A DNA stretch of 64,000 nt from an uncultured Cytophagales bacterium (GTDB taxonomy: Bacteria; Bacteroidota; Bacteroidia; Cytophagales; Bernardetiaceae), in the NCBI GenBank assembly GCA_963761725.1, contig CAVXHP010000006.1:445534-509533 (forward strand). The letters run 5' to 3'. Made by a program: the position numbers and the translations under genes. Shown piece after piece: positions 1 through 64,000 of the stretch. The notes under the pieces were generated by a model. That model made no database searches. It worked only from the letters and a program-made list of their open reading frames with translations, and was not told the origin of the DNA. Each line of letters opens with the position of its first letter. The stretch's first letter is position 1.

Positions 1-737
1 TCAGAAGATTGTATTCTGATAGTTTCATTATCTGTTCCGATGGAAATCAAATACTCTCTGATTTTTTCTGATTGCTTTTCATACTTACTTTCCAAAACAA
101 TAAAATAACCTAACCTTGAATACTTGGCTGCAATTTCTAGTTCCTTTTTACTTCTCTGCGTAATTTCGTTTTTTTGATTAATTAGAATAGGCGAAATTTT
201 TGGTGCGTCGGCTTTTTCAGAAGAGTACCAGCCTTTTTCTTCTTTGTTTTCTTCTTTTTGTTTTTCTGTTTTATTTGAAGTCTTTTTTTCAATAAAGCTA
301 TTTTTTTTGATAGCTACTTCTTCTAAATTATTTTCTGAAGAAGCCGAAAAAATTACTTTCTCTTCGATGGTACTACTTTTACTATTTTGGGTTTTTGCTT
401 GTCTTTCTTCTTTTAATCTTTCCTGTTCCATTCCTACCAAACGTTCTTCTTCCCATCTGCGAAGCTGTTTTTTGGATACTTTTATTTGTTCTACTTTTTG
501 TTTTCCTATATCTCCACAACTAAAAGGCTTGCGTTGAAAAGCAGTTTTGTTTTTAGATTTTCTATTAAATTTATTTTTTCTTTTAAATCTTTTAGTAAAA
601 AAATTTCCTTTTTTCGTTGTTTGTGCTTCTACTTGTGTAGTTTCGATGGCAGGAAGAGCTATAAGAAGAACTAACACTAACAAGAGGAAACGAAATGCTT
701 TTCTGATATAATAGGTATAAGTAAATAGTTGTTTCAT
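1..737 (-). CDS. hypothetical secreted K/E-rich protein (3' end runs off window start; N-terminal signal peptide)
   Basis: Reverse-strand ATG at 737-735 followed by a hydrophobic signal-like N-terminus (MKQLFTYTYYIRKAFRFLLLVLVLLIALPA...) and an uninterrupted K/E-rich frame to position 1. The plus-strand ORFs 244..537 and 486..674 are low-complexity mirror artefacts of this gene. Confidence 0.45.
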   Translation of the reverse strand, partial: MKQLFTYTYYIRKAFRFLLLVLVLLIALPAIETTQVEAQTTKKGNFFTKRFKRKNKFNRKSKNKTAFQRKPFSCGDIGKQKVEQIKVSKKQLRRWEEERLVGMEQERLKEERQAKTQNSKSSTIEEKVIFSASSENNLEEVAIKKNSFIEKKTSNKTEKQKEENKEEKGWYSSEKADAPKISPILINQKNEITQRSKKELEIAAKYSRLGYFIVLESKYEKQSEKIREYLISIGTDNETIRIQSS

Positions 738-984
738 GGTATTAAATCTTTTTCAAAAGTCCTTTTTAATTTTGTATTACTACTTGTACAGAACCTTCTT
801 TATCGGAAATTTTTCTGATTTGAATTACATATCAACTCAAATTATTTACCTTATTAACGCAGTTGCTACTAAAGTAGTATATTCGACTACTTAAAGATAC
901 AAAAAATTTGCTTTTATCGCAAAAAAAGACACGTTTATCGAAGAAAACCCCAAATCCACCGAATTAATTGCCTATTTTTCTTTT

Positions 985-1410
985 TTATAAATTACACGTT
1001 GAACATGTTCCACTCAATAAAAATTCTGCCTCCTCTACCTCATATCCTTGTGGTAAATTCAAATCTGGAAGTTGAATTTGAGAAAGACAATATACATGCT
1101 CACATTTCTGACACTTAAAATGGACATGATTTTCGTTATGCTGATGTTCCTGACAATTGCTCTCACAAAGTGCATATTTCGTCTGTCCTGCTCTATCAGG
1201 AACTTTATGCAAAATTCCTTTTTCCTCAAATGAAGTCAATGTTCTGTAAATAGTAACTCTATCAAATTCTTCTCCTACAAGTTCTTCGATATTCTGATGA
1301 GAAAGAGCTGTTTGAGACTCCAAAAAAGACTCTAAAATAGCCATTCGACAAGGCGTTTTGCGAAGGTTGTGTTTTCTTAAAAAATCTGTAGGTAGAGGGA
1401 AATTGTGCAT
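985..1410 (-). CDS. Fur-family (Fur/Zur/PerR) metal-responsive transcriptional regulator
   Basis: 141 aa with a winged-helix N-terminus (RxTxQRxAIL-like RMAILESF, YRTL) and a C-terminal metal site with HHxH, CxxC ... CxxC motifs typical of Fur. Confidence 0.8.
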   Translation of the reverse strand: MHNFPLPTDFLRKHNLRKTPCRMAILESFLESQTALSHQNIEELVGEEFDRVTIYRTLTSFEEKGILHKVPDRAGQTKYALCESNCQEHQHNENHVHFKCQKCEHVYCLSQIQLPDLNLPQGYEVEEAEFLLSGTCSTCNL

Positions 1411-1719
1411 TTTATGGGAGATTGAGAAATGAAGATTAGAAAATAGGGAGTGAAAATTAAATTTAAAAATTAGAGATTAGGAAATCAGAATTAGTAAGAT
1501 AAAATAGCACAAAAATGCAGAAAGCAAATTTATTTTTCTTGTGATAAAATATAATATAATAAAAGATTTTTTGAGAGAAAAAACGCATCTTTGCAAAATA
1601 ATCTTGTAAAATAATTCTATCCCCTTCATCTAACTAGAAAACGAAATTAATTAGATTTAGTTTTTATGGAAATTAGGCAAGATAATCAAAAATATTTTAT
1701 CATTATAAACTAAAACAAT

Positions 1720-2376
1720 ATGAAATTTTTCGTAGATACAGCCAACCTTCAAGAAATCAGAGAATGTCAAGAATTAGGAATTTTGGACGGTGTAACCACT
1801 AATCCTTCTCTCATGGCAAAGGTAGGAATTACTGGAAAAAATGCTATCTTTAGTCATTATAAGGCTATTTGTGATATTGTAGATGATAATGTAAGTGCAG
1901 AAGTAATTGGTACAGAATACAAAGAAATCATCAGAGAAGGCGAAGAACTTGCCGAAATTGATAGCAAGATTGTAGTAAAAGTACCCATGATAAAAGACGG
2001 GGTTCGTGCTATAAAATATTTTTCAGACAAAGGAATTCGTACTAATTGTACGCTTATTTTTTCGGCAGGTCAGGCAATTTTGGCAGCCAAAGCAGGAGCA
2101 AGTTATGTTTCTCCTTTTATTGGTCGTCTTGATGATATTGGTTCTGATGGAATGGAACTTATTGAACAGTTAGTAGATATTTTTGGTAATTATGGCTTCG
2201 AAACCGAAATTTTGGCAGCTTCTGTTCGTCATACCATGCACCTTTTGCAGTGTGCAGAAGTAGGTGCTGACGTGGTTACCTGTCCTTCAAGCGTAATTAT
2301 GGGACTTCTAAATCATCCACTTACAGACAAAGGATTAGCTACATTTTTGGCAGATGCTAAGAAATTGAATATGTAA
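1720..2376 (+). CDS. tal: transaldolase / fructose-6-phosphate aldolase (short TalC/FsaA type)
   Basis: 218 aa, MKFFVDTANLQEI...GVTTNPSL and the catalytic Lys region (VVKVP), as in short transaldolases. Confidence 0.85.
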   Translation: MKFFVDTANLQEIRECQELGILDGVTTNPSLMAKVGITGKNAIFSHYKAICDIVDDNVSAEVIGTEYKEIIREGEELAEIDSKIVVKVPMIKDGVRAIKYFSDKGIRTNCTLIFSAGQAILAAKAGASYVSPFIGRLDDIGSDGMELIEQLVDIFGNYGFETEILAASVRHTMHLLQCAEVGADVVTCPSSVIMGLLNHPLTDKGLATFLADAKKLNM

Positions 2377-2527
2377 ATTTTAAGGAATTGGGAATTAGAG
2401 AATGGAGATTAGGAACTATCATGAATAATACTTGAAAAATATCTTATATTCTGAAGAGATTCATTGCTTTTCATTTCATTTGTAATTCCCTATTTCCCAA
2501 ACCCTAATTTCTAATTCCCTGTTTTTC

Positions 2528-3343
2528 ATGTTTGGACTAATTGGTAAAAAACTTTCGCATTCTTTTTCTAAGAAATATTTTACAGAAAAATTTCAAAAAC
2601 TTGGTCTTTCTCCAAAAGACGGTTATGTTTATGAGCTTTTTGAATTAGATGAAATAGAAGATTTTCAGAATTTAATCAAAGAAAATTCTACCTCAAAATC
2701 AAGCTCAAAATTAAGCTTGAGAGGACTTAATGTAACCATTCCTTACAAAAAACCTATCATTCCATTTTTAGATAAACTTGACCCAACTGCTCAAAAAATT
2801 GGTGCAGTAAATACTATCAAAATAGAAAACGATGGAACAAAAATAGGTTATAATACTGATTATATTGGTTTCAAGAATAGTTTAAAGAAATTTTTAAATA
2901 TAAATTCAACTACTTTTTTTGAAGAAAAAGCATTAGTTTTAGGAACAGGTGGCGCAGCACAAGCCGTAAAAGTAGCTTTAGAAGATTTGAATATAAAATT
3001 TGATTTTGCTTCTTCTTCTATCACTTCTTCGTCAAAAGCAATTCAAGAAAATGATTTTTACAAAACACTTCCTTATTCAAAAATTAATATCGAAAATTAT
3101 AAGTTAATTATCAATACAACACCTTTAGGAATGTTTCCAAATATTGATGATTTTCCACCTTTATCAGAAGAAAATTATAATAAAATTAATGAACATTATT
3201 TTCTGTATGATTTGGTTTATAATCCAGAAGAAACTGCTTTTTTGAAAAAAGGAAAGGCAAAAAATGCAAAAATCAAAAGTGGTTTGGAAATGCTACACGG
3301 ACAAGCAGAAGCAGCAGCGAAGATTTGGGGAATTAGTGATTAG
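2528..3343 (+). CDS. aroE: shikimate 5-dehydrogenase
   Basis: Conserved N-terminal GLIG..LSHS.S motif, NVTIPYK, and the GTGGAAQAV Rossmann motif. Confidence 0.8.
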   Translation: MFGLIGKKLSHSFSKKYFTEKFQKLGLSPKDGYVYELFELDEIEDFQNLIKENSTSKSSSKLSLRGLNVTIPYKKPIIPFLDKLDPTAQKIGAVNTIKIENDGTKIGYNTDYIGFKNSLKKFLNINSTTFFEEKALVLGTGGAAQAVKVALEDLNIKFDFASSSITSSSKAIQENDFYKTLPYSKINIENYKLIINTTPLGMFPNIDDFPPLSEENYNKINEHYFLYDLVYNPEETAFLKKGKAKNAKIKSGLEMLHGQAEAAAKIWGISD

Positions 3344-3467
3344 TGGAAATTGCTCTATGAAACAATTCTTTTGAATTTATTCTCAAAATACATTTGTATT
3401 CTCCCTAAACTCCTCAACCTCTGTGGTTAAAAAGTATTCGTATTTCCCATTTCCTCGCCCCCATTCC

Positions 3468-4277
3468 CTACTCTCCCTTCAATATAACTTCAAAACTTCC
3501 CTCACACTTCTGTATTCTAATAATAATTCCTTTGCTTTTTCTTCCGAAATCTCCAATTCTTCTACCAAAAAACGTGTTCCTCTTTTCAATAAGTTTTTGG
3601 TTAGAGAGCTGCATATCTACCATTTTATTTCCTTTTACTTTTCCTAATTGTATCATTACAGAAGTTGAAATCATATTCAAAACTAACTTTTGCGCTGTTC
3701 CTGCTTTCATGCGTGTGCTTCCAGTTACAAATTCTGCTCCCACAATTACTTCAATCGGAAACTGACTTGCTGCTGCAACTCCAGAATTTTTGTTACAAAC
3801 AATACAACCTGTCAAAAGTCCGTTTCCATTCGCTTTTTCTAATCCTCCAATTACGTAAGGCGTTCTGCCAGAAGCTGCAATTCCGATAAGTGTATCGTTT
3901 TTTGTTGGATTATAAGCTGCCAAATCTTTCCACGCTTGATTATTGTCATCTTCGGCAAATTCTACGGCTTTTCTGATTGCAGCATCTCCACCAGCAATAA
4001 GTCCGACCACTACATCGTGAGAAACTCCAAAAGTAGGAGGACATTCGGAAGCATCTACAACGCCTAAACGTCCACTTGTTCCTGCACCTATATAAAAAAG
4101 CCGTCCTCCTTTTTTCATTCGGATTACTATTTCTACTACTAATTTTTCTATATCTTCAATTACTTCTTTAACGGCAAAGGCGACTTTTTGGTCTTCTTGA
4201 TTTATGTTGAATAATAAATCTTTGACAGACATTTTTTCTAAATCTGTATAAAATGAATTTGATTCGGTAGTTGTCAT
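3468..4277 (-). CDS. murQ: N-acetylmuramic acid 6-phosphate etherase (SIS domain)
   Basis: SIS-domain motifs GAGTSGRLG, GIAASGRTPYV and the MurQ-like C-terminus. The extreme C-terminus may be affected by a frame problem. Confidence 0.75.
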   Translation of the reverse strand: MTTTESNSFYTDLEKMSVKDLLFNINQEDQKVAFAVKEVIEDIEKLVVEIVIRMKKGGRLFYIGAGTSGRLGVVDASECPPTFGVSHDVVVGLIAGGDAAIRKAVEFAEDDNNQAWKDLAAYNPTKNDTLIGIAASGRTPYVIGGLEKANGNGLLTGCIVCNKNSGVAAASQFPIEVIVGAEFVTGSTRMKAGTAQKLVLNMISTSVMIQLGKVKGNKMVDMQLSNQKLIEKRNTFFGRRIGDFGRKSKGIIIRIQKCEGSFEVILKGE

Positions 4278-4445
4278 TTTGTTTTATTTTTTTTATAAAA
4301 AGATGATTAAAATTATTTTCCTGCAAATTATGTAATTGCAATTATCTGTATTCTAAAATACTATCAGTCCTACAAATTTTCAACAAATTAGTTAAAGTAT
4401 TTTCAAAAAAGTAATTCGTATTTATCCTGCATTTCATCATAAAGA

Positions 4446-4482
4446 TCATATCAATCACTCGCCAATCAGTTACAGTATTTTT
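4446..4482. repeat. conserved ~37-bp intergenic motif TCATAT(C/A)AATCACTCGC(C/T)AATCAGTTACAGTATTTT (copy 1; copy 2 at 14472-14507)
   Basis: Two near-identical copies ~10 kb apart, both in gene 3' flanks. They share the ATCAGTTACAGT core with the wider CAGTTACCAGT repeat family. Confidence 0.6.
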
Positions 4483-4494
4483 TCTAACTATTCG

Positions 4495-6192
4495 TTATTT
4501 TTTCTTACCAATTCTGGAAAGCAAAATAGCAGGTAAAAGGCTTATCAAAATAATCAAAAGTGCAGGTAAAGCCGATTGAGCTACAAATTCTTGGTCTGCT
4601 AATTCATACGCCTTTGTCGCTAAAGTATCATAATTGAAAGGTCGTAAAATAAGTGTCAAAGGTAATTCTTTGCTCACATCTACAAAAACCAAAAGTAAAG
4701 CCGTTAGCATTGCAGGACGTAAGAAGAGGAAATGTAATTTTGAAAAAAGTCTGTGTAGCATTTTTTCCTAACATTCTAGAAGCCGATTCTAAAGAAGTTC
4801 CTATCTTAATCAACTGACTTTCAATAGGCTGAAAACCAACCGACAAGAAACGAACAGAATAAGCATAAATCAAAGAAACGACAGTTCCAGAAACAAATAA
4901 ACCAATTTTTATATCAAAATTATTCAATAGAAAAGAATATAATTTTTTATCAATCCAAAGAAAAACACCCAAAACTCCAACAGCAATTACAGCCCCCGGA
5001 ACGGCATAACCCATTGTAGCAATTCTACTAATTGACTGTTGAAAAAATAAAGAAAAAGGATAATTTTTGATAGAACAAAAAAAAATGTAGCCATTTGATT
5101 TATCAAATTTTCCTTTCTTACCATCTTCTCTGCCGTTGCTCGTGTCCTCACGAGCGACATTAAAACCACTCTCGCCGTTGTTGGTGTCCTCACCAACGAC
5201 ATTCAAACCAATATTTTTCTGATAAAGTCCCAACAAAACAGCTACAATCACAACTACAAAAGCACTCAAAAAAGTAATGTAATTGTGTGAGAAGCCAAGT
5301 AATAAATTTCTTCATTCAAAACATTACTTATTCCTTTGTCTTCAAATTCTTTAATTGTCCATAAAATAAGCTGCAAAACAGGAAATCCGAAAGCAAAACA
5401 AAAAATAATTCCACAATAACAAAAAGCAAAAATTTGTTGATAGACATTTAATGTTTTTCGTGGCATTTGAGCCGTATTTTTATCATCCGAAAAAGCCATT
5501 CTACCACGCTGATTTTTCTCCAAAATCACTAACAAAACAATCACTCCTAAAAGACATAAAGCTAGTTTCAAAGCAGCTTTTACATCTCCAAACTTTGCCC
5601 ACGCACTAAAAATTCCTGTCGTAAAAGTTTGTATTCCGTAATATTTGAAAGTGCCATATTCATTCAAAACTTCCATCATAACAAGTAAAAGTCCACCAAA
5701 AATAAAAGGACGAGCGAGTGGCAAAACAATTTTGAAAAATGTATAAATAGAAGATTTCCCCAGCATTTTTGAAGCCTCCCAAACACTTCCCAACTGATTG
5801 GAAAAAGCTGTTTTACTGACTGCATAAACGTACGGATAAAGAGCTAAAGAAAGAATAAATATTCCACCCAAATCGGACATAATTGGAACAGAAGGCAAAC
5901 TATTTTCTCTCAAAAAAATTCCAACTCCACCTGTATAAGAAAGCGTTGCAGCATAGGTATAAGCCAAAATATAAGCAGGAATGGCAAGAGGTAAAATCAA
6001 TGACCATTCAAAAAATTTACGTCCAAAAAAATCTGTAGCCGAAACTAGCCAAGCCGTAGGAAGACCCAAAAAAAGAACTCCCAAACTGACACCAAAAAGC
6101 ATTTTGAGAGAACCTAAAGTATAATCAAGCAACAAATTTTCAGAAATATGTTTCCAAGCCGTGCTACTTTCTCCATTATCCACCAAAATCAA
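4495..6192 (-). CDS. iron(III)-type ABC transporter permease (two-domain FbpB/ThiP family), disrupted: apparent frameshifts near 4765 and 5270-5275 plus an in-frame REP-like insertion
   Basis: ORFs 5266..6192, 4628..5269 and 4495..4761 together reconstruct a two-half ABC permease (ELP...LRPFNYDTLAT motif present). The breaks fall in T/A homopolymers. No ATPase or binding-protein partner is adjacent. Confidence 0.65.
5125..5210. repeat. two tandem 42-bp palindromic REP-like units (GCCGTTGCTCGTGTCCTCACGAGCGACATT / GCCGTTGTTGGTGTCCTCACCAACGACATT) embedded in frame in the permease gene
   Basis: Perfect 7-bp stems with TCCT loops. The ORF reads through them, giving a hydrophilic insert (VVGEDTNNGESGFNVAREDTSNGREDGKKGK) between the two permease halves. 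Confidence 0.7.
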
Positions 6193-6428
6193 AAGCCGTA
6201 AAAAGATACAAAATTGGCATACTCCACACTAAAAGTAGCCCAATTACTAAAAAGTAAGACAAAATTGAAGAAAAAATTGATTTTATTTGTTGCATTTGGT
6301 AGATTTTACTACTTTTTTGCTAATTTTGTGAGCAGAAATATATTTTTAGCTAAGCTAACTTTCAATTTTGCAAAGGTAAAACAATTACTATAAAATTGAA
6401 TTTATAATTTTGTATTTTCGTGTAATAC

Positions 6429-6492
6429 GTAGCTGACAGTTTCCAACTGTCAGAAATAAAGTATAAACGACAGTTGGGAAACTGTCGGCTAC
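6429..6492. repeat. double-hairpin palindrome upstream of recN (GTAGCTGACAGTTTCCAACTGTCAG ... CGACAGTTGGGAAACTGTCGGCTAC)
   Basis: Two 8-9 bp stem hairpins that are reverse complements of each other, forming a larger 25-bp-arm inverted repeat about 50 bp upstream of the recN start. Confidence 0.6.
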
Positions 6493-6539
6493 TTAAAAGA
6501 ATTTTCCAAAAACCGTTATCATAAACGATAAAAAATACT

Positions 6540-8195
6540 ATGCTCAAACATTTGCTTATCGATAATTATGCGCTCATAGAGCATTTAGAAATCCAGCCTG
6601 ATTCTAACCTCAATGTCATTACTGGCGAAACAGGTGCAGGAAAGTCTATTCTGCGTGGTGCATTAGGACTTTTAGCAGGAAACAGAGCAGATACAAAAGT
6701 GCTCCTCAATCCTGATGGAAAATGTGTCATCGAAGGAACGTTTGATATTACCAATTATAAACTCAAAAAAGTTTTTGAGAAAGAAGATGTAGAATATGAT
6801 ACGACCTGTATTATAAGGAGGCAAATTGCGCCAAATGGTCGTTCAAGAGCTTTTATTAATGATATGCCTGTTCCTTTGGATTCACTCAAACGCATTGTTG
6901 TTCATTTGATGGATATTCACGCCCAGCACGATACAATGCAACTTTTTTCGAATGATTATCAAAGAAATGTGTTGGATTTGTACGCAAATACAAAGACACT
7001 TATAGAAATGTATGGACAAGAATTTAAGCAGTATAGAAAGATTATAAAAAAATATGAAGAACTAAAAAATGAAGAAATAAGACTTCGAAAAGAGTACGAT
7101 TATAATATGCACCTTTTGGAAGAATTAGAAAAAGCAGATTTAGAAAAAATTGATAAAGAGGAATTAGAACAGGAATTAGAACGCTTAGAAAATGTAGATT
7201 TTATACGAACTCAAATGTTGATTGCCTTTAATTCTTTGTCTGATGAAGAATATTCGGCTGAAAATATTTTGAGAGAAGCTGTTCATGCGCTTTCAAAAAC
7301 ACAATCTTTTTCGCCTTCTTTCGAAACACTTTATAATCGTCTGAATAGTGCGATGATAGAAATTCAAGATATTGCAAAAGAAATTGAAGCAGAATCTGAA
7401 CAGTTAGTAACAGACGAAGAAACGGCAGGAATTGTAAAACAAATTTTGAGTGCTTTGTATCATTTGGAAAACAAACATAATGTTCAGAGTAGTGAAGAAT
7501 TAATTACTATTCGCAATGATATTTCGGACAAAGTAAGAAAAGTAGAGAATTTTGATGATGATTTGAAAGACTTAAAAGAAGAGATTTTGAGAAGTAAAGC
7601 CTATCTGACAGATTTAGCAAATCAACTAACCGAGCAAAGAAAATCAGTTGTAGAAGATACGCAGAGCCAGATAAATTACCTTTTGGGAGAATTGGGAATG
7701 CCGAATGCTCGTTTTCAAATTGAAATTACACCTATTCCATTAAGTCCATCTGGTGCTGATTTGGTAGAATTTTGGTTTTCTGCAAACAAAGGAATTTCGC
7801 CTCAACCGTTGAAAGATGTTGCTTCTGGTGGAGAATTTTCTCGTTTGATGTTGTGTATAAAATACCGTTTGGCAAAACATATTTCACTTCCTACACTCGT
7901 TTTTGATGAAATTGATACAGGTATTTCTGGAGAAATTGCGCTAAAAATGGGTAAAATAATCCAAGATATGTCCAAAACACACCAAGTTTTGATTATTAGT
8001 CATTTGCCACAAGTTGCATCGCAAGGAAGTACGCATTACTTTATTTATAAAGATAATTCGTCTGACCGTACTGTTTCAAGAATCAAAAAACTATCGAATG
8101 ACGAAAGGGTAAAAGAAATTGCTCAAATGATTGGAGGTTCTACGCCAAGTACGAGTACGTATAATAGTGCAAAGGAACTTTTGCAAGTAAAATAA
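6540..8195 (+). CDS. recN: DNA repair protein RecN
   Basis: 551 aa with the N-terminal Walker A GETGAGKSIL, a long coiled-coil middle region and a C-terminal SGGE signature with the D-loop LVFDEIDTGISG. Confidence 0.9.
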   Translation: MLKHLLIDNYALIEHLEIQPDSNLNVITGETGAGKSILRGALGLLAGNRADTKVLLNPDGKCVIEGTFDITNYKLKKVFEKEDVEYDTTCIIRRQIAPNGRSRAFINDMPVPLDSLKRIVVHLMDIHAQHDTMQLFSNDYQRNVLDLYANTKTLIEMYGQEFKQYRKIIKKYEELKNEEIRLRKEYDYNMHLLEELEKADLEKIDKEELEQELERLENVDFIRTQMLIAFNSLSDEEYSAENILREAVHALSKTQSFSPSFETLYNRLNSAMIEIQDIAKEIEAESEQLVTDEETAGIVKQILSALYHLENKHNVQSSEELITIRNDISDKVRKVENFDDDLKDLKEEILRSKAYLTDLANQLTEQRKSVVEDTQSQINYLLGELGMPNARFQIEITPIPLSPSGADLVEFWFSANKGISPQPLKDVASGGEFSRLMLCIKYRLAKHISLPTLVFDEIDTGISGEIALKMGKIIQDMSKTHQVLIISHLPQVASQGSTHYFIYKDNSSDRTVSRIKKLSNDERVKEIAQMIGGSTPSTSTYNSAKELLQVK

Positions 8196-8299
8196 ATTTA
8201 TTTTATTGCGTTCAATTAGTCATACATTAATTGTAGAGTTTGAAATTTAGCTGCGTAGCTGCGTAATGTTTGTAGAAAGTTCGAAAATTTAAACGAAAA

Positions 8300-8938
8300 A
8301 TGAATCATGAAATCAAAACAGAATTACGAAATATCATTTCAGGAAAGAAGCAAGTTAGCGAAGGAAATTCTATCCAAACAATTGCCAACTACCTTAGAAG
8401 AAGCAAAGAAACAAGTAGAAATGCTCAAAAAAGGGAGTTTACAAAGCAAGAAGAAACAGAGTATTTAGTAAAATATATTTCTGATAATTCTTTGTGGATA
8501 AATGATTTAGAAAATTACGTTTACTTATCCGAAGGAGCAGAACAGAGAGTATATTTATCTAAAAATGCAACTCATGTTTTGAAATTAAATACTACTATTT
8601 TTTATGAATTTTGGATAGATTATTTTCATAGTTTACTGTTTCATAATTATTTCTTTCCTGACACAATTTACGAACTTGTAGGTTTTCATTACGATTCAAA
8701 TGAATTATGTGCTGTTGTAAAACAGAAGTATGTAAAAGCTGATAATCTAACAGATTTAGAAAATGTAAAGCATTTTTTGAACAAAAATAATTTCTTTATT
8801 AAGAAAAATAACGATTACTACAATTCAGATTTAGGTCTAATTTTGGAAGATTTACACGATGAAAATGTACTTACTTCTAGCGAAATGTTGTTTTTCATTG
8901 ATACCGTTTTTTATAGTACACCTTCATTTTTTGAATAG
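8300..8938 (+). CDS. hypothetical protein with a minimal protein-kinase-like signature
   Basis: 212 aa. LEDLHDENVL resembles a kinase catalytic loop (HxDxxxxN), IDT resembles the DFG Mg-binding site, and a VLKL Lys lies upstream. This is weak, motif-level evidence only. Confidence 0.35.
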   Translation: MNHEIKTELRNIISGKKQVSEGNSIQTIANYLRRSKETSRNAQKREFTKQEETEYLVKYISDNSLWINDLENYVYLSEGAEQRVYLSKNATHVLKLNTTIFYEFWIDYFHSLLFHNYFFPDTIYELVGFHYDSNELCAVVKQKYVKADNLTDLENVKHFLNKNNFFIKKNNDYYNSDLGLILEDLHDENVLTSSEMLFFIDTVFYSTPSFFE

Positions 8939-9090
8939 AAATTTTTTTACTATTTCCCTATTTCTTAAAAAAAGAAACAGAGATTTTTTTCAAACTATTT
9001 CAAATAAAATTACCTTTACAGAAAAAATAAAATCTAGCATTGTCAGACACTTTCATAAGTGTCAGACAATTTTAAAATATATAAACTATA

Positions 9091-10260
9091 ATGATAGATA
9101 TTTCTCAAATTCCTTCGCCTTGTTTTGTTTTGGAAGAAAAACTCCTTCGCCGAAATTTAGAAATTTTGGATAGTGTCCAAAAACGTACAGGAGTACATAT
9201 TATTTGTGCTTTAAAAGGCTTTTCGATGTTTAGTACATTTCCTTTAGTGCGCCAATATTTACATGGCTGTACATCTAGTTCGCTCTATGAGGCTCGTTTG
9301 GCTTTTGAGGAATTTGGACAGGAAGTTCACGCCTACGCACCTGCTTATACAGAAAAAGAATTTGACGAAATTATGACTTATGTAAATCATATTAGTTTCA
9401 ATTCTCTTTCACAGCATAATCGTTTTAAGGATAAACTAGCTCAAAATGAAGCGAAAACAGGCAAAAAAATATCAGCAGGTTTGCGTATCAATCCAGAATA
9501 TTCAGAGGTAGAAACAGATTTATATAATCCTTGTGTTCCTGGTTCTCGTTTCGGACTTACCTTTGATAAAATAGGCGAAAATCTTCCAGAAGGAATTGAA
9601 GGATTGCATTTTCATACGCTTTGTGAGCAAGGTGCAGACACATTAGAACGCACACTTATCCACGTAGAAGAAAAATTTGGTCATCTTTTGCACCAGTGCA
9701 AATGGCTAAATATGGGAGGTGGACATCACATTACACGAAAAGATTATGATGTAGAACTTTTGGTAAAACTTCTGAATAGAATAAAAGAAAAATACAATGT
9801 TCAGATTATCCTAGAACCAGGGGAAGCTGTAGGTTGGCAAACAGGTTATTTGGTGGCTTCTGTTCAAGATGTGATGGATAGCAGAGGAATTGAAGTAGCA
9901 ATTTTAGATGTTTCTTTTACGGCTCACATGCCAGACTGTTTGGAAATGCCCTATAAACCTAAAATTTGGAATGCAGAAGATGCTACCACGAGTTCGAAGA
10001 GTGAAGGAAAACATGTGTATCGTTTTGGTGGTTCTACTTGTTTGGCTGGAGATTTTATCGGAATGGGAGATTATGCTTTTGAAAATGAATTAAAAATAAA
10101 TGATAAAATCGTTTTTGATGATATGATTCATTATACGATGGTCAAAACTTCTACCTTTAATGGCGTTCCACATCCTTCTATTGGAATTTGGAAGGAAAGC
10201 AATGAATTTGAGTTAGTTAGAGAAATTGGTTACGAAATGTTTAAGAATAAATTGTCTTAG
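9091..10260 (+). CDS. nspC: carboxynorspermidine/carboxyspermidine decarboxylase
   Basis: 389 aa, N-terminal PCFVLEE.LL..NL...D, an internal HTLCE and a GGGHHIT region typical of NspC-family PLP decarboxylases. Confidence 0.8.
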   Translation: MIDISQIPSPCFVLEEKLLRRNLEILDSVQKRTGVHIICALKGFSMFSTFPLVRQYLHGCTSSSLYEARLAFEEFGQEVHAYAPAYTEKEFDEIMTYVNHISFNSLSQHNRFKDKLAQNEAKTGKKISAGLRINPEYSEVETDLYNPCVPGSRFGLTFDKIGENLPEGIEGLHFHTLCEQGADTLERTLIHVEEKFGHLLHQCKWLNMGGGHHITRKDYDVELLVKLLNRIKEKYNVQIILEPGEAVGWQTGYLVASVQDVMDSRGIEVAILDVSFTAHMPDCLEMPYKPKIWNAEDATTSSKSEGKHVYRFGGSTCLAGDFIGMGDYAFENELKINDKIVFDDMIHYTMVKTSTFNGVPHPSIGIWKESNEFELVREIGYEMFKNKLS

Positions 10261-10322
10261 AACCAAAAGAATTAAAAGTACGTTTATTTAGAAAATGAAC
10301 GTACTTACAAACCAGAAAAAAT

Positions 10323-10532
10323 ATGAAAGACCAAGAAATATATTCAAAATTATTTTTACTCAATTCAGAAAATTTAAAACAAGAATTATTAAATTTTATG
10401 GATTATTTACTCACAAAACAATTTGCAGAAACTAAAACAAAGAAACTTCCTCAATTTGGTTGTGCAAAAGGAAAATTCAGAATGAGTGATGATTTTGATG
10501 AGCCTTTAGACCATTTTGATGAATATAAGTAA
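10323..10532 (+). CDS. small DUF2281-like antitoxin-type protein (orphan)
   Basis: 69 aa ending GKFRMSDDFDEPLDHFDEYK, the characteristic C-terminal motif of DUF2281 VapB-like antitoxins. No toxin gene is immediately downstream. Confidence 0.4.
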   Translation: MKDQEIYSKLFLLNSENLKQELLNFMDYLLTKQFAETKTKKLPQFGCAKGKFRMSDDFDEPLDHFDEYK

Positions 10533-10660
10533 GGGAGCAGAATTAAATATATCTAAAAACGTATTTGGCTTCGCTGCTTTATCAGGTTTTATTAGCTACA
10601 CTTTCAGTTCTCTGTGAACTCTGTGTTTGAAAAAACATAACATATATTTAATTCTGCCCT
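10532..10660. mobile_element. MITE-like element (~129 bp) with ~20-bp terminal inverted repeats AGGGAGCAGAATTAAATATAT / ATATATTTAATTCTGCCCT
   Basis: Near-perfect TIRs at 10532-10552 and 10642-10660. A solo copy of the same end sequence (ATATATTTAATTCTGCTC) is at ~24385-24402. Confidence 0.55.
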
Positions 10661-10853
10661 GTTACTTACAATCAAAATTACAAAACTAGGATAGAATTTA
10701 AGATACAATTAGAGGAAAATTTTGTCAAAATATTTGGACAAGAAGAAATAGAAAGATCTCTACAAGAGTTTACCAAAAAATTAATTCTAAAATCGGCAGT
10801 AAAAGATATTTTGGAAGATTTGAAAACTACTAATTTTCAAAATAACCTTCAAA

Positions 10854-11177
10854 ATGATAAAGAATACCAAACAGCTAGAAATCTTGCTTGGCAATAAGAA
10901 AAACATAAATATATCTTTTCAAAATAAACTTAATACAAAAATGAAAGTATCATTAGAAACAAACAGTTTTGAAGAATTAGAAAGAATAATTTCATTGTTT
11001 AAATCTATGCAATTAGAAAAAATAGAAGTAAATTATTCAAATACTACACCTACAAACAGCATTCAAAAGGGAGATAAAACACAAGACCCAAGAGCGTTAT
11101 TTGGAATTTGGAAAGAGAAACCTAGAAGTATTGAAGAAATAAGAAACCAAAACTGGAAACGTAACTGGGAAATATAA
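10854..11177 (+). CDS. putative VapB-type antitoxin (real start may be the ATG at 10941)
   Basis: Small ORF 11 bp upstream of the PIN toxin gene. Its C-terminus (ALFGIWKEKPRSIEEIRNQ) is antitoxin-like. Confidence 0.45.
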   Translation: MIKNTKQLEILLGNKKNINISFQNKLNTKMKVSLETNSFEELERIISLFKSMQLEKIEVNYSNTTPTNSIQKGDKTQDPRALFGIWKEKPRSIEEIRNQNWKRNWEI

Positions 11178-11187
11178 TTTTATACAA

Positions 11188-11562
11188 ATGATACTTTGCG
11201 ATACAAATATTTTTATTAGTGCGTTTAATGGAAGAGAAGATACAATTCAAAATCTTGAAGAAATTGGACTTGATAATATTATTATTTCCTCTATTACTTT
11301 GATGGAATTATATCAAGGAATGGGTAATAAAGAAGAATTAGCTAAAATGAAGAAGCGATTAAAATTTTATGATGTAATTCATATAGACAAAGAAATTTCA
11401 GAAAAATCAGTAGAATTGGTTAGTCTTTACAAATTAAGTAATCACTTACAAATTCCAGATGCTATAATTGCAGCCACTTCGTTAGTAAAAAATATTCCTC
11501 TTTATACCTATAACCGAAAAGATTTTGAATACATAGAATCTATCAATTTATATTCTTTTTAG
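11188..11562 (+). CDS. vapC: PIN-domain toxin VapC
   Basis: 124 aa, N-terminal ILCDTNIFI (conserved Asp), a mid-protein acidic residue in LMELY and a C-terminal PDAIIAATS motif, as in type II TA PIN toxins. Confidence 0.8.
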   Translation: MILCDTNIFISAFNGREDTIQNLEEIGLDNIIISSITLMELYQGMGNKEELAKMKKRLKFYDVIHIDKEISEKSVELVSLYKLSNHLQIPDAIIAATSLVKNIPLYTYNRKDFEYIESINLYSF

Positions 11563-11664
11563 AACTAAAATTAAGAAAATCCATTTTTTTTATTCATTAA
11601 AATTGAGTTTTTTTGTAAGTTGTATAAAATTTTATAAAAACTTCTTTTCAGTCTCAATCTTGAT

Positions 11665-14369
11665 ATGAATAAATCAGTACACAAATCGCTATATTTCTCT
11701 TCTCTTTGGTCTTCTTTTCTGCCTACATTTTTTGCAGTATTTTTCCTCGTTTCTATTTCGCTTTTTGTGTCTAGTTGTAAGCCTACGCAATCTAAAACCA
11801 ACAATTCTACCACAAAAGACTCAACAAATACAGCAAATGAATTTCTTGTTCCGATAGAGGAATCTGAAAATCAGTTTAAAAAGGAACTCCAGAACCGATT
11901 TGGAAACCAAAAAAAGGAAATTACCACGCCTCCAAAACAAAAGAATTTGATCTAATCCACACAAAACTAAATCTGAAACCAGACTGGGAGAATCAATGGG
12001 TTTATTCAACTGCAACTTTGACTGTTCGTCCTTATTTTTATGAGCAAAACAAAATTGATTTAGATGCAAAAGGATTGGCCATCGAATCTATAAAATTATT
12101 GGCAGGAAGTTCGAAAAACAATACTACAAAGCCTTTGCGTTGGGATTATGATGGAAAGCTGCTTACTGTTCGTTTGGATAGAAAATATACAAAAGACGAG
12201 AAAATAACGGTAGAGATAAATTATATAGCCAAACCAAATGAGGCAATTTGGACAAATAGTGTTCTTGCAGATATTGAAGAGGAAGGTTTTTTCTTTATCA
12301 ATCCAGAAGGCAAAACAAAAGGAAAACCAAAACAGATTTGGACACAAGGAGAAACTTCAAATAATTCGATGTGGTTTCCTACTTTTGAAGGTTCAAATTT
12401 TAGAGGAACGCAAGAAGTTTTTATTACAGTTGCCGATACTTTTCAAACGCTTTCAAATGGACGACTAGTTTCTTCTCAAAAAAATCAAGACGGAACTCGT
12501 ACCGATTATTGGAAAATGGAAAAGCCTCATGCGCCTTATCTTACAATGGTTGCCGTTGGAGAATTTGCCGTTATTGAGGACAAATGGAAAGATATTCCTT
12601 TGTATTATTACACCGAAAAATGGCACGCACCGTATGCAAAAGATGTTTTTGGTAAAACGCCTGAAATGATTGAATTTTATTCTACTTATCTAGATTATCC
12701 TTATCCTTGGGAAAAATACGCTCAAATTATTGTTCGTGATTACACTTCTGGGGCAATGGAAAATACAGGTGCTTCTGTTTTTATGGAAGGACTTATGGTA
12801 GATAAACGTTCGCTTGAAGACCACAACTGGGAAGGAATTATTTCACACGAACTTTTTCATCAATGGTTTGGAGATCTTATGACTGCCGAATCTTGGGCAA
12901 ACTTGGCTTTAAATGAATCGTTTGCAGATTATGGAGAATATCTTTGGTTAGAACATAGCAAAGGAAAAAAAGAAGCAGACCAAAATATTTCGAACGAAAA
13001 GACAAGTTATTTTAGAGAATCACAAGCCAAGCGAGAGCCGATTATTCGTTATTTTTATACTAGCGAAAACGATATGTTTGATTCTCATTCGTATGCAAAG
13101 GGAGCAGTAGTTTTGAATATGTTGCGTTATCATATTGGCGATGAAGCCTTCAAAATTACACTTCAAAAATATGTAAAAGCAAATGCGTTTAAGTCAGTTG
13201 AGATTGATAATTTGAGATTAATCGCTGAAGAAGTTACAGGAAAAGATTTGAAATGGTTTTTCAATCAATGGTTTTTAGAAGCTGGTCATCCAGAACTAAA
13301 TATTATGCAAGATTACCAAAATGGAAATCTAAAAATGACCATTACTCAAACACAAGATTTGCGTTATTCGCCTACCTATCGCTTGCCTTTAGAGATTGAT
13401 GTTTGGGAAAATGGAAAAGTAACGAAACACAAAGTTACGTTAGATAAAACCGAACAAATTTTTGATTTCAAGACAGAAAGCAAAACTGTAAAACCAGAAT
13501 TAGTTGTCTTTGACCCTTCTGGTTATCTTTTGGCTATGAAAAATCAAGATGACAAAACTTCTCAAGAATGGCGTTTACAAGCAAAATATTACGAAAATTA
13601 CATTACAAAAATGTCTGCTTTGTATAATTTGGCTGGTTCGGTAGAAAATGATACTACTTTTAATTTGTTAATGGAAGTAGCAAAAAATGATGATTTTGCA
13701 GCGTACAGAACGCAGGCTATTCGTTCTTTGGGAGAATATAATGTTGAAAATCTTAAAGAAATTGAAGATAAAGAAGGCGAAAATATAGAACAAAACATCA
13801 CAAAAATTGTATCTTTACTTAAAGAAATGGCTATTGATGATAAAGATAATTTAACTCGTGCTTCGGCTATTGATATTGTTTCGCAGTATGGAGAATTTCC
13901 AGAACTTTGGGAACAAACATTGAAAGATTCTTCTTATTTTGTGATGAGTAATACAGTTTATTCTCTTATTAATGTTTACGGTGCAGAGGCATTAGATAAA
14001 ATCGAACCGTTAGAAAATATTGAAGAAAGGCATTTAGTTTATGCGATTGCTGAATGTTATTCTGTTTATGGAATTGAAAATAAATACGATTGGTTTGAGA
14101 AAAATTTAAATAGAATTTCAGGTTCAGAAATGAGTTATTTCCTAAATCATTTTACGCAGTATCTTATCAATCAACCTAAAGAAATTCAGAAAAAAGGAAT
14201 CGCTTATTTAGTTTATCAAGCCGAAACAAACTCTAACATTCAAACTCGTAAAGATGCGTATCAATCACTAACCGTTTTGAAAAATGCGTTTGAAGAAGAA
14301 GTAAAACTTGAATTAGAAATTGAACAAAAAATGGAAGTATCAGAAATCAAGAAAAAGATCGACGAGTAA
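11665..14369 (+). CDS. pepN: M1-family aminopeptidase N, lipoprotein-type N-terminus; apparent +1/-1 frameshift in an A7 run at ~11908-11918
   Basis: GAMEN motif (SGAMENTGA), HELFHQWFGD zinc motif with the downstream NESFA(DY) Glu, and C-terminal ARM/HEAT repeats. The 96-aa ORF 11665..11955 (signal peptide plus VSSC lipobox) continues in another frame into 12018..14369 (EFDLIHTKLNL...). Confidence 0.85.
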
Positions 14370-14397
14370 CCGAATTTCAACAAGCATTAGGCTTTTA

Positions 14398-14437
14398 GCA
14401 GTTACCAGTAAGTAGTAATCAGTTACCAGTTAATTTC
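14398..14437. repeat. CAGTTACCAGTAAGTAGTAATCAGTTACCAGTTAATTTC intergenic repeat (family copies also at 15021-15066, 15087-15113, 15558-15590 inverted, 29239-29337 variant)
   Basis: Multiple copies of CAGTTA(C/T)CAGTAA...ATCAGTTAATTTC in 3' flanks and intergenic spacers, seen directly in the sequence. Confidence 0.6.
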
Positions 14438-14527
14438 AAATTCAAAACGTACTTGTATTTCCTGCTATTTATCATATAAATCACTCGCTAATCAGTTACA
14501 GTATTTTCATCAATCATTCAAAAAAAT

Positions 14528-15037
14528 ATGAAATTTACAATTTATATTCTCTTATTATCTTTCTGTTTTGCTTGTAATTCTCATCAACAAAAAAATCAGA
14601 TACAAGTACAGATGTTTCTTTTACTAATCCAGAAGTAGATGTAAACGAAAACAAGGAAGAGATTCAAGAGAAAAACGAAGAAATCAAAAATGAATCTATT
14701 GATATCGGAACGGACGATATTCTATTCAAAAGTTTTGGAACAGAACCTTTTTGGAGTGTAGAAGTACGTAAAAGTGGTATTTTATTTTCTAATTTTGGAA
14801 AGATTCTACCTTATTCACTTATTTAGAACCTGTTGAAGCTGTTAGCCGTCCTGTAGAGTATTTTAAGACTTACTTTTTAGAAGATAAAAATGGGAAAGTT
14901 GCACAATTAGCAGCAAAAAAAGGAGAAAATTGTCCTTGTTCTGATGGAATGTCAGATAATGACTACGAATATCACGTTTCATTTTTGTATAATAAACAAA
15001 TGTGGGAAGGATGTGGACATGCAGTTACCAGTAAATA
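14528..15037 (+). pseudogene. fragmented lipoprotein gene (signal peptide + Cys lipobox; at least 2 frame breaks)
   Basis: MKFTIYILLLSFCFAC lipoprotein start. The reading frame breaks in an A7 run (~14585) and again near 14825. The downstream frame encodes ...KGENCPCSDGMSDNDYEYHVSFLYNKQMWEGCGHAVTSK. Confidence 0.35.
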
Positions 15038-15226
15038 GTACAGTACTACCATAATCAGTTAATTTCAAATGCAATTTCAAAACATTATTAGTAAGTAGTA
15101 ATCAATTAATTTTACTCTAATGCATTATATGAAACAAATTCAAGATACACTTAAAATCATAGGAACTGTTTCGCTATTGCATTTGCAACTCTACTCTTAT
15201 TACCTTGATTAGTTTTTCTACTTGAA

Positions 15227-15550
15227 ATGCTAATAGATTTCGAAAGTAAAAATATTTCTTTAATATTATGTTTCCTTGGTGGAATAGCTGGATATTTTGG
15301 ATTGATCATGTTATTTATAAAAATAACTCTAAAATTTAAAGTTCTAAATATCATTTTATTGGTTTGTGGAGTAAGTTCATTCATAGGATTTACATCAATT
15401 ACAGGAGGAGAAAAAGCTTGGAAATGGGTTTTTGCTTTTGAAGAGCCAGATGAATGGCTTTTCATAGTTTATCCATCTTTCATTTCAATAATTTTTATAT
15501 GTTCCTTGCTTATACAAACATTTTATCTAAAGTTTAAAACCATTAAATAA
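15227..15550 (+). CDS. hypothetical small membrane protein
   Basis: 107 aa, three predicted hydrophobic helices. The opposite-strand ORF 15157..15465 is low-complexity and probably spurious. Confidence 0.35.
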   Translation: MLIDFESKNISLILCFLGGIAGYFGLIMLFIKITLKFKVLNIILLVCGVSSFIGFTSITGGEKAWKWVFAFEEPDEWLFIVYPSFISIIFICSLLIQTFYLKFKTIK

Positions 15551-15598
15551 ATTATTAAACTGGTAACTGATAACTATTTACTGGTAACTGAAAAAATT

Positions 15599-15970
15599 AT
15601 GGCAAAAATTCAGAATACATTCAAACATGTAGAGGAAGAAAAAGAAATCAAAACTCCTACAAAAAGAGGCTTTTGGAGAAACCTAGCAGAATGGGATTTT
15701 ACAATTGACCAAGATTTTTTGTTTCGAATAATGCCCTATGTTTTGTACGTCTCTTTTTTTGGAATTATCTATATTGCAAATCGCCATTATACCGAAAGAG
15801 TAGTAAGAGAAGTTACGCAGCTTCGCCAAGAAGTAGAAGAATATCAAATCGATTATCACGCACTTCAAACTCGCTATGTCTATGATAGCAGAAGACAAGT
15901 AGTAGCCAAAAAGGCTGAAAAATTAGGTCTAAAAGAAAGAGAAAAACCCTTAGTAAGAATTAATGAGTAA
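15599..15970 (+). CDS. FtsL-like cell-division protein (Bacteroidota type)
   Basis: 123 aa with a single TM helix followed by a coiled-coil (REVTQLRQEVEEYQ), sitting immediately upstream of the ftsI transpeptidase as in dcw clusters. Confidence 0.55.
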   Translation: MAKIQNTFKHVEEEKEIKTPTKRGFWRNLAEWDFTIDQDFLFRIMPYVLYVSFFGIIYIANRHYTERVVREVTQLRQEVEEYQIDYHALQTRYVYDSRRQVVAKKAEKLGLKEREKPLVRINE

Positions 15971-16100
15971 ATCAATTACGAATTACGAATTGTCAATTAC
16001 GACTATGAAGTTTCAATATGTATAATAGTTTATCGTAATTCTCAATTTTTAAATTTGTAATTAATAATTCGTAATTCGTAATTAATAATTCGTAATTGAT
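15971..16100. repeat. long imperfect inverted repeat built from AATTACGAATT / AATTCGTAATT heptamer-like units between the ftsL-like gene and ftsI
   Basis: Left arm TCAATTACGAATTACGAATTGTCAATTACGA, right arm TCGTAATTAATAATTCGTAATTCGTAATTAATAATTCGTAATTGA. The same CGTAATT units occur at 29310-29337 and 62670-62698. Confidence 0.6.
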
Positions 16101-16103
16101 TTT

Positions 16104-18229
16104 ATGGCAAAAACAGGAATAAGAAAATATATACTCGCTCGTGTCCGAATTGCTTTCTTGGTGGTCTCGTTAGCTGCTTTAGTGATTGTTTATAAAATGA
16201 TGAGCATTCAAATAGTGGAAGGCGAAAAATGGAGCAGCAAAGCGAGAGGTGTAGAAATGCGTGATGTACAACCCACTAGAGGTAGTATTTTGGCAGATGA
16301 TGGTAGTCTTTTGGCTACTTCTTTGCCTTTTTATCGTGTCGCTATTGACCCAACCGTTGCAGATAGTAGCGTTTTTAATAGTGGAATCAATTCTTTAGGA
16401 ATTCTTCTATCCAATTTCTACAAAGAGCATGAACCAACTTATTATGTAAATCTTTTGCGAGAATATCGAAAAGATAAAAAGAAATATTACGTAATTAGTA
16501 AAGAACTCATAGACCACGAGAATTATAAAAAATTATCCCAATTCCCTATTTTTAGAGAAGGTAGAAACAAAGGGGGCGTAATTTACGAACAAACAGACAG
16601 ACGTTTTTTACCTTTTGGAGAACTTGCAAGGCGTACAATCGGTTTTGTAAACGACGAAGATACTACTCAATCATTAAATGGTAGAGGATTAGAATATAGT
16701 TTTAATGCTGAACTTCAAGGAATAGCTGGCGAGGCATTATACGAACTTATTGCAGGTGGTTTTTGGAAACCTGTCGATGATATGTCACAGGTTAGACCCA
16801 AACCAGGTACTGATATTCAGACTACGATTGATATAAATCTACAAGATACAGTTCATCAAATTCTACAAAATGCACTTCGCCAGTACAAAGCTGATTATGG
16901 TTCGATTATCTTGATGGAAGTAGCAACAGGAGAAATAAAAGCTCTTGTGAATTTGGGAATAAATTCGAATGGTTTGTATGTAGAAAATAATAATTATGCT
17001 GTCGGAGATATGGGACTTGCCGAACCAGGGTCAACATTTAAGCTCATGTCTATGGCTGCACTTTTTGAAGATGAAGAAATTCCTATTTCACTGACAGATA
17101 GTGTCCAAACAGGTGATGGCGTTCATAAATATTATGATGATGCAATTATGCGTGATGTTTCTGCCTTAGGAAAATTGAGCGTACAAGAAGTTTTTGAAAA
17201 GTCTTCCAATGTTGGGATGTCGCTCTTAATTTGGAAATATTTCCGTAAAAACCCTGAAAAGTATGTAGAATATCTCAAAAAATTTGGTCTTTCTCGTCCC
17301 TTAGGCTTTCAAATGGCTGGAGAAGCACAACCATATATAAAAAACCCTTCTGATTCTTCATGGAGTGGAAGTACGCTTCCGTGGATGTCTATTGGTTACG
17401 AACTCAAATTATCTCCTCTTCAAACGCTTTCTTTCTACAATACGATTGCAAATAATGGAGTAATGGTTGAGCCAATCATTGTAAGCCAAACAAGGCAGGC
17501 AGGAAAAGTGCTTACAAACTTTGAAGCTAAAGTTTTAAATAATCAAACCATTTCTGAAAAAACAGTCAAGATTCTACAGACTATGTTACGTGGAGCTGTA
17601 GAAAATGGAACAGCTCAGAAAATTAATACGAAAACTTATCAAATTGCAGGAAAAACAGGAACTGCCGAAAAGGTAAGAAATGGAGAATATACCGAAGACC
17701 ATTACACTTCTTTTGCTGGTTATTTTCCTGCTGACAATCCAAAATATTCGTGTATTGTAGTCATTGATGACCCAAAAACAGACAAACGTTACGCTTCGGA
17801 AGTTGCTGCTCCAGTTTTTCGTAAGGTTTCAGATGTAGTTTATCAGCGTTATTTACACAAACCACTTTCAGAAGTTGAGCCGACGGCAATGGATAGTTTG
17901 CATATGCGTTTGCCTTTTATTCGTGCTGGTTATCGTCCAGATTTGGATTTGGTGTGTTCTCAATTAGGAATCAAAACTCAAAATCAAAGTGTACAAGAAT
18001 GGGTAAAAACGAAGGTTGCGACCGATACAGTAATGTGGATAGATAATCAAGCTGCTGCCAGTCTTGTTCCTGATGTGCGTGGAATGCGTTTCGTGATGCT
18101 TTGTATTTGTTGGAAAATTTGGGAATGAAAGTAGCTTTTGAGGGAAAAGGAAGAATAATTTCACAATCTTTAAATCCTGGTGGAGCAATTCAGAAAGGAA
18201 AAACTATTTATTTGAAGTTGAAGGAGTGA
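16104..18229 (+). CDS. ftsI: peptidoglycan D,D-transpeptidase FtsI (class B PBP); apparent 1-bp frameshift in a T-run at ~18087-18092 near the C-terminus
   Basis: TM anchor, PBP dimerisation domain, STFK (SxxK), SSN (SxN) and KTGT (KTG) motifs. The annotated ORF ends at 18128, but the C-terminal domain (RDALYLLENLGMKVAFEGKGRIISQSLNPG...) continues in the +1 frame to the TGA at 18227-18229. Confidence 0.85.
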
Positions 18230-18322
18230 GTGGTTTGGGGTTTGGGAAATAGGAGATTAGGGAATGAATATTAGGTTAATGAATAATTTAAATTTTCTTA
18301 GAATTTAGCTTGAAAATTCGAA

Positions 18323-18607
18323 ATGATTATAGATAGAAAAATAGATTATCAAATTTCAAAAAAACACAATTATATGGAAGCATTTAGATTTATTACCAAG
18401 ATTTCAAAAGACGGTATTATACAACTTCCAAAAGATTCAACTTTCTTAGGTCAAGAGGTAGAATTAATCGTTCTTCCGAAATCTAAAGTAGAAGATAAAA
18501 AAATAAAATCACTCCTTTAGAATTTGTAGAGAAATGGACAGGAATTTTAAAAGATATAGATGTAGAAAATTCGAAATATAATTATCTTATGAATAAGTAT
18601 CAGTAAC
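18323..18607 (+). CDS. small AbrB/SpoVT-like antitoxin-type protein, apparently split by a frameshift in an A7 run (~18492-18500)
   Basis: GIIQLPKD...GQEVELIVLP resembles swapped-hairpin antitoxin folds. A shifted frame continues with EFVEKWTGILKDIDVENSKYNYLMNKYQ. Confidence 0.3.
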
Positions 18608-18612
18608 GGAAA

Positions 18613-19925
18613 TATGAATAATTTCAAGCAAAAAAATCAAAAAATCAGTACAAAAATTTATTTCAATTTCTACTAACTATTTTTTCATTTTCTTGTCAAG
18701 AAAAAAAGCCACAAACTGTCGAGCATTGGCTTTCCAAAATAGAAGATAAAGATGTTAAAGAGAGAGCAGTAGATGTATTAGAAAAAACATACAACTCTAC
18801 AGCTTTTACAGTTACAGAAAAGGATAGTTTATCACAAATTCATGTAGAGTTGGCAAATTGTAAGTTAATTGATTCTATCAATTATATAAGAGGATTATTT
18901 TAGCATTACATGATTTAATTAGAGTAGATAATAATCCAAAATTCAAAACTGTAGCTTATTTATCACGCAATTATCAAAAGGATTCAGCAGTAGGTAAGCT
19001 GCCGTAAGAATGATTATTAATACTTCAAAAATAGATTTGGGTAGATAGTTTTCCTGCTCATTACAAAGACATTTCAAAGAATAATTTTAAAAGTGAAATA
19101 GAACCCTCTGAAAAACTTGGAAAAATTGAAACTAAATTACTTTCTTACTTAGATGTTTTTCCTGTTATGGTTGATGATGAGCGTGCTGATTCTATCGGAA
19201 TGATAAGTGAGTTATTAGAACAAGCCTTGACAGAACCTGATGGTTTTGCATACGGTTTACCTCGTTATGTAGAACAGGAAGGTATTATTATTTCTGATGA
19301 TGGAAGATTTCGTGTCTATGATTTTAGTTATAATCAAGGTTGGAGCAATAGGTCTGCAATAGCCTATGGCGTTTATCGTTCTTCTGATTCTGTCATTATA
19401 ACAAAAGATATAGCAACATTCCAACTTGGAAATGAATACGAAAATGAAAAAGGGGAGGTAGAGATAAGCGAAGAGAATTTTTGGGCTTTACCAATTACAG
19501 TTTTTCAAGTTGAAAGAGAGGGGAATCCTTTATATGTTGTAATATACGATTACATTGGAGGAGGAATGGATAATTCTGTAGTTGTACAAGGTTTTGAAAT
19601 AAACGAAGGAAAAACAATACGTTGTAAAGATTGTATTGCAGGAAAATCTTCGCAAAGTTTTGATAAATATTATAGAGTTTGTTGGATATTACCTGCTTAC
19701 GACAAACAGAAACAAGAGCTTAGTTTCAATACACGACCTTTTTATGTTAATCGCCATCCTTACTTTGATTTGCCTAACGGAAAATTAAAGCCAATTTCGT
19801 CAGAAGAAGAAAGAGAACTAAATAAAACTAGAAAAGGAGGAGGGAAATTTATGGAACGAACGACTTTAAAATGGAACGGCACACAATTCGAAATTATTCC
19901 TTTTGATATTCGTTATTGTAAATAA
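18613..19925 (+). pseudogene. fragmented hypothetical lipoprotein (intact C-terminal 252-aa ORF at 19167..19925)
   Basis: MNNFKQKNQKISTKIYFNF...FSFSCQEKK lipoprotein-like start at 18613, several frame breaks, then a long intact C-terminal ORF. Function is unknown. Confidence 0.4.
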
Positions 19926-20043
19926 TGGATAGTTTAATTACAATCAATTCTCAAAATTATAATTCCTTATCCTCCAACATTTTCCAAAAAACTAAGTTAT
20001 TCGAAGATAATACAAATCCATTTTTTAAACTTTATTTTTTTTT

Positions 20044-21222
20044 ATGGCGACTGCTTCAAATTCATCTCAAAACTCTATACAGAATCAAGAACAAATTCCT
20101 ATTATCGTAATAGGAAATCACGTTTATCCAAAAAATCCTCCTCATTTGTATTCTTCTTCTGACTCTGAAAAAGGATATACACGCAAAAAGAAAGGAAAGA
20201 AGTTTGTTTTTTTGAGTACAAAAGGAAAACCAATAAAAGGAAAGAAAAAATTAGAACGATTAGAAAAATTAGTCATTCCTCCAGCATGGACAGACGTTTG
20301 GATTTGTAGAAATAAAAATGGACACTTGCAAGCCGTTGGAAGAGATGAGCGAAACCGAAAACAAGCCATTTATCATCCAGATTGGAATGAATACAGAAAC
20401 AAAACAAAATTTTTGAAACTTCAAGAGTTTGGTTATGCGCTTCCTTATCTTCGAAAATCATTAAAAAAAGACCTTCGAAAACGAGATTGGAACAAAGATA
20501 AAGTTGTCGCACTTGCCATCGAACTTATGCAGGAAGGACTTTTGAGAATTGGTAGCGACCGTTATCTCAACTCAAACAAAACCTACGGACTTACAACACT
20601 TCGTCGAAAACATATAAAAATAGACGAAGAAACTAAAAACAAAATTTCACTTTGTTACAAAGCAAAAAGTAACAAACAGAGAACGGTAAGTTTGTCAAAT
20701 AAATCACTTATCAAAAAACTCAAAGAATGTGCAGCACTTTCTGGACAAGAACTTTTTAGATATAAAGGCGAGGATAACAAATGGTATCGCATCAATTCGC
20801 ACGAAGTAAATGAATATTTAGAGCAGAAAATGGAACATCATTTTACTGCCAAAACGTTCAGAACGTGGGGTGGAAGTATGCTCACTTTAGAACTTTTCGA
20901 AGATGCAAAGAAAGAACTAGAAGAGAATCCACGTAAAAAATTAGAAACTGTTTTAGTACGTAATGTAGCTGCTAAATTGGGAAATACCGTTTCAATTTGT
21001 AGAAATTATTATATTCATCCAGAAGTTTTGAGTGAAGTTTTATCAAAAACAACAGAAGAAATAGAAGCACAAACAGAAAAATTTTTGAAAGAAAAGGCAA
21101 AGGAAAAAACAGAATTAGCAAAAAACTTTTCGGATAATTTGGATAATTATTCAAAATATGAACTGCAACTTTTGGCTATTTTGGAAAAAGCAGCACAGAA
21201 AACACACGAGGAATTACTGTAA
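20044..21222 (+). CDS. DNA topoisomerase IB (poxvirus/bacterial type)
   Basis: IPPAWTDVWIC..GHLQAVGRDERNRKQAIYHPDW core motifs, catalytic-domain Arg/Lys residues, TAKTFRTWGGS and the active-site Tyr in SICRNYYIHPEV. Confidence 0.8.
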   Translation: MATASNSSQNSIQNQEQIPIIVIGNHVYPKNPPHLYSSSDSEKGYTRKKKGKKFVFLSTKGKPIKGKKKLERLEKLVIPPAWTDVWICRNKNGHLQAVGRDERNRKQAIYHPDWNEYRNKTKFLKLQEFGYALPYLRKSLKKDLRKRDWNKDKVVALAIELMQEGLLRIGSDRYLNSNKTYGLTTLRRKHIKIDEETKNKISLCYKAKSNKQRTVSLSNKSLIKKLKECAALSGQELFRYKGEDNKWYRINSHEVNEYLEQKMEHHFTAKTFRTWGGSMLTLELFEDAKKELEENPRKKLETVLVRNVAAKLGNTVSICRNYYIHPEVLSEVLSKTTEEIEAQTEKFLKEKAKEKTELAKNFSDNLDNYSKYELQLLAILEKAAQKTHEELL

Positions 21223-21234
21223 ACTTCATTTTTT

Positions 21235-21312
21235 CCATAACGTTGGGTTTGCAAACCCAACGTTATGGAAAAAATGCCGTTGTTGGTGTTTTAGCGAAGC
21301 GACACCAACAAC
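21235..21312. repeat. two REP-like palindromes: CCATAACGTTGGGTTTGCAAACCCAACGTTATGG (perfect 34-bp palindrome) and GCCGTTGTTGGTGTTTTAGCGAAGCGACACCAACAAC
   Basis: Seen directly. The second unit belongs to the same TTGTTGGTGT...ACACCAACAA family as 5174-5203 and 53739-53778. Confidence 0.7.
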
Positions 21313-21381
21313 AAAATAACCACCGAGTATTTGTATCTTCCCTTAGCAATTGTGTGGTAATCCAGACGTTGCTAATGGGAA

Positions 21382-22527
21382 CTAAAGCACAAGCAAATTA
21401 CAACCTCTAACATCAGAATAATCAAAACGCCCTAAAACTTGAAACTCTCCTTTTTGATTAATTTTACCTAAATCCTGCGTTTCTATAAAACCACAACTTT
21501 CCACATTTGCCAAATCAATAACATTAATTGCTCCACTTTGAATTTCAGATTTATTTACTAATTCTTTATTATTCTTCAAATCAAAAGGATCATTTGTATC
21601 ACGAATAATAATTTTGAGATAAGAAGGAGTTTGAAACCATATTTCATTTTCAGTATTAACTTTACTACTACTCTTTTCTGTATTTTTAATGGCATACCCT
21701 TGAGATAAAAGTTCTGTCATTCCGTATTCTGAATCAATTGCAGAAACTCCGAAAGCAGTTTTTAATATTTGATGCACTTCTTCTCGTACCATTTCCTTTT
21801 TTCTGCCTTTCATTCCTCCAGTTTCCATTACGATTATTTCATTTTTTACATTTTTTTTTTCTTCTAAATCATCAAATTGTTTTGTCTTTGGTAATCGGTA
21901 ATTTGGATAATTTTCTCTCAAAAAATCAGCAAAATCCAAAAGTGCAAAAGTAACTCCTAATAATAAAACTGGTTTTGTAGGATTTGTTATAACTACTTTT
22001 TCTAATTCTGTTTTGAGTTTTTCATAATCGTACAAGAAATAATTTGAATTAGGTTGTGCATTCTTCAAAAAATAATCTACCATATAAATCAGCGAAGAAC
22101 CATCACGTTCTAAATAAGAAGGCAGTAATGCAAAAATTTGAAAATCATCTAATTTTCCGTATTCTTTATACAGTTCTTCAAAAATAAATTGACTAGATTT
22201 TTCATAAAAATTTAAATCCGAAATAGCGTGTTTACTTCTATTAGTTTGGTCACTTGTTCCACTACTTGTAAAAATTTGATTTGTCTTTATGCCTTCTATT
22301 TGAACATGATGTGACTTAAAAAATCGAATAGGCAAAAATGGAATCTTGTAAATCGATTTTATTTCTGTTGAATCAATATTCAATTTCTCAATATACTCCT
22401 TATATACAGGATTGTATTTTGATTGAAAATAAAACAATTCTAAAGCCTTCGTCTCAAATGCTGCGAAATCATTTTTTGGAATAGAAAAAATACTTTTTTT
22501 GTAATCTTTGATAAAATTTTGGTGCAT
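21382..22527 (-). CDS. LuxE-like acyl-protein synthetase / adenylate-forming enzyme (PaaK/F390-synthetase superfamily)
   Basis: 381 aa. The N-terminal FxIxxxDFxxxALELFxFQ pattern and overall size match Bacteroidota LuxE-family proteins. Assigned at family level from memory. Confidence 0.55.
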   Translation of the reverse strand: MHQNFIKDYKKSIFSIPKNDFAAFETKALELFYFQSKYNPVYKEYIEKLNIDSTEIKSIYKIPFLPIRFFKSHHVQIEGIKTNQIFTSSGTSDQTNRSKHAISDLNFYEKSSQFIFEELYKEYGKLDDFQIFALLPSYLERDGSSLIYMVDYFLKNAQPNSNYFLYDYEKLKTELEKVVITNPTKPVLLLGVTFALLDFADFLRENYPNYRLPKTKQFDDLEEKKNVKNEIIVMETGGMKGRKKEMVREEVHQILKTAFGVSAIDSEYGMTELLSQGYAIKNTEKSSSKVNTENEIWFQTPSYLKIIIRDTNDPFDLKNNKELVNKSEIQSGAINVIDLANVESCGFIETQDLGKINQKGEFQVLGRFDYSDVRGCNLLVL

Positions 22528-22836
22528 AGTGTTTTTGTATGACAGACTTACTAGTCTGGTCTAAAACTAAAAAGGTTCTTTTTCGTTAAGAAGGGAATAC
22601 TATTTTTATAAATTTTCTGTAAAATGTAGAAAGTAATTTAAAAGTAGCTAAAACGAGTATAAAAATGAAATAACAATTTTTATTCTCACAAAAAATTACG
22701 ATACTTGTTAGATTAAACTAAAATCTAAGAATTAAGATTTAAAGCATAAATTAGCACTAATTTACACTCTTTATCTTATTGGAATTTTAATACAAATAAA
22801 ACCAATAAAATAAAGTACGAATAGAAAAAAAAATAT

Positions 22837-24234
22837 ATGATTGACAATAACATCTATTATACGCCCAAACAAATTGTTGAGGAGCTGGATAAATATATCA
22901 TTGGACAACACGAAGCTAAGAGAAATGTAGCTATTGCATTACGTAATCGTTGGAGGCGTATGCATGTAAAGTCAGACATGCAAAAAGAAATTATGCCAAA
23001 TAACATTTTGATGATTGGCTCAACAGGCGTTGGAAAAACAGAAATTGCTCGTCGTTTGGCAAAAGTAGCAAATGCTCCTTTTGTAAAAGTAGAGGCTTCA
23101 AAGTTTACAGAAGTGGGTTATGTCGGACGTGATGTAGAGAGTATGGTTCGTGATTTGGTAGAACAAGCTGTAAAACTTATTCAAACTGAAAAACGTGATG
23201 CTGTTAAGCAGAAAGCCGAACAGGCTGTTGAAGATATTATTTTGGATGCTCTTATTCCACCTTTAAAAAATAGACAACCTGCTACTACGTCTTCTAGTGT
23301 TGGTTTTTCGAATGATGAAATGCCTACTTCAGATGCAGAACTGAATGAACGTACAAGAGAACGTTTTAGAGAAAAATTGCGTGCTGGAGAATTAGAAGAC
23401 CGAAAAATAGAAATCACATTAGAATCTAGCAATAATCCAGGTGTTGGTGTTGTGGGTGGTGCTATCGATGAAGTTTCGATGATGAATCTTCAAGAAATGT
23501 TAAGTGGAATGTTACCTAGCCGTTCGAAAAAGCGTAAAGTAACTATTGAAGAAGCTCGTACTCTTTTATTAGAAGAAGAAGCCTTCAAACTCATTGATAT
23601 GGACGAGGTAAAAGTAGAAGCTATCAAAAAAGCCGAAAATTCTGGAATTATTTTTATTGATGAAATTGACAAAGTAGCCTCTTCTGGAAATAAAGGAGGT
23701 GGAGCAGATGTAAGCCGTGAAGGTGTGCAGCGTGATTTGTTGCCAATTGTAGAGGGAAGTGCCGTAACGACCAAACACGGAATTGTGAATACAGACCATA
23801 TTTTATTTATTGCTGCTGGAGCATTTCATGTTTCTAAACCTTCGGATTTGATACCAGAGTTGCAAGGTCGTTTTCCTATTCGTGTAGAACTTAATTCGCT
23901 TACAAAAGAAGATTTCCATAAAATATTGAAAGACCCAAAAAATGCTCTAAGCAAACAATATGTGGCTCTTTTAGAATCAGAAGGTGTAAAACTGACTTAT
24001 CAAGATGATGCTTTAGAGGAAATTGCAGATATTGCTTTTCATATTAATAGTGAGCTTGAGAATATTGGAGCAAGACGTTTGCATACCGTTATGAGCCATC
24101 TTTTGAATGAAATTTTGTTTGATATTCCTGATACTATTCCTCCAAATGCTCATGTAGCAATTACAAAAGAAATGGTACAAGATAAATTGAAAGCACTTAT
24201 CAAAAATAGAGATTTGAGTCAGTATATTTTATAA
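22837..24234 (+). CDS. hslU: ATP-dependent protease ATPase subunit HslU
   Basis: IIGQHEAKRNVAIALRNRWRR, Walker A GSTGVGKTEIARRLA, Walker B IIFIDEIDK and the I-domain insertion. No hslV is adjacent. Confidence 0.9.
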   Translation: MIDNNIYYTPKQIVEELDKYIIGQHEAKRNVAIALRNRWRRMHVKSDMQKEIMPNNILMIGSTGVGKTEIARRLAKVANAPFVKVEASKFTEVGYVGRDVESMVRDLVEQAVKLIQTEKRDAVKQKAEQAVEDIILDALIPPLKNRQPATTSSSVGFSNDEMPTSDAELNERTRERFREKLRAGELEDRKIEITLESSNNPGVGVVGGAIDEVSMMNLQEMLSGMLPSRSKKRKVTIEEARTLLLEEEAFKLIDMDEVKVEAIKKAENSGIIFIDEIDKVASSGNKGGGADVSREGVQRDLLPIVEGSAVTTKHGIVNTDHILFIAAGAFHVSKPSDLIPELQGRFPIRVELNSLTKEDFHKILKDPKNALSKQYVALLESEGVKLTYQDDALEEIADIAFHINSELENIGARRLHTVMSHLLNEILFDIPDTIPPNAHVAITKEMVQDKLKALIKNRDLSQYIL

Positions 24235-24556
24235 TAAGTACCCAGTCAAAATTATTTATGTGTATCTTCTATTTTAGCTTGGTTTGTACCGTAGGTCTGA
24301 CCAAGTTAAAATAAGTATTTGAATAGTCATAAAGGCTTATTTTGTCCAAGTCAGACCTACGGTATAGACTTGAACAAAATCACGATTACATATATTTAAT
24401 TCTGCTCAAGTACTTACTTGTCGTATTTCGTATTCTAAACCCTAAGGTTCTTTAAAGACTCTTAGGGTTTTTTCGTTTATTTCAAAAAAAATAAAATTTA
24501 ATTCATTACAATTGATTAAATTGCTACTTCATTCAAACAATTACTAAAAAAAGAAT

Positions 24557-25582
24557 ATGTCCACAGAACAGATTATTTTATTTGTCGTCTTAACGTCTTT
24601 AGTTATAGGTCTTATATTTTTTATCCGAAGTTATATTCCAATTAATTTGTGGATTATGGCTATTTTTTCGGGTGTACGTTTGGGCTTATTAGAACTGGTA
24701 GCCATGCGAATCAGAAATGTTCGTCCACGAAAGATTGTTTTGCCTCTTATTACGGCTAGTAAAGCAGGTTTGAAAGATATTACAGCATCAGATTTGGAAA
24801 CCCATTTTTTGGCTGGTGGTAGTGTAGAGGAAGTAGTAAGGGCATTGATTGCAGCCGATAAAGCAAATATTGATTTGAGCTTCAAACAAGCTACTGCAAT
24901 TGATTTGGCGGGTAGAGATGTCTCAGAAGCTGTTCAGATTTCTGTTAATCCAAAAGTAATTACTACAAATGCAGTTACTTCGGTAGCTCAAGATGGTATT
25001 CAGCTTATCACAAAAGCTCGTGTTACACTTCGTGCAAATATTGCTCAACTTGTAGGTGGTGCAGGTGAAGAAACTATTTTGGCTCGTGTGGGTGAGGGTA
25101 TCGTAACGGCAGTAGGTTCTTCGCATTCTCATAAAGACGTATTAGAAAATCCTGATAGAATTTCGAAATTAGTATTAGAAAAAGGACTTGATGCAGGAAC
25201 AGCCTTTGAAATCTTGTCAATAGATATTGCAGATATTGATGTAGGTGAGAATATTGGTGCAAAACTTCAAATCGAACAAGCCAACGCAGACCTTAGAGTA
25301 GCAGAGGCAAAAGCAGAAGAGCGTCGTGCAATGGCAATCGCAGTAGAACAAGAAATGAAAGCGAAAGCACAAGCATCAAGAGCAAAGGTAATTGAGGCAG
25401 AAGCAGAAGTTCCAAAAGCAATTTCAGAGGCAATACGCAACGGAACTTTTGGAGTAATGGATTATTATCGCCTTCAAAACTTACAATCAGATACACAAAT
25501 GCGTGAATCAATAGCTAATCCAGAAGAAAAAATGCCAAGACGTAGAAATAGCGATGATGACGATAATTATAATCAGAGATAA
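24557..25582 (+). CDS. floA: flotillin-like protein FloA (SPFH domain, UPF0365/YqfA family)
   Basis: N-terminal TM segment, SPFH core ([18 protein letters not shown]...) and C-terminal A/E-rich coiled-coil ([23 protein letters not shown]). Confidence 0.8.
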
Positions 25583-25629
25583 ATAAAGTTAGATTTTAGA
25601 AGTTAGAAAGTGAAAATTAGCGAACAAAG

Positions 25630-25672
25630 AACTGTTTATTCTTTTAATAGAGAATAAACAGTTTTTTTTGTT
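25630..25672 (+). terminator. rho-independent terminator after floA
   Basis: AACTGTTTATTCT ... AGAATAAACAGTT inverted repeat followed by a T-run. Confidence 0.6.
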
Positions 25673-25756
25673 TTGATTAAACAATTTCAAAATCAGTTTG
25701 TAGAATAATTATATTTCTGAAACAGTACTAATTTTACTTTTTCCATTTTTTGACCT

Positions 25757-26574
25757 ATGAAACGCTATCATTTATTCGAATTTGCAGACCTAAAATGGTT
25801 TCCTTCTATTTTGCGAAAATGTTTGATGGATTTGCTTCGTGATTTTATTGAAATTACTGGAGTTTATCGTCCTGTTGTTCCCTTTTTAAAAAACTGTCTT
25901 GAAAGAACCAAATCAACACAAAATTATAGATATGGCTTCTGGTGGTGGTGGTGCGCTTGTCCATTTAGAAAATGATATAAACGGAAATTACTGCAAACGA
26001 CAGAAAAATCTACTTCGATTTTTCTATTATCCTTAGCGATATTTATCCACAAATAGAGAGTTGGAAATGGATAAAAAAACAGAATCCAAATATTGATTTT
26101 ATTTCTCAGCCAATAGATATTACAAATCCCTCCTACAAAAGACGAGTCAGAAAAATTAAAAGGTGAAGGATTACATACACTTTTTCTCTTGTCTTCATCA
26201 TCTGAAAGAAAATCAAGTAAATCAATTATTACAAAAAACAACTCAAAATAAACAAGAATATTGTAATTTTTGAAGGTGCAAGCAAACGTTGGATAGAAGT
26301 TTTGGCAGCTATTTTTCTACTTCCAATAGGTGTAATTTTGCGTTCTGTTTTTATACGTCCGTTTTGTTATTGGAGAGTATTATTTACTTACATAATTCCT
26401 ATTTTACCTTTTTTAATGGCTTGGGACGGGACTGTTTCGGTATTGAGATTATATCCAAAAAATTATTGGGAAAATTGGACAATCTCTTATCCTGATTTTG
26501 AATGGAAAACAGGAGTTATTCCTTCTCGCTTTGGTTTGGAAGTGCGTTATCTTTTTGGGAAGCCAAAATAGAAT
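25757..26574 (+). pseudogene. fragmented gene (N-terminal MKRYHLFEFADLKWFPSILRK...; C-terminal membrane-like part 26289..26571); at least 3 frame breaks
   Basis: Pieces in three frames, including a GGTGGTGGTGGTG run read as WWWW in one frame and GGGG in another. The antisense ORF 25924..26241 is spurious. Confidence 0.3.
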
Positions 26575-26723
26575 AATTTAATAAAAGAGTTGTATTGTTT
26601 AACATTATTCTGTAAGAAAGCTATTTTTCAAAACATTGATAAACAAAATGAGTTATTTTTTTGATGATTTAAAAAAAATCATGTTTCAAAATTATTTTTT
26701 AAACTTATAAAAACCCATTTTTT

Positions 26724-27896
26724 ATGAAAGCTCTTTGTTGGCATGGTAAAAACGATGTTCGAATCAATAGAGTCGATGACCCTATTATTGAAGATCAAGG
26801 CGACATTATTATAAAAGTAACCGCAACAGCAATTTGTGGTTCGGATTTGCATATTTTGGCTGGAATGGTTCCTACAATGAAAGAAGGAGATATTTTAGGT
26901 CACGAATTTATGGGAGAAGTAGTAGAAATTGGAAAATCTGTTCAAAACTTCAGAAAGGGTGATAGAGTAGTTGTTCCTTTTACAATTGCTTGTGGGCATT
27001 GTAATTTTTGTGATGACGACTTGTATTCGCTTTGTGATAACTCGAATCGAAATGCAGAGATAGCCAAAGAAAATTTAGGACATACTATTTCTGGAATTTT
27101 CGGTTATTCACACATGCTAGGAGGTTATGCAGGAGGGCAAGCTGAGTATGTTCGAATTCCCTTTGCTGATTATGGTCCTGTAAAAGTTCCTGATTCGCTA
27201 CGTGATGATCAAGTTTTGTTTTTATCTGATATTTTCCCAACTGGTTACATGGCAGCCGAAAACGCACAAATCAAGAAAGGAAGTACGGTAGCTGTTTGGG
27301 GGTGTGGACCTGTTGGGCAGTTTGCCATTCAGAGTGCTTGGATGATGGGTGCAGGTCGTGTCATTGCGATAGACGATGTAGAAGAGCGTTTGGATATGGC
27401 AGAAAAATACGGAAAAGCAGAAGTAATTCGTACCACAAATGAGAAGGAAGTATATGAACGCTTGCAAGACATGACAGATGGTTTTGGTCCTGCAAGTTGT
27501 ATTGATGCAGTAGGTGCAGAAGCACACGGAACTATGTTAGAAAATGCAAAAGATAAGATAGAAAAAGCTGTCAATTTGCATAGTCCACATCCTTACGTTT
27601 TACAACAAGTCATTAAAAATTGTAGAAAAGGAGGAACAATTTCTATTCCTGGTGTATATGTTGGTGTAGTGGATGGTATTCCATTTGGTGCAGCTATGAA
27701 CAAAGCTTTGACTTTTAAAATGGGTCAAACACATGTTCAACACTATTTAAAACCACTTTTAGACAAAGTGGAGCGAGGCGAAATCGACCCATCTTTCCTT
27801 ATTACTCACCGTCTGAAATTAGACGAAGCTCCAGAAGCATACAAAACTTTTAGAGACAAAAAAGACAAATGTATTAAGGTGGTTCTTACTCCTTGA
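26724..27896 (+). CDS. Zn-dependent alcohol dehydrogenase family protein (formaldehyde-dehydrogenase-like)
   Basis: GHE Zn ligands ([14 protein letters not shown]), structural-Zn Cys cluster ([15 protein letters not shown]) and the GCGPVG Rossmann motif. Confidence 0.85.
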
Positions 27897-27963
27897 TTTA
27901 TTACAAGACTAGTATTCTATCAAACTTACTTCTAATAGAAGTAAGTTTTTTTTTGGTAAGATT

Positions 27964-29235
27964 TCATAAAAAAAGCAAAGAAGAATCTCCATAACTCAAA
28001 AAACGATAGTCATTATCCAAAGCTGTTTGATAAATTTTCTTCCAATCCTGACCAATAAAAGCAGCGACAAGTAAAATAAGTGTCGTTTCTGGCATGTGAA
28101 AATTGGTAATCAGCACATCACAAACACGAAAAGTATAAGAAGGAAGAATAAATATTTCGGTTTCACCTGTCAGTTTATCCTGATTAGAATCATTCATATA
28201 CTTCAAAATGGCTTCAAAACTTTCTTTTTTAGAAGGTAATTTTGTTTCAGAATCATAACTGTATGGTTCTAATTTTTCTATGAAGAAAGTCGTATTATTT
28301 TTAAGTAAAATTTTTGTTCCAAACCAATACAAACTCTCCAAAGTTCGCATAGAAGTAGTCCCGACAGAAGCTACTTTTTGAGAATCCATTATACTTTCTA
28401 TATTTTCTTTCGTGATTACGATTTGTTCGCAGTGCATTGTATGAGTTGCTACATCGCCAGCATTCTCTTTTTTGACAGGTTGAAATGTTCCTGCACCTAC
28501 GTGTAAAGTAAGTTCGTTTGTTTTTATATTCTTCTCTTTGAGACTTTGAAGCACATTTTCTGTAAAATGCAATCCTGCTGTTGGTGCTGCAACTGCTCCT
28601 GCTGCTTTGCTATAAATGGTTTGATAGCTGTCAGCATCTTTTTTGTCGGCTTCTCTTTTTATGTAAGGAGGCAAAGGCATAACACCTAATTTTTCTACAA
28701 TATCTACAAATGGAATTTCTAAATTCTGATTGTTTTTATCTTCATTTTTCCATTCCAATTCTATCAAAAGTTCTTTTCTATCAGCTATTTTGGCTTGAAT
28801 CAGAATAGTTTGATTATCAATTTCTAGTTCTCTTTCCAAAATCAATCCCTCTTTCCATCTCTTCAAATTACCTACAACACATTTCCAAGTACATTTCTCT
28901 GTACTCAACATGGCTTCACTTACATCAGCCGTTGGTAAAACTGGGTGCAACAAAAATATTTCGATAGTTGCTCCTTTTCCGTTTTGTCCTTGATGTCTAT
29001 TATTTGAGGTAGCTTTTTTTTCGAATAAAAGACGTGCAGGAATAACCTTTGTATTATTGAAATACAATGTGTAATCCTTATCCAAAAAATCAGTAATTTC
29101 TCTAAAATGATGATGCGAAATAACACCTTTTTTATAAACTAAGAGCTTCGAACTATCTCTTTTTTCTAAAGGGTTTTGAGCAATTCGCTCATTTGGCAAA
29201 CGATAGGTATAATCTTCTAAATTTATCTTTTCCAC
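27964..29235 (-). CDS. queA: S-adenosylmethionine:tRNA ribosyltransferase-isomerase QueA (with a ~70-aa insertion)
   Basis: DYTYRLPNERIAQNPLEKRDSSKLLV N-terminus, PLPPYIKR motif and the C-terminal GTTSMRTLES motif. Confidence 0.85.
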   Translation of the reverse strand: MEKINLEDYTYRLPNERIAQNPLEKRDSSKLLVYKKGVISHHHFREITDFLDKDYTLYFNNTKVIPARLLFEKKATSNNRHQGQNGKGATIEIFLLHPVLPTADVSEAMLSTEKCTWKCVVGNLKRWKEGLILERELEIDNQTILIQAKIADRKELLIELEWKNEDKNNQNLEIPFVDIVEKLGVMPLPPYIKREADKKDADSYQTIYSKAAGAVAAPTAGLHFTENVLQSLKEKNIKTNELTLHVGAGTFQPVKKENAGDVATHTMHCEQIVITKENIESIMDSQKVASVGTTSMRTLESLYWFGTKILLKNNTTFFIEKLEPYSYDSETKLPSKKESFEAILKYMNDSNQDKLTGETEIFILPSYTFRVCDVLITNFHMPETTLILLVAAFIGQDWKKIYQTALDNDYRFLSYGDSSLLFL

Positions 29236-29343
29236 TTTGCAGTTATCAGTTATCAGTTATCAGTAAACAATTGACAGTTAATTTCTACTAACTGCTTTTT
29301 CTGATTTACCGTAATTCGTAATTTTTAATTCGTAATTGGGATG

Positions 29344-29762
29344 TTAGTTCAGTACTGAATTAGTAACATTAAAAGTCATCTTGACAGTTCTTCCTTCATC
29401 TAAAAAATCAACTTTGTCAGCCAGGTTTTTTACTAGAAAAATTCCTCTTCCCCCAATAGACAATATATTTTCTGGTGCTGTTGGGTCAGGCAATGCGTCT
29501 GGATTAAATCCTTTTCCTTGATCTTTTATTGTAAAGAATAGTTTTTCTTTTCCTATTTCTAAGCTCAAATCTACTTCCTTATTCTTATCTTTTCCATTTC
29601 CATGAATAATAGCATTATTGACAGCTTCAGTAACAGCAACCATAATATTTCCGTATATATCATCTTTAAGTTAAACTTGTCACGAGCATTATCGATAAAA
29701 CTTTCTACAATACGGATATTTTCTAAAAGCGAAGGGATTTTGATGTGCAAAACTGATTTCAT
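29344..29762 (-). CDS. RsbW-like anti-sigma regulatory factor / HATPase_c serine kinase; 1-bp frameshift in an A-run (~29660-29670)
   Basis: N-box EAVNNAIIHG and G-boxes (DQGKGF, GGRGIF). The N-terminal 63-aa ORF 29571..29762 continues into 29344..29643 after restoring one A. Confidence 0.6.
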
Positions 29763-30067
29763 AATTAGTATTTGTGTTGCGAGTTAAAAATGGAAACGGT
29801 TTATTCTTATTTCATGAAAATAATCATTGTTGAATACAGTTAAATTTATAAACTTAACAATAAGAAAAAAAGTCCTTAAACATAAATATCAAATATAAGA
29901 ATTGATAGAGGAACAAACTCAATTTATTTTCACTTTTTTATAAAAAAAGTCTTAAAATTTGAAAGAACAACAAACCTGCGATAAATAATTCTGACCAATT
30001 AGTAACGCAAATTTGAATCATAACGTTCTAATTAAATTAATTATTAAAATAATACCATTTTACTATT

Positions 30068-30304
30068 GTGATACGCAACTCTATTCCTCAATTTTTTTCC
30101 TTTATTTTCTTGGCAATTGTTCGATTTTATCAATATTTTATTTCTCCAATGCTTCCTCCTCGCTGTCGTTACACACCTACATGTTCGGCTTATATGGTCG
30201 AATCTATCAAAAAATATGGAGCCTTTAAAGGAGGTTGGAAAGGAATCAAAAGAATAGGGAAATGCCACCCTTGGGGAGGAAGTGGATATGACCCAGTGGA
30301 ATGA
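30068..30304 (+). CDS. yidD: membrane protein insertion efficiency factor YidD
   Basis: 78 aa with RFYQYFISP...[10 protein letters not shown]...[10 protein letters not shown], the canonical YidD motifs. Confidence 0.85.
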
Positions 30305-30334
30305 TTTTGTATAAATAATAGAAATTCGAATGAT

Positions 30335-30566
30335 CAACATGAGTGTCATTGGTAAAAATCAAAAATGCGTTTATTAGCTACAGAGTAGCTTTACCTTGGT
30401 AGAACAAGAATAGAAATTGATTTAAAAAGCTACAGCGTAGCGTAACTTTATTTTTAATTGCCAAGTTTCGCTACGCTGTAGCTCTACTAAAGTACTTTTT
30501 TGATGTTCTACCAAGGTTACGTTGCTCTGCAACTAAAAGTCAATACCTAACAATGACACTCATATT
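30335..30566. mobile_element. ~232-bp MITE-like nested-hairpin element with imperfect TIRs (CAACATGAGTGTCATTGGTA / TACCTAACAATGACACTCATATT) flanked by a 7-bp direct repeat GAATGAT (30328-30334 and 30567-30573)
   Basis: Outer TIRs, then a second inverted-repeat pair (TTAGCTACAGAGTAGCTTTACCTTGGTAGAACA / TGTTCTACCAAGGTTACGTTGCTCTGCAACTAA), then a perfect 15-bp inner pair (AGCTACAGCGTAGCG / CGCTACGCTGTAGCT). Confidence 0.6.
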
Positions 30567-30761
30567 GAATGATTACAATTTTACAAAAACACTTAGTGTA
30601 AAAAAAACACACTTATTTTCCCAAATCTGAAACCTTTATTTAGAAAGCAACGTTACTAAAACAAAACACTTATTGTATTTATTACACTAAGGCAAAAAAT
30701 TGCCAGCAAAAAAGATTATATTACCAAATTTATCTATATTTTAATTTAAAAATAATCACTT

Positions 30762-39556: not shown

Positions 39557-40630
39557 ATGACTACGAACATGATACAAAAAATACGTACAACTCGTACAAT
39601 TTGGGCTGTCCTTTTAGGTGTAACTGCCGCACTTTTTCTTCAAAGCTGTGGTGGTGGAGGTAATTTAGCCAAGCTACAAGAAAGTGGAGAGCTTACAGGA
39701 GCCTTAGGACGTGAAGGCTGGAGACAAGAAATTCCTTATGGAATGATTGTAGTTCCTGCTGGTACGTTTCATATGGGACAAGCTGATCAAGACATCTTAT
39801 CTTCAAAAATAAATATGAACCGTCAGATTACGATTGGTGGTTTTTATATGGATCAAACAGAGATTACAAATAACGAGTATCGCCAGTTTATTGATGAAAT
39901 GACTGAAAACCCAGACTCTGTAGATGGAGAAATTTTATCAGAAGAAGAAATTAAGGAACGTTTCTATCCTGATACTACAGTTTGGATGACAAACTTTACG
40001 CATCATTATGGAGACCCAATGACAGAAAATTATTATGCTCACCCTGCTTATGATGATTATCCAGTAGTAGGTGTTAGTTGGTTTGCTTCTAAAGCATTTT
40101 GTGGATGGAGAACTAAATTTATGAATGAAGCTAGAGAATCTGCTGGTAAGTTTCCAGTTCCGATGTTCCGTTTGCCTTCAGAGGCAGAATGGGAATACGC
40201 TTCTCGTGGTGGTCGTGATGTAGCAAAATACCCTTGGGGTGGTCCTTATACAAGAAATGCTAAAGGTTGTGCACTTGCCAACTTCAAGCCAGGTCGTGGT
40301 AATTATTACGACGATGGTTTCCAATATACAAACCCAGTAGGTGCCTATTTTCCTAATGATTTTGGTCTTTATGATATGGCTGGAAATGTTTCAGAATGGT
40401 GTAATGATGCGTATGCTCCTAATGCAATGCCACTTATTTGGGATTTGAATCCTACATTTATTGATGATAGTGAGCCTCGCAAATTAGTTCGTGGTGGTTC
40501 TTGGAAAGACATTGCTTTCTTCATCGAAACAGGTACACGTAACTATCAATATCAAGATTCTGTAACAGCTTATACAGGTTTCCGCTGTGTAATGACTTAT
40601 TTAGGTCGTTCTTCTGGAATGGAATTTTAA
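39557..40630 (+). CDS. gldK: gliding motility / T9SS lipoprotein GldK (PorK; FGE-sulfatase fold)
   Basis: Lipobox LQSCGG, then MIVVPAGTFHMGQ, YMDQTEITNNEYRQF, GVSWFASKAFCGWRT and RGGSWKD motifs. Confidence 0.9.
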   Translation: MTTNMIQKIRTTRTIWAVLLGVTAALFLQSCGGGGNLAKLQESGELTGALGREGWRQEIPYGMIVVPAGTFHMGQADQDILSSKINMNRQITIGGFYMDQTEITNNEYRQFIDEMTENPDSVDGEILSEEEIKERFYPDTTVWMTNFTHHYGDPMTENYYAHPAYDDYPVVGVSWFASKAFCGWRTKFMNEARESAGKFPVPMFRLPSEAEWEYASRGGRDVAKYPWGGPYTRNAKGCALANFKPGRGNYYDDGFQYTNPVGAYFPNDFGLYDMAGNVSEWCNDAYAPNAMPLIWDLNPTFIDDSEPRKLVRGGSWKDIAFFIETGTRNYQYQDSVTAYTGFRCVMTYLGRSSGMEF

Positions 40631-40700
40631 AAAACAGCTTGTTTGAAAATTACAAAAAACTCATTTTTTACTAAGTCGCTATATTGTGGTTTATTTAAAA
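40631..40700 (+). terminator. hairpin after gldK (AAAAACTCATTTTTT ... AAAAGATGAGTTTTT)
   Basis: 9-bp stem AAAACTCAT / ATGAGTTTT with a ~30-nt loop and a T-run. Confidence 0.4.
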
Positions 40701-41607
40701 GATGAGTTTTTGCTGTAAAAGAAATATATAGTTTACCGAGAATAACTACCTATTTAATTGTCTAAATAGGTGCATTTGACGAAATAGTATTTTTGTTACC
40801 TTAAATAAGACAAATTAGCTATGATATTTGTGATTAAGGATAGTATCTTTTAAAAGTAAAAGACGTATAAAATTTAATTGTGGTTAGTGTAATACAAAAT
40901 TCTTTAGAAAGGTGTTTTTTACTACTTATAGTATGCTGAAATATAAACACTATGTTACTATTAAATAACTTAGTAGCTTTGTTGATGCAACTGTAAAATT
41001 ATTTTATGATTTATCTTTTTTTATTGACTAAGTAGTTTGCAATTACATTACTAATTGTTCTTTGGTAAAATATGTTTGTTTCCATTAATTGAAATTATAT
41101 TTTTTCTATAGAAAATAGATCAGTTCTAACAAAGTATAAACTGCCTTCTTAATTTAGTATCAAACTATTTATTTAGCAGTTTATATCATAAATTTGGAAT
41201 ACTATCTAGCATAGAATGTTGAATATTTGTTGATTTACTGATTAATCATACTAAAACTATTCAATTTATAGGATTTTTTTTTAAAAACTTTGGAACATTG
41301 CAAATAAATCACTTATTTAGACTATTCAAACTATTAAATAATTATTTTTTTATAGAATTATCTTGATAAATCTCTGATTAAATACTTATCTATCAACAAT
41401 TTGATTTACTAATGAGGTATTTATATAAAGTAAAATTATAATTTGCTTGTTTTGTATTTCTATAAAAATAGAAATTCAAAATTAATTACAATAAATTATA
41501 ATTAAAGAAAACTTTTTTTATGTAAATCTATTTATGTATCTTTAATCCATTGAAATTTTAACTTCTTTTTAATAAATCAACTCTCAACTCTAACAATCAT
41601 TAGAATT

Positions 41608-42420
41608 ATGGCTAATCAAGAAACCACAACTCAACGTATTTATCGTACCATAGTACCTAAACTTACTAGTGTAGGTGCTTCCGTAGTAATTGTAGGAGCA
41701 TTATTTAAAATTATGCACTGGCCTTTTGCGGGAATTCTCTTAACTGTAGGACTTCTTACAGAAGCTTTCATTTTCCTTATGGGTGCTTTCGAACCTGCTC
41801 CACCTGCTGATCCTCACTATGAGTGGGAACGTGTTTATCCAGGTTTGGTAGATGCAAATGTGAAAGCCGTTGTAGCTAAAAAGGATGATCCTAATAAAGA
41901 CGTTGCTCTTATGGCTGGTCTTGACAAAATGTTGGGAGAGGCTAATCTTTCTGCTGATTCATTTAAGCGTTTCGGACAAGGCATTCAATCTCTAAATGAT
42001 ACAGCTACTCGCATGAAAAGTATCACAGAGGCAGTAAATTCTACGAATGATTATTCTAATAACTTGAAGGAAGCATCTAAATCGCTTACAAGTCTTAACT
42101 CTGCTTATTCTTCTACCGTATCTGCAATGGGCGAGATGTCTAATGCTGCTAAAGATGCTAAAGAATATCATACTCAAGTAAAAGCAATCACTAAGAACCT
42201 TGCTGGTTTGAATGCTGTATATGAAATGGAATTGAAAGATGCTAACAGTCACTTGAAAGCAATGAATAAATTCTATAGTAATCTTACTCAAGCTATGGAA
42301 AGTATGGCAGATGCAAGTAAAGAATCTTTAGTATTCAAAGAACAAATGTCTAAATTGACAACAAATATTACTACTCTTAATAAAGTATATGGTAATATGC
42401 TTACTGCAATGAAAGGTTAA
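41608..42420 (+). CDS. gldL: gliding motility / T9SS protein GldL (PorL)
   Basis: Two N-terminal TM helices (VGASVVIVGALFKIMHWPFAGILLTVGLLTEAFIFLMGAFEP) followed by a coiled-coil cytoplasmic domain. Confidence 0.9.
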   Translation: MANQETTTQRIYRTIVPKLTSVGASVVIVGALFKIMHWPFAGILLTVGLLTEAFIFLMGAFEPAPPADPHYEWERVYPGLVDANVKAVVAKKDDPNKDVALMAGLDKMLGEANLSADSFKRFGQGIQSLNDTATRMKSITEAVNSTNDYSNNLKEASKSLTSLNSAYSSTVSAMGEMSNAAKDAKEYHTQVKAITKNLAGLNAVYEMELKDANSHLKAMNKFYSNLTQAMESMADASKESLVFKEQMSKLTTNITTLNKVYGNMLTAMKG

Positions 42421-42500
42421 TTTTTAGTTCACTGAAACTGAAATTAGAATTCATTCTATAAAATTTTAAATATATTATTAACCAAAAACCATAAAAAACT

Positions 42501-44111
42501 ATGGCAGGTGGAGGAAAAGAGACCCCAAGGCAACGGATGATAGGCATGATGTACTTAGTACTTACTGCTCTCCTTGCCCTACAGGTTCAAAACGAAGTAC
42601 TAGAAAAGTTCTATTTTATAGATGCTAGTCTTCAAGATGCAAAAGAAGTTGGTCTTAGTACCAATGGTAAAATCATCACGTCGATGAGTGAGCAAATCAA
42701 GGATTCTGGTAGTAATCCAAGAGATTTGGCTATCTTAAAGAAAACTCAAGACATAAAAGATGAGTCAGTTAAGATGATAGAGCGTATTCAAGACATACGT
42801 AATAATATCGTTGAAGCAATGGGAGCAATGGATCCTGAAACAGGTGCTTATCCACAAGGTGATAAATACGATGACGTAAATCGTTTGATGCTTGGAACTG
42901 GAGAAAGTCAAAATGGATTTGCATTTACGTTACAAGACGAGCTTAATGCTTATGTAGCCAAAATTGCTGCTATTGACGATACACTAGGTCCAATCCTGAA
43001 AGGAGCTAACTTAATGCCTTTAGCAAAAGAGAAAGCTGACGAACCTCGTTATCAAGCTCCTAAGTATCAAGGAATGGAATGGGAACATATTAATTTCCAG
43101 AATACGCCAATGGTAGCCGCTCTTGCTGTACTTTCTCAACTACAAAACGATGTAGTAAAAGTAGAAACTAAAGCTGTTGATGCTATGCGTGGTCGTATTG
43201 GAGAATTCCAAATCAAATTTGATAAAGTATCAGCTATGGCTTCTGCTGAATCAAATACAGTTGCGGCAGGGACAAAGTACAAAGCCAAAATGTTTATTAG
43301 CGCTACTTCTACTACATTAGCTCCGAAAATGTCGGCTAGTGGTGCAGGTGCAGTACGTGTAGATGGAGACGGTGTTGGTACAGTAGAATTTACTGCTTCA
43401 GGTGGTACTACAGAAGGTGCTAAGAAAACTTGGCAAGGATCTATCACTATCAGAAATGCTGCTGGTGAAGATACTACTCTTACTGTGAAGCAAGAATATA
43501 CAGTTGTTTCTCCAGTAATTGAAATCGAATCGGGTACTATCAATTCACTTTACTTAAAGTGTGGTAATGATTTGAAGGTAAAAGTTCCTGCTCTAGGAGT
43601 GGAATATAATCCTTCATTTGGCGTAACTGGTGGAGATTATCAAGCTGGTAAAGGTGGAAAGGGAAGTATTATTATTATTCCTAATAGTAAAAGTGTTACT
43701 CTTAGTGTTTCTAGTGGTGGTAACAGCATTGGAACAAAGCAGTTTAGTGTTAAACTTATTCCTACTCCTACTGTTAAAGCGAGGGGATTAAATTTGAAAC
43801 AAGGTGGTGCATGTCCTCGTTCTATAACAGTAGATGCGATACCTGATGCTAGTTTTAAAGATCAACTTCCAAATGATGCTCGCTACAGAGTCACAGGTTT
43901 TACAGTTACTTTAGCTCGTGGTCGTCGTGTAGTTGGAAGCCCTGTGAGTTCAAATAGTCCAACAGCTGATATCAGCTCTTTAGGACAGCAAGCTAAAGAA
44001 GGTGATCGTTTAGTTATTGAAGTGAAACAGGTTCAACGTATGAACTTTAAAGGTGCAGTAGAAAATGTTTCTATGCCTACTGAATATATAAATTATTCTA
44101 TTTCTCAGTAG
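42501..44111 (+). CDS. gldM: gliding motility / T9SS protein GldM (PorM)
   Basis: N-terminal RQRMIGMMYLVLTALLALQV TM helix and a long periplasmic region with the GldM C-terminal domains. Confidence 0.9.
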   Translation: MAGGGKETPRQRMIGMMYLVLTALLALQVQNEVLEKFYFIDASLQDAKEVGLSTNGKIITSMSEQIKDSGSNPRDLAILKKTQDIKDESVKMIERIQDIRNNIVEAMGAMDPETGAYPQGDKYDDVNRLMLGTGESQNGFAFTLQDELNAYVAKIAAIDDTLGPILKGANLMPLAKEKADEPRYQAPKYQGMEWEHINFQNTPMVAALAVLSQLQNDVVKVETKAVDAMRGRIGEFQIKFDKVSAMASAESNTVAAGTKYKAKMFISATSTTLAPKMSASGAGAVRVDGDGVGTVEFTASGGTTEGAKKTWQGSITIRNAAGEDTTLTVKQEYTVVSPVIEIESGTINSLYLKCGNDLKVKVPALGVEYNPSFGVTGGDYQAGKGGKGSIIIIPNSKSVTLSVSSGGNSIGTKQFSVKLIPTPTVKARGLNLKQGGACPRSITVDAIPDASFKDQLPNDARYRVTGFTVTLARGRRVVGSPVSSNSPTADISSLGQQAKEGDRLVIEVKQVQRMNFKGAVENVSMPTEYINYSISQ

Positions 44112-44134
44112 TCATAATCTCATTTGTAAAGAGA

Positions 44135-44170
44135 AAAACAGAACATCAAAAGTGTTCTGTTTTTTTTGTA
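44135..44170 (+). terminator. rho-independent terminator after gldM
   Basis: ACAGAACAtcaaaaGTGTTCTGT followed by T8. It ends the operon without a gldN. Confidence 0.65.
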
Positions 44171-44246
44171 CTTGTTTATTTCTTAAATTATTTTTGATTA
44201 AATTGTATATTATATTTTTCTTGACTAATATCTAAAACATCTTATA

Positions 44247-45632
44247 ATGATTCGTTCTACTTTACTCATTAGTTTATTGATTTACTCTTTTAGTAATTCA
44301 TTTCATTTATTCGCTCAAACAACTACCACTATGCAAACTCAAACATTGGAAAATGTAGAAAAACAAATAAATCCTCAAATTAATACTGAACTAGAAAAAA
44401 ATACACCTTCATTTATTGAACTTTATACGTATTTGCATCAAAATCCAGAATTATCAGAACAAGAAGAAGAAACTTCTCAAAAAATGGCTTCTGAACTCAA
44501 GAACTTAGGTTATGAAGTAACTGAAAAATTTGGAGATTATGGTGTTGTGGCTGTTATGAAAAACCCTCCTACAAATGGAAAAGGAAAAACAATTCTTATT
44601 CGTGCCGATATGGATGCCTTACCAGTAGAAGAGAAAACAGATTTATCTTATGCTAGTACAATGAAACGAACAGACAAAGATGGAAATGAAGTTTCGGTAA
44701 TGCACGCTTGTGGACACGATGTACACATGACGGTTTTGGTAGGAGTAGCTCAAACAATGGCAAACCTAAAAGAGAGTTGGAAAGGAACATTAATCTTGAT
44801 AGCACAACCAGCAGAAGAAGTTGGAAGTGGAGCAAAAGCAATGGTAGAGGCAAATCTTTATAAAGAATTTGGAACGCCAGATTATGCGCTTGCTCTTCAT
44901 ACTAATGCAAATTTGCCACACGGAACTATCGGCTATTGTAAAGGAGCAGCACTTGCCAATGTAGATATGGTAAATATTACTGTTTTTGGAGAAGGTGGAC
45001 ATGGTGCATATCCACATACTACAAAAGACCCAATCGTTTTGGCTTCTCAAATGATACTCGGTTTTCAGACGATTGTAAGTAGAGAAACTTCGCCTACTGA
45101 TGCAGCCGTTGTAACTGTTGGTTCTTTCCACTCTGGGACAAAGCATAATATTATTTCAGACCGTGCAGAACTTCAACTTACACTTCGTTCTTATACAGAT
45201 AAAGTTAGAAATAATACTTTAAAATCTATTGAAAGAATGGCAAAAGGATATGCCATGGCAGCAGGCGTAGAAAAAATGCCTCTTATAGAAATTGATGGAA
45301 ACCCAAGTCCAGCCACAATTAATAACCCAGAGCTTACAGAAAAGATAGCTAATTCTGCCAGAAAAATTCTAGGAAATGAAAATGTAATTGAAGTAGAACC
45401 TGTAATGGGAGGAGAAGATTTTAGTCGTTTTGGTCGTACTGCCGAAAATGTACCAATTAGTATGTTTTGGTTAGGAGTAGTAGAACCAGAAAAAATAGAA
45501 GAAAGTAAAAAAACAGGAAAGCCATTGCCTTCTTTGCATTCTCCTTTTTATGCACCAGTTCCAAAGCCTTCTATTCAAACAGGAGTGAAAGTAATGGTAC
45601 AATCTGCTTTGGATTTATTTGGAGAAGAATAA
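44247..45632 (+). CDS. M20-family amidohydrolase (hippurate hydrolase / N-acyl-amino-acid amidohydrolase-like), secreted
   Basis: Signal peptide, MHACGHDVH metal-binding motif, GGEDF and the overall M20D architecture. Confidence 0.8.
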   Translation: MIRSTLLISLLIYSFSNSFHLFAQTTTTMQTQTLENVEKQINPQINTELEKNTPSFIELYTYLHQNPELSEQEEETSQKMASELKNLGYEVTEKFGDYGVVAVMKNPPTNGKGKTILIRADMDALPVEEKTDLSYASTMKRTDKDGNEVSVMHACGHDVHMTVLVGVAQTMANLKESWKGTLILIAQPAEEVGSGAKAMVEANLYKEFGTPDYALALHTNANLPHGTIGYCKGAALANVDMVNITVFGEGGHGAYPHTTKDPIVLASQMILGFQTIVSRETSPTDAAVVTVGSFHSGTKHNIISDRAELQLTLRSYTDKVRNNTLKSIERMAKGYAMAAGVEKMPLIEIDGNPSPATINNPELTEKIANSARKILGNENVIEVEPVMGGEDFSRFGRTAENVPISMFWLGVVEPEKIEESKKTGKPLPSLHSPFYAPVPKPSIQTGVKVMVQSALDLFGEE

Positions 45633-45666
45633 AAGCTACTTATTTTTAAAAAAATATTTTCCACTA

Positions 45667-45700
45667 AACACTATCTTACTGGTAGTGTTTATTTTTTTGC
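45667..45700 (+). terminator. rho-independent terminator after the M20 peptidase gene
   Basis: AAACACTA-loop-TAGTGTTT then T7. Confidence 0.6.
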
Positions 45701-45734
45701 TCTATTCTTTCATTCATAACTTTCTATTAATTTT

Positions 45735-46451
45735 ATGCTCCTTCAAAATTTGGCTAGACTTCCAGTTAATGATTCAGGTCCTATTTATCAAGAAACTGTC
45801 TTGGGTCGTCTTCCTGTTGAGCCTTTCAATACGGCTAGTAATTTACTGTTCTTATTTATAATTATTTATTGGTCTATCAAAATTTATCATGACCTAAGTA
45901 AATATCGTTTTCTTATCTATGTTTTGGCTACTCTATTTATTGGTTACGTTGGTGGCACTATTTATCACGCTACACGTAGTCATGAAATATGGCTTCTGAT
46001 GGACTGGGTGCCAATTTTTATTTTGAGTGTAAGTGCAGTTATTTATTTTTTTAGAAAATTGGGTGTTCATTGGTTTATTATGCTCGTGCTGGTTTTGTTT
46101 CCGTTTGCATTAATGTTTGCTTTGGAGAATATTCCTTCTCTTCCTCGTTCGATGAAAAACTTGATTGAATATACCTCTCTAGCTCTCGTTATTCTCATTC
46201 CTATTTTTTCTTATCTAAGAAAAACAAATTGGCTTTTTATGAATAGAATTTTAGTAGGTTTAGCACTTTTTTGTATAGCTATTTTTTTTCGCACACTAGA
46301 TAACACAGCAATTTCGAATGAATATTTCTCTATGGGAACACATTTTTTGTGGCATACTTTCGGTGCTTTGGCTGTTCATTTTGTAATTAGTTATTTGTAT
46401 TTAGTAAAGAAAATAGATGGTAATTCTGATGAAATAAAAGAGATTCTATAA
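45735..46451 (+). CDS. hypothetical 7-TM membrane protein, possibly CREST/ceramidase-like hydrolase
   Basis: 238 aa with ~7 hydrophobic segments and His-containing motifs (YHATRSHE, HFLWHTF) reminiscent of alkaline-ceramidase/PAQR-type 7TM hydrolases. The call is weak. Confidence 0.35.
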   Translation: MLLQNLARLPVNDSGPIYQETVLGRLPVEPFNTASNLLFLFIIIYWSIKIYHDLSKYRFLIYVLATLFIGYVGGTIYHATRSHEIWLLMDWVPIFILSVSAVIYFFRKLGVHWFIMLVLVLFPFALMFALENIPSLPRSMKNLIEYTSLALVILIPIFSYLRKTNWLFMNRILVGLALFCIAIFFRTLDNTAISNEYFSMGTHFLWHTFGALAVHFVISYLYLVKKIDGNSDEIKEIL

Positions 46452-46505
46452 TTTTATTTGTAAATTTAGAATAGGTTCATTTACGTTCATCTAAAAAAAA
46501 CAAGT

Positions 46506-47375
46506 ATGTCAACAAAAGAAAAATACTTAAATCCGTTTACTGATTTCGGTTTCAAAAAATTATTTGGTTCGGAAGTAAACAAAGATGTTTTAATTAATTT
46601 TTTGAACTCCATTTTACCACAAGAAGTAGAAATTACTCATCTTACTTACCTAAAAACAGAGCATATCGGACATTCTGAAATAGATAGGAAAGTAGTTTAT
46701 GATGTTTATTGTGAAAACAAAAAAGGAGAAAAATTTATTGTAGAATTGCAAAAAGCAAGACAGAAGTATTTCAAAGAACGAACTATTTTTTATTCTACTT
46801 TTCCAATTCAAGAACAAGCTATAACTGGAGATTGGAATTTTGAATTAAAAGCAGTTTATACTGTTTCTATTTTAGATTTTTTGATCGATGATAATTCTTA
46901 CGCAGCTAAAAAGAAAAAGATAGATGAAAATACCTCTGTCAAAACTACAGCTATGTTGATGGATATCGAAACGAAGGAAATATTTTATGATAAACTTACT
47001 TATGTGCAAATCCATATTCCACTTTTCGTAAAACAAGAACACGAACTAGAAACAATGGAAGATAAATGGTTTTATGTAATACGAAATCTACAACGCTTCC
47101 AAAATCGTCCTGCTGCTCTTCAAGAACGAATTTTTGATAAAGTTTTCAAAACTGCCGAACTTGCAAAGTTCAATAAAAAAGAAAGAATGGCGTATGAAGA
47201 CAGTTTAAAAAAATATAGAGATATTAAAAATATAGTTGATACCGCAAAAGAGGAACGAAGTATAAAGATTGCTAGAAACTTTCTCAAAGATGGTTTATCC
47301 ATAGAAATTATTGCAAAAAACACAGAACTTTCTATTGAAGAAGTCCAAGAAATAGCTAATTCATTAAAAGAATAA
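46506..47375 (+). CDS. Rpn-family recombination-promoting nuclease / putative transposase (YhgA-like PD-(D/E)xK)
   Basis: N-terminal NPFTDFGFKKLFG, PD-(D/E)xK core (DVYCE..KGEKFIVELQKA) and the typical C-terminal repeat domain ending SIEEVQEIANSLKE. Confidence 0.75.
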   Translation: MSTKEKYLNPFTDFGFKKLFGSEVNKDVLINFLNSILPQEVEITHLTYLKTEHIGHSEIDRKVVYDVYCENKKGEKFIVELQKARQKYFKERTIFYSTFPIQEQAITGDWNFELKAVYTVSILDFLIDDNSYAAKKKKIDENTSVKTTAMLMDIETKEIFYDKLTYVQIHIPLFVKQEHELETMEDKWFYVIRNLQRFQNRPAALQERIFDKVFKTAELAKFNKKERMAYEDSLKKYRDIKNIVDTAKEERSIKIARNFLKDGLSIEIIAKNTELSIEEVQEIANSLKE

Positions 47376-47377
47376 AA

Positions 47378-47640
47378 ATGAAAAATAATAATTCTAGTTT
47401 TACCTTCTTGACTGATACAGAAATAGCTCTTCTATCTAAAAATGAACTCAATTTATATAATCAAAAAGTCAAAAATGCTAGAGATGTTAAAAATGTAATT
47501 GATACAGCAAAAGAAGAAAGAAGTATAAAGATTGCCAAAAAACTAATCTTATAAGATTTCGATTTAGAAGAGATTGCTGATATTACAGAATTACCAATTG
47601 AAGAAGTTCAAGAAATAGCTAATTCATTGAAAGATAATTA
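47378..47640 (+). pseudogene. duplicated, frameshifted fragment of the Rpn-family C-terminal domain
   Basis: ...DVKNVIDTAKEERSIKIAKKLIL then, in another frame, DFDLEEIADITELPIEEVQEIANSLKDN. Near-copy of the tail of 46506..47375. Confidence 0.45.
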
Positions 47641-47644
47641 ATAA

Positions 47645-47685
47645 AAAAACTGTTTCAAATACTAGTATTCGAAACAGTTTTGAGG
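47645..47685. terminator. bidirectional terminator hairpin shared by the Rpn fragment (+) and the prolyl oligopeptidase (-)
   Basis: AAAAACTGTTTC-loop-GAAACAGTTTT. Confidence 0.6.
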
Positions 47686-47715
47686 ATTAACCAAAAATTA
47701 AAATCTACTTTTAAC

Positions 47716-49872
47716 CTACTTTTTGGGAAGCTCTTTAAATCCCATATTATAAAGTATAAAAGCAAAAACATCAGCATTTTCTTCTATTGTTTTGCTGGTC
47801 GGTTTTCCTGCTCCATGACCTGCATCGGTTTCGATACGAATCATCACAGGATGGTCGCCTTTGTATTTGTCTTGCAGTTCGGCTGCAAATTTAAATGAGT
47901 GAGAAGGGACAACTCTATCATCGTGGTCGCCAGTAATAACAAGCGTTGCAGGATAATTTACATCTGCTTTTACATTATTGACAGGAGAATAATTTTTGAT
48001 ATACTCAAACATTTCTTTACTCTCTTCTGAAGTTCCGTAATCATATGCCCAACCCGCACCAGCCGTAAAAGTATGATAACGAAGCATATCCAAAACACCA
48101 ACGGCAGGAATAGCCACTTTCATGAGTTCTGGACGTTGAGTCATTACTGCACCTACCAAAAGTCCACCATTCGAACCTCCTTTTATTGCCAAGTACTCAC
48201 TAGAAGTATAATTTTCTTTAATCAAAAACTCGGCAGCAGCAATAAAATCATCAAAAACATTTTGTTTTTTCATTTTGATACCTGCATCGTGCCATTCCTT
48301 TCCATATTCTCCTCCACCTCTAAGATTTGCAACAGCATAAACGCCTCCTTGCTCCAACCAAACCGAATTAATTACGCTAAAACTAGGAGTAAGACTAATA
48401 TTAAACCCACCATAACCATATAAAATAGTAGGATTTTTTCCGTTTAATTCTGTACCTTTTTTATAAGTGATAATCATCGGAATTTTAGTTCCATCTTTTG
48501 AGTTATAGAAAACTTGTTTGGATTCGTAATCTTCTGAATTAAAATCAATAGCAGGTTTCCAGTATGATTCGTATTCCCCAGTTTCGGCATCAAATTTATA
48601 AATGCTGCTTGGTGTATTGTAATTAGTAAACGAAAAATACATTTCACTTTCTTCTTTTTTTCCACCAAAACCACCAACGCTACCAACACCTGGTAATTCT
48701 ACTTCTCTAATTTCTTTACCATTCATATCATACTGAACGATTTTTGAAATTGCATCAACCATATATTCGGCAAATAAATATCCACCACCAGAAGAAGCAC
48801 TCAAAACATTTTTAGTGTGAGGAATTACGTCTTTCCAATTTTTGGGAGTTGGATTTGAGGCATCTGTCATTACTACTCTTTGATTTGGTGCATCTAAGTT
48901 TGTAACTAGATAAAGCTTCAAACCTTCATTTGTCAGGACATTTGTATCACTATCTTCATTATCAACAACAGTTACTAAAGGAGAATTACTTTTTGATAAA
49001 TCCATCATAAATAATTTATTTCCAGAAGTAGAATTACTAGCCGAAATCATCAAGTATTTTTCATCTTCTGTCAAATACCCACTTACGTATCTGTGTTTTT
49101 GTTCTGCAGTTGCACCATAGATTACTTTATCTTCACTTTGAGGAGTTCCAATTTTATGGAAATACAATTTGTGTTGGTCTGTTTTGGCTGAAAGCTCGCT
49201 TCCTTCTGGTTTGTCATAGCTAGAATAATAAAAACCGTCATTTCCTTTCCAACTTACACCACTAAATTTTACATTTCGTAATGTGTCTTCAATAGCATTT
49301 TTACTTTCTGTATCAATTACGATTACTTTTCTCCAATCACTTCCACCTTCTGAAATTTGGTAAGCTGCACGAGAACCATCTTTTGAAAAATTAAGTCCTG
49401 CCATTGAAACTGTTCCATCTTTTGAAAATGTATTTGGATTAATAAAAACCTCTTCTTTATCTTCATTTTCTTTTTTTCTATAAACAACATATTGATTTTG
49501 CAAACCGTCATTTTTATAGAAATAGGTATAATTTCCTTCTTTAAAAGGACTAGATATTTTTTCGTAATTCCAAACTTTTTCTAATTGAGTTTTAAGCTGT
49601 TCACGATAAGGAATCGTTTTGAGATAATCAAAAGTAACTTTATTTTGTGCTTTTACCCACCTTTCAGTTTCTGCACTTCGGTCATCTTCTAGCCAACGAT
49701 AAGGGTCTGAAACTTTCGTTCCAAAATAATCATCTTCAACTGTTCCTTTTTTTGTTTCAGGATACTCAACGACAGTATTTGTCATTTCTTCTTCTGCTGT
49801 TGCTTTTTTGTCTGTTCCACAAGCTGAAAGCAAAGTTGCAGCAATGGACAATGGTAAAATCAGTTTTTTCAT
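47716..49872 (-). CDS. prolyl oligopeptidase (S9A family), secreted lipoprotein-type
   Basis: N-terminal beta-propeller domain and C-terminal alpha/beta hydrolase with GGSNGGLL (GxSxGG nucleophile) and catalytic D/H regions. Lipobox LSAC. Confidence 0.85.
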
Positions 49873-50065
49873 TGGTAGTGTGTGTTGATGTAAAAGGAAA
49901 TATTTTTAGAGCTATAGAATTAGTATAATGAACTAGAAAATTCTTACAGTTTTGTTTTTGTAAAATTAGTTAATTAAAAATGTACTTTTCAAACTCTAAG
50001 GGTCTTACAGTTACCTAGGGTTTAGATACAAAAGACACTTTAATACTGCTTTATTTTCATTACTT

Positions 50066-51616
50066 TTGACTTCTAAATCAAAAGGTACAAAAAATCAAAT
50101 GTATAAAAAATTTCTTTCTCAAACAGCCATTTATGGACTTACTGGAATAATTGGTAGATTATTAAACTACTTTCTTACACCTTTTTACACAGGCATTTTT
50201 TTACCTGATGAGTATGGTGGCATTTCGGTTTTTTATGCGTATGCTGCCTTGCTAAATGTCGTTTATACGCACGGAATGGAAACTACTTATTTTCGTTTTA
50301 TAGCCAAAAATAATGTACAAGAAGGTGAAAATAATGATAATAATTCACTTAAAAATGGAAAGCCTTATAATCTTTCTTTAAGTTCTGTTTTGTTTACTTC
50401 TCTTATTTTTAGCAGTCTAATGTGGATTTTTGCACAGCCAATAGCTACTTTCTTGGAGTATCCAGATAATGCTTTATTTGTAAAATGGTTTGCTGGTATT
50501 ATTGCTATTGATGCTATTGTTGCCATTCCATATGCAAGATTGAGAGCAGAAGGAAAAGTGATGAAATTTGCTTCTCTTCGAATGACTGTCATTATTCTTA
50601 CTCTTTTTCTCAATTTTTTCTTTCTTTATTTTTGTAAAAATAGTGTAGAAGGAACACAGTTTTTATTCTTTCAAGATTATGCAAAACTGATTTATGACCC
50701 AGAAATTGGTTTAGGATATGTTTTTTTAGCTAATTTAATTGCAAACTCTTCTGTCATTCCTTTATTATGGAAAGAATTTAAAGATTTTAGTTTTGCCTTC
50801 AATTGGAAAAGAGAATGGCAAAGTTTCAAACCTATGTTCTTGTATGCTTACCCTTTACTTTTCGCAGGAATTGCTTATGCGATTAACGAAGTAATTGACA
50901 GAACCTTATTACAAAAATGGCTTCCAGATAATTTTTATGAAGGCAAAACTTCAATGGATGCAGTCGGAATTTATTCGGCTTGTTACAAACTTTCTATTTT
51001 TATTACTTTGGCAGTTCAAGCCTTTAAATATGGTGCAGAGCCGTTTTTTTTCTCACAAGCAAGTCAGAAAGATTCGCCAAAAACGTTTGCTACAATTACC
51101 CATTTCTTTACGATTGTTTGTGTCTTGATGATGCTAGGCGTGAGTTTGAATATGGAATGGATAGCAAATATTTTTATTACAAATAAAGCCTATCACGAAG
51201 GACTTTTTGTTGTTCCGATTCTACTTTTGGCAAATATTTGTTTGGGATTGTATTATAATTTTTCGGTTTGGTTCAAGGTTTCTGACCGTACTCATTTTGG
51301 GCTTTGGATAAGTTTGGCTGGTGCAGCTATTACGATTAGTTTTAATTTTGTTTTGATTCCTTTTTATGGCTATTTTGGAAGTGCGATTGCTACTTTTGCT
51401 TGTTATTTTGTAATGGCTGCTTTGTGTTATCTTTTGGGTTGAAAATATCAACCTATTCCCTATCCAATTTTGAAAATGATTTTGTATTTAGGAATTTCTA
51501 CATTACTTATTTTTGTTTGTTTGAATATAGAATGGACAAATTTTTGGCAGAAACATTTAATTCAAAACGGATTGCTTGTTTTATTTTTAGTAGTTACAAT
51601 TTTGGTAGAATATTGA
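50066..51616 (+). CDS. Wzx-type polysaccharide/oligosaccharide flippase (MOP superfamily) containing an in-frame TGA at 51440-51442
   Basis: 12+ TM helices. After the TGA, the same frame continues for 58 codons with the typical flippase C-terminus (KYQPIPYPILKMILYLGISTLLIF...LVEY). Confidence 0.7.
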
Positions 51617-52021
51617 ACCTTTAAGAAATTGAAGAAGGTAGAGTAATTAATTATCAATGATAATTTTCTTGATAATTGCTAAAAAATTTCTTTAATAAAG
51701 AAACTTTTTCAAACTCATTTCCGTTATAGGTGTGTACTTTAATTTTATACCTTTCTCATTACTTGCAAAGAAGCACCTTTTTCCATCGATGATAGTTTTC
51801 GTTTAAGTACAGGAAACTTGAGATAAGAAAGAGGTGCTTTTTTTTGCCATTTTTTTCATAATAAATCCTCAACGACGGTTTCATTTGAACCTCGTTGACG
51901 GTTGATAAAAAGTTGAAGAACAGACGATGGAAAAAAAATAAAAATTTTTGTGTGGAATTTTGTTAGGTCGTGCATCTACTTAGCAAACAAACAAATTTAC
52001 CTCACTTTAATTTTTATAAGT

Positions 52022-53722
52022 ATGGAATATCTAAGAAAATCGCTAATAAAATTATCTTCAATTACGAAAGTCACTTTGATGGCTACTTCTACTTTATTTA
52101 TTGTATCGTGTAGTACAAACAAGACAGGTAATTATGAAATGGCTGATACTGCTAATAATGAAGCTCTGGAAGATGTAGCTTCTTCTACTACCAGAATAAA
52201 TAGAAGTATAGAGAAAAAAGAGATGGCTATAGAATATGCTGAAAGTGAAATGTACATAGCCGATGAAATACAGCAAAACACAGAAGAATATCAAAAACAA
52301 GTAGAAAATAAATTTATAGAAGTCTCAAAAGAAGCCTTATCTACTTTTTCTATTGATGTTGATAATGCTTCGTATTCAAATGCTCGTCGTTTTATTCAGT
52401 CTGGACAGCTTCCAAATCCTGATGCTGTTCGTATCGAAGAGTTTATTAATTACTTTGATTACGATTATGAAAAACCAACAGGAAAACACCCTTTTTCAGT
52501 AAGTACAGAAATTTCGGTTGCACCTTGGAATGAAAAACACAAACTTGTACACGTCGGAATACAAGGAAAAGATGTAGATTATGACAATCTTGCGCCTTCA
52601 AATTTAGTGTTTTTGATTGATGCTTCTGGTTCGATGTCAGCACAAAATAAACTTCCTCTTCTTCGTTCTTCTTTAAAACTTCTTCTTTCTCAACTTGGAA
52701 AAAATGACCGTATTGCGATTGTAGCTTATGCAGGTGCAGCAGGTTTGGTTTTGGAATCTACTCCAGCAAGTGAAACAGAAAAAATTATAAAAGCATTAGA
52801 TGCCGTTTCTTCTGGTGGAAGTACAGCAGGAGGAGCAGGAATACAACTTGCTTATAGTTTGGCGAAAGATAATTTGATAAAAGAAGGAAATAACCGAGTT
52901 ATTTTGTGTACCGATGGTGATTTTAATGTAGGTGTAAATTCTCCAAAAGCCTTGGTAGAAATGATTGAAACCAAACGAAACGACGGAATTTATTTGACTG
53001 TTTGTGGTTTTGGAATGGGAAATTACAAAGACCATCAAATGGAGGAACTTAGTAATGCAGGTAATGGAAATTATTTTTACATTGATAATATTCAAGAAGC
53101 AAAAAAGGTTTTCGTTACACAGATGAGAGCTACACTTTTTACGATTGCTAAAGATGTAAAGATTCAAATAGAATTTAATCCTGCAAAAGTAGCAGCTTAT
53201 CGTTTGATTGGTTATGAAAACAGAATGCTACAAAAAGAAGATTTTAACGACGACAAAAAAGATGCAGGCGAATTAGGTGCTGGACATACTGTAACAGCAT
53301 TGTATGAAATCATTCCTATTGGTGTAAAAAGTGAATTTTTGCCTTCGGTAGATGATTTGCGTTACCAAAAAAATGGAAATAAAGAAGAGAATAAAATCAA
53401 AGAATCTTATTCAGCAGCAGCTTCTTCTGACGAATTATTAAACTTAAAATTACGTTACAAAAAGCCTAATGAAGACACCAGTAATTTGATTGTCAATCCA
53501 TTGAAAGATGATAACATTGCTTTAGAAAAAACTTCTGATAATTTTCGTTTTTCGGCTGCCGTAGCAGAATTTGGAATGATTTTGAGAAATTCAGAGTTCA
53601 AATCAAATGCTTCTTACAATCAAGTTATTGATTTAGCCAAAAATTCAAAAGGAAAAGATACAGAAGGCTACCGAGCAGAATTTTTGAAATTGGTAGAAAG
53701 CTGTCAATTGATGTCTAAATAA
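52022..53722 (+). CDS. von Willebrand factor type A domain lipoprotein (YfbK-like: vWA N-terminal domain + vWA + DUF3520-like C-terminus)
   Basis: Signal peptide/lipobox (LFIVSCS), FSIDVDNASYSNARRFI...EEFINYFDYDY N-terminal domain and the vWA MIDAS (DASGSM...TDGDFNVG). The ORF track starts at 51950; the ATG at 52022 gives a cleaner signal peptide. Confidence 0.8.
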   Translation: MEYLRKSLIKLSSITKVTLMATSTLFIVSCSTNKTGNYEMADTANNEALEDVASSTTRINRSIEKKEMAIEYAESEMYIADEIQQNTEEYQKQVENKFIEVSKEALSTFSIDVDNASYSNARRFIQSGQLPNPDAVRIEEFINYFDYDYEKPTGKHPFSVSTEISVAPWNEKHKLVHVGIQGKDVDYDNLAPSNLVFLIDASGSMSAQNKLPLLRSSLKLLLSQLGKNDRIAIVAYAGAAGLVLESTPASETEKIIKALDAVSSGGSTAGGAGIQLAYSLAKDNLIKEGNNRVILCTDGDFNVGVNSPKALVEMIETKRNDGIYLTVCGFGMGNYKDHQMEELSNAGNGNYFYIDNIQEAKKVFVTQMRATLFTIAKDVKIQIEFNPAKVAAYRLIGYENRMLQKEDFNDDKKDAGELGAGHTVTALYEIIPIGVKSEFLPSVDDLRYQKNGNKEENKIKESYSAAASSDELLNLKLRYKKPNEDTSNLIVNPLKDDNIALEKTSDNFRFSAAVAEFGMILRNSEFKSNASYNQVIDLAKNSKGKDTEGYRAEFLKLVESCQLMSK

Positions 53723-53738
53723 GGTCTAAATAAAAAGT

Positions 53739-53778
53739 GCTTTTGTTGGTGTCGCTACGCTAAAACACCAACAAAGGC
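53739..53778. repeat. REP-like palindrome GCTTTTGTTGGTGTCGCTACGCTAAAACACCAACAAAGGC
   Basis: Same TTGTTGGTGT / ACACCAACAA stem family as 21276-21312 (loop in inverted orientation) and 5174-5203. Confidence 0.65.
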
Positions 53779-53884
53779 AAGGAAAAAATAAAATGCACTT
53801 GTGAAAAACTAAAATCAATCACTAAATTTACCTATTTTTAATTTTTAAAAAGTCATTCCTAATATAAGATTAGGAATGATTTTT

Positions 53885-54631
53885 TTAGAGTTTAGGCTTT
53901 ACTTCTTTACAAAATTCAATAAATTCTTGAAAGCTCTTTAAATGTGACGGTTCTTCTTTTATTCGTTTGAGTAATTGCAATAAATAATCTTCTTCTTGAA
54001 CATATTTTGGTCTGCTTTTGCGATAAGCTTGTCCTTTTAATCGTTCTTTGAAAATTTCTCTTAGATAACTTTCGTGAAATAATGCCTTTGTAGCGTAGCC
54101 AAAAATACGATTTTGATTTTCATCATCTTCTATAAATTCGCTTGCTAATTTTTCTGGATCATTTTTGAAAATATCATAATAATTTATATACTCTTTCAAA
54201 AGTTCGTTGTGTGGCTGGCGAGGAAAAAACTTTCTATTTCCTAAAAACCAAGTTTCGATACAGACTTTCTGAACAATAATATGAAATTTGCAATTTGAGG
54301 GAAGGTTTTTATACTCATATTCATTTTCTGTTTTATCAAGAATCTTTTGAATAAATTCATTTGCTTCTTCTCTTTTTTCATCTATTGAAAGTGCATCAGC
54401 ATCTAAAAATAAAACCAAATAATCATATTCTGGAAACTCATTTATCTCTTGAATAGCATCTGCAACTATATTATAACAATTTGGAATCCCCATATCACTT
54501 TGATAATGATAGTTATTTTTTGTTACTTCATCATAACTCTTAACTTCTGATAGTTTAGGCAAAAGTATAGAAAACCATTTTTTGTAAATAATGGGTTCTG
54601 TTTTTCCTTCAAATACAAAGTAAAAATTCAT
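53885..54631 (-). CDS. Toprim-like DUF4276-type protein (predicted nuclease partner of the upstream ATPase)
   Basis: 248 aa. N-terminal FVFEGKTEP (Toprim-type EGxTE glutamate) and LVLFLDADA (DxD) motifs. 5-bp gap from the ATPase gene on the same strand. Confidence 0.55.
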   Translation of the reverse strand: MNFYFVFEGKTEPIIYKKWFSILLPKLSEVKSYDEVTKNNYHYQSDMGIPNCYNIVADAIQEINEFPEYDYLVLFLDADALSIDEKREEANEFIQKILDKTENEYEYKNLPSNCKFHIIVQKVCIETWFLGNRKFFPRQPHNELLKEYINYYDIFKNDPEKLASEFIEDDENQNRIFGYATKALFHESYLREIFKERLKGQAYRKSRPKYVQEEDYLLQLLKRIKEEPSHLKSFQEFIEFCKEVKPKL

Positions 54632-54636
54632 AGCTT

Positions 54637-55752
54637 TTAATACTGATTTTCCAAAAGTTCGGTAAGTTGAATAAATGCTTTTTGTTTTGACTTGCCTAGT
54701 TTGTATTCAGAAGCATTTTTTGCCGAAATTACACCAGCCTTACGAGTTACAATTTTCCAATATTGATAAGGAAGCGCATTGATAATATACGGATGATGGC
54801 TTGTTGTAATAAATTGTATATTTTTATTTTCGTGGATAAGGTCTTCTGTCAGAATATCCATACAATTTGTTCCCAAGCTATTTTCAAATTCATCAATCAA
54901 AATAACAGAACCATCATTTGCCAAATAAATTTGAGCAATATGAATAATTGTACGCAGCATTCCAGAAGAAATATACTTTGCTTCAATTTCTCTTGGAACA
55001 CCTTTTTCTCTTATAGAAATAGTAATTTCCATAAAATTTTCTAGAACAGATTTGTACTTTCCTGCTACACGTACATCTTCTAATTGAGGAAAAGCCTCTA
55101 ATATTCTTCTTACTATTGAATGGCAAACATCTAAATTTGAAGCAAACGCTAAGTACAATTTAATTAAAATATCTTCATCACTATTTTTTATCAAGTCAAT
55201 TTCTATGTTTTTATATTTTTGCTCTAAATTAAAGAGTGAAATATCAAATGATTTTTCTCCTATTTCTTTTTTAGTATAATCATTCATTATTATTTTACGA
55301 AAGCCACTAACTATATTTTTTATATGAATATCTTTTTTTAGTAGAAAAAGTAGAGATTGATTATCTGGCAAATGAGGAAGTAAATTATCATTAAATTTTA
55401 TACTTTCTACATCTCTATTTATGATAAGTTCATCCTTGAGTCTTAAATTTTCAAATAAAATATTTCCTTCTTCCTTTTTTTCTCTCAAACTTATATAATG
55501 TATTTCTTCAATAACTGAAAATTTACCCTCCCAAACGTATTCATCTTCCTCTATCAAAAAAATTATTTTCCATTCAAATCCATTTACAGATTTTCCCTCA
55601 ATAATTCTTTTCAGATTATAAATAGATTGCAAAATTTGTGTCTTTCCCACACCAGAAAGCCCAACCAATAAAGTAGGATTGGTGTCAAACTGTATTTCTT
55701 CTAATTCCCAGCCTAATAAATGATTTTTGGCTTGTATGGATTTGATTATCAT
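54637..55752 (-). CDS. AAA_21 / ABC-type ATPase of the OLD-like family
   Basis: Walker A GLSGVGKT, ABC-signature-like ISSGMLR, Walker B ILIDEFENSLG and H-loop TTSHHP, with no transmembrane or transporter partner. Confidence 0.7.
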   Translation of the reverse strand: MIIKSIQAKNHLLGWELEEIQFDTNPTLLVGLSGVGKTQILQSIYNLKRIIEGKSVNGFEWKIIFLIEEDEYVWEGKFSVIEEIHYISLREKKEEGNILFENLRLKDELIINRDVESIKFNDNLLPHLPDNQSLLFLLKKDIHIKNIVSGFRKIIMNDYTKKEIGEKSFDISLFNLEQKYKNIEIDLIKNSDEDILIKLYLAFASNLDVCHSIVRRILEAFPQLEDVRVAGKYKSVLENFMEITISIREKGVPREIEAKYISSGMLRTIIHIAQIYLANDGSVILIDEFENSLGTNCMDILTEDLIHENKNIQFITTSHHPYIINALPYQYWKIVTRKAGVISAKNASEYKLGKSKQKAFIQLTELLENQY

Positions 55753-55883
55753 TATTGTTGATTTTATAAACTAATCTCTTACCCTAATTTCGTCAAAATA
55801 TCTCACAAAACAAAAGTAACATTTCTCTACTAGAAAAATGTTACTTTTTTTTAAAATCAAAATGGATTATTTACTTACAAATC

Positions 55884-58800
55884 TTAATCTCTCAAAATAG
55901 TAAGCCAATTTTTATAGGTATTATTTCTGTATTTGATTAAGAAATAATATTGACCTGAAGAAGCATTATCTCCATCCCACTCAAAATTGCGGTCTTTACT
56001 TTCGAAGAGCAATGTTCCCCAACGGTTATAAATTTCTACGCTCTGAAACTGGTCGTTACAATCATCTTCTGGAAGATTTGGAACAAAAAATGTATCGTTG
56101 AGTCCATCATTATTTGGCGTAAATACATTAGCAGGCTTAAAGTCAAGATTTACGGAAGCATCTTCTACAATAATAGTGAGTATTTTTGGAGTAGAAGCAC
56201 GCAAACCACAACGAGTAGTATCAGAAGCTGTAAAGACAACTTTAAATTCTTTTCTGAACGTTCCTTCTAAAATATCACACTCTGGAGTCCAAGTAAAATC
56301 ACTTTGAAGAATTGGAAAACCTCTTTTATTTTCATATTGCATTCCAAAATCTGACAAATTAAAGCCAACACCACGAGCTGACAAATCCAATCTATCTCCA
56401 TCGTTATCATTGGCAAGAGACGGAATAATTAGTTCTCGTCCTATTGTTGTTCGAACAACAAATTCATTTGGATTAGTAGTAGAAACTGAATCTATGTTTT
56501 GAAGCTCTAAAGTAGGAGGCGTATTTCTTGGATCGACAGTCAAGTCAAAACGAACTCGTATTGTATCTGTATAAATGACATCACAATTAGCAATATCAGT
56601 AACAATAAACTCAGCAACATAAGAAGTATCAGCATTCTGAAAACCAAGATTAGAACATGAAGGTTGCCAGCTAAACTCACTTATAAGATTAGGCGAACCG
56701 AATACATCCTCAAAACTCATATTCAAATCAGCAAAATTAAATCTTACACCATTTCCCTTCAAAGAAAGAAAACTATTATCTACATCTTCTCCAGTTACAT
56801 CAAAACGAACTACCTCATCTACCCGAACAGGACGAATATACAAATCTTGTGCAGCATCAAAAGTAAGATTTGCCGAAATTTCGGGTTCACGATTTGGATT
56901 TCTTTCGTACACTAAAATAAGTTTTACTCTGACTGTATCTCCTAATGATTCTTGACATTCATTAAAATCTCTAGTAATAAAATCAATCAAAAATTCTCTT
57001 CTAGGATTTGCGACAGGATTATTACCCAAATATTCACACAGCGTTTGCCAATTAAAGGTACTTTGGATAGGAGCAAAACCACTTACCTCTGGGAAAGTCA
57101 TTCCAACATCTGAAAGATTAAATCCTACTCCCTGTGCATACAGAAGAACACTGTCATTTTGAGCATCAAGTCCAAAAACATCAAAATTAATCGCATCGCC
57201 TACAAAAACAGTATCTACAAAAACATTTTCAAGAGCATTAAAAGTAGTTATTTCTGGTCTTGTTTCTGGTGCTGTATTATTTGGATCTGGAGGTAATACC
57301 ACCAATCGCACATCAATTTCTTCTTCTAATGAACCTTCACAAGTATTAAAATCCCTTACTCTGAATTTCAGATTTATTGGAACTCCAACAGGTATATTTG
57401 TTTGTTCACAGGTTGTGTTCCACACAAAATCAGTTGTCAAAATTGGTCTTCCACTTACTGTTCCGAATTGCATTTGATATTGAGTAAAATTAAATCCTAC
57501 TCCGTTTCCTGTAATTTGAATACTATCTCCATTTTGGTCATTACCTGTAAGTGTAAAACGATACGACTCTCCCAAAGTAAGCGTATCATAATATATTCTG
57601 GCAACAGAATCATAAGGAATAGAAGCTATAATGGTAGGTTTAATATTTGTACGAGGACTAAGAACTACACGCACTTTAATCTGTTTTGTAGAATCTGCAT
57701 TTCCACAATCATCATAATCTGTTACCCTAAAATCCATAATAAAAGTCTGTGGACGAGTAGGGTCTTGCAAATCTTGACAACTTGTATTCCACAAAAACTT
57801 AGAATTTATACTTCCAATTCCCTGTAAAGGAGAATATGTAATTGCCCTTCCAGCACGAGTAAAGTTTTCAGGAGTAAAAACAATACTCAAACTATCATTA
57901 TCTACATCAGTAGCATTTGTATTAAAATCAATTATTTCTCCTACAAAAACACTATCATATACATATTGATTCGTTGCAGCATCGAAAGTAAGGTTTGTAC
58001 TAATATTTGGTGCACGATTTTCTATCGTATCTTTTACTACTTTGATTTTCAGACAAGTTTGTACGCTTTGATTAGCATCACATTTTCTCTTATCGGTCGT
58101 AGTAAAACTAACATCAAATGTTCTTTCTGTTTCGTTTGGTGCTAATGTATTACAATCAGGACTCCAAAGAACTTGTCCTCTCAAGACAGGAACTCCTTGC
58201 CTTGCTCCTGTAAAACTTGCTCCTGCTGGCAAACCTGTTACGGTAATATTCAAAGAATCACCATTTGGGTCATCGGCTGTTGTATTGATTATCAATTGTT
58301 TGCCTGCTACTACTTCTTTTATATAACAATTTGTAATAGGGTCAAAGGTAGCATCAGTAACAAAAGTAGGCGGTCTATTGGGAGGACTTCGAACAAGCAC
58401 ATTTACACGAATAGTATCTAAAAGAGGAACTGCACAACTATTATCCAAAACAATGAAATCCATGATATAAGGTTTGTTTGGATCATTTGGATCTAAAGGA
58501 CATTCTGGAAAACAAACATTCAGAGATAATTCATCACCTTGTCCACTTATATTTCCCCCATTTTGCAGCAAAATACCACTTGCATCGGTAAAGTTAATAG
58601 GCTTTACTCGTGCAGTAATTACTGTATTTGGGTCAGAATCTGTAACAAAGAGATTTCCACATTTATCTTCGTTGGGGTCAAGAATAATTGTTGTTCCCTC
58701 TACATAACGAGTTGGCTCTGCATTCGCCTTAAAAGCTACGTTTGGTTTTGTAGCTGTCGGACAATCAATTACCAAAAGCTGATAATCCCTTCTTACCTCT

Positions 58801-59678
58801 CCTATTTTTACTCCATTTCTATATTCATCTACGGCAATTGCAAAAACGAAAAGTCCTGTCCTAGATGCTGTGAGAGAAAGAATCCCGTTACTATCTATTC
58901 GTAATGGAACACTACCTGGTACCATATTATTCAATCCTATTCCTGGTATAAAATTTACTGTTGAATAAGGAGCCGAGCTAGGTACATCTGGACGAGGTTG
59001 GTCGGCAGTACTACTACCGTTGATTGGAACAGTAAGACGATAACGAAGCTCATCACCATCTGGATCTCTACCACTAAAATCAAAGAAAAAAGGCTGATTA
59101 ACACATACATAATCACTAAGCGGTGGAAAAATTTCAGGTTCAGAATTGATGAATGGTCTTCTATTTCTATCCAATAATGCTGGAAATTCCAAATACATAG
59201 TCAGTCCTGCATTTTCTGGTTGAATTATATTACTAATAATATTATTTCTACAACAACGTTCCCAAACCATATAATACCCATCTTGATCATCGAAGAGATT
59301 TCTATTAAATGTAATATCACGTGCATAATAAATGCGTCGAACCAACAAATTACCAACCGCACAATCAGGATCAGTGTAAGGAACTGGTCTATCAGATACA
59401 CGAGGAATCTCTAATCGCAATACCAGTTGATTAGTTCGCTTAGAAAAAATACCTATGATAGCCGAAGCTCCAATTGCACCTGGATTTCCATTTACAGCAT
59501 CAAAATATTTTACCATTCCGACACGATATATATCTCCTCTGACATGTACAAACTCTAATTCTCCTCCAACAATATGTGTTGCAGAAGCTGAAAAATTTAC
59601 TAAAAGAAGTAAAGTAAATAAAAACGATAGAAAAACAAGTCGTTTTTTGGATAAGCTAGTGTAGATTAAATTTTTCAA
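55884..59678 (-). CDS. giant T9SS-sorted cell-surface repeat protein (adhesin-like; gliding-motility-associated C-terminal domain)
   Basis: 1264 aa. Signal peptide, at least six tandem ~110-aa Ig/cadherin-like repeats (N[RT].P...TFDA..N.Y......VGE.I.F...GSD.DNDSL...G.GF pattern) and a C-terminal type-B T9SS sorting domain (FTPNNDGLNDTFFVPNL...IYNRWGTLLFES...WDGD). The antisense ORFs inside it are spurious. Confidence 0.85.
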   Translation of the reverse strand: MKNLIYTSLSKKRLVFLSFLFTLLLLVNFSASATHIVGGELEFVHVRGDIYRVGMVKYFDAVNGNPGAIGASAIIGIFSKRTNQLVLRLEIPRVSDRPVPYTDPDCAVGNLLVRRIYYARDITFNRNLFDDQDGYYMVWERCCRNNIISNIIQPENAGLTMYLEFPALLDRNRRPFINSEPEIFPPLSDYVCVNQPFFFDFSGRDPDGDELRYRLTVPINGSSTADQPRPDVPSSAPYSTVNFIPGIGLNNMVPGSVPLRIDSNGILSLTASRTGLFVFAIAVDEYRNGVKIGEVRRDYQLLVIDCPTATKPNVAFKANAEPTRYVEGTTIILDPNEDKCGNLFVTDSDPNTVITARVKPINFTDASGILLQNGGNISGQGDELSLNVCFPECPLDPNDPNKPYIMDFIVLDNSCAVPLLDTIRVNVLVRSPPNRPPTFVTDATFDPITNCYIKEVVAGKQLIINTTADDPNGDSLNITVTGLPAGASFTGARQGVPVLRGQVLWSPDCNTLAPNETERTFDVSFTTTDKRKCDANQSVQTCLKIKVVKDTIENRAPNISTNLTFDAATNQYVYDSVFVGEIIDFNTNATDVDNDSLSIVFTPENFTRAGRAITYSPLQGIGSINSKFLWNTSCQDLQDPTRPQTFIMDFRVTDYDDCGNADSTKQIKVRVVLSPRTNIKPTIIASIPYDSVARIYYDTLTLGESYRFTLTGNDQNGDSIQITGNGVGFNFTQYQMQFGTVSGRPILTTDFVWNTTCEQTNIPVGVPINLKFRVRDFNTCEGSLEEEIDVRLVVLPPDPNNTAPETRPEITTFNALENVFVDTVFVGDAINFDVFGLDAQNDSVLLYAQGVGFNLSDVGMTFPEVSGFAPIQSTFNWQTLCEYLGNNPVANPRREFLIDFITRDFNECQESLGDTVRVKLILVYERNPNREPEISANLTFDAAQDLYIRPVRVDEVVRFDVTGEDVDNSFLSLKGNGVRFNFADLNMSFEDVFGSPNLISEFSWQPSCSNLGFQNADTSYVAEFIVTDIANCDVIYTDTIRVRFDLTVDPRNTPPTLELQNIDSVSTTNPNEFVVRTTIGRELIIPSLANDNDGDRLDLSARGVGFNLSDFGMQYENKRGFPILQSDFTWTPECDILEGTFRKEFKVVFTASDTTRCGLRASTPKILTIIVEDASVNLDFKPANVFTPNNDGLNDTFFVPNLPEDDCNDQFQSVEIYNRWGTLLFESKDRNFEWDGDNASSGQYYFLIKYRNNTYKNWLTILRD

Positions 59679-59858
59679 ATTGTATAAAATTCTAATTATG
59701 AGAATATGCTTAAATGTTGTCTTAGAAGGAAGTAATTCTTATTATTTCAAAATTACTGTTTATTTTTCCCTAAAAATACAATAAAAAAACCTTATAAGAC
59801 TAGCCTATAAGGTTTTTAACAAATCAAATGTATATTTTATAGTAATTTCTCTTAAAAA

Positions 59859-60020
59859 TTAAGATTTGAAAATGCTATAAAGAAGATAAATTCCTCCAAT
59901 AATTATAGCTCCAGTAAATACCATAGATAAAGTACCTACAACAAATCCGATAACTATTTTGATAGCTACAATGGCTACTACTACTAAAGCAGCCATCTTA
60001 ACGACTTTCATGATGTTCAT
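59859..60020 (-). CDS. small hypothetical membrane protein (53 aa, two TM helices)
   Basis: MNIMKVVKMAALVVVAIVAIKIVIGFVVGTLSMVFTGAIIIGGIYLLYSIFKS. Below the ORF-track length cut-off, but strongly hydrophobic. Confidence 0.4.
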   Translation of the reverse strand: MNIMKVVKMAALVVVAIVAIKIVIGFVVGTLSMVFTGAIIIGGIYLLYSIFKS

Positions 60021-60393
60021 ATTCTTTTTGGTTTGGGTGTAAAAATAGTAAGCTACTATTATTTTTTAATAATTTATTATTTTTTTCTACTCTTTTAACT
60101 AATGAATCAAGTTTCAAGATACAAAAAAATGAGTACTTTGTAAAAAATGTTTATTCCTACATAGTGTATGCTTAAGTGTACGCAAAAAGTTTGTAAAAGG
60201 ATATTTTTTTTTCTTATTTTAACTACATGGTAAGCAATTCGAACTATTTTACTTGTGAATGCTTTCTCACATAAAAAACTACTATTTTATCAAAAAAATA
60301 AACAAAAATACTGATTTTTTAGATATATTGTAAAGTATGTCCACTTAAATTAAACTATTTTTTAAAATCTTTATTTTTTAAGCGTACTAAATT

Positions 60394-60852
60394 ATGAAAA
60401 CAATGGAAACAACTAACGAATATAATACATTACCCTATGATGTAACTATCTTGCAGAACGATGAAATAGCTAATGTTTATTGGATTGCCGAAAAGAAGAC
60501 AATAGTTTGTGAAGCAGTAAATGAATACATGCCACAAGATGAGTTTAAGGTTTTGTTTAATAAAATCTCTGACCATGTAGCACAATACCACCCTGAAAAT
60601 TTTGTTTTTGATAAGCGAGCTTTAAAAGCGTTTCATCAACCTTCTATGGAATGGTATTTTACAGAATGGAAGACCGAAATGTCTCTCTCATATGGTTTGA
60701 AAAGACACCGTAAACTTTTGCCTAATATAACGTGGTTTGCACTTGCTGTGAAAGCAGGACGAGCAGAATTAGCTAGAAAATATCCAGACGGAGAATTTCA
60801 TAACCTTGATATTCAATATAAAGATACCATTTTAGATGCAATTGAGTCTTAA
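60394..60852 (+). CDS. hypothetical protein (152 aa)
   Basis: Clean ORF. No recognised motifs. Confidence 0.4.
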   Translation: MKTMETTNEYNTLPYDVTILQNDEIANVYWIAEKKTIVCEAVNEYMPQDEFKVLFNKISDHVAQYHPENFVFDKRALKAFHQPSMEWYFTEWKTEMSLSYGLKRHRKLLPNITWFALAVKAGRAELARKYPDGEFHNLDIQYKDTILDAIES

Positions 60853-60932
60853 TTATTTTTTTGTTATTATTGCAAAAGCCTTGTTTTGATAGTAAAATAA
60901 GGCTTTTTTTTGTGTATAATTGAAAGGAAACT

Positions 60933-64000: not shown

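Follow-up and report, generated by a model that had tools for sequence, protein, structure and literature searches.

The window analyzed here, a 64-kb stretch of 32% G+C DNA, uses the standard genetic code, encodes GldM and a T9SS sorting domain, and finds its best protein matches in Bernardetia (Bacteroidota), the genus to which the host is assigned. On its minus strand, positions 4495 to 6295 encode a fused two-domain iron(III) ABC transporter permease with 12 predicted helices, identified by two BPD_transp_1 domains, by homologues named accordingly, and by a match to the solved chain 9j4r_A, "Iron ABC transporter permease" (E = 1e-38). Three 1-nt indels near 6153, 5275, and 4720 split this gene into fragments. 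Because the genes for PepN, a SIS-domain protein, and one hypothetical protein in the same 16 kb are likewise frameshifted relative to their orthologues, the indels are probably sequence or assembly errors rather than biology, and real pseudogenization of the permease was downgraded for the same reason. An alternative code with TGA recoding was also rejected as the source of the in-gene stops, given that translation table 11 agrees with the open reading frame (ORF) statistics and that the gene is interrupted by shifts of frame.

Within the permease gene, positions 5132 to 5203 contain two REP units of a short-loop class, arranged as direct tandem copies with a period of 42 nt, or 14 codons. 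The REP top strand of both is the plus strand of the window, antisense to the permease. Unit 1 (5132 to 5161) has a GCC foot (5132 to 5134), a first stem arm (5135 to 5144), a TCCT loop, and a second arm (5149 to 5158), giving GCC plus GTTGCTCGTG-TCCT-CACGAGCGAC plus ATT. Unit 2 (5174 to 5203) repeats this plan, with its foot at 5174 to 5176 and arms at 5177 to 5186 and 5191 to 5200 around another TCCT loop, as GCC plus GTTGTTGGTG-TCCT-CACCAACGAC plus ATT. The plus strand of 5125 to 5210 reads ...ctgCCGTTGCTCGTGtcctCACGAGCGACatt-aaaaccactctc-GCCGTTGTTGGTGtcctCACCAACGACatt..., and the top-strand oligonucleotide form of the hairpin is GCCGTTGTTGGTGTTATCACCAACAAC. The stems had been called perfect, but the third pair of each is a T·G pair on the plus strand, which leaves C·A mismatched in the coding strand. 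Folded as a single strand, the plus strand forms two 10-bp hairpins at −18.3 kcal/mol (z = −5.6, with 0 of 200 shuffles as good), and the sense strand of the pair forms 7-bp stems only (z = −3.0).

Direct reading found no stop codon in the REP stem in any of the six frames. The claim that the permease frame is maintained holds locally, with an open frame through the pair (NVVGEDTNNGESGF / NVAREDTSNGREDG), but not for the gene itself, which is broken by the three indels. On the minus strand, unit 1 encodes the peptide NVAREDTSNG and unit 2 encodes NVVGEDTNNG, making a hydrophilic insert within a loop. Hydropathy, the distribution of K and R residues, and the location of both EAA loops place the insert at residues 365 to 392 of the frame-corrected permease, in the loop between TM8 and TM9. 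This position is not exactly between the two permease halves, where the original prediction had put it; the K/R-rich linker joining the halves spans residues 259 to 283, about 80 residues earlier, and two further helices lie between. The cytoplasmic side proposed for the insert agrees with the topology of the permease fold, from which the TM8-TM9 loop is predicted to face the cytoplasm.

The window contains two more REP loci, both extragenic and both of a long-loop form, bringing the number to three in 64 kb. One lies on the plus strand (21276 to 21312) between convergent genes ending at 21222 and 21382, and reads GCC plus GTTGTTGGTGT-TTTAGCGAAGCG-ACACCAACAAC, with a GCGAAGC mini-hairpin motif in the loop. 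The other has its top strand on the minus strand (53742 to 53778), between convergent genes ending at 53722 and 53885, and reads GCC plus TTTGTTGGTGT-TTTAGCGTAGCG-ACACCAACAAA. These copies have 11-bp stems and 12-nt loops, with stem and loop at 21279 to 21312 and 53742 to 53775, and the loops hold GCGAAGC or GCGTAGC. As originally noted for 21276 to 21312 and 53739 to 53778, they share a stem with the loop in opposite orientation; they prove to be one element of about 38 nt in opposite orientations. The pattern TTGTTGGTGT-N-ACACCAACAA occurs at 21280 to 21311 and 53743 to 53774 with 0 expected in the window, and GTTGGTG-N(4-20)-CACCAAC occurs three times versus 0 expected.

A separate 50-nt palindrome (21227 to 21276) abuts the first of these copies. 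It had been reported as 34 bp at 21235 to 21268 and proves to be a 23-bp stem with a 4-nt loop and T6/A6 shoulders. It falls outside the GTTGTTGGTG family and is probably a bidirectional terminator-type hairpin; a scan of 21100 to 21450 for intrinsic terminators found none. A second REP family was considered and rejected, as the palindrome is a singleton both in the window and across all 208 loci. Its core resembles another Runella REP in PMC6006769, an unconfirmed lead.

Comparison with related permeases delimits the insert. Seventeen Bernardetia orthologues, 83 to 87% identical and backed by synteny, range from 535 to 622 amino acids and differ in length almost solely at the insert site. The sequence following the insert, IKNYPFSLFF, is common to 16 of the 17 with minor substitutions, the exception being the more distant P0017. 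At the same codon position, the orthologues carry between zero and two copies, intact or decayed. For example, L001 has two hairpin units, L002 has one intact unit and a deleted remnant, L122 has one unit of the unit 2 type, and a unit 1 type is the sole unit in L126. Decayed hairpin arms are found in L123, L124, L125, and L128, and in L127 (P0015/P0016) an unrelated AT-rich 30-nt segment replaces the REP. Homologues from Hugenholtzia, Xanthovirga, Marivirga, Tenacibaculum, and Cecembia lack the insert and have a short loop. The alignment thereby bears out an insert that is in frame and specific to the genus, and the competing possibility, orthologues sharing the same linker in nonpalindromic form, was not what it revealed, the linker being missing from homologues outside Bernardetia.

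The base of a neighbor-joining tree leaves the branching order of P0015/P0016, P0017, and the other sequences unresolved, and the insertion thus appears to be old within the genus. Against a clean insertion event, the L127 segment leaves neither a clean empty site nor a target duplication. L127 may represent either an ancestral empty state or a replacement. Five orthologues have a decayed element or none at all, which speaks against strong selection for either the insert peptide or the hairpin.

To place these units in a wider family, one genome per species was scanned with the pattern GTTGTTGGTG-N(4-16)-CACCAACRAC, yielding at least 119 stretches, compared to a rough chance expectation of a few tens over the whole collection. 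Nearly all of the matches listed are from Bacteroidota or Ignavibacteriota/Chlorobiota, with Mucilaginibacter, Rufibacter, Pontibacter, Ferruginibacter, Runella, and Bernardetia among the Bacteroidota genera, along with Chitinophagaceae and Cytophagales. The family unit is asymmetric, with a top strand made of a 5′ GCC foot and a 10- to 11-bp stem (GTTGTTGGTG/CACCAACAAC) closed by one of two loops. Both loop classes recur throughout the matches listed. One is 4 to 5 nt long and T rich or pyrimidine rich on the strand with the 5′ GCC, and the other is about 14 nt (TTTTAGCGNAGCGA) and includes a GCGNAGC mini-hairpin; the long-loop form seen at 21276 to 21312 is present in many other Bacteroidota. 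Units span 27 to 37 nt including the foot, with fold z-scores of −3.5 to −5.6.

Among 159 distinct oriented copies, loops are T rich and 116 have the GCC foot, as do all four units in the window. The classical GTAG and CGTC feet are absent from the family, which has GCC instead. Stem positions 1 to 3 in these copies show two-sided changes, such as G-C to C-G, T-A, or A-T, and the subfamily stems GCTCGTG/CACGAGC, GTCGGTG/CACCGAC, and GGTC/GACC are all self-complementary, a pattern of covariation indicating that the stem is maintained by compensatory changes across the family. A family-wide test of strand asymmetry (G·T versus A·C mispairs) was set aside as confounded, the search pattern having allowed R at the T·G position; the unbiased stem positions gave no clear asymmetry of this kind, and strand asymmetry is kept here as an observation on the Bernardetia copies alone.

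Most copies are extragenic, and apparent cases within long ORFs mostly lie upstream of the true start codon. In-frame copies were also found in two other coding sequences: that of a membrane protein (L020) and, at 3 × 114 nt, the linker of a Ferruginibacter fused ABC ATPase (L052). Related copies occur at other sites in the Bernardetia genomes L012, L047, L067, and L128, which partly answers the concern that the three window loci might be the only ones, since the additional copies are from other genomes of the genus. Their density in Bernardetia looks low, at about one REP locus per 20 to 40 kb; syntenic DNA of other strains, about 130 kb in all, added 2 copies. Bernardetia may retain the family as a relic.

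Motif and profile searches at the hairpin loci revealed an adjoining ORF for a REP-associated tyrosine transposase (RAYT) in 7 of the 119 listed (L014, L024, L032, L037, L055, L110, and L003, the last frameshifted). In five of the seven (L024, L032, L037, L055, and L110), the RAYT gene has family copies on both sides, and four of these five have a REPtron layout, with the upstream copy in the foot/T-loop orientation and the downstream copy inverted. The ORFs encode about 172 amino acids and contain NH[LIM]H and YIHxNP motifs, matching the NH[LIV]H and YIH[QN]NP signatures of TnpA_REP subclass 2.6 (Quentin et al. 2018, PMC6006769). All six intact ORFs match the NCBIfam model NF047646, REP-associated tyrosine transposase (E values down to 3e-24), and the best solved structure for their profile is E. 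coli TnpA_REP (4er8; E = 3e-6), with every score below the curated Pfam and NCBIfam cutoffs. Close homologues are named RayT by several database sources.

The association was also found in the reverse direction. When 80 RAYT homologues were taken from metagenomes independently of the hairpin, 19 had a family hairpin within 500 bp. Such hairpins were concentrated among the homologues closest to the query, and their loci include the compensated stem variant GGTC/GACC. The long-loop form adjoins RAYT genes in L003, L133, and L184, and in L133 and L184 it lies side by side with the short-loop form. Pfam on candidate ORFs, a motif regular expression, and a profile run on six-frame ORFs found no RAYT gene in the 64-kb window, and about 230 kb of Bernardetia DNA also yielded none. 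Similarly, no Bernardetia RAYT flanked by the GCC-GTTGTTGGTG REP was found, and the genus is absent among the 120 matches listed out of 6,535 in a profile search for the RAYT family.

The same foot and stem have been catalogued. GCC-GTTGTTGGTG-loop-CACCAACAAC is a REP recorded beside a subclass 2.6 TnpA_REP gene (Quentin et al. 2018, PMC6006769), with GCCGTTGTTGGTGTTATCACCAACAACC listed as the REP of AEI49282.1, the subclass 2.6 tnpA_REP of Runella slithyformis (PMC6006769, Table S1). Subclass 2.6 is mostly from Bacteroidetes and has atypical REPs without GT[AG]G, with which the GCC foot of the present family is consistent; Flexibacter (= Bernardetia) litoralis has three subclass 2.6 genes, each with other REP sequences (PMC6006769). 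We therefore read the window repeats, with a probability of roughly 85%, as REP elements of a family that travels with a Bacteroidota RAYT clade, TnpA_REP subclass 2.6 or Bertels group 5. The REP identity first proposed from the window thus gains support from the Runella match, from REPtrons in seven other Bacteroidota genomes, and from the hairpins at 19 of 80 RAYT homologues.

Based on the HUH/Y1 transposase family and work with E. coli TnpA_REP, the transposase would recognize the folded single-stranded top strand together with its foot, then cut and rejoin that strand to seed new copies. Early in the evolution of Bernardetia, one copy would have landed in the part of the iron permease gene that encodes the TM8-TM9 loop. 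Its survival there was probably due to a stem free of stops in every frame, a unit length that preserves the reading frame, and a site in a variable loop whose counterparts in homologues are short. REP clusters expand, contract, and decay, and this array may later have done so lineage by lineage, leaving two direct units in the window. From these comparisons we infer that the permease copy had a RAYT-mediated origin and that the insert is neutral for the permease protein.

A different view of the same hairpins would be a cis-acting RNA element selected in the transcript as an internal stabilizer, a pause site, or an antisense-RNA structure. REPs can stabilize upstream mRNA in other bacteria, G·T pairs suggest a single-strand function (PMC3733652), and the antisense strand does fold better in the permease pair. 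However, the mRNA strand would carry the C·A mismatch in each stem and form only 7 bp, the hairpin has decayed or disappeared in the five sequenced orthologues described above, and direct reading found no T tract 3′ of either hairpin. At gathering thresholds Rfam has no match to the hairpins, and at permissive thresholds it returned only generic long-hairpin microRNA precursors. Together, these results make selection for a transcript element very improbable.

A comparison of the two permease units bears on whether the pair instead arose in place, by replication slippage or quasi-palindrome correction and without a transposase, with the family likeness due to convergence. Copy number does differ among strains, and both units share an ATT-AAACCA flank that extends beyond the REP consensus, showing that local tandem duplication of 42 nt accounts for one step or more. 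Matches to other copies argue against this origin for the pair as a whole. Unit 2 shares 14 identical consecutive nucleotides (GCCGTTGTTGGTGT) with the intergenic copy at 21276, and its foot and arms are identical to those of intergenic Bernardetia copies in L012 and L047, from which the 4-nt loop alone differs; the T·G position is also the same. Unit 1 differs from unit 2 by two paired stem changes (GCTCGTG/CACGAGC versus GTTGGTG/CACCAAC), and its stem variant is present at an unrelated intergenic site on another Bernardetia contig (L128, 7125). Because that stem sits at an unrelated locus, REP subfamilies or conversion between copies are more likely than compensatory evolution in place. A purely local origin is about as improbable as a selected transcript element.

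Least probable, by a small margin, is selection at the protein level, with the repeat retained for its peptide (for example, as a cytoplasmic loop, acidic and rich in Asn and Gly, that binds metal or contacts the ATPase) and the palindromy incidental: the insert is a hydrophilic loop segment, and its VVGxDTNNG motif recurs in most Bernardetia orthologues, but identical DNA is present at intergenic sites in both orientations and in other frames, the V-V-G and T-N-N codons are exact reverse complements where peptide selection would not require it, and the motif is decayed or absent in several orthologues whose remaining protein is 83 to 88% identical.

Other classes of repeat also fit less well than a RAYT-associated REP. 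The window pair is a direct tandem and not the inverted doublet of a REPIN, with inverted pairs of the family found in other genomes (L013, L014, L094, L097, L100, and L109). Units of 27 to 37 nt contrast with the 70- to 300-bp body and terminal inverted repeats of a MITE, and direct duplications were absent on inspection. A CRISPR array was rejected, as the intergenic copies in the window are single and in local clusters elsewhere the flanks are repeated too and the spacing varies irregularly from 46 to 190 nt. The REP hairpins were likewise rejected as intrinsic terminators, with no T run seen 3′ of them on inspection of all window loci. A literature search by sequence returned primer and short hairpin RNA coincidences only.

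Among known systems, the closest is TnpA_REP subclass 2.6, or RAYT group 5 (Quentin et al. 2018, BMC Genomics 19:475; Bertels et al. 2017, GBE 9:2110). The window elements have a foot and stem identical to those of the Runella slithyformis REP of AEI49282.1, with a short T-rich loop, and the family likewise lacks GTAG, is centered on Bacteroidota, and flanks RAYT genes with inverted copies. With a copy number that seems moderate, it is also in line with the figure of roughly 31 occurrences for group 5 flanking 16-mers (Bertels et al. 2017). Unlike that system, the window has no inverted doublets and no RAYT gene nearby, and it contains an intragenic direct tandem locus as well as the long-loop form with the GCGNAGC mini-hairpin. 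Similarity to E. coli REP/BIME elements and their TnpA_REP (4er8) lies in the HUH/Y1 homologue, the hairpin with a short 5′ foot, and the clustering of units; the differences are a foot of GCC versus GTAG and subclass 2.6 versus 2.2. We know of no IHF, gyrase, or Pol I binding for the GCC-GTTGTTGGTG family.

Palindromes inside coding regions also have precedents. Rickettsia palindromic elements are similarly tolerated in frame within ORFs, where they add a surface peptide, but their sequence is unrelated to that of the window REPs. They are 100 to 150 bp long and specific to Rickettsia, and to our knowledge they have no RAYT partner. Intragenic GTAG/CGTC REPs are in-frame palindromes in functional genes, often as dimers or groups, that code for 20 to 30 residues and are missing from the homologues of related species (Di Nocera et al. 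2013, BMC Genomics 14:522, PMC3733652). The Bernardetia pair differs from these in its GCC foot, in its phylum, and in its host gene, a membrane permease rather than one of the replication and repair genes prominent in that study. REP insertions are known within subclass 2.4 tnpA_REP genes as well (PMC6006769). REPs in coding regions are thus uncommon, as the original prediction held, but they had been documented before (PMC3733652, PMC6006769), and the Bernardetia case is a tidy example of a known phenomenon rather than a new kind of element.

The REP is nearly base-identical across Bacteroidota and Ignavibacteriota/Chlorobiota, where it occurs together with the subclass 2.6 RAYT, and two of its in-frame cases, in the Bernardetia permease and in the fused ATPase of Ferruginibacter, involve parts of ABC transporters. 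Because the stem is open in six frames, repeated uptake into protein loops and linkers may occur. Whether this amounts to a phylum-wide, transposase-driven source of peptide inserts that vary in copy number is doubtful, and we regard it as a tentative and rather unlikely extension.

These results tie an in-frame palindrome in a transporter gene to a catalogued REP/RAYT lineage and document the REP-RAYT association in both directions for subclass 2.6, a little-studied group from Bacteroidota, in a family with short-loop and long-loop forms and a GCC foot. For genome annotation, the variable "linker" of Bernardetia iron permeases is best read as a mobile-element footprint and not a functional domain. 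The orthologue series, with zero, one, or two copies in intact or decayed states, provides a small natural experiment on the tolerance and erosion of intragenic REPs.

The intergenic DNA upstream of the iron(III) ABC permease gene (window positions 4495 to 6295, minus strand) carries what looks like a REPIN from a second, classical REP family. This inverted hairpin doublet (6429 to 6492), in the divergent region between the permease and a RecN-like gene, has the canonical GTAG foot and reads GTAG-CTGACAGTT-tcc-AACTGTCAG ... CGACAGTT-ggga-AACTGTCG-G-CTAC. The hairpin is also present upstream of the permease orthologue in one Bernardetia locus (L001, 42 to 58), and was found in no other compared locus.

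Hairpins of several other kinds occur in the window. A 50-nt palindrome with a 23-bp stem and T6/A6 shoulders lies between convergent genes (21227 to 21276), immediately adjoining the long-loop REP at 21276 to 21312. Its core, CGTTGGGTTTGCAAACCCAACG, resembles a Runella REP, CGTTGGGATTACAAATCCCAACG, other than the one that matches the GCC-footed main REP family, but the palindrome is a singleton, with no second copy in the window or any compared locus. Four GC-rich hairpins with 4-nt loops cluster at 33465 to 33576 inside a 660-bp intergenic region, include the inverted pair TCGCTTC-CTCA-GAAGCGA / CGCTTC-TGAG-GAAGC, and are arranged in a BIME-like manner, with stems similar to REPs listed for Flexibacter (Bernardetia) litoralis (PMC6006769). 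A terminator-like hairpin, AAAAAGGCTTTGCATCA...TGATACAAAGCCTTTTT, is a further small repeat family, with three copies in the window (35601 to 35648, 62180 to 62227, and 62643 to 62671). Another hairpin, with 21-nt arms that are 95% complementary, contains GTAGCG/CGCTAC motifs and occupies a divergent intergenic region (30428 to 30483).

Comparison with Bernardetia orthologues revealed a second small length polymorphism in the permease, at approximately 6150 to 6165, where some sequences have and others lack a non-palindromic segment of about 5 residues, FG-(G/E/Q)-N, in the first periplasmic loop. Measured against Bernardetia orthologues, the first 16 kb, with about 14 genes, contains at least 4 that carry frameshifts, which suggests assembly indel errors rather than pseudogenes. 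These are the permease, with three frameshifts (4720, 5275, and 6153), a SIS-domain gene (3550), PepN (11900), and a hypothetical gene (14800).

Between the RecN-like gene and nspC is a Kinase-PolyVal domain gene (8300 to 8938), in a slot that varies across Bernardetia genomes and can hold an Mrr restriction enzyme, hypothetical genes, or IS fragments. Elsewhere, an 825-amino-acid open reading frame (30762 to 33239) with Major Vault Protein (MVP) shoulder and vault repeat domains is a bacterial MVP homologue, and a gene resembling it begins at position 11137 of a second Bernardetia locus (L127).

The main REP family also occurs within a gene of Ferruginibacter sp. HRS2-29. In this locus (L052, approximately 1 to 400), three direct 114-nt repeats, each containing a main-family REP, lie in frame in a fused ABC ATP-binding protein, within the linker that joins its two ATPase domains. 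Together with the Bernardetia permease, this makes two cases of the main REP family within an ABC transporter gene.

Follow-up and report, generated by a model that had tools for sequence, protein, structure and literature searches.

[quoted passage not shown]

Two-gene modules in which an ABC ATPase is joined by a stand-alone Toprim protein form a recognised class, to which PARIS, AbiL, RloAB, HEC-01 and MADS3-4 belong. PARIS (AriA and AriB, class 4 OLD-like) was shown to be a toxin-antitoxin pair of a sensor ATPase and a tRNA nuclease (PMC11464382, PMC10802264, PMC13064643). In AbiL of Lactococcus lactis and in Campylobacter RloAB, an ABC ATPase of the AAA_21/Rad50-like kind is adjacent to, and followed by, a stand-alone RloB-type Toprim protein. 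The MAD3-MAD4 pair of MADS combines an AAA_15/21 ATPase with a DUF4276 Toprim protein (PMC11464382 Fig. 6c; PMC12065111), and HEC-01 is a PADLOC candidate embedded in Hma systems. Here we describe a gene pair in a 64,000-nt stretch of Cytophagales DNA (contig CAVXHP010000006.1, hereafter the window) and show that it is an unnamed relative within this class.

The two genes lie on the minus strand with a 5-nt spacer between them and are flanked by two terminator-like hairpins. In the direction of transcription, the features are:

55812..55848, minus strand: terminator-like hairpin belonging to the adhesin gene upstream
55753..55826, minus strand: 74-nt leader and probable promoter region upstream of the ATPase gene, which travels with the cassette
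54637..55752, minus strand: ORF of the ABC-type (AAA_21) ATPase, 371 aa, proposed sensor and regulator subunit
55639..55662, minus strand: Walker A motif (P-loop) G31-L-S-G-V-G-K-T38, with G31, S33, G34, G36, K37 and T38 invariant in 30 homologues
55006..55518, minus strand: hypervariable middle region, ATPase residues 79-249, found by comparison of identity and dS and proposed as a trigger-recognition module
54958..54969, minus strand: ABC signature S262-S-G-M265, with S263, G264 and M265 invariant and S262 at least 90% conserved in 30 homologues
54889..54903, minus strand: Walker B motif I284-L-I-D-E288, followed by the D-loop FENSLG, invariant in 30 homologues
54793..54804, minus strand: H-loop T317-S-H-H320, invariant in 30 homologues
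53885..54631, minus strand: ORF of the Toprim-like protein (DUF4276/RloB/AbiLii superfamily), 248 aa, proposed nuclease effector
54596..54610, minus strand: E8-G-K-T-E12, the glutamate motif of the Toprim core, immediately behind strand 1 (modelled at residues 3-7)
54395..54403, minus strand: Toprim DxD motif D77-A-D79, at the end of strand 3 (residues 71-77 in the model)
54248..54256, minus strand: E126-T-W128, a second acidic motif, which follows strand 4 (modelled at residues 115-121)
53853..53879, minus strand: terminator-like hairpin and T-run, 6 nt beyond the small gene's stop codon

A preliminary description of this DNA had already placed both ORFs on one strand, 5 nt apart, and had quoted the ATPase motifs and the Toprim motifs of the small protein; the positions and the gap were borne out, and every one of the motifs was recovered and is conserved across homologues. 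Since the terminator-like hairpin of the adhesin gene isolates the pair, it forms its own transcription unit. Translation of the second gene is probably coupled to that of the ATPase gene. A sigma-70 promoter scan of the cassette, whose coverage leaves Bacteroidota promoters outside, did not exceed the expectation from shuffled sequence and gave no confident promoter. The Rfam scan of positions 53000-56500 returned no match near any gathering score, so the cassette has no known RNA component. When the cassette was searched for repeats, only the two terminator hairpins and a REP-like hairpin were detected, and there were no terminal direct or inverted repeats of the transposon kind. The REP-like hairpin lies at 53743-53774, past the pair as previously noted, and has a second copy at 21280-21311.

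The ATPase matched Pfam AAA_21 (PF13304) with 47.8 bits (cutoff 27), along profile positions 2-304 of 304 and over its residues 27-325. Among the PADLOC models the best match was AbiLi (6.6e-19, 66 bits), and HEC-01A models (2.7e-12) and PtuA models were matched as well. The best AriA model reached 4e-13, over the same 2-304 of 304 coordinates as Pfam AAA_21, and is therefore probably a generic AAA_21 profile. SMC_N (25 bits) and RecF (E 3e-4) were matched weakly. With Walker A, the signature, the Walker B glutamate, the D-loop and the H-loop all in place, the protein is predicted to be a catalytically competent ABC ATPase. Its AF2 model has a pLDDT of 85, and the 50 best Foldseek matches among solved structures were PtuA (of Septu and retron systems) and Rad50, with the top E values at 1e-12 to 1e-10 and no transporter among the 50. 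We rejected an ABC transporter subunit also on the grounds that the ABC_tran profile, at 22.2, stays under its cutoff of 25 and extends over no more than residues 27-84, the Walker A region, and that no permease gene is nearby, the neighbours being the adhesin and a vWA/YfbK protein. The protein is a soluble, non-transporter member of the SMC/Rad50/PtuA-like defence type of ABC ATPases. The AAA_21 assignment made earlier thus stood, with the profile above cutoff and PtuA and Rad50 as the solved folds, and the grouping with transporter ATPases that would have spoken against it was not seen.

Conservation of the ATPase is very uneven along the chain. Compared with Bernardetia relatives, residues 250-371 are 99% identical, whereas residues 79-249 are 35-50% identical, and dS against the window ATPase drops from about 1.2 in the latter stretch to about 0.2 in the C-terminal part. 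Two related loci (L011 and L008) are 97% identical in the nuclease and 100% in the C-terminal part of the ATPase, but 36.5% identical in the middle region. This hypervariability recurs in all lineages compared, against a background of two conserved ABC halves and a conserved nuclease. In the AF2 model the insert is compact, with mixed strands and helices. Such recurrent divergence, confined to the middle region, is a pattern that sensors under antagonistic selection typically show, and the variability of residues 79-249 would fit a recombining sensor domain.

The model of the small protein contains an alternating strand-helix core with four strands, and its Toprim core spans approximately residues 1-131. 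The glutamate follows strand 1 and the DxD follows strand 3, as is required of a Toprim fold, and this layout of strands and acids agrees with the way in which the Toprim domain of DUF4276 and RloB has been defined (PMC12065111). Across 38 distant relatives (30-65% identity), E8, G9, E12, D77, E126 and W128 are invariant, and in the close set D77, A78 and D79 are all invariant. The C-terminal half, approximately residues 136-248, is conserved as well, with P159, E160, H186 and Y189 invariant. None of the scanned profiles match residues 136-248, the DUF4276 and AbiLii matches of the window protein stop by residues 141 and 131, and model confidence is low over residues 130-215.

DUF4276 (PF14103) is the sole Pfam family matched by the window protein, at 24.0 bits and E 5.3e-5 against a cutoff of 30.2, along profile positions 2-117 of 192. 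The same family is matched by 16 of the 35 close and 21 of the 38 distant relatives (E up to 0.01; best 1.8e-8). The preliminary description had let its reading depend on a Toprim or DUF4276 profile match, and this match was found, at E 5e-5 and below the cutoff. PADLOC AbiLii was matched weakly (E 0.0022, 16.7 bits) and Pfam RloB (PF13707) was not. In the distant relatives, AbiLii was matched by 32 of 38 (best 1e-6), RloB by 20, HEC-01B by up to 12 for any one model (best 1.7e-7) and DUF3226 by 6. The window protein itself stays below the curated threshold for DUF4276, RloB, AbiLii, HEC-01B, MADS4 and DUF4435. Sequence and profile searches against PDB chains gave chance matches only, e.g. S100-A12, and the contig index holds no exact entry for this protein. 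One member of DUF3226, PH0156 of Pyrococcus horikoshii (PDB 2p62), is 10% identical in sequence to the small protein; since the function of PH0156 is not known, this match gives fold information only. Judged by these profiles, the small protein appears to be a peripheral DUF4276 relative that sits among DUF4276, RloB/AbiLii, HEC-01B and DUF3226, and it is predicted to be a small metal-dependent Toprim nuclease.

The pair remained below the curated threshold of each of the named systems PARIS, AbiL, RloAB, HEC-01 and MADS3-4. AbiL is among its closest known counterparts: AbiLi is the best PADLOC match of the ATPase, although residues 27-350 align there to profile positions 79-265 of 326, no other PADLOC model is matched by as many members of the small-protein family as AbiLii, and gene order and adjacency are equal. 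However, the window small protein matches AbiLii weakly and RloB not at all, its C-terminal half has no counterpart in the scanned profiles, and no R-M locus surrounds the pair. The hosts also differ, being Firmicutes or Campylobacter for AbiL and RloAB, and Bacteroidota and Cyanobacteria for the family of the window pair.

With PARIS the pair shares the split into ABC ATPase and Toprim nuclease, and in both the region between the ABC halves is the proposed trigger-recognition part. In contrast, AriB is a DUF4435 Toprim protein and the window small protein has no DUF4435 or AriB match (E up to 1). AriA is a protein of about 55 kDa with coiled-coil legs, unlike the 371-aa window ATPase with its compact insert, and is absent from the top 50 structural matches of the latter. 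On the partner and on the size and insert of the ATPase we rejected membership in PARIS, which moreover is often phage- or satellite-borne, whereas this family is nearly absent from viral collections. HEC-01 has the identical two-gene domain architecture, its HEC-01A models match the ATPase and HEC-01B matches some of the small-protein relatives, but the window small protein has no HEC-01B match (E up to 1) and the pair is not inside an Hma system. HEC-01 is the closest tested candidate, and it gave no protection in an E. coli assay (bioRxiv 10.1101/2024.01.29.577857).

MADS offers the same combination of domains. The window small protein, however, scores below the DUF4276 cutoff and covers only part of that profile, and membership was rejected on NCBIfam MADS3 (16.4 bits against a cutoff of 420) and on the lack of a MADS4 match for the window protein; MADS4 matches one of the 38 relatives, at 3e-4. 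No other mad-like genes, including the mandatory mad6-8, were seen near the pair in the window. OLD proteins of classes 1-3 (P2 Old, Gabija GajA, retron-associated) likewise unite an ABC ATPase with a Toprim nuclease whose metal-binding site is acidic, but they are single polypeptides, and the stop codon and the spacer between the window genes led us to reject a single-chain OLD. Furthermore, the small protein has no Pfam Toprim-OLD match, and no UvrD-like helicase or RT partner, as in classes 2 and 3, is near the pair. Septu (PtuA and PtuB) was rejected on the partner, which carries Toprim motifs and has no HNH match, although PtuA matches the ATPase. The preliminary description had called the pair a split OLD; the architecture of ATPase plus Toprim is supported, and the class it exemplifies had already been recognised.

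The cassette is self-contained and horizontally mobile, and consists of two genes only. In 79 of 80 related loci, which come from many phyla and mostly from Cyanobacteria and Bacteroidota, the small gene is immediately preceded by an ATPase gene in the same orientation. A survey of 185,579 species genomes yielded approximately 396 loci (about 0.2%), scattered patchily across phyla, and the Bacteroidota and Cyanobacteria versions of the small protein share 60-65% identity. At the DNA level, homology with a Bernardetia MAG runs over window positions 53881-55826 and ends at both cassette edges. The family also occurs on small plasmids of roughly 10 kb with little besides replication genes. No relative was found in IMG/VR, and among GenBank phages there was one, on an unannotated 4.2-kb 'Bacteriophage sp.' contig; this near-absence means that the cassette is not phage-borne. 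In some cyanobacterial lineages its position is syntenic, e.g. beside gidA in six genomes, and beside gidA or dxr within clades, which fits long residence and not rapid turnover.

For 61 non-redundant related loci, the immediate neighbours on either side, 121 proteins in all, were scanned against Pfam. Flanking genes vary by lineage (157 Pfam families) and are mostly housekeeping, with no enrichment of defence genes. The neighbours of the pair in the window are likewise mostly housekeeping, and genes for peptidases, the vWA/YfbK protein, a flippase, GldL/GldM and the adhesin lie around it. The neighbours therefore give no guilt-by-association support, and the typical defence-island setting that had been proposed for the window was not borne out. 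The adjoining adhesin is a 1264-aa protein with a CHU_C type IX secretion domain, and the gene noted earlier for an Rpn C-terminal domain is a 100-aa ORF at 62331-62633 that shares 39% identity with the C-terminal part of the protein at 46506-47375. The latter is a PDDEXK_2 (Rpn-like) protein.

The pair is probably a defence or toxin-antitoxin cassette. Its homology to defence families, its accessory distribution and the hypervariable insert of the ATPase speak indirectly for an anti-phage role. By analogy with PARIS and AbiL, we consider it likely that it is a mobile two-gene defence cassette in which the ABC ATPase is the sensor and the Toprim protein the nuclease. The mechanistic model is PARIS, with the ATPase as sensor and antitoxin and the Toprim protein as the released effector. 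From this we infer that the two proteins would form a complex in which the ATPase keeps the nuclease inactive. The variable region of the ATPase would recognise a phage-derived trigger, and this, together with ATP binding or hydrolysis, would release or activate the nuclease. The freed nuclease may then cleave tRNA or DNA, of the host or of the phage, and so abort infection, and without phage the pair would behave as a toxin-antitoxin-like module. More tentatively, and with the odds rather against it in this specific form, the family may consist of PARIS-like immune sensors with a fixed core, whose residues 79-249 are exchanged by recombination so that each allele has its own phage trigger, and with an effector substrate of its own, possibly tRNA.

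An unlikely alternative to the defence cassette is a selfish addiction cassette of Toprim toxin and ATPase antitoxin, kept by post-segregational killing and without a role against phage. The tight bicistronic coupling and near-obligate linkage would suit it, as would the occurrence on plasmids with hardly more than replication genes and the absence of a defence-island context, and NetFlax classes pairs of AAA and Toprim_OLD as toxin-antitoxin systems (PMC10440598). One locus (L036) has the ATPase deleted and the nuclease gene frameshifted, which also points this way; however, the frameshift falls within a run of T and may reflect faulty assembly. Addiction alone leaves unexplained why hypervariability and recombination are confined to the middle region. 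The two readings are not mutually exclusive, since PARIS is both.

It is considerably less probable that the pair is an accessory module of an R-M or methylation-linked system, partly functional alone, like RloAB in type I R-M loci or MAD3-MAD4 in MADS. The MAD4 domain is DUF4276, the cassettes of the two closest Bernardetia relatives adjoin a Type ISP R-M enzyme, and Anabaena azotica has an MmeI-type enzyme about 4.7 kb off. Yet no methyltransferase or restriction gene lies within about 8 kb in the window, no R-M family recurs among the 121 neighbours of the 61 loci, MADS3 and MADS4 fail as described above, and the cassette transfers as two genes only. The slimmest chance of all belongs to a housekeeping or DNA-repair pair, loosely like RecF with RecR or SbcC-type ATPases with nucleases. 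The weak SMC_N and RecF matches, Rad50 among the structural neighbours and the position kept beside gidA or dxr in some cyanobacterial clades are all consistent with it, but the rarity and patchiness across phyla, the high identity of the small protein between Bacteroidota and Cyanobacteria, the variable flanks and the plasmid occurrence argue against it, and a hypervariable domain is not expected in a repair enzyme.

As the architecture and the likely logic are well described already, the conceptual gain is small. In RefSeq the products are labelled 'ATP-binding protein' and 'hypothetical protein', and current tools would probably miss the family, with the small protein below threshold in Pfam and NCBIfam and weak in PADLOC. 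To our knowledge, few defence systems have been tested in Cyanobacteria and Bacteroidota. If the pair is active, a further defence or toxin-antitoxin family would be gained for these phyla, including the bloom-forming Dolichospermum, Microcoleus and Planktothrix. The family also provides a natural experiment, in which near-identical effectors and ABC cores carry very different middle domains, so that trigger specificity could be mapped by swapping this domain between alleles.

The preliminary description had proposed a split OLD-like ATPase and Toprim gene pair, and both ORFs are present at these positions of the window:

54637-55752, minus strand: ATPase ORF, 371 aa
53885-54631, minus strand: small-protein ORF, 248 aa
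55812-55848: terminator-like hairpin ending the upstream adhesin gene
53853-53879: terminator-like hairpin following the small-gene stop codon

The ORFs are separated by 5 nt, as described. Since terminator-like hairpins lie on both sides, the pair looks like its own bicistronic unit. Its GC content (24-29%) is the same as in the remaining window, and an Rfam scan in and around the pair gave no family match.

The ATPase matched Pfam AAA_21 over the whole profile (47.8 bits, cutoff 27), and ABC_tran under its cutoff and in the P-loop region alone. In an alignment of 30 homologues, Walker A (G31, S33, G34, G36, K37, T38), the ABC signature (S263-G-M), Walker B with the D-loop (I284-LIDEFEN) and the H-loop (T317-SHH) were invariant. 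The best solved relatives of its AF2 model (pLDDT 85) were PtuA, of Septu and retron systems, and Rad50 (E 1e-12 to 1e-10). We found no transporters among the top 50 structural matches of the model and no permease gene near the ATPase gene in the window, which bears out the earlier reading of a non-transporter ATPase. PADLOC ranked AbiLi first (6.6e-19), followed by PDC-M25A, an AriA model, HEC-01A and PtuA; this AriA model spans the same coordinates as Pfam AAA_21.

For the small protein, DUF4276 was the sole Pfam match (24 bits, E 5e-5, under the cutoff of 30.2) and AbiLii the sole PADLOC match (E 0.0022), while the NCBIfam scan and the sequence and profile searches of PDB chains gave no match. 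The family at large told more: 672 cluster representatives came up in a library-wide profile search (E up to 1e-3). Among 38 distant relatives (30-65% identity), E8, G9, E12, G48, D77, E126, W128, P159, E160, H186 and Y189 are invariant, and D79 is invariant in the closer relative set. When these 38 were scanned singly, 21 matched DUF4276, 20 RloB and six DUF3226; in PADLOC, AbiLii matched 32/38 and HEC-01B models up to 12/38, and NCBIfam MADS4 was matched by one only. The AF2 model (pLDDT 78 overall; 85-97 over most of residues 1-120, falling to 77 at 41-50) has four strands alternating with helices, with E8/E12 after strand 1, D77-x-D79 after strand 3 and E126 after strand 4. The published Toprim signature, DUF4276 and RloB included, has the same layout of strands and acidic residues (PMC12065111). 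The sub-cutoff DUF4276 match and this motif layout sustain the Toprim assignment, and the protein is probably a metal-dependent nuclease. We conclude that it forms a distinct subfamily between DUF4276, RloB/AbiLii and DUF3226.

The C-terminal half of the small protein (residues ~136-248; 53885-54290) is 90-93% identical to that of the Bernardetia relatives, compared with 85-87% for the N-terminal half, and contains the invariant P159, E160, H186 and Y189. None of the scanned profiles match residues 136-248; the DUF4276 and AbiLii matches stop before this half, and residues 130-215 were modelled with low confidence.

An ABC ATPase with a separate Toprim protein is already a recognised class. 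Its members differ in Toprim type, with DUF4435 in PARIS, RloB in AbiL and RloAB, and DUF4276 in MADS3-4; HEC-01 also belongs to it. An unnamed two-gene system of the same class in Nostoc sp. was reportedly described by Makarova in 2011, and it is plausibly the same family as our cassette because many close homologues are found in Nostocales. Against the profiles of every named system, the window pair fails or fits marginally at best. The nearest tested candidate, HEC-01, gave no defence in E. coli (bioRxiv 10.1101/2024.01.29.577857). The cassette would be an addition to the known class, with a putative function.

ATPase and small-protein homologues share contigs. Scanning one genome per species in 185,579 species gave 396 loci, most of them in Cyanobacteria and Bacteroidota and scattered ones in Planctomycetota, Acidobacteriota, Actinomycetota, Nitrospirota and Pseudomonadota. 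The ATPase homologue was directly upstream on the same strand in 79 of 80 fetched loci. The single ATPase-less locus (L036, a Saprospiraceae MAG, 5833-6705) has the last ~38 ATPase codons left, and its Toprim gene lacks 1 nt of a T-run at codon 4; it is either a decayed cassette or an orphan nuclease through a long-read homopolymer error. In Bernardetia sp. Wsw4-3y2, RefSeq labels the homologous pair 'ATP-binding protein' and 'hypothetical protein'. The family was absent from IMG/VR; in PLSDB, seven plasmids carry it, among them ones of ~10 kb from Proteus, Methylovorus and Acinetobacter. The Proteus terrae plasmid (L091, NZ_CP152081.1, 9989 bp) carries little besides rep genes and the cassette; the annotation gives the ATPase as two CDS that overlap, suggestive of a frameshift, and the record lists the same small-protein accession twice.

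The nearest genome, a Bernardetia MAG (L007), has a small protein 89% identical to the window's, so the window probably derives from Bernardetia (Cytophagales). DNA homology to this MAG extends from 53881 to 55826 and ends there. In L007 (1155-3965) and the Logan contig locus L008 (2964-5699), which are the two relatives closest to the window, the gene adjacent to and divergent from the cassette encodes a Type ISP restriction-modification enzyme of 911-936 aa (PF18135); the adhesin occupies this position in the window. At 61 non-redundant loci, the nearest neighbours spread over 157 Pfam families, most of them housekeeping, and within genera the position is syntenic (in Dolichospermum and Anabaena, beside dxr). 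Six cyanobacteria from several families (L063, L068, L070, L074, L080, L088) carry the cassette next to, and divergent from, one shared upstream gene, which we take to be gidA/mnmG: six neighbours match GIDA and six cluster together, the overlap in membership not being listed. RtcB RNA ligases are three neighbours in the wider locus set. Both are tRNA/RNA-related, yet this could be plain synteny.

The observation of the preliminary description was confirmed and its interpretation supported, but its defence-island setting was not: the cassette is surrounded by peptidases, a flippase, a vWA/YfbK protein, a CHU_C adhesin (55884-59678), GldL and GldM (gliding motility/type IX secretion, 41608-44111) and an ion-channel-like membrane protein. 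GldL/GldM and the adhesin agree with a Bacteroidota (Cytophagales) host. A REP-like palindromic element, TTGTTGGTGT-N12-ACACCAACAA, occurs at 21280-21311 and 53743-53774, the loop of one copy being inverted relative to the other and zero copies expected by chance; the second copy separates the cassette from the convergent vWA/YfbK gene. The plus-strand ORF at 46506-47375 encodes a full-length PDDEXK_2 (Rpn/transposase-like) protein, and a free-standing 100-aa ORF at 62331-62633 (plus strand), with no Pfam match of its own, resembles its C-terminal residues 213-287 (39% identity, E 8e-17). Two overlapping minus-strand ORFs (62704-63174 and 63140-63982) hold the parts of a split tricorn/S41-type peptidase, one having Tricorn_C1, PDZ and the beginning of S41 and the other the S41 remainder. 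The gene extends past the window end; either a frameshift or a sequencing error split it, or it is a pseudogene.

In PARIS, the ABC ATPase AriA sequesters the Toprim nuclease AriB until a phage trigger binds in a pocket made by the AriA insert, upon which AriB is released and tRNA is cleaved (PMC11464382, PMC10802264). AbiL is a second precedent for an ATPase and Toprim mechanism (PMC13064643). By analogy with PARIS, we propose that the ATPase would keep the nuclease inactive, that its residues 79-249 would sense a trigger and that ATP would be used to release or activate the nuclease. We infer complex formation, nuclease activity, a substrate, a trigger and phage protection for the cassette.

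The most telling finding concerns conservation. In every pair compared, the nuclease was better conserved than its partner ATPase: 88% versus 66-73% identity against Bernardetia relatives, and 63-66% versus 50-53% against cyanobacterial and other Bacteroidota pairs. The ATPase deficit is confined entirely to residues 79-249, and the pattern recurs in independent lineages, including Floridaenema, Prochloron and Synechococcales pairs.

Conservation along the ATPase
Residues 250-371 vs two Bernardetia relatives: identity 99.2%, dS 0.21-0.26
Residues 79-249 vs two Bernardetia relatives: identity 35-50%, dS ~1.2, dN ~0.5
L023 vs L019 (Dolichospermum): nuclease 99.6%; ATPase N-terminal 91%, C-terminal 92.6%, middle 59%
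L011 (a related locus) vs L008: nuclease 97%; ATPase N-terminal 74%, C-terminal 100%, middle 36.5%

Because dS is unequal along one ATPase gene, the comparison points to exchange of residues 79-249 by recombination. Less probably, the cassette is a pure addiction module (a reading compatible with a defence role), an accessory pair linked to restriction-modification, or a pair with a repair function. A variable module in a two-protein machine that is frozen elsewhere is the pattern expected of a sensor under antagonistic selection; apart from any homology, the variable middle supports a conflict function. The hypervariable, apparently swappable insert of the ATPase is the single feature of the cassette that merits experiment.
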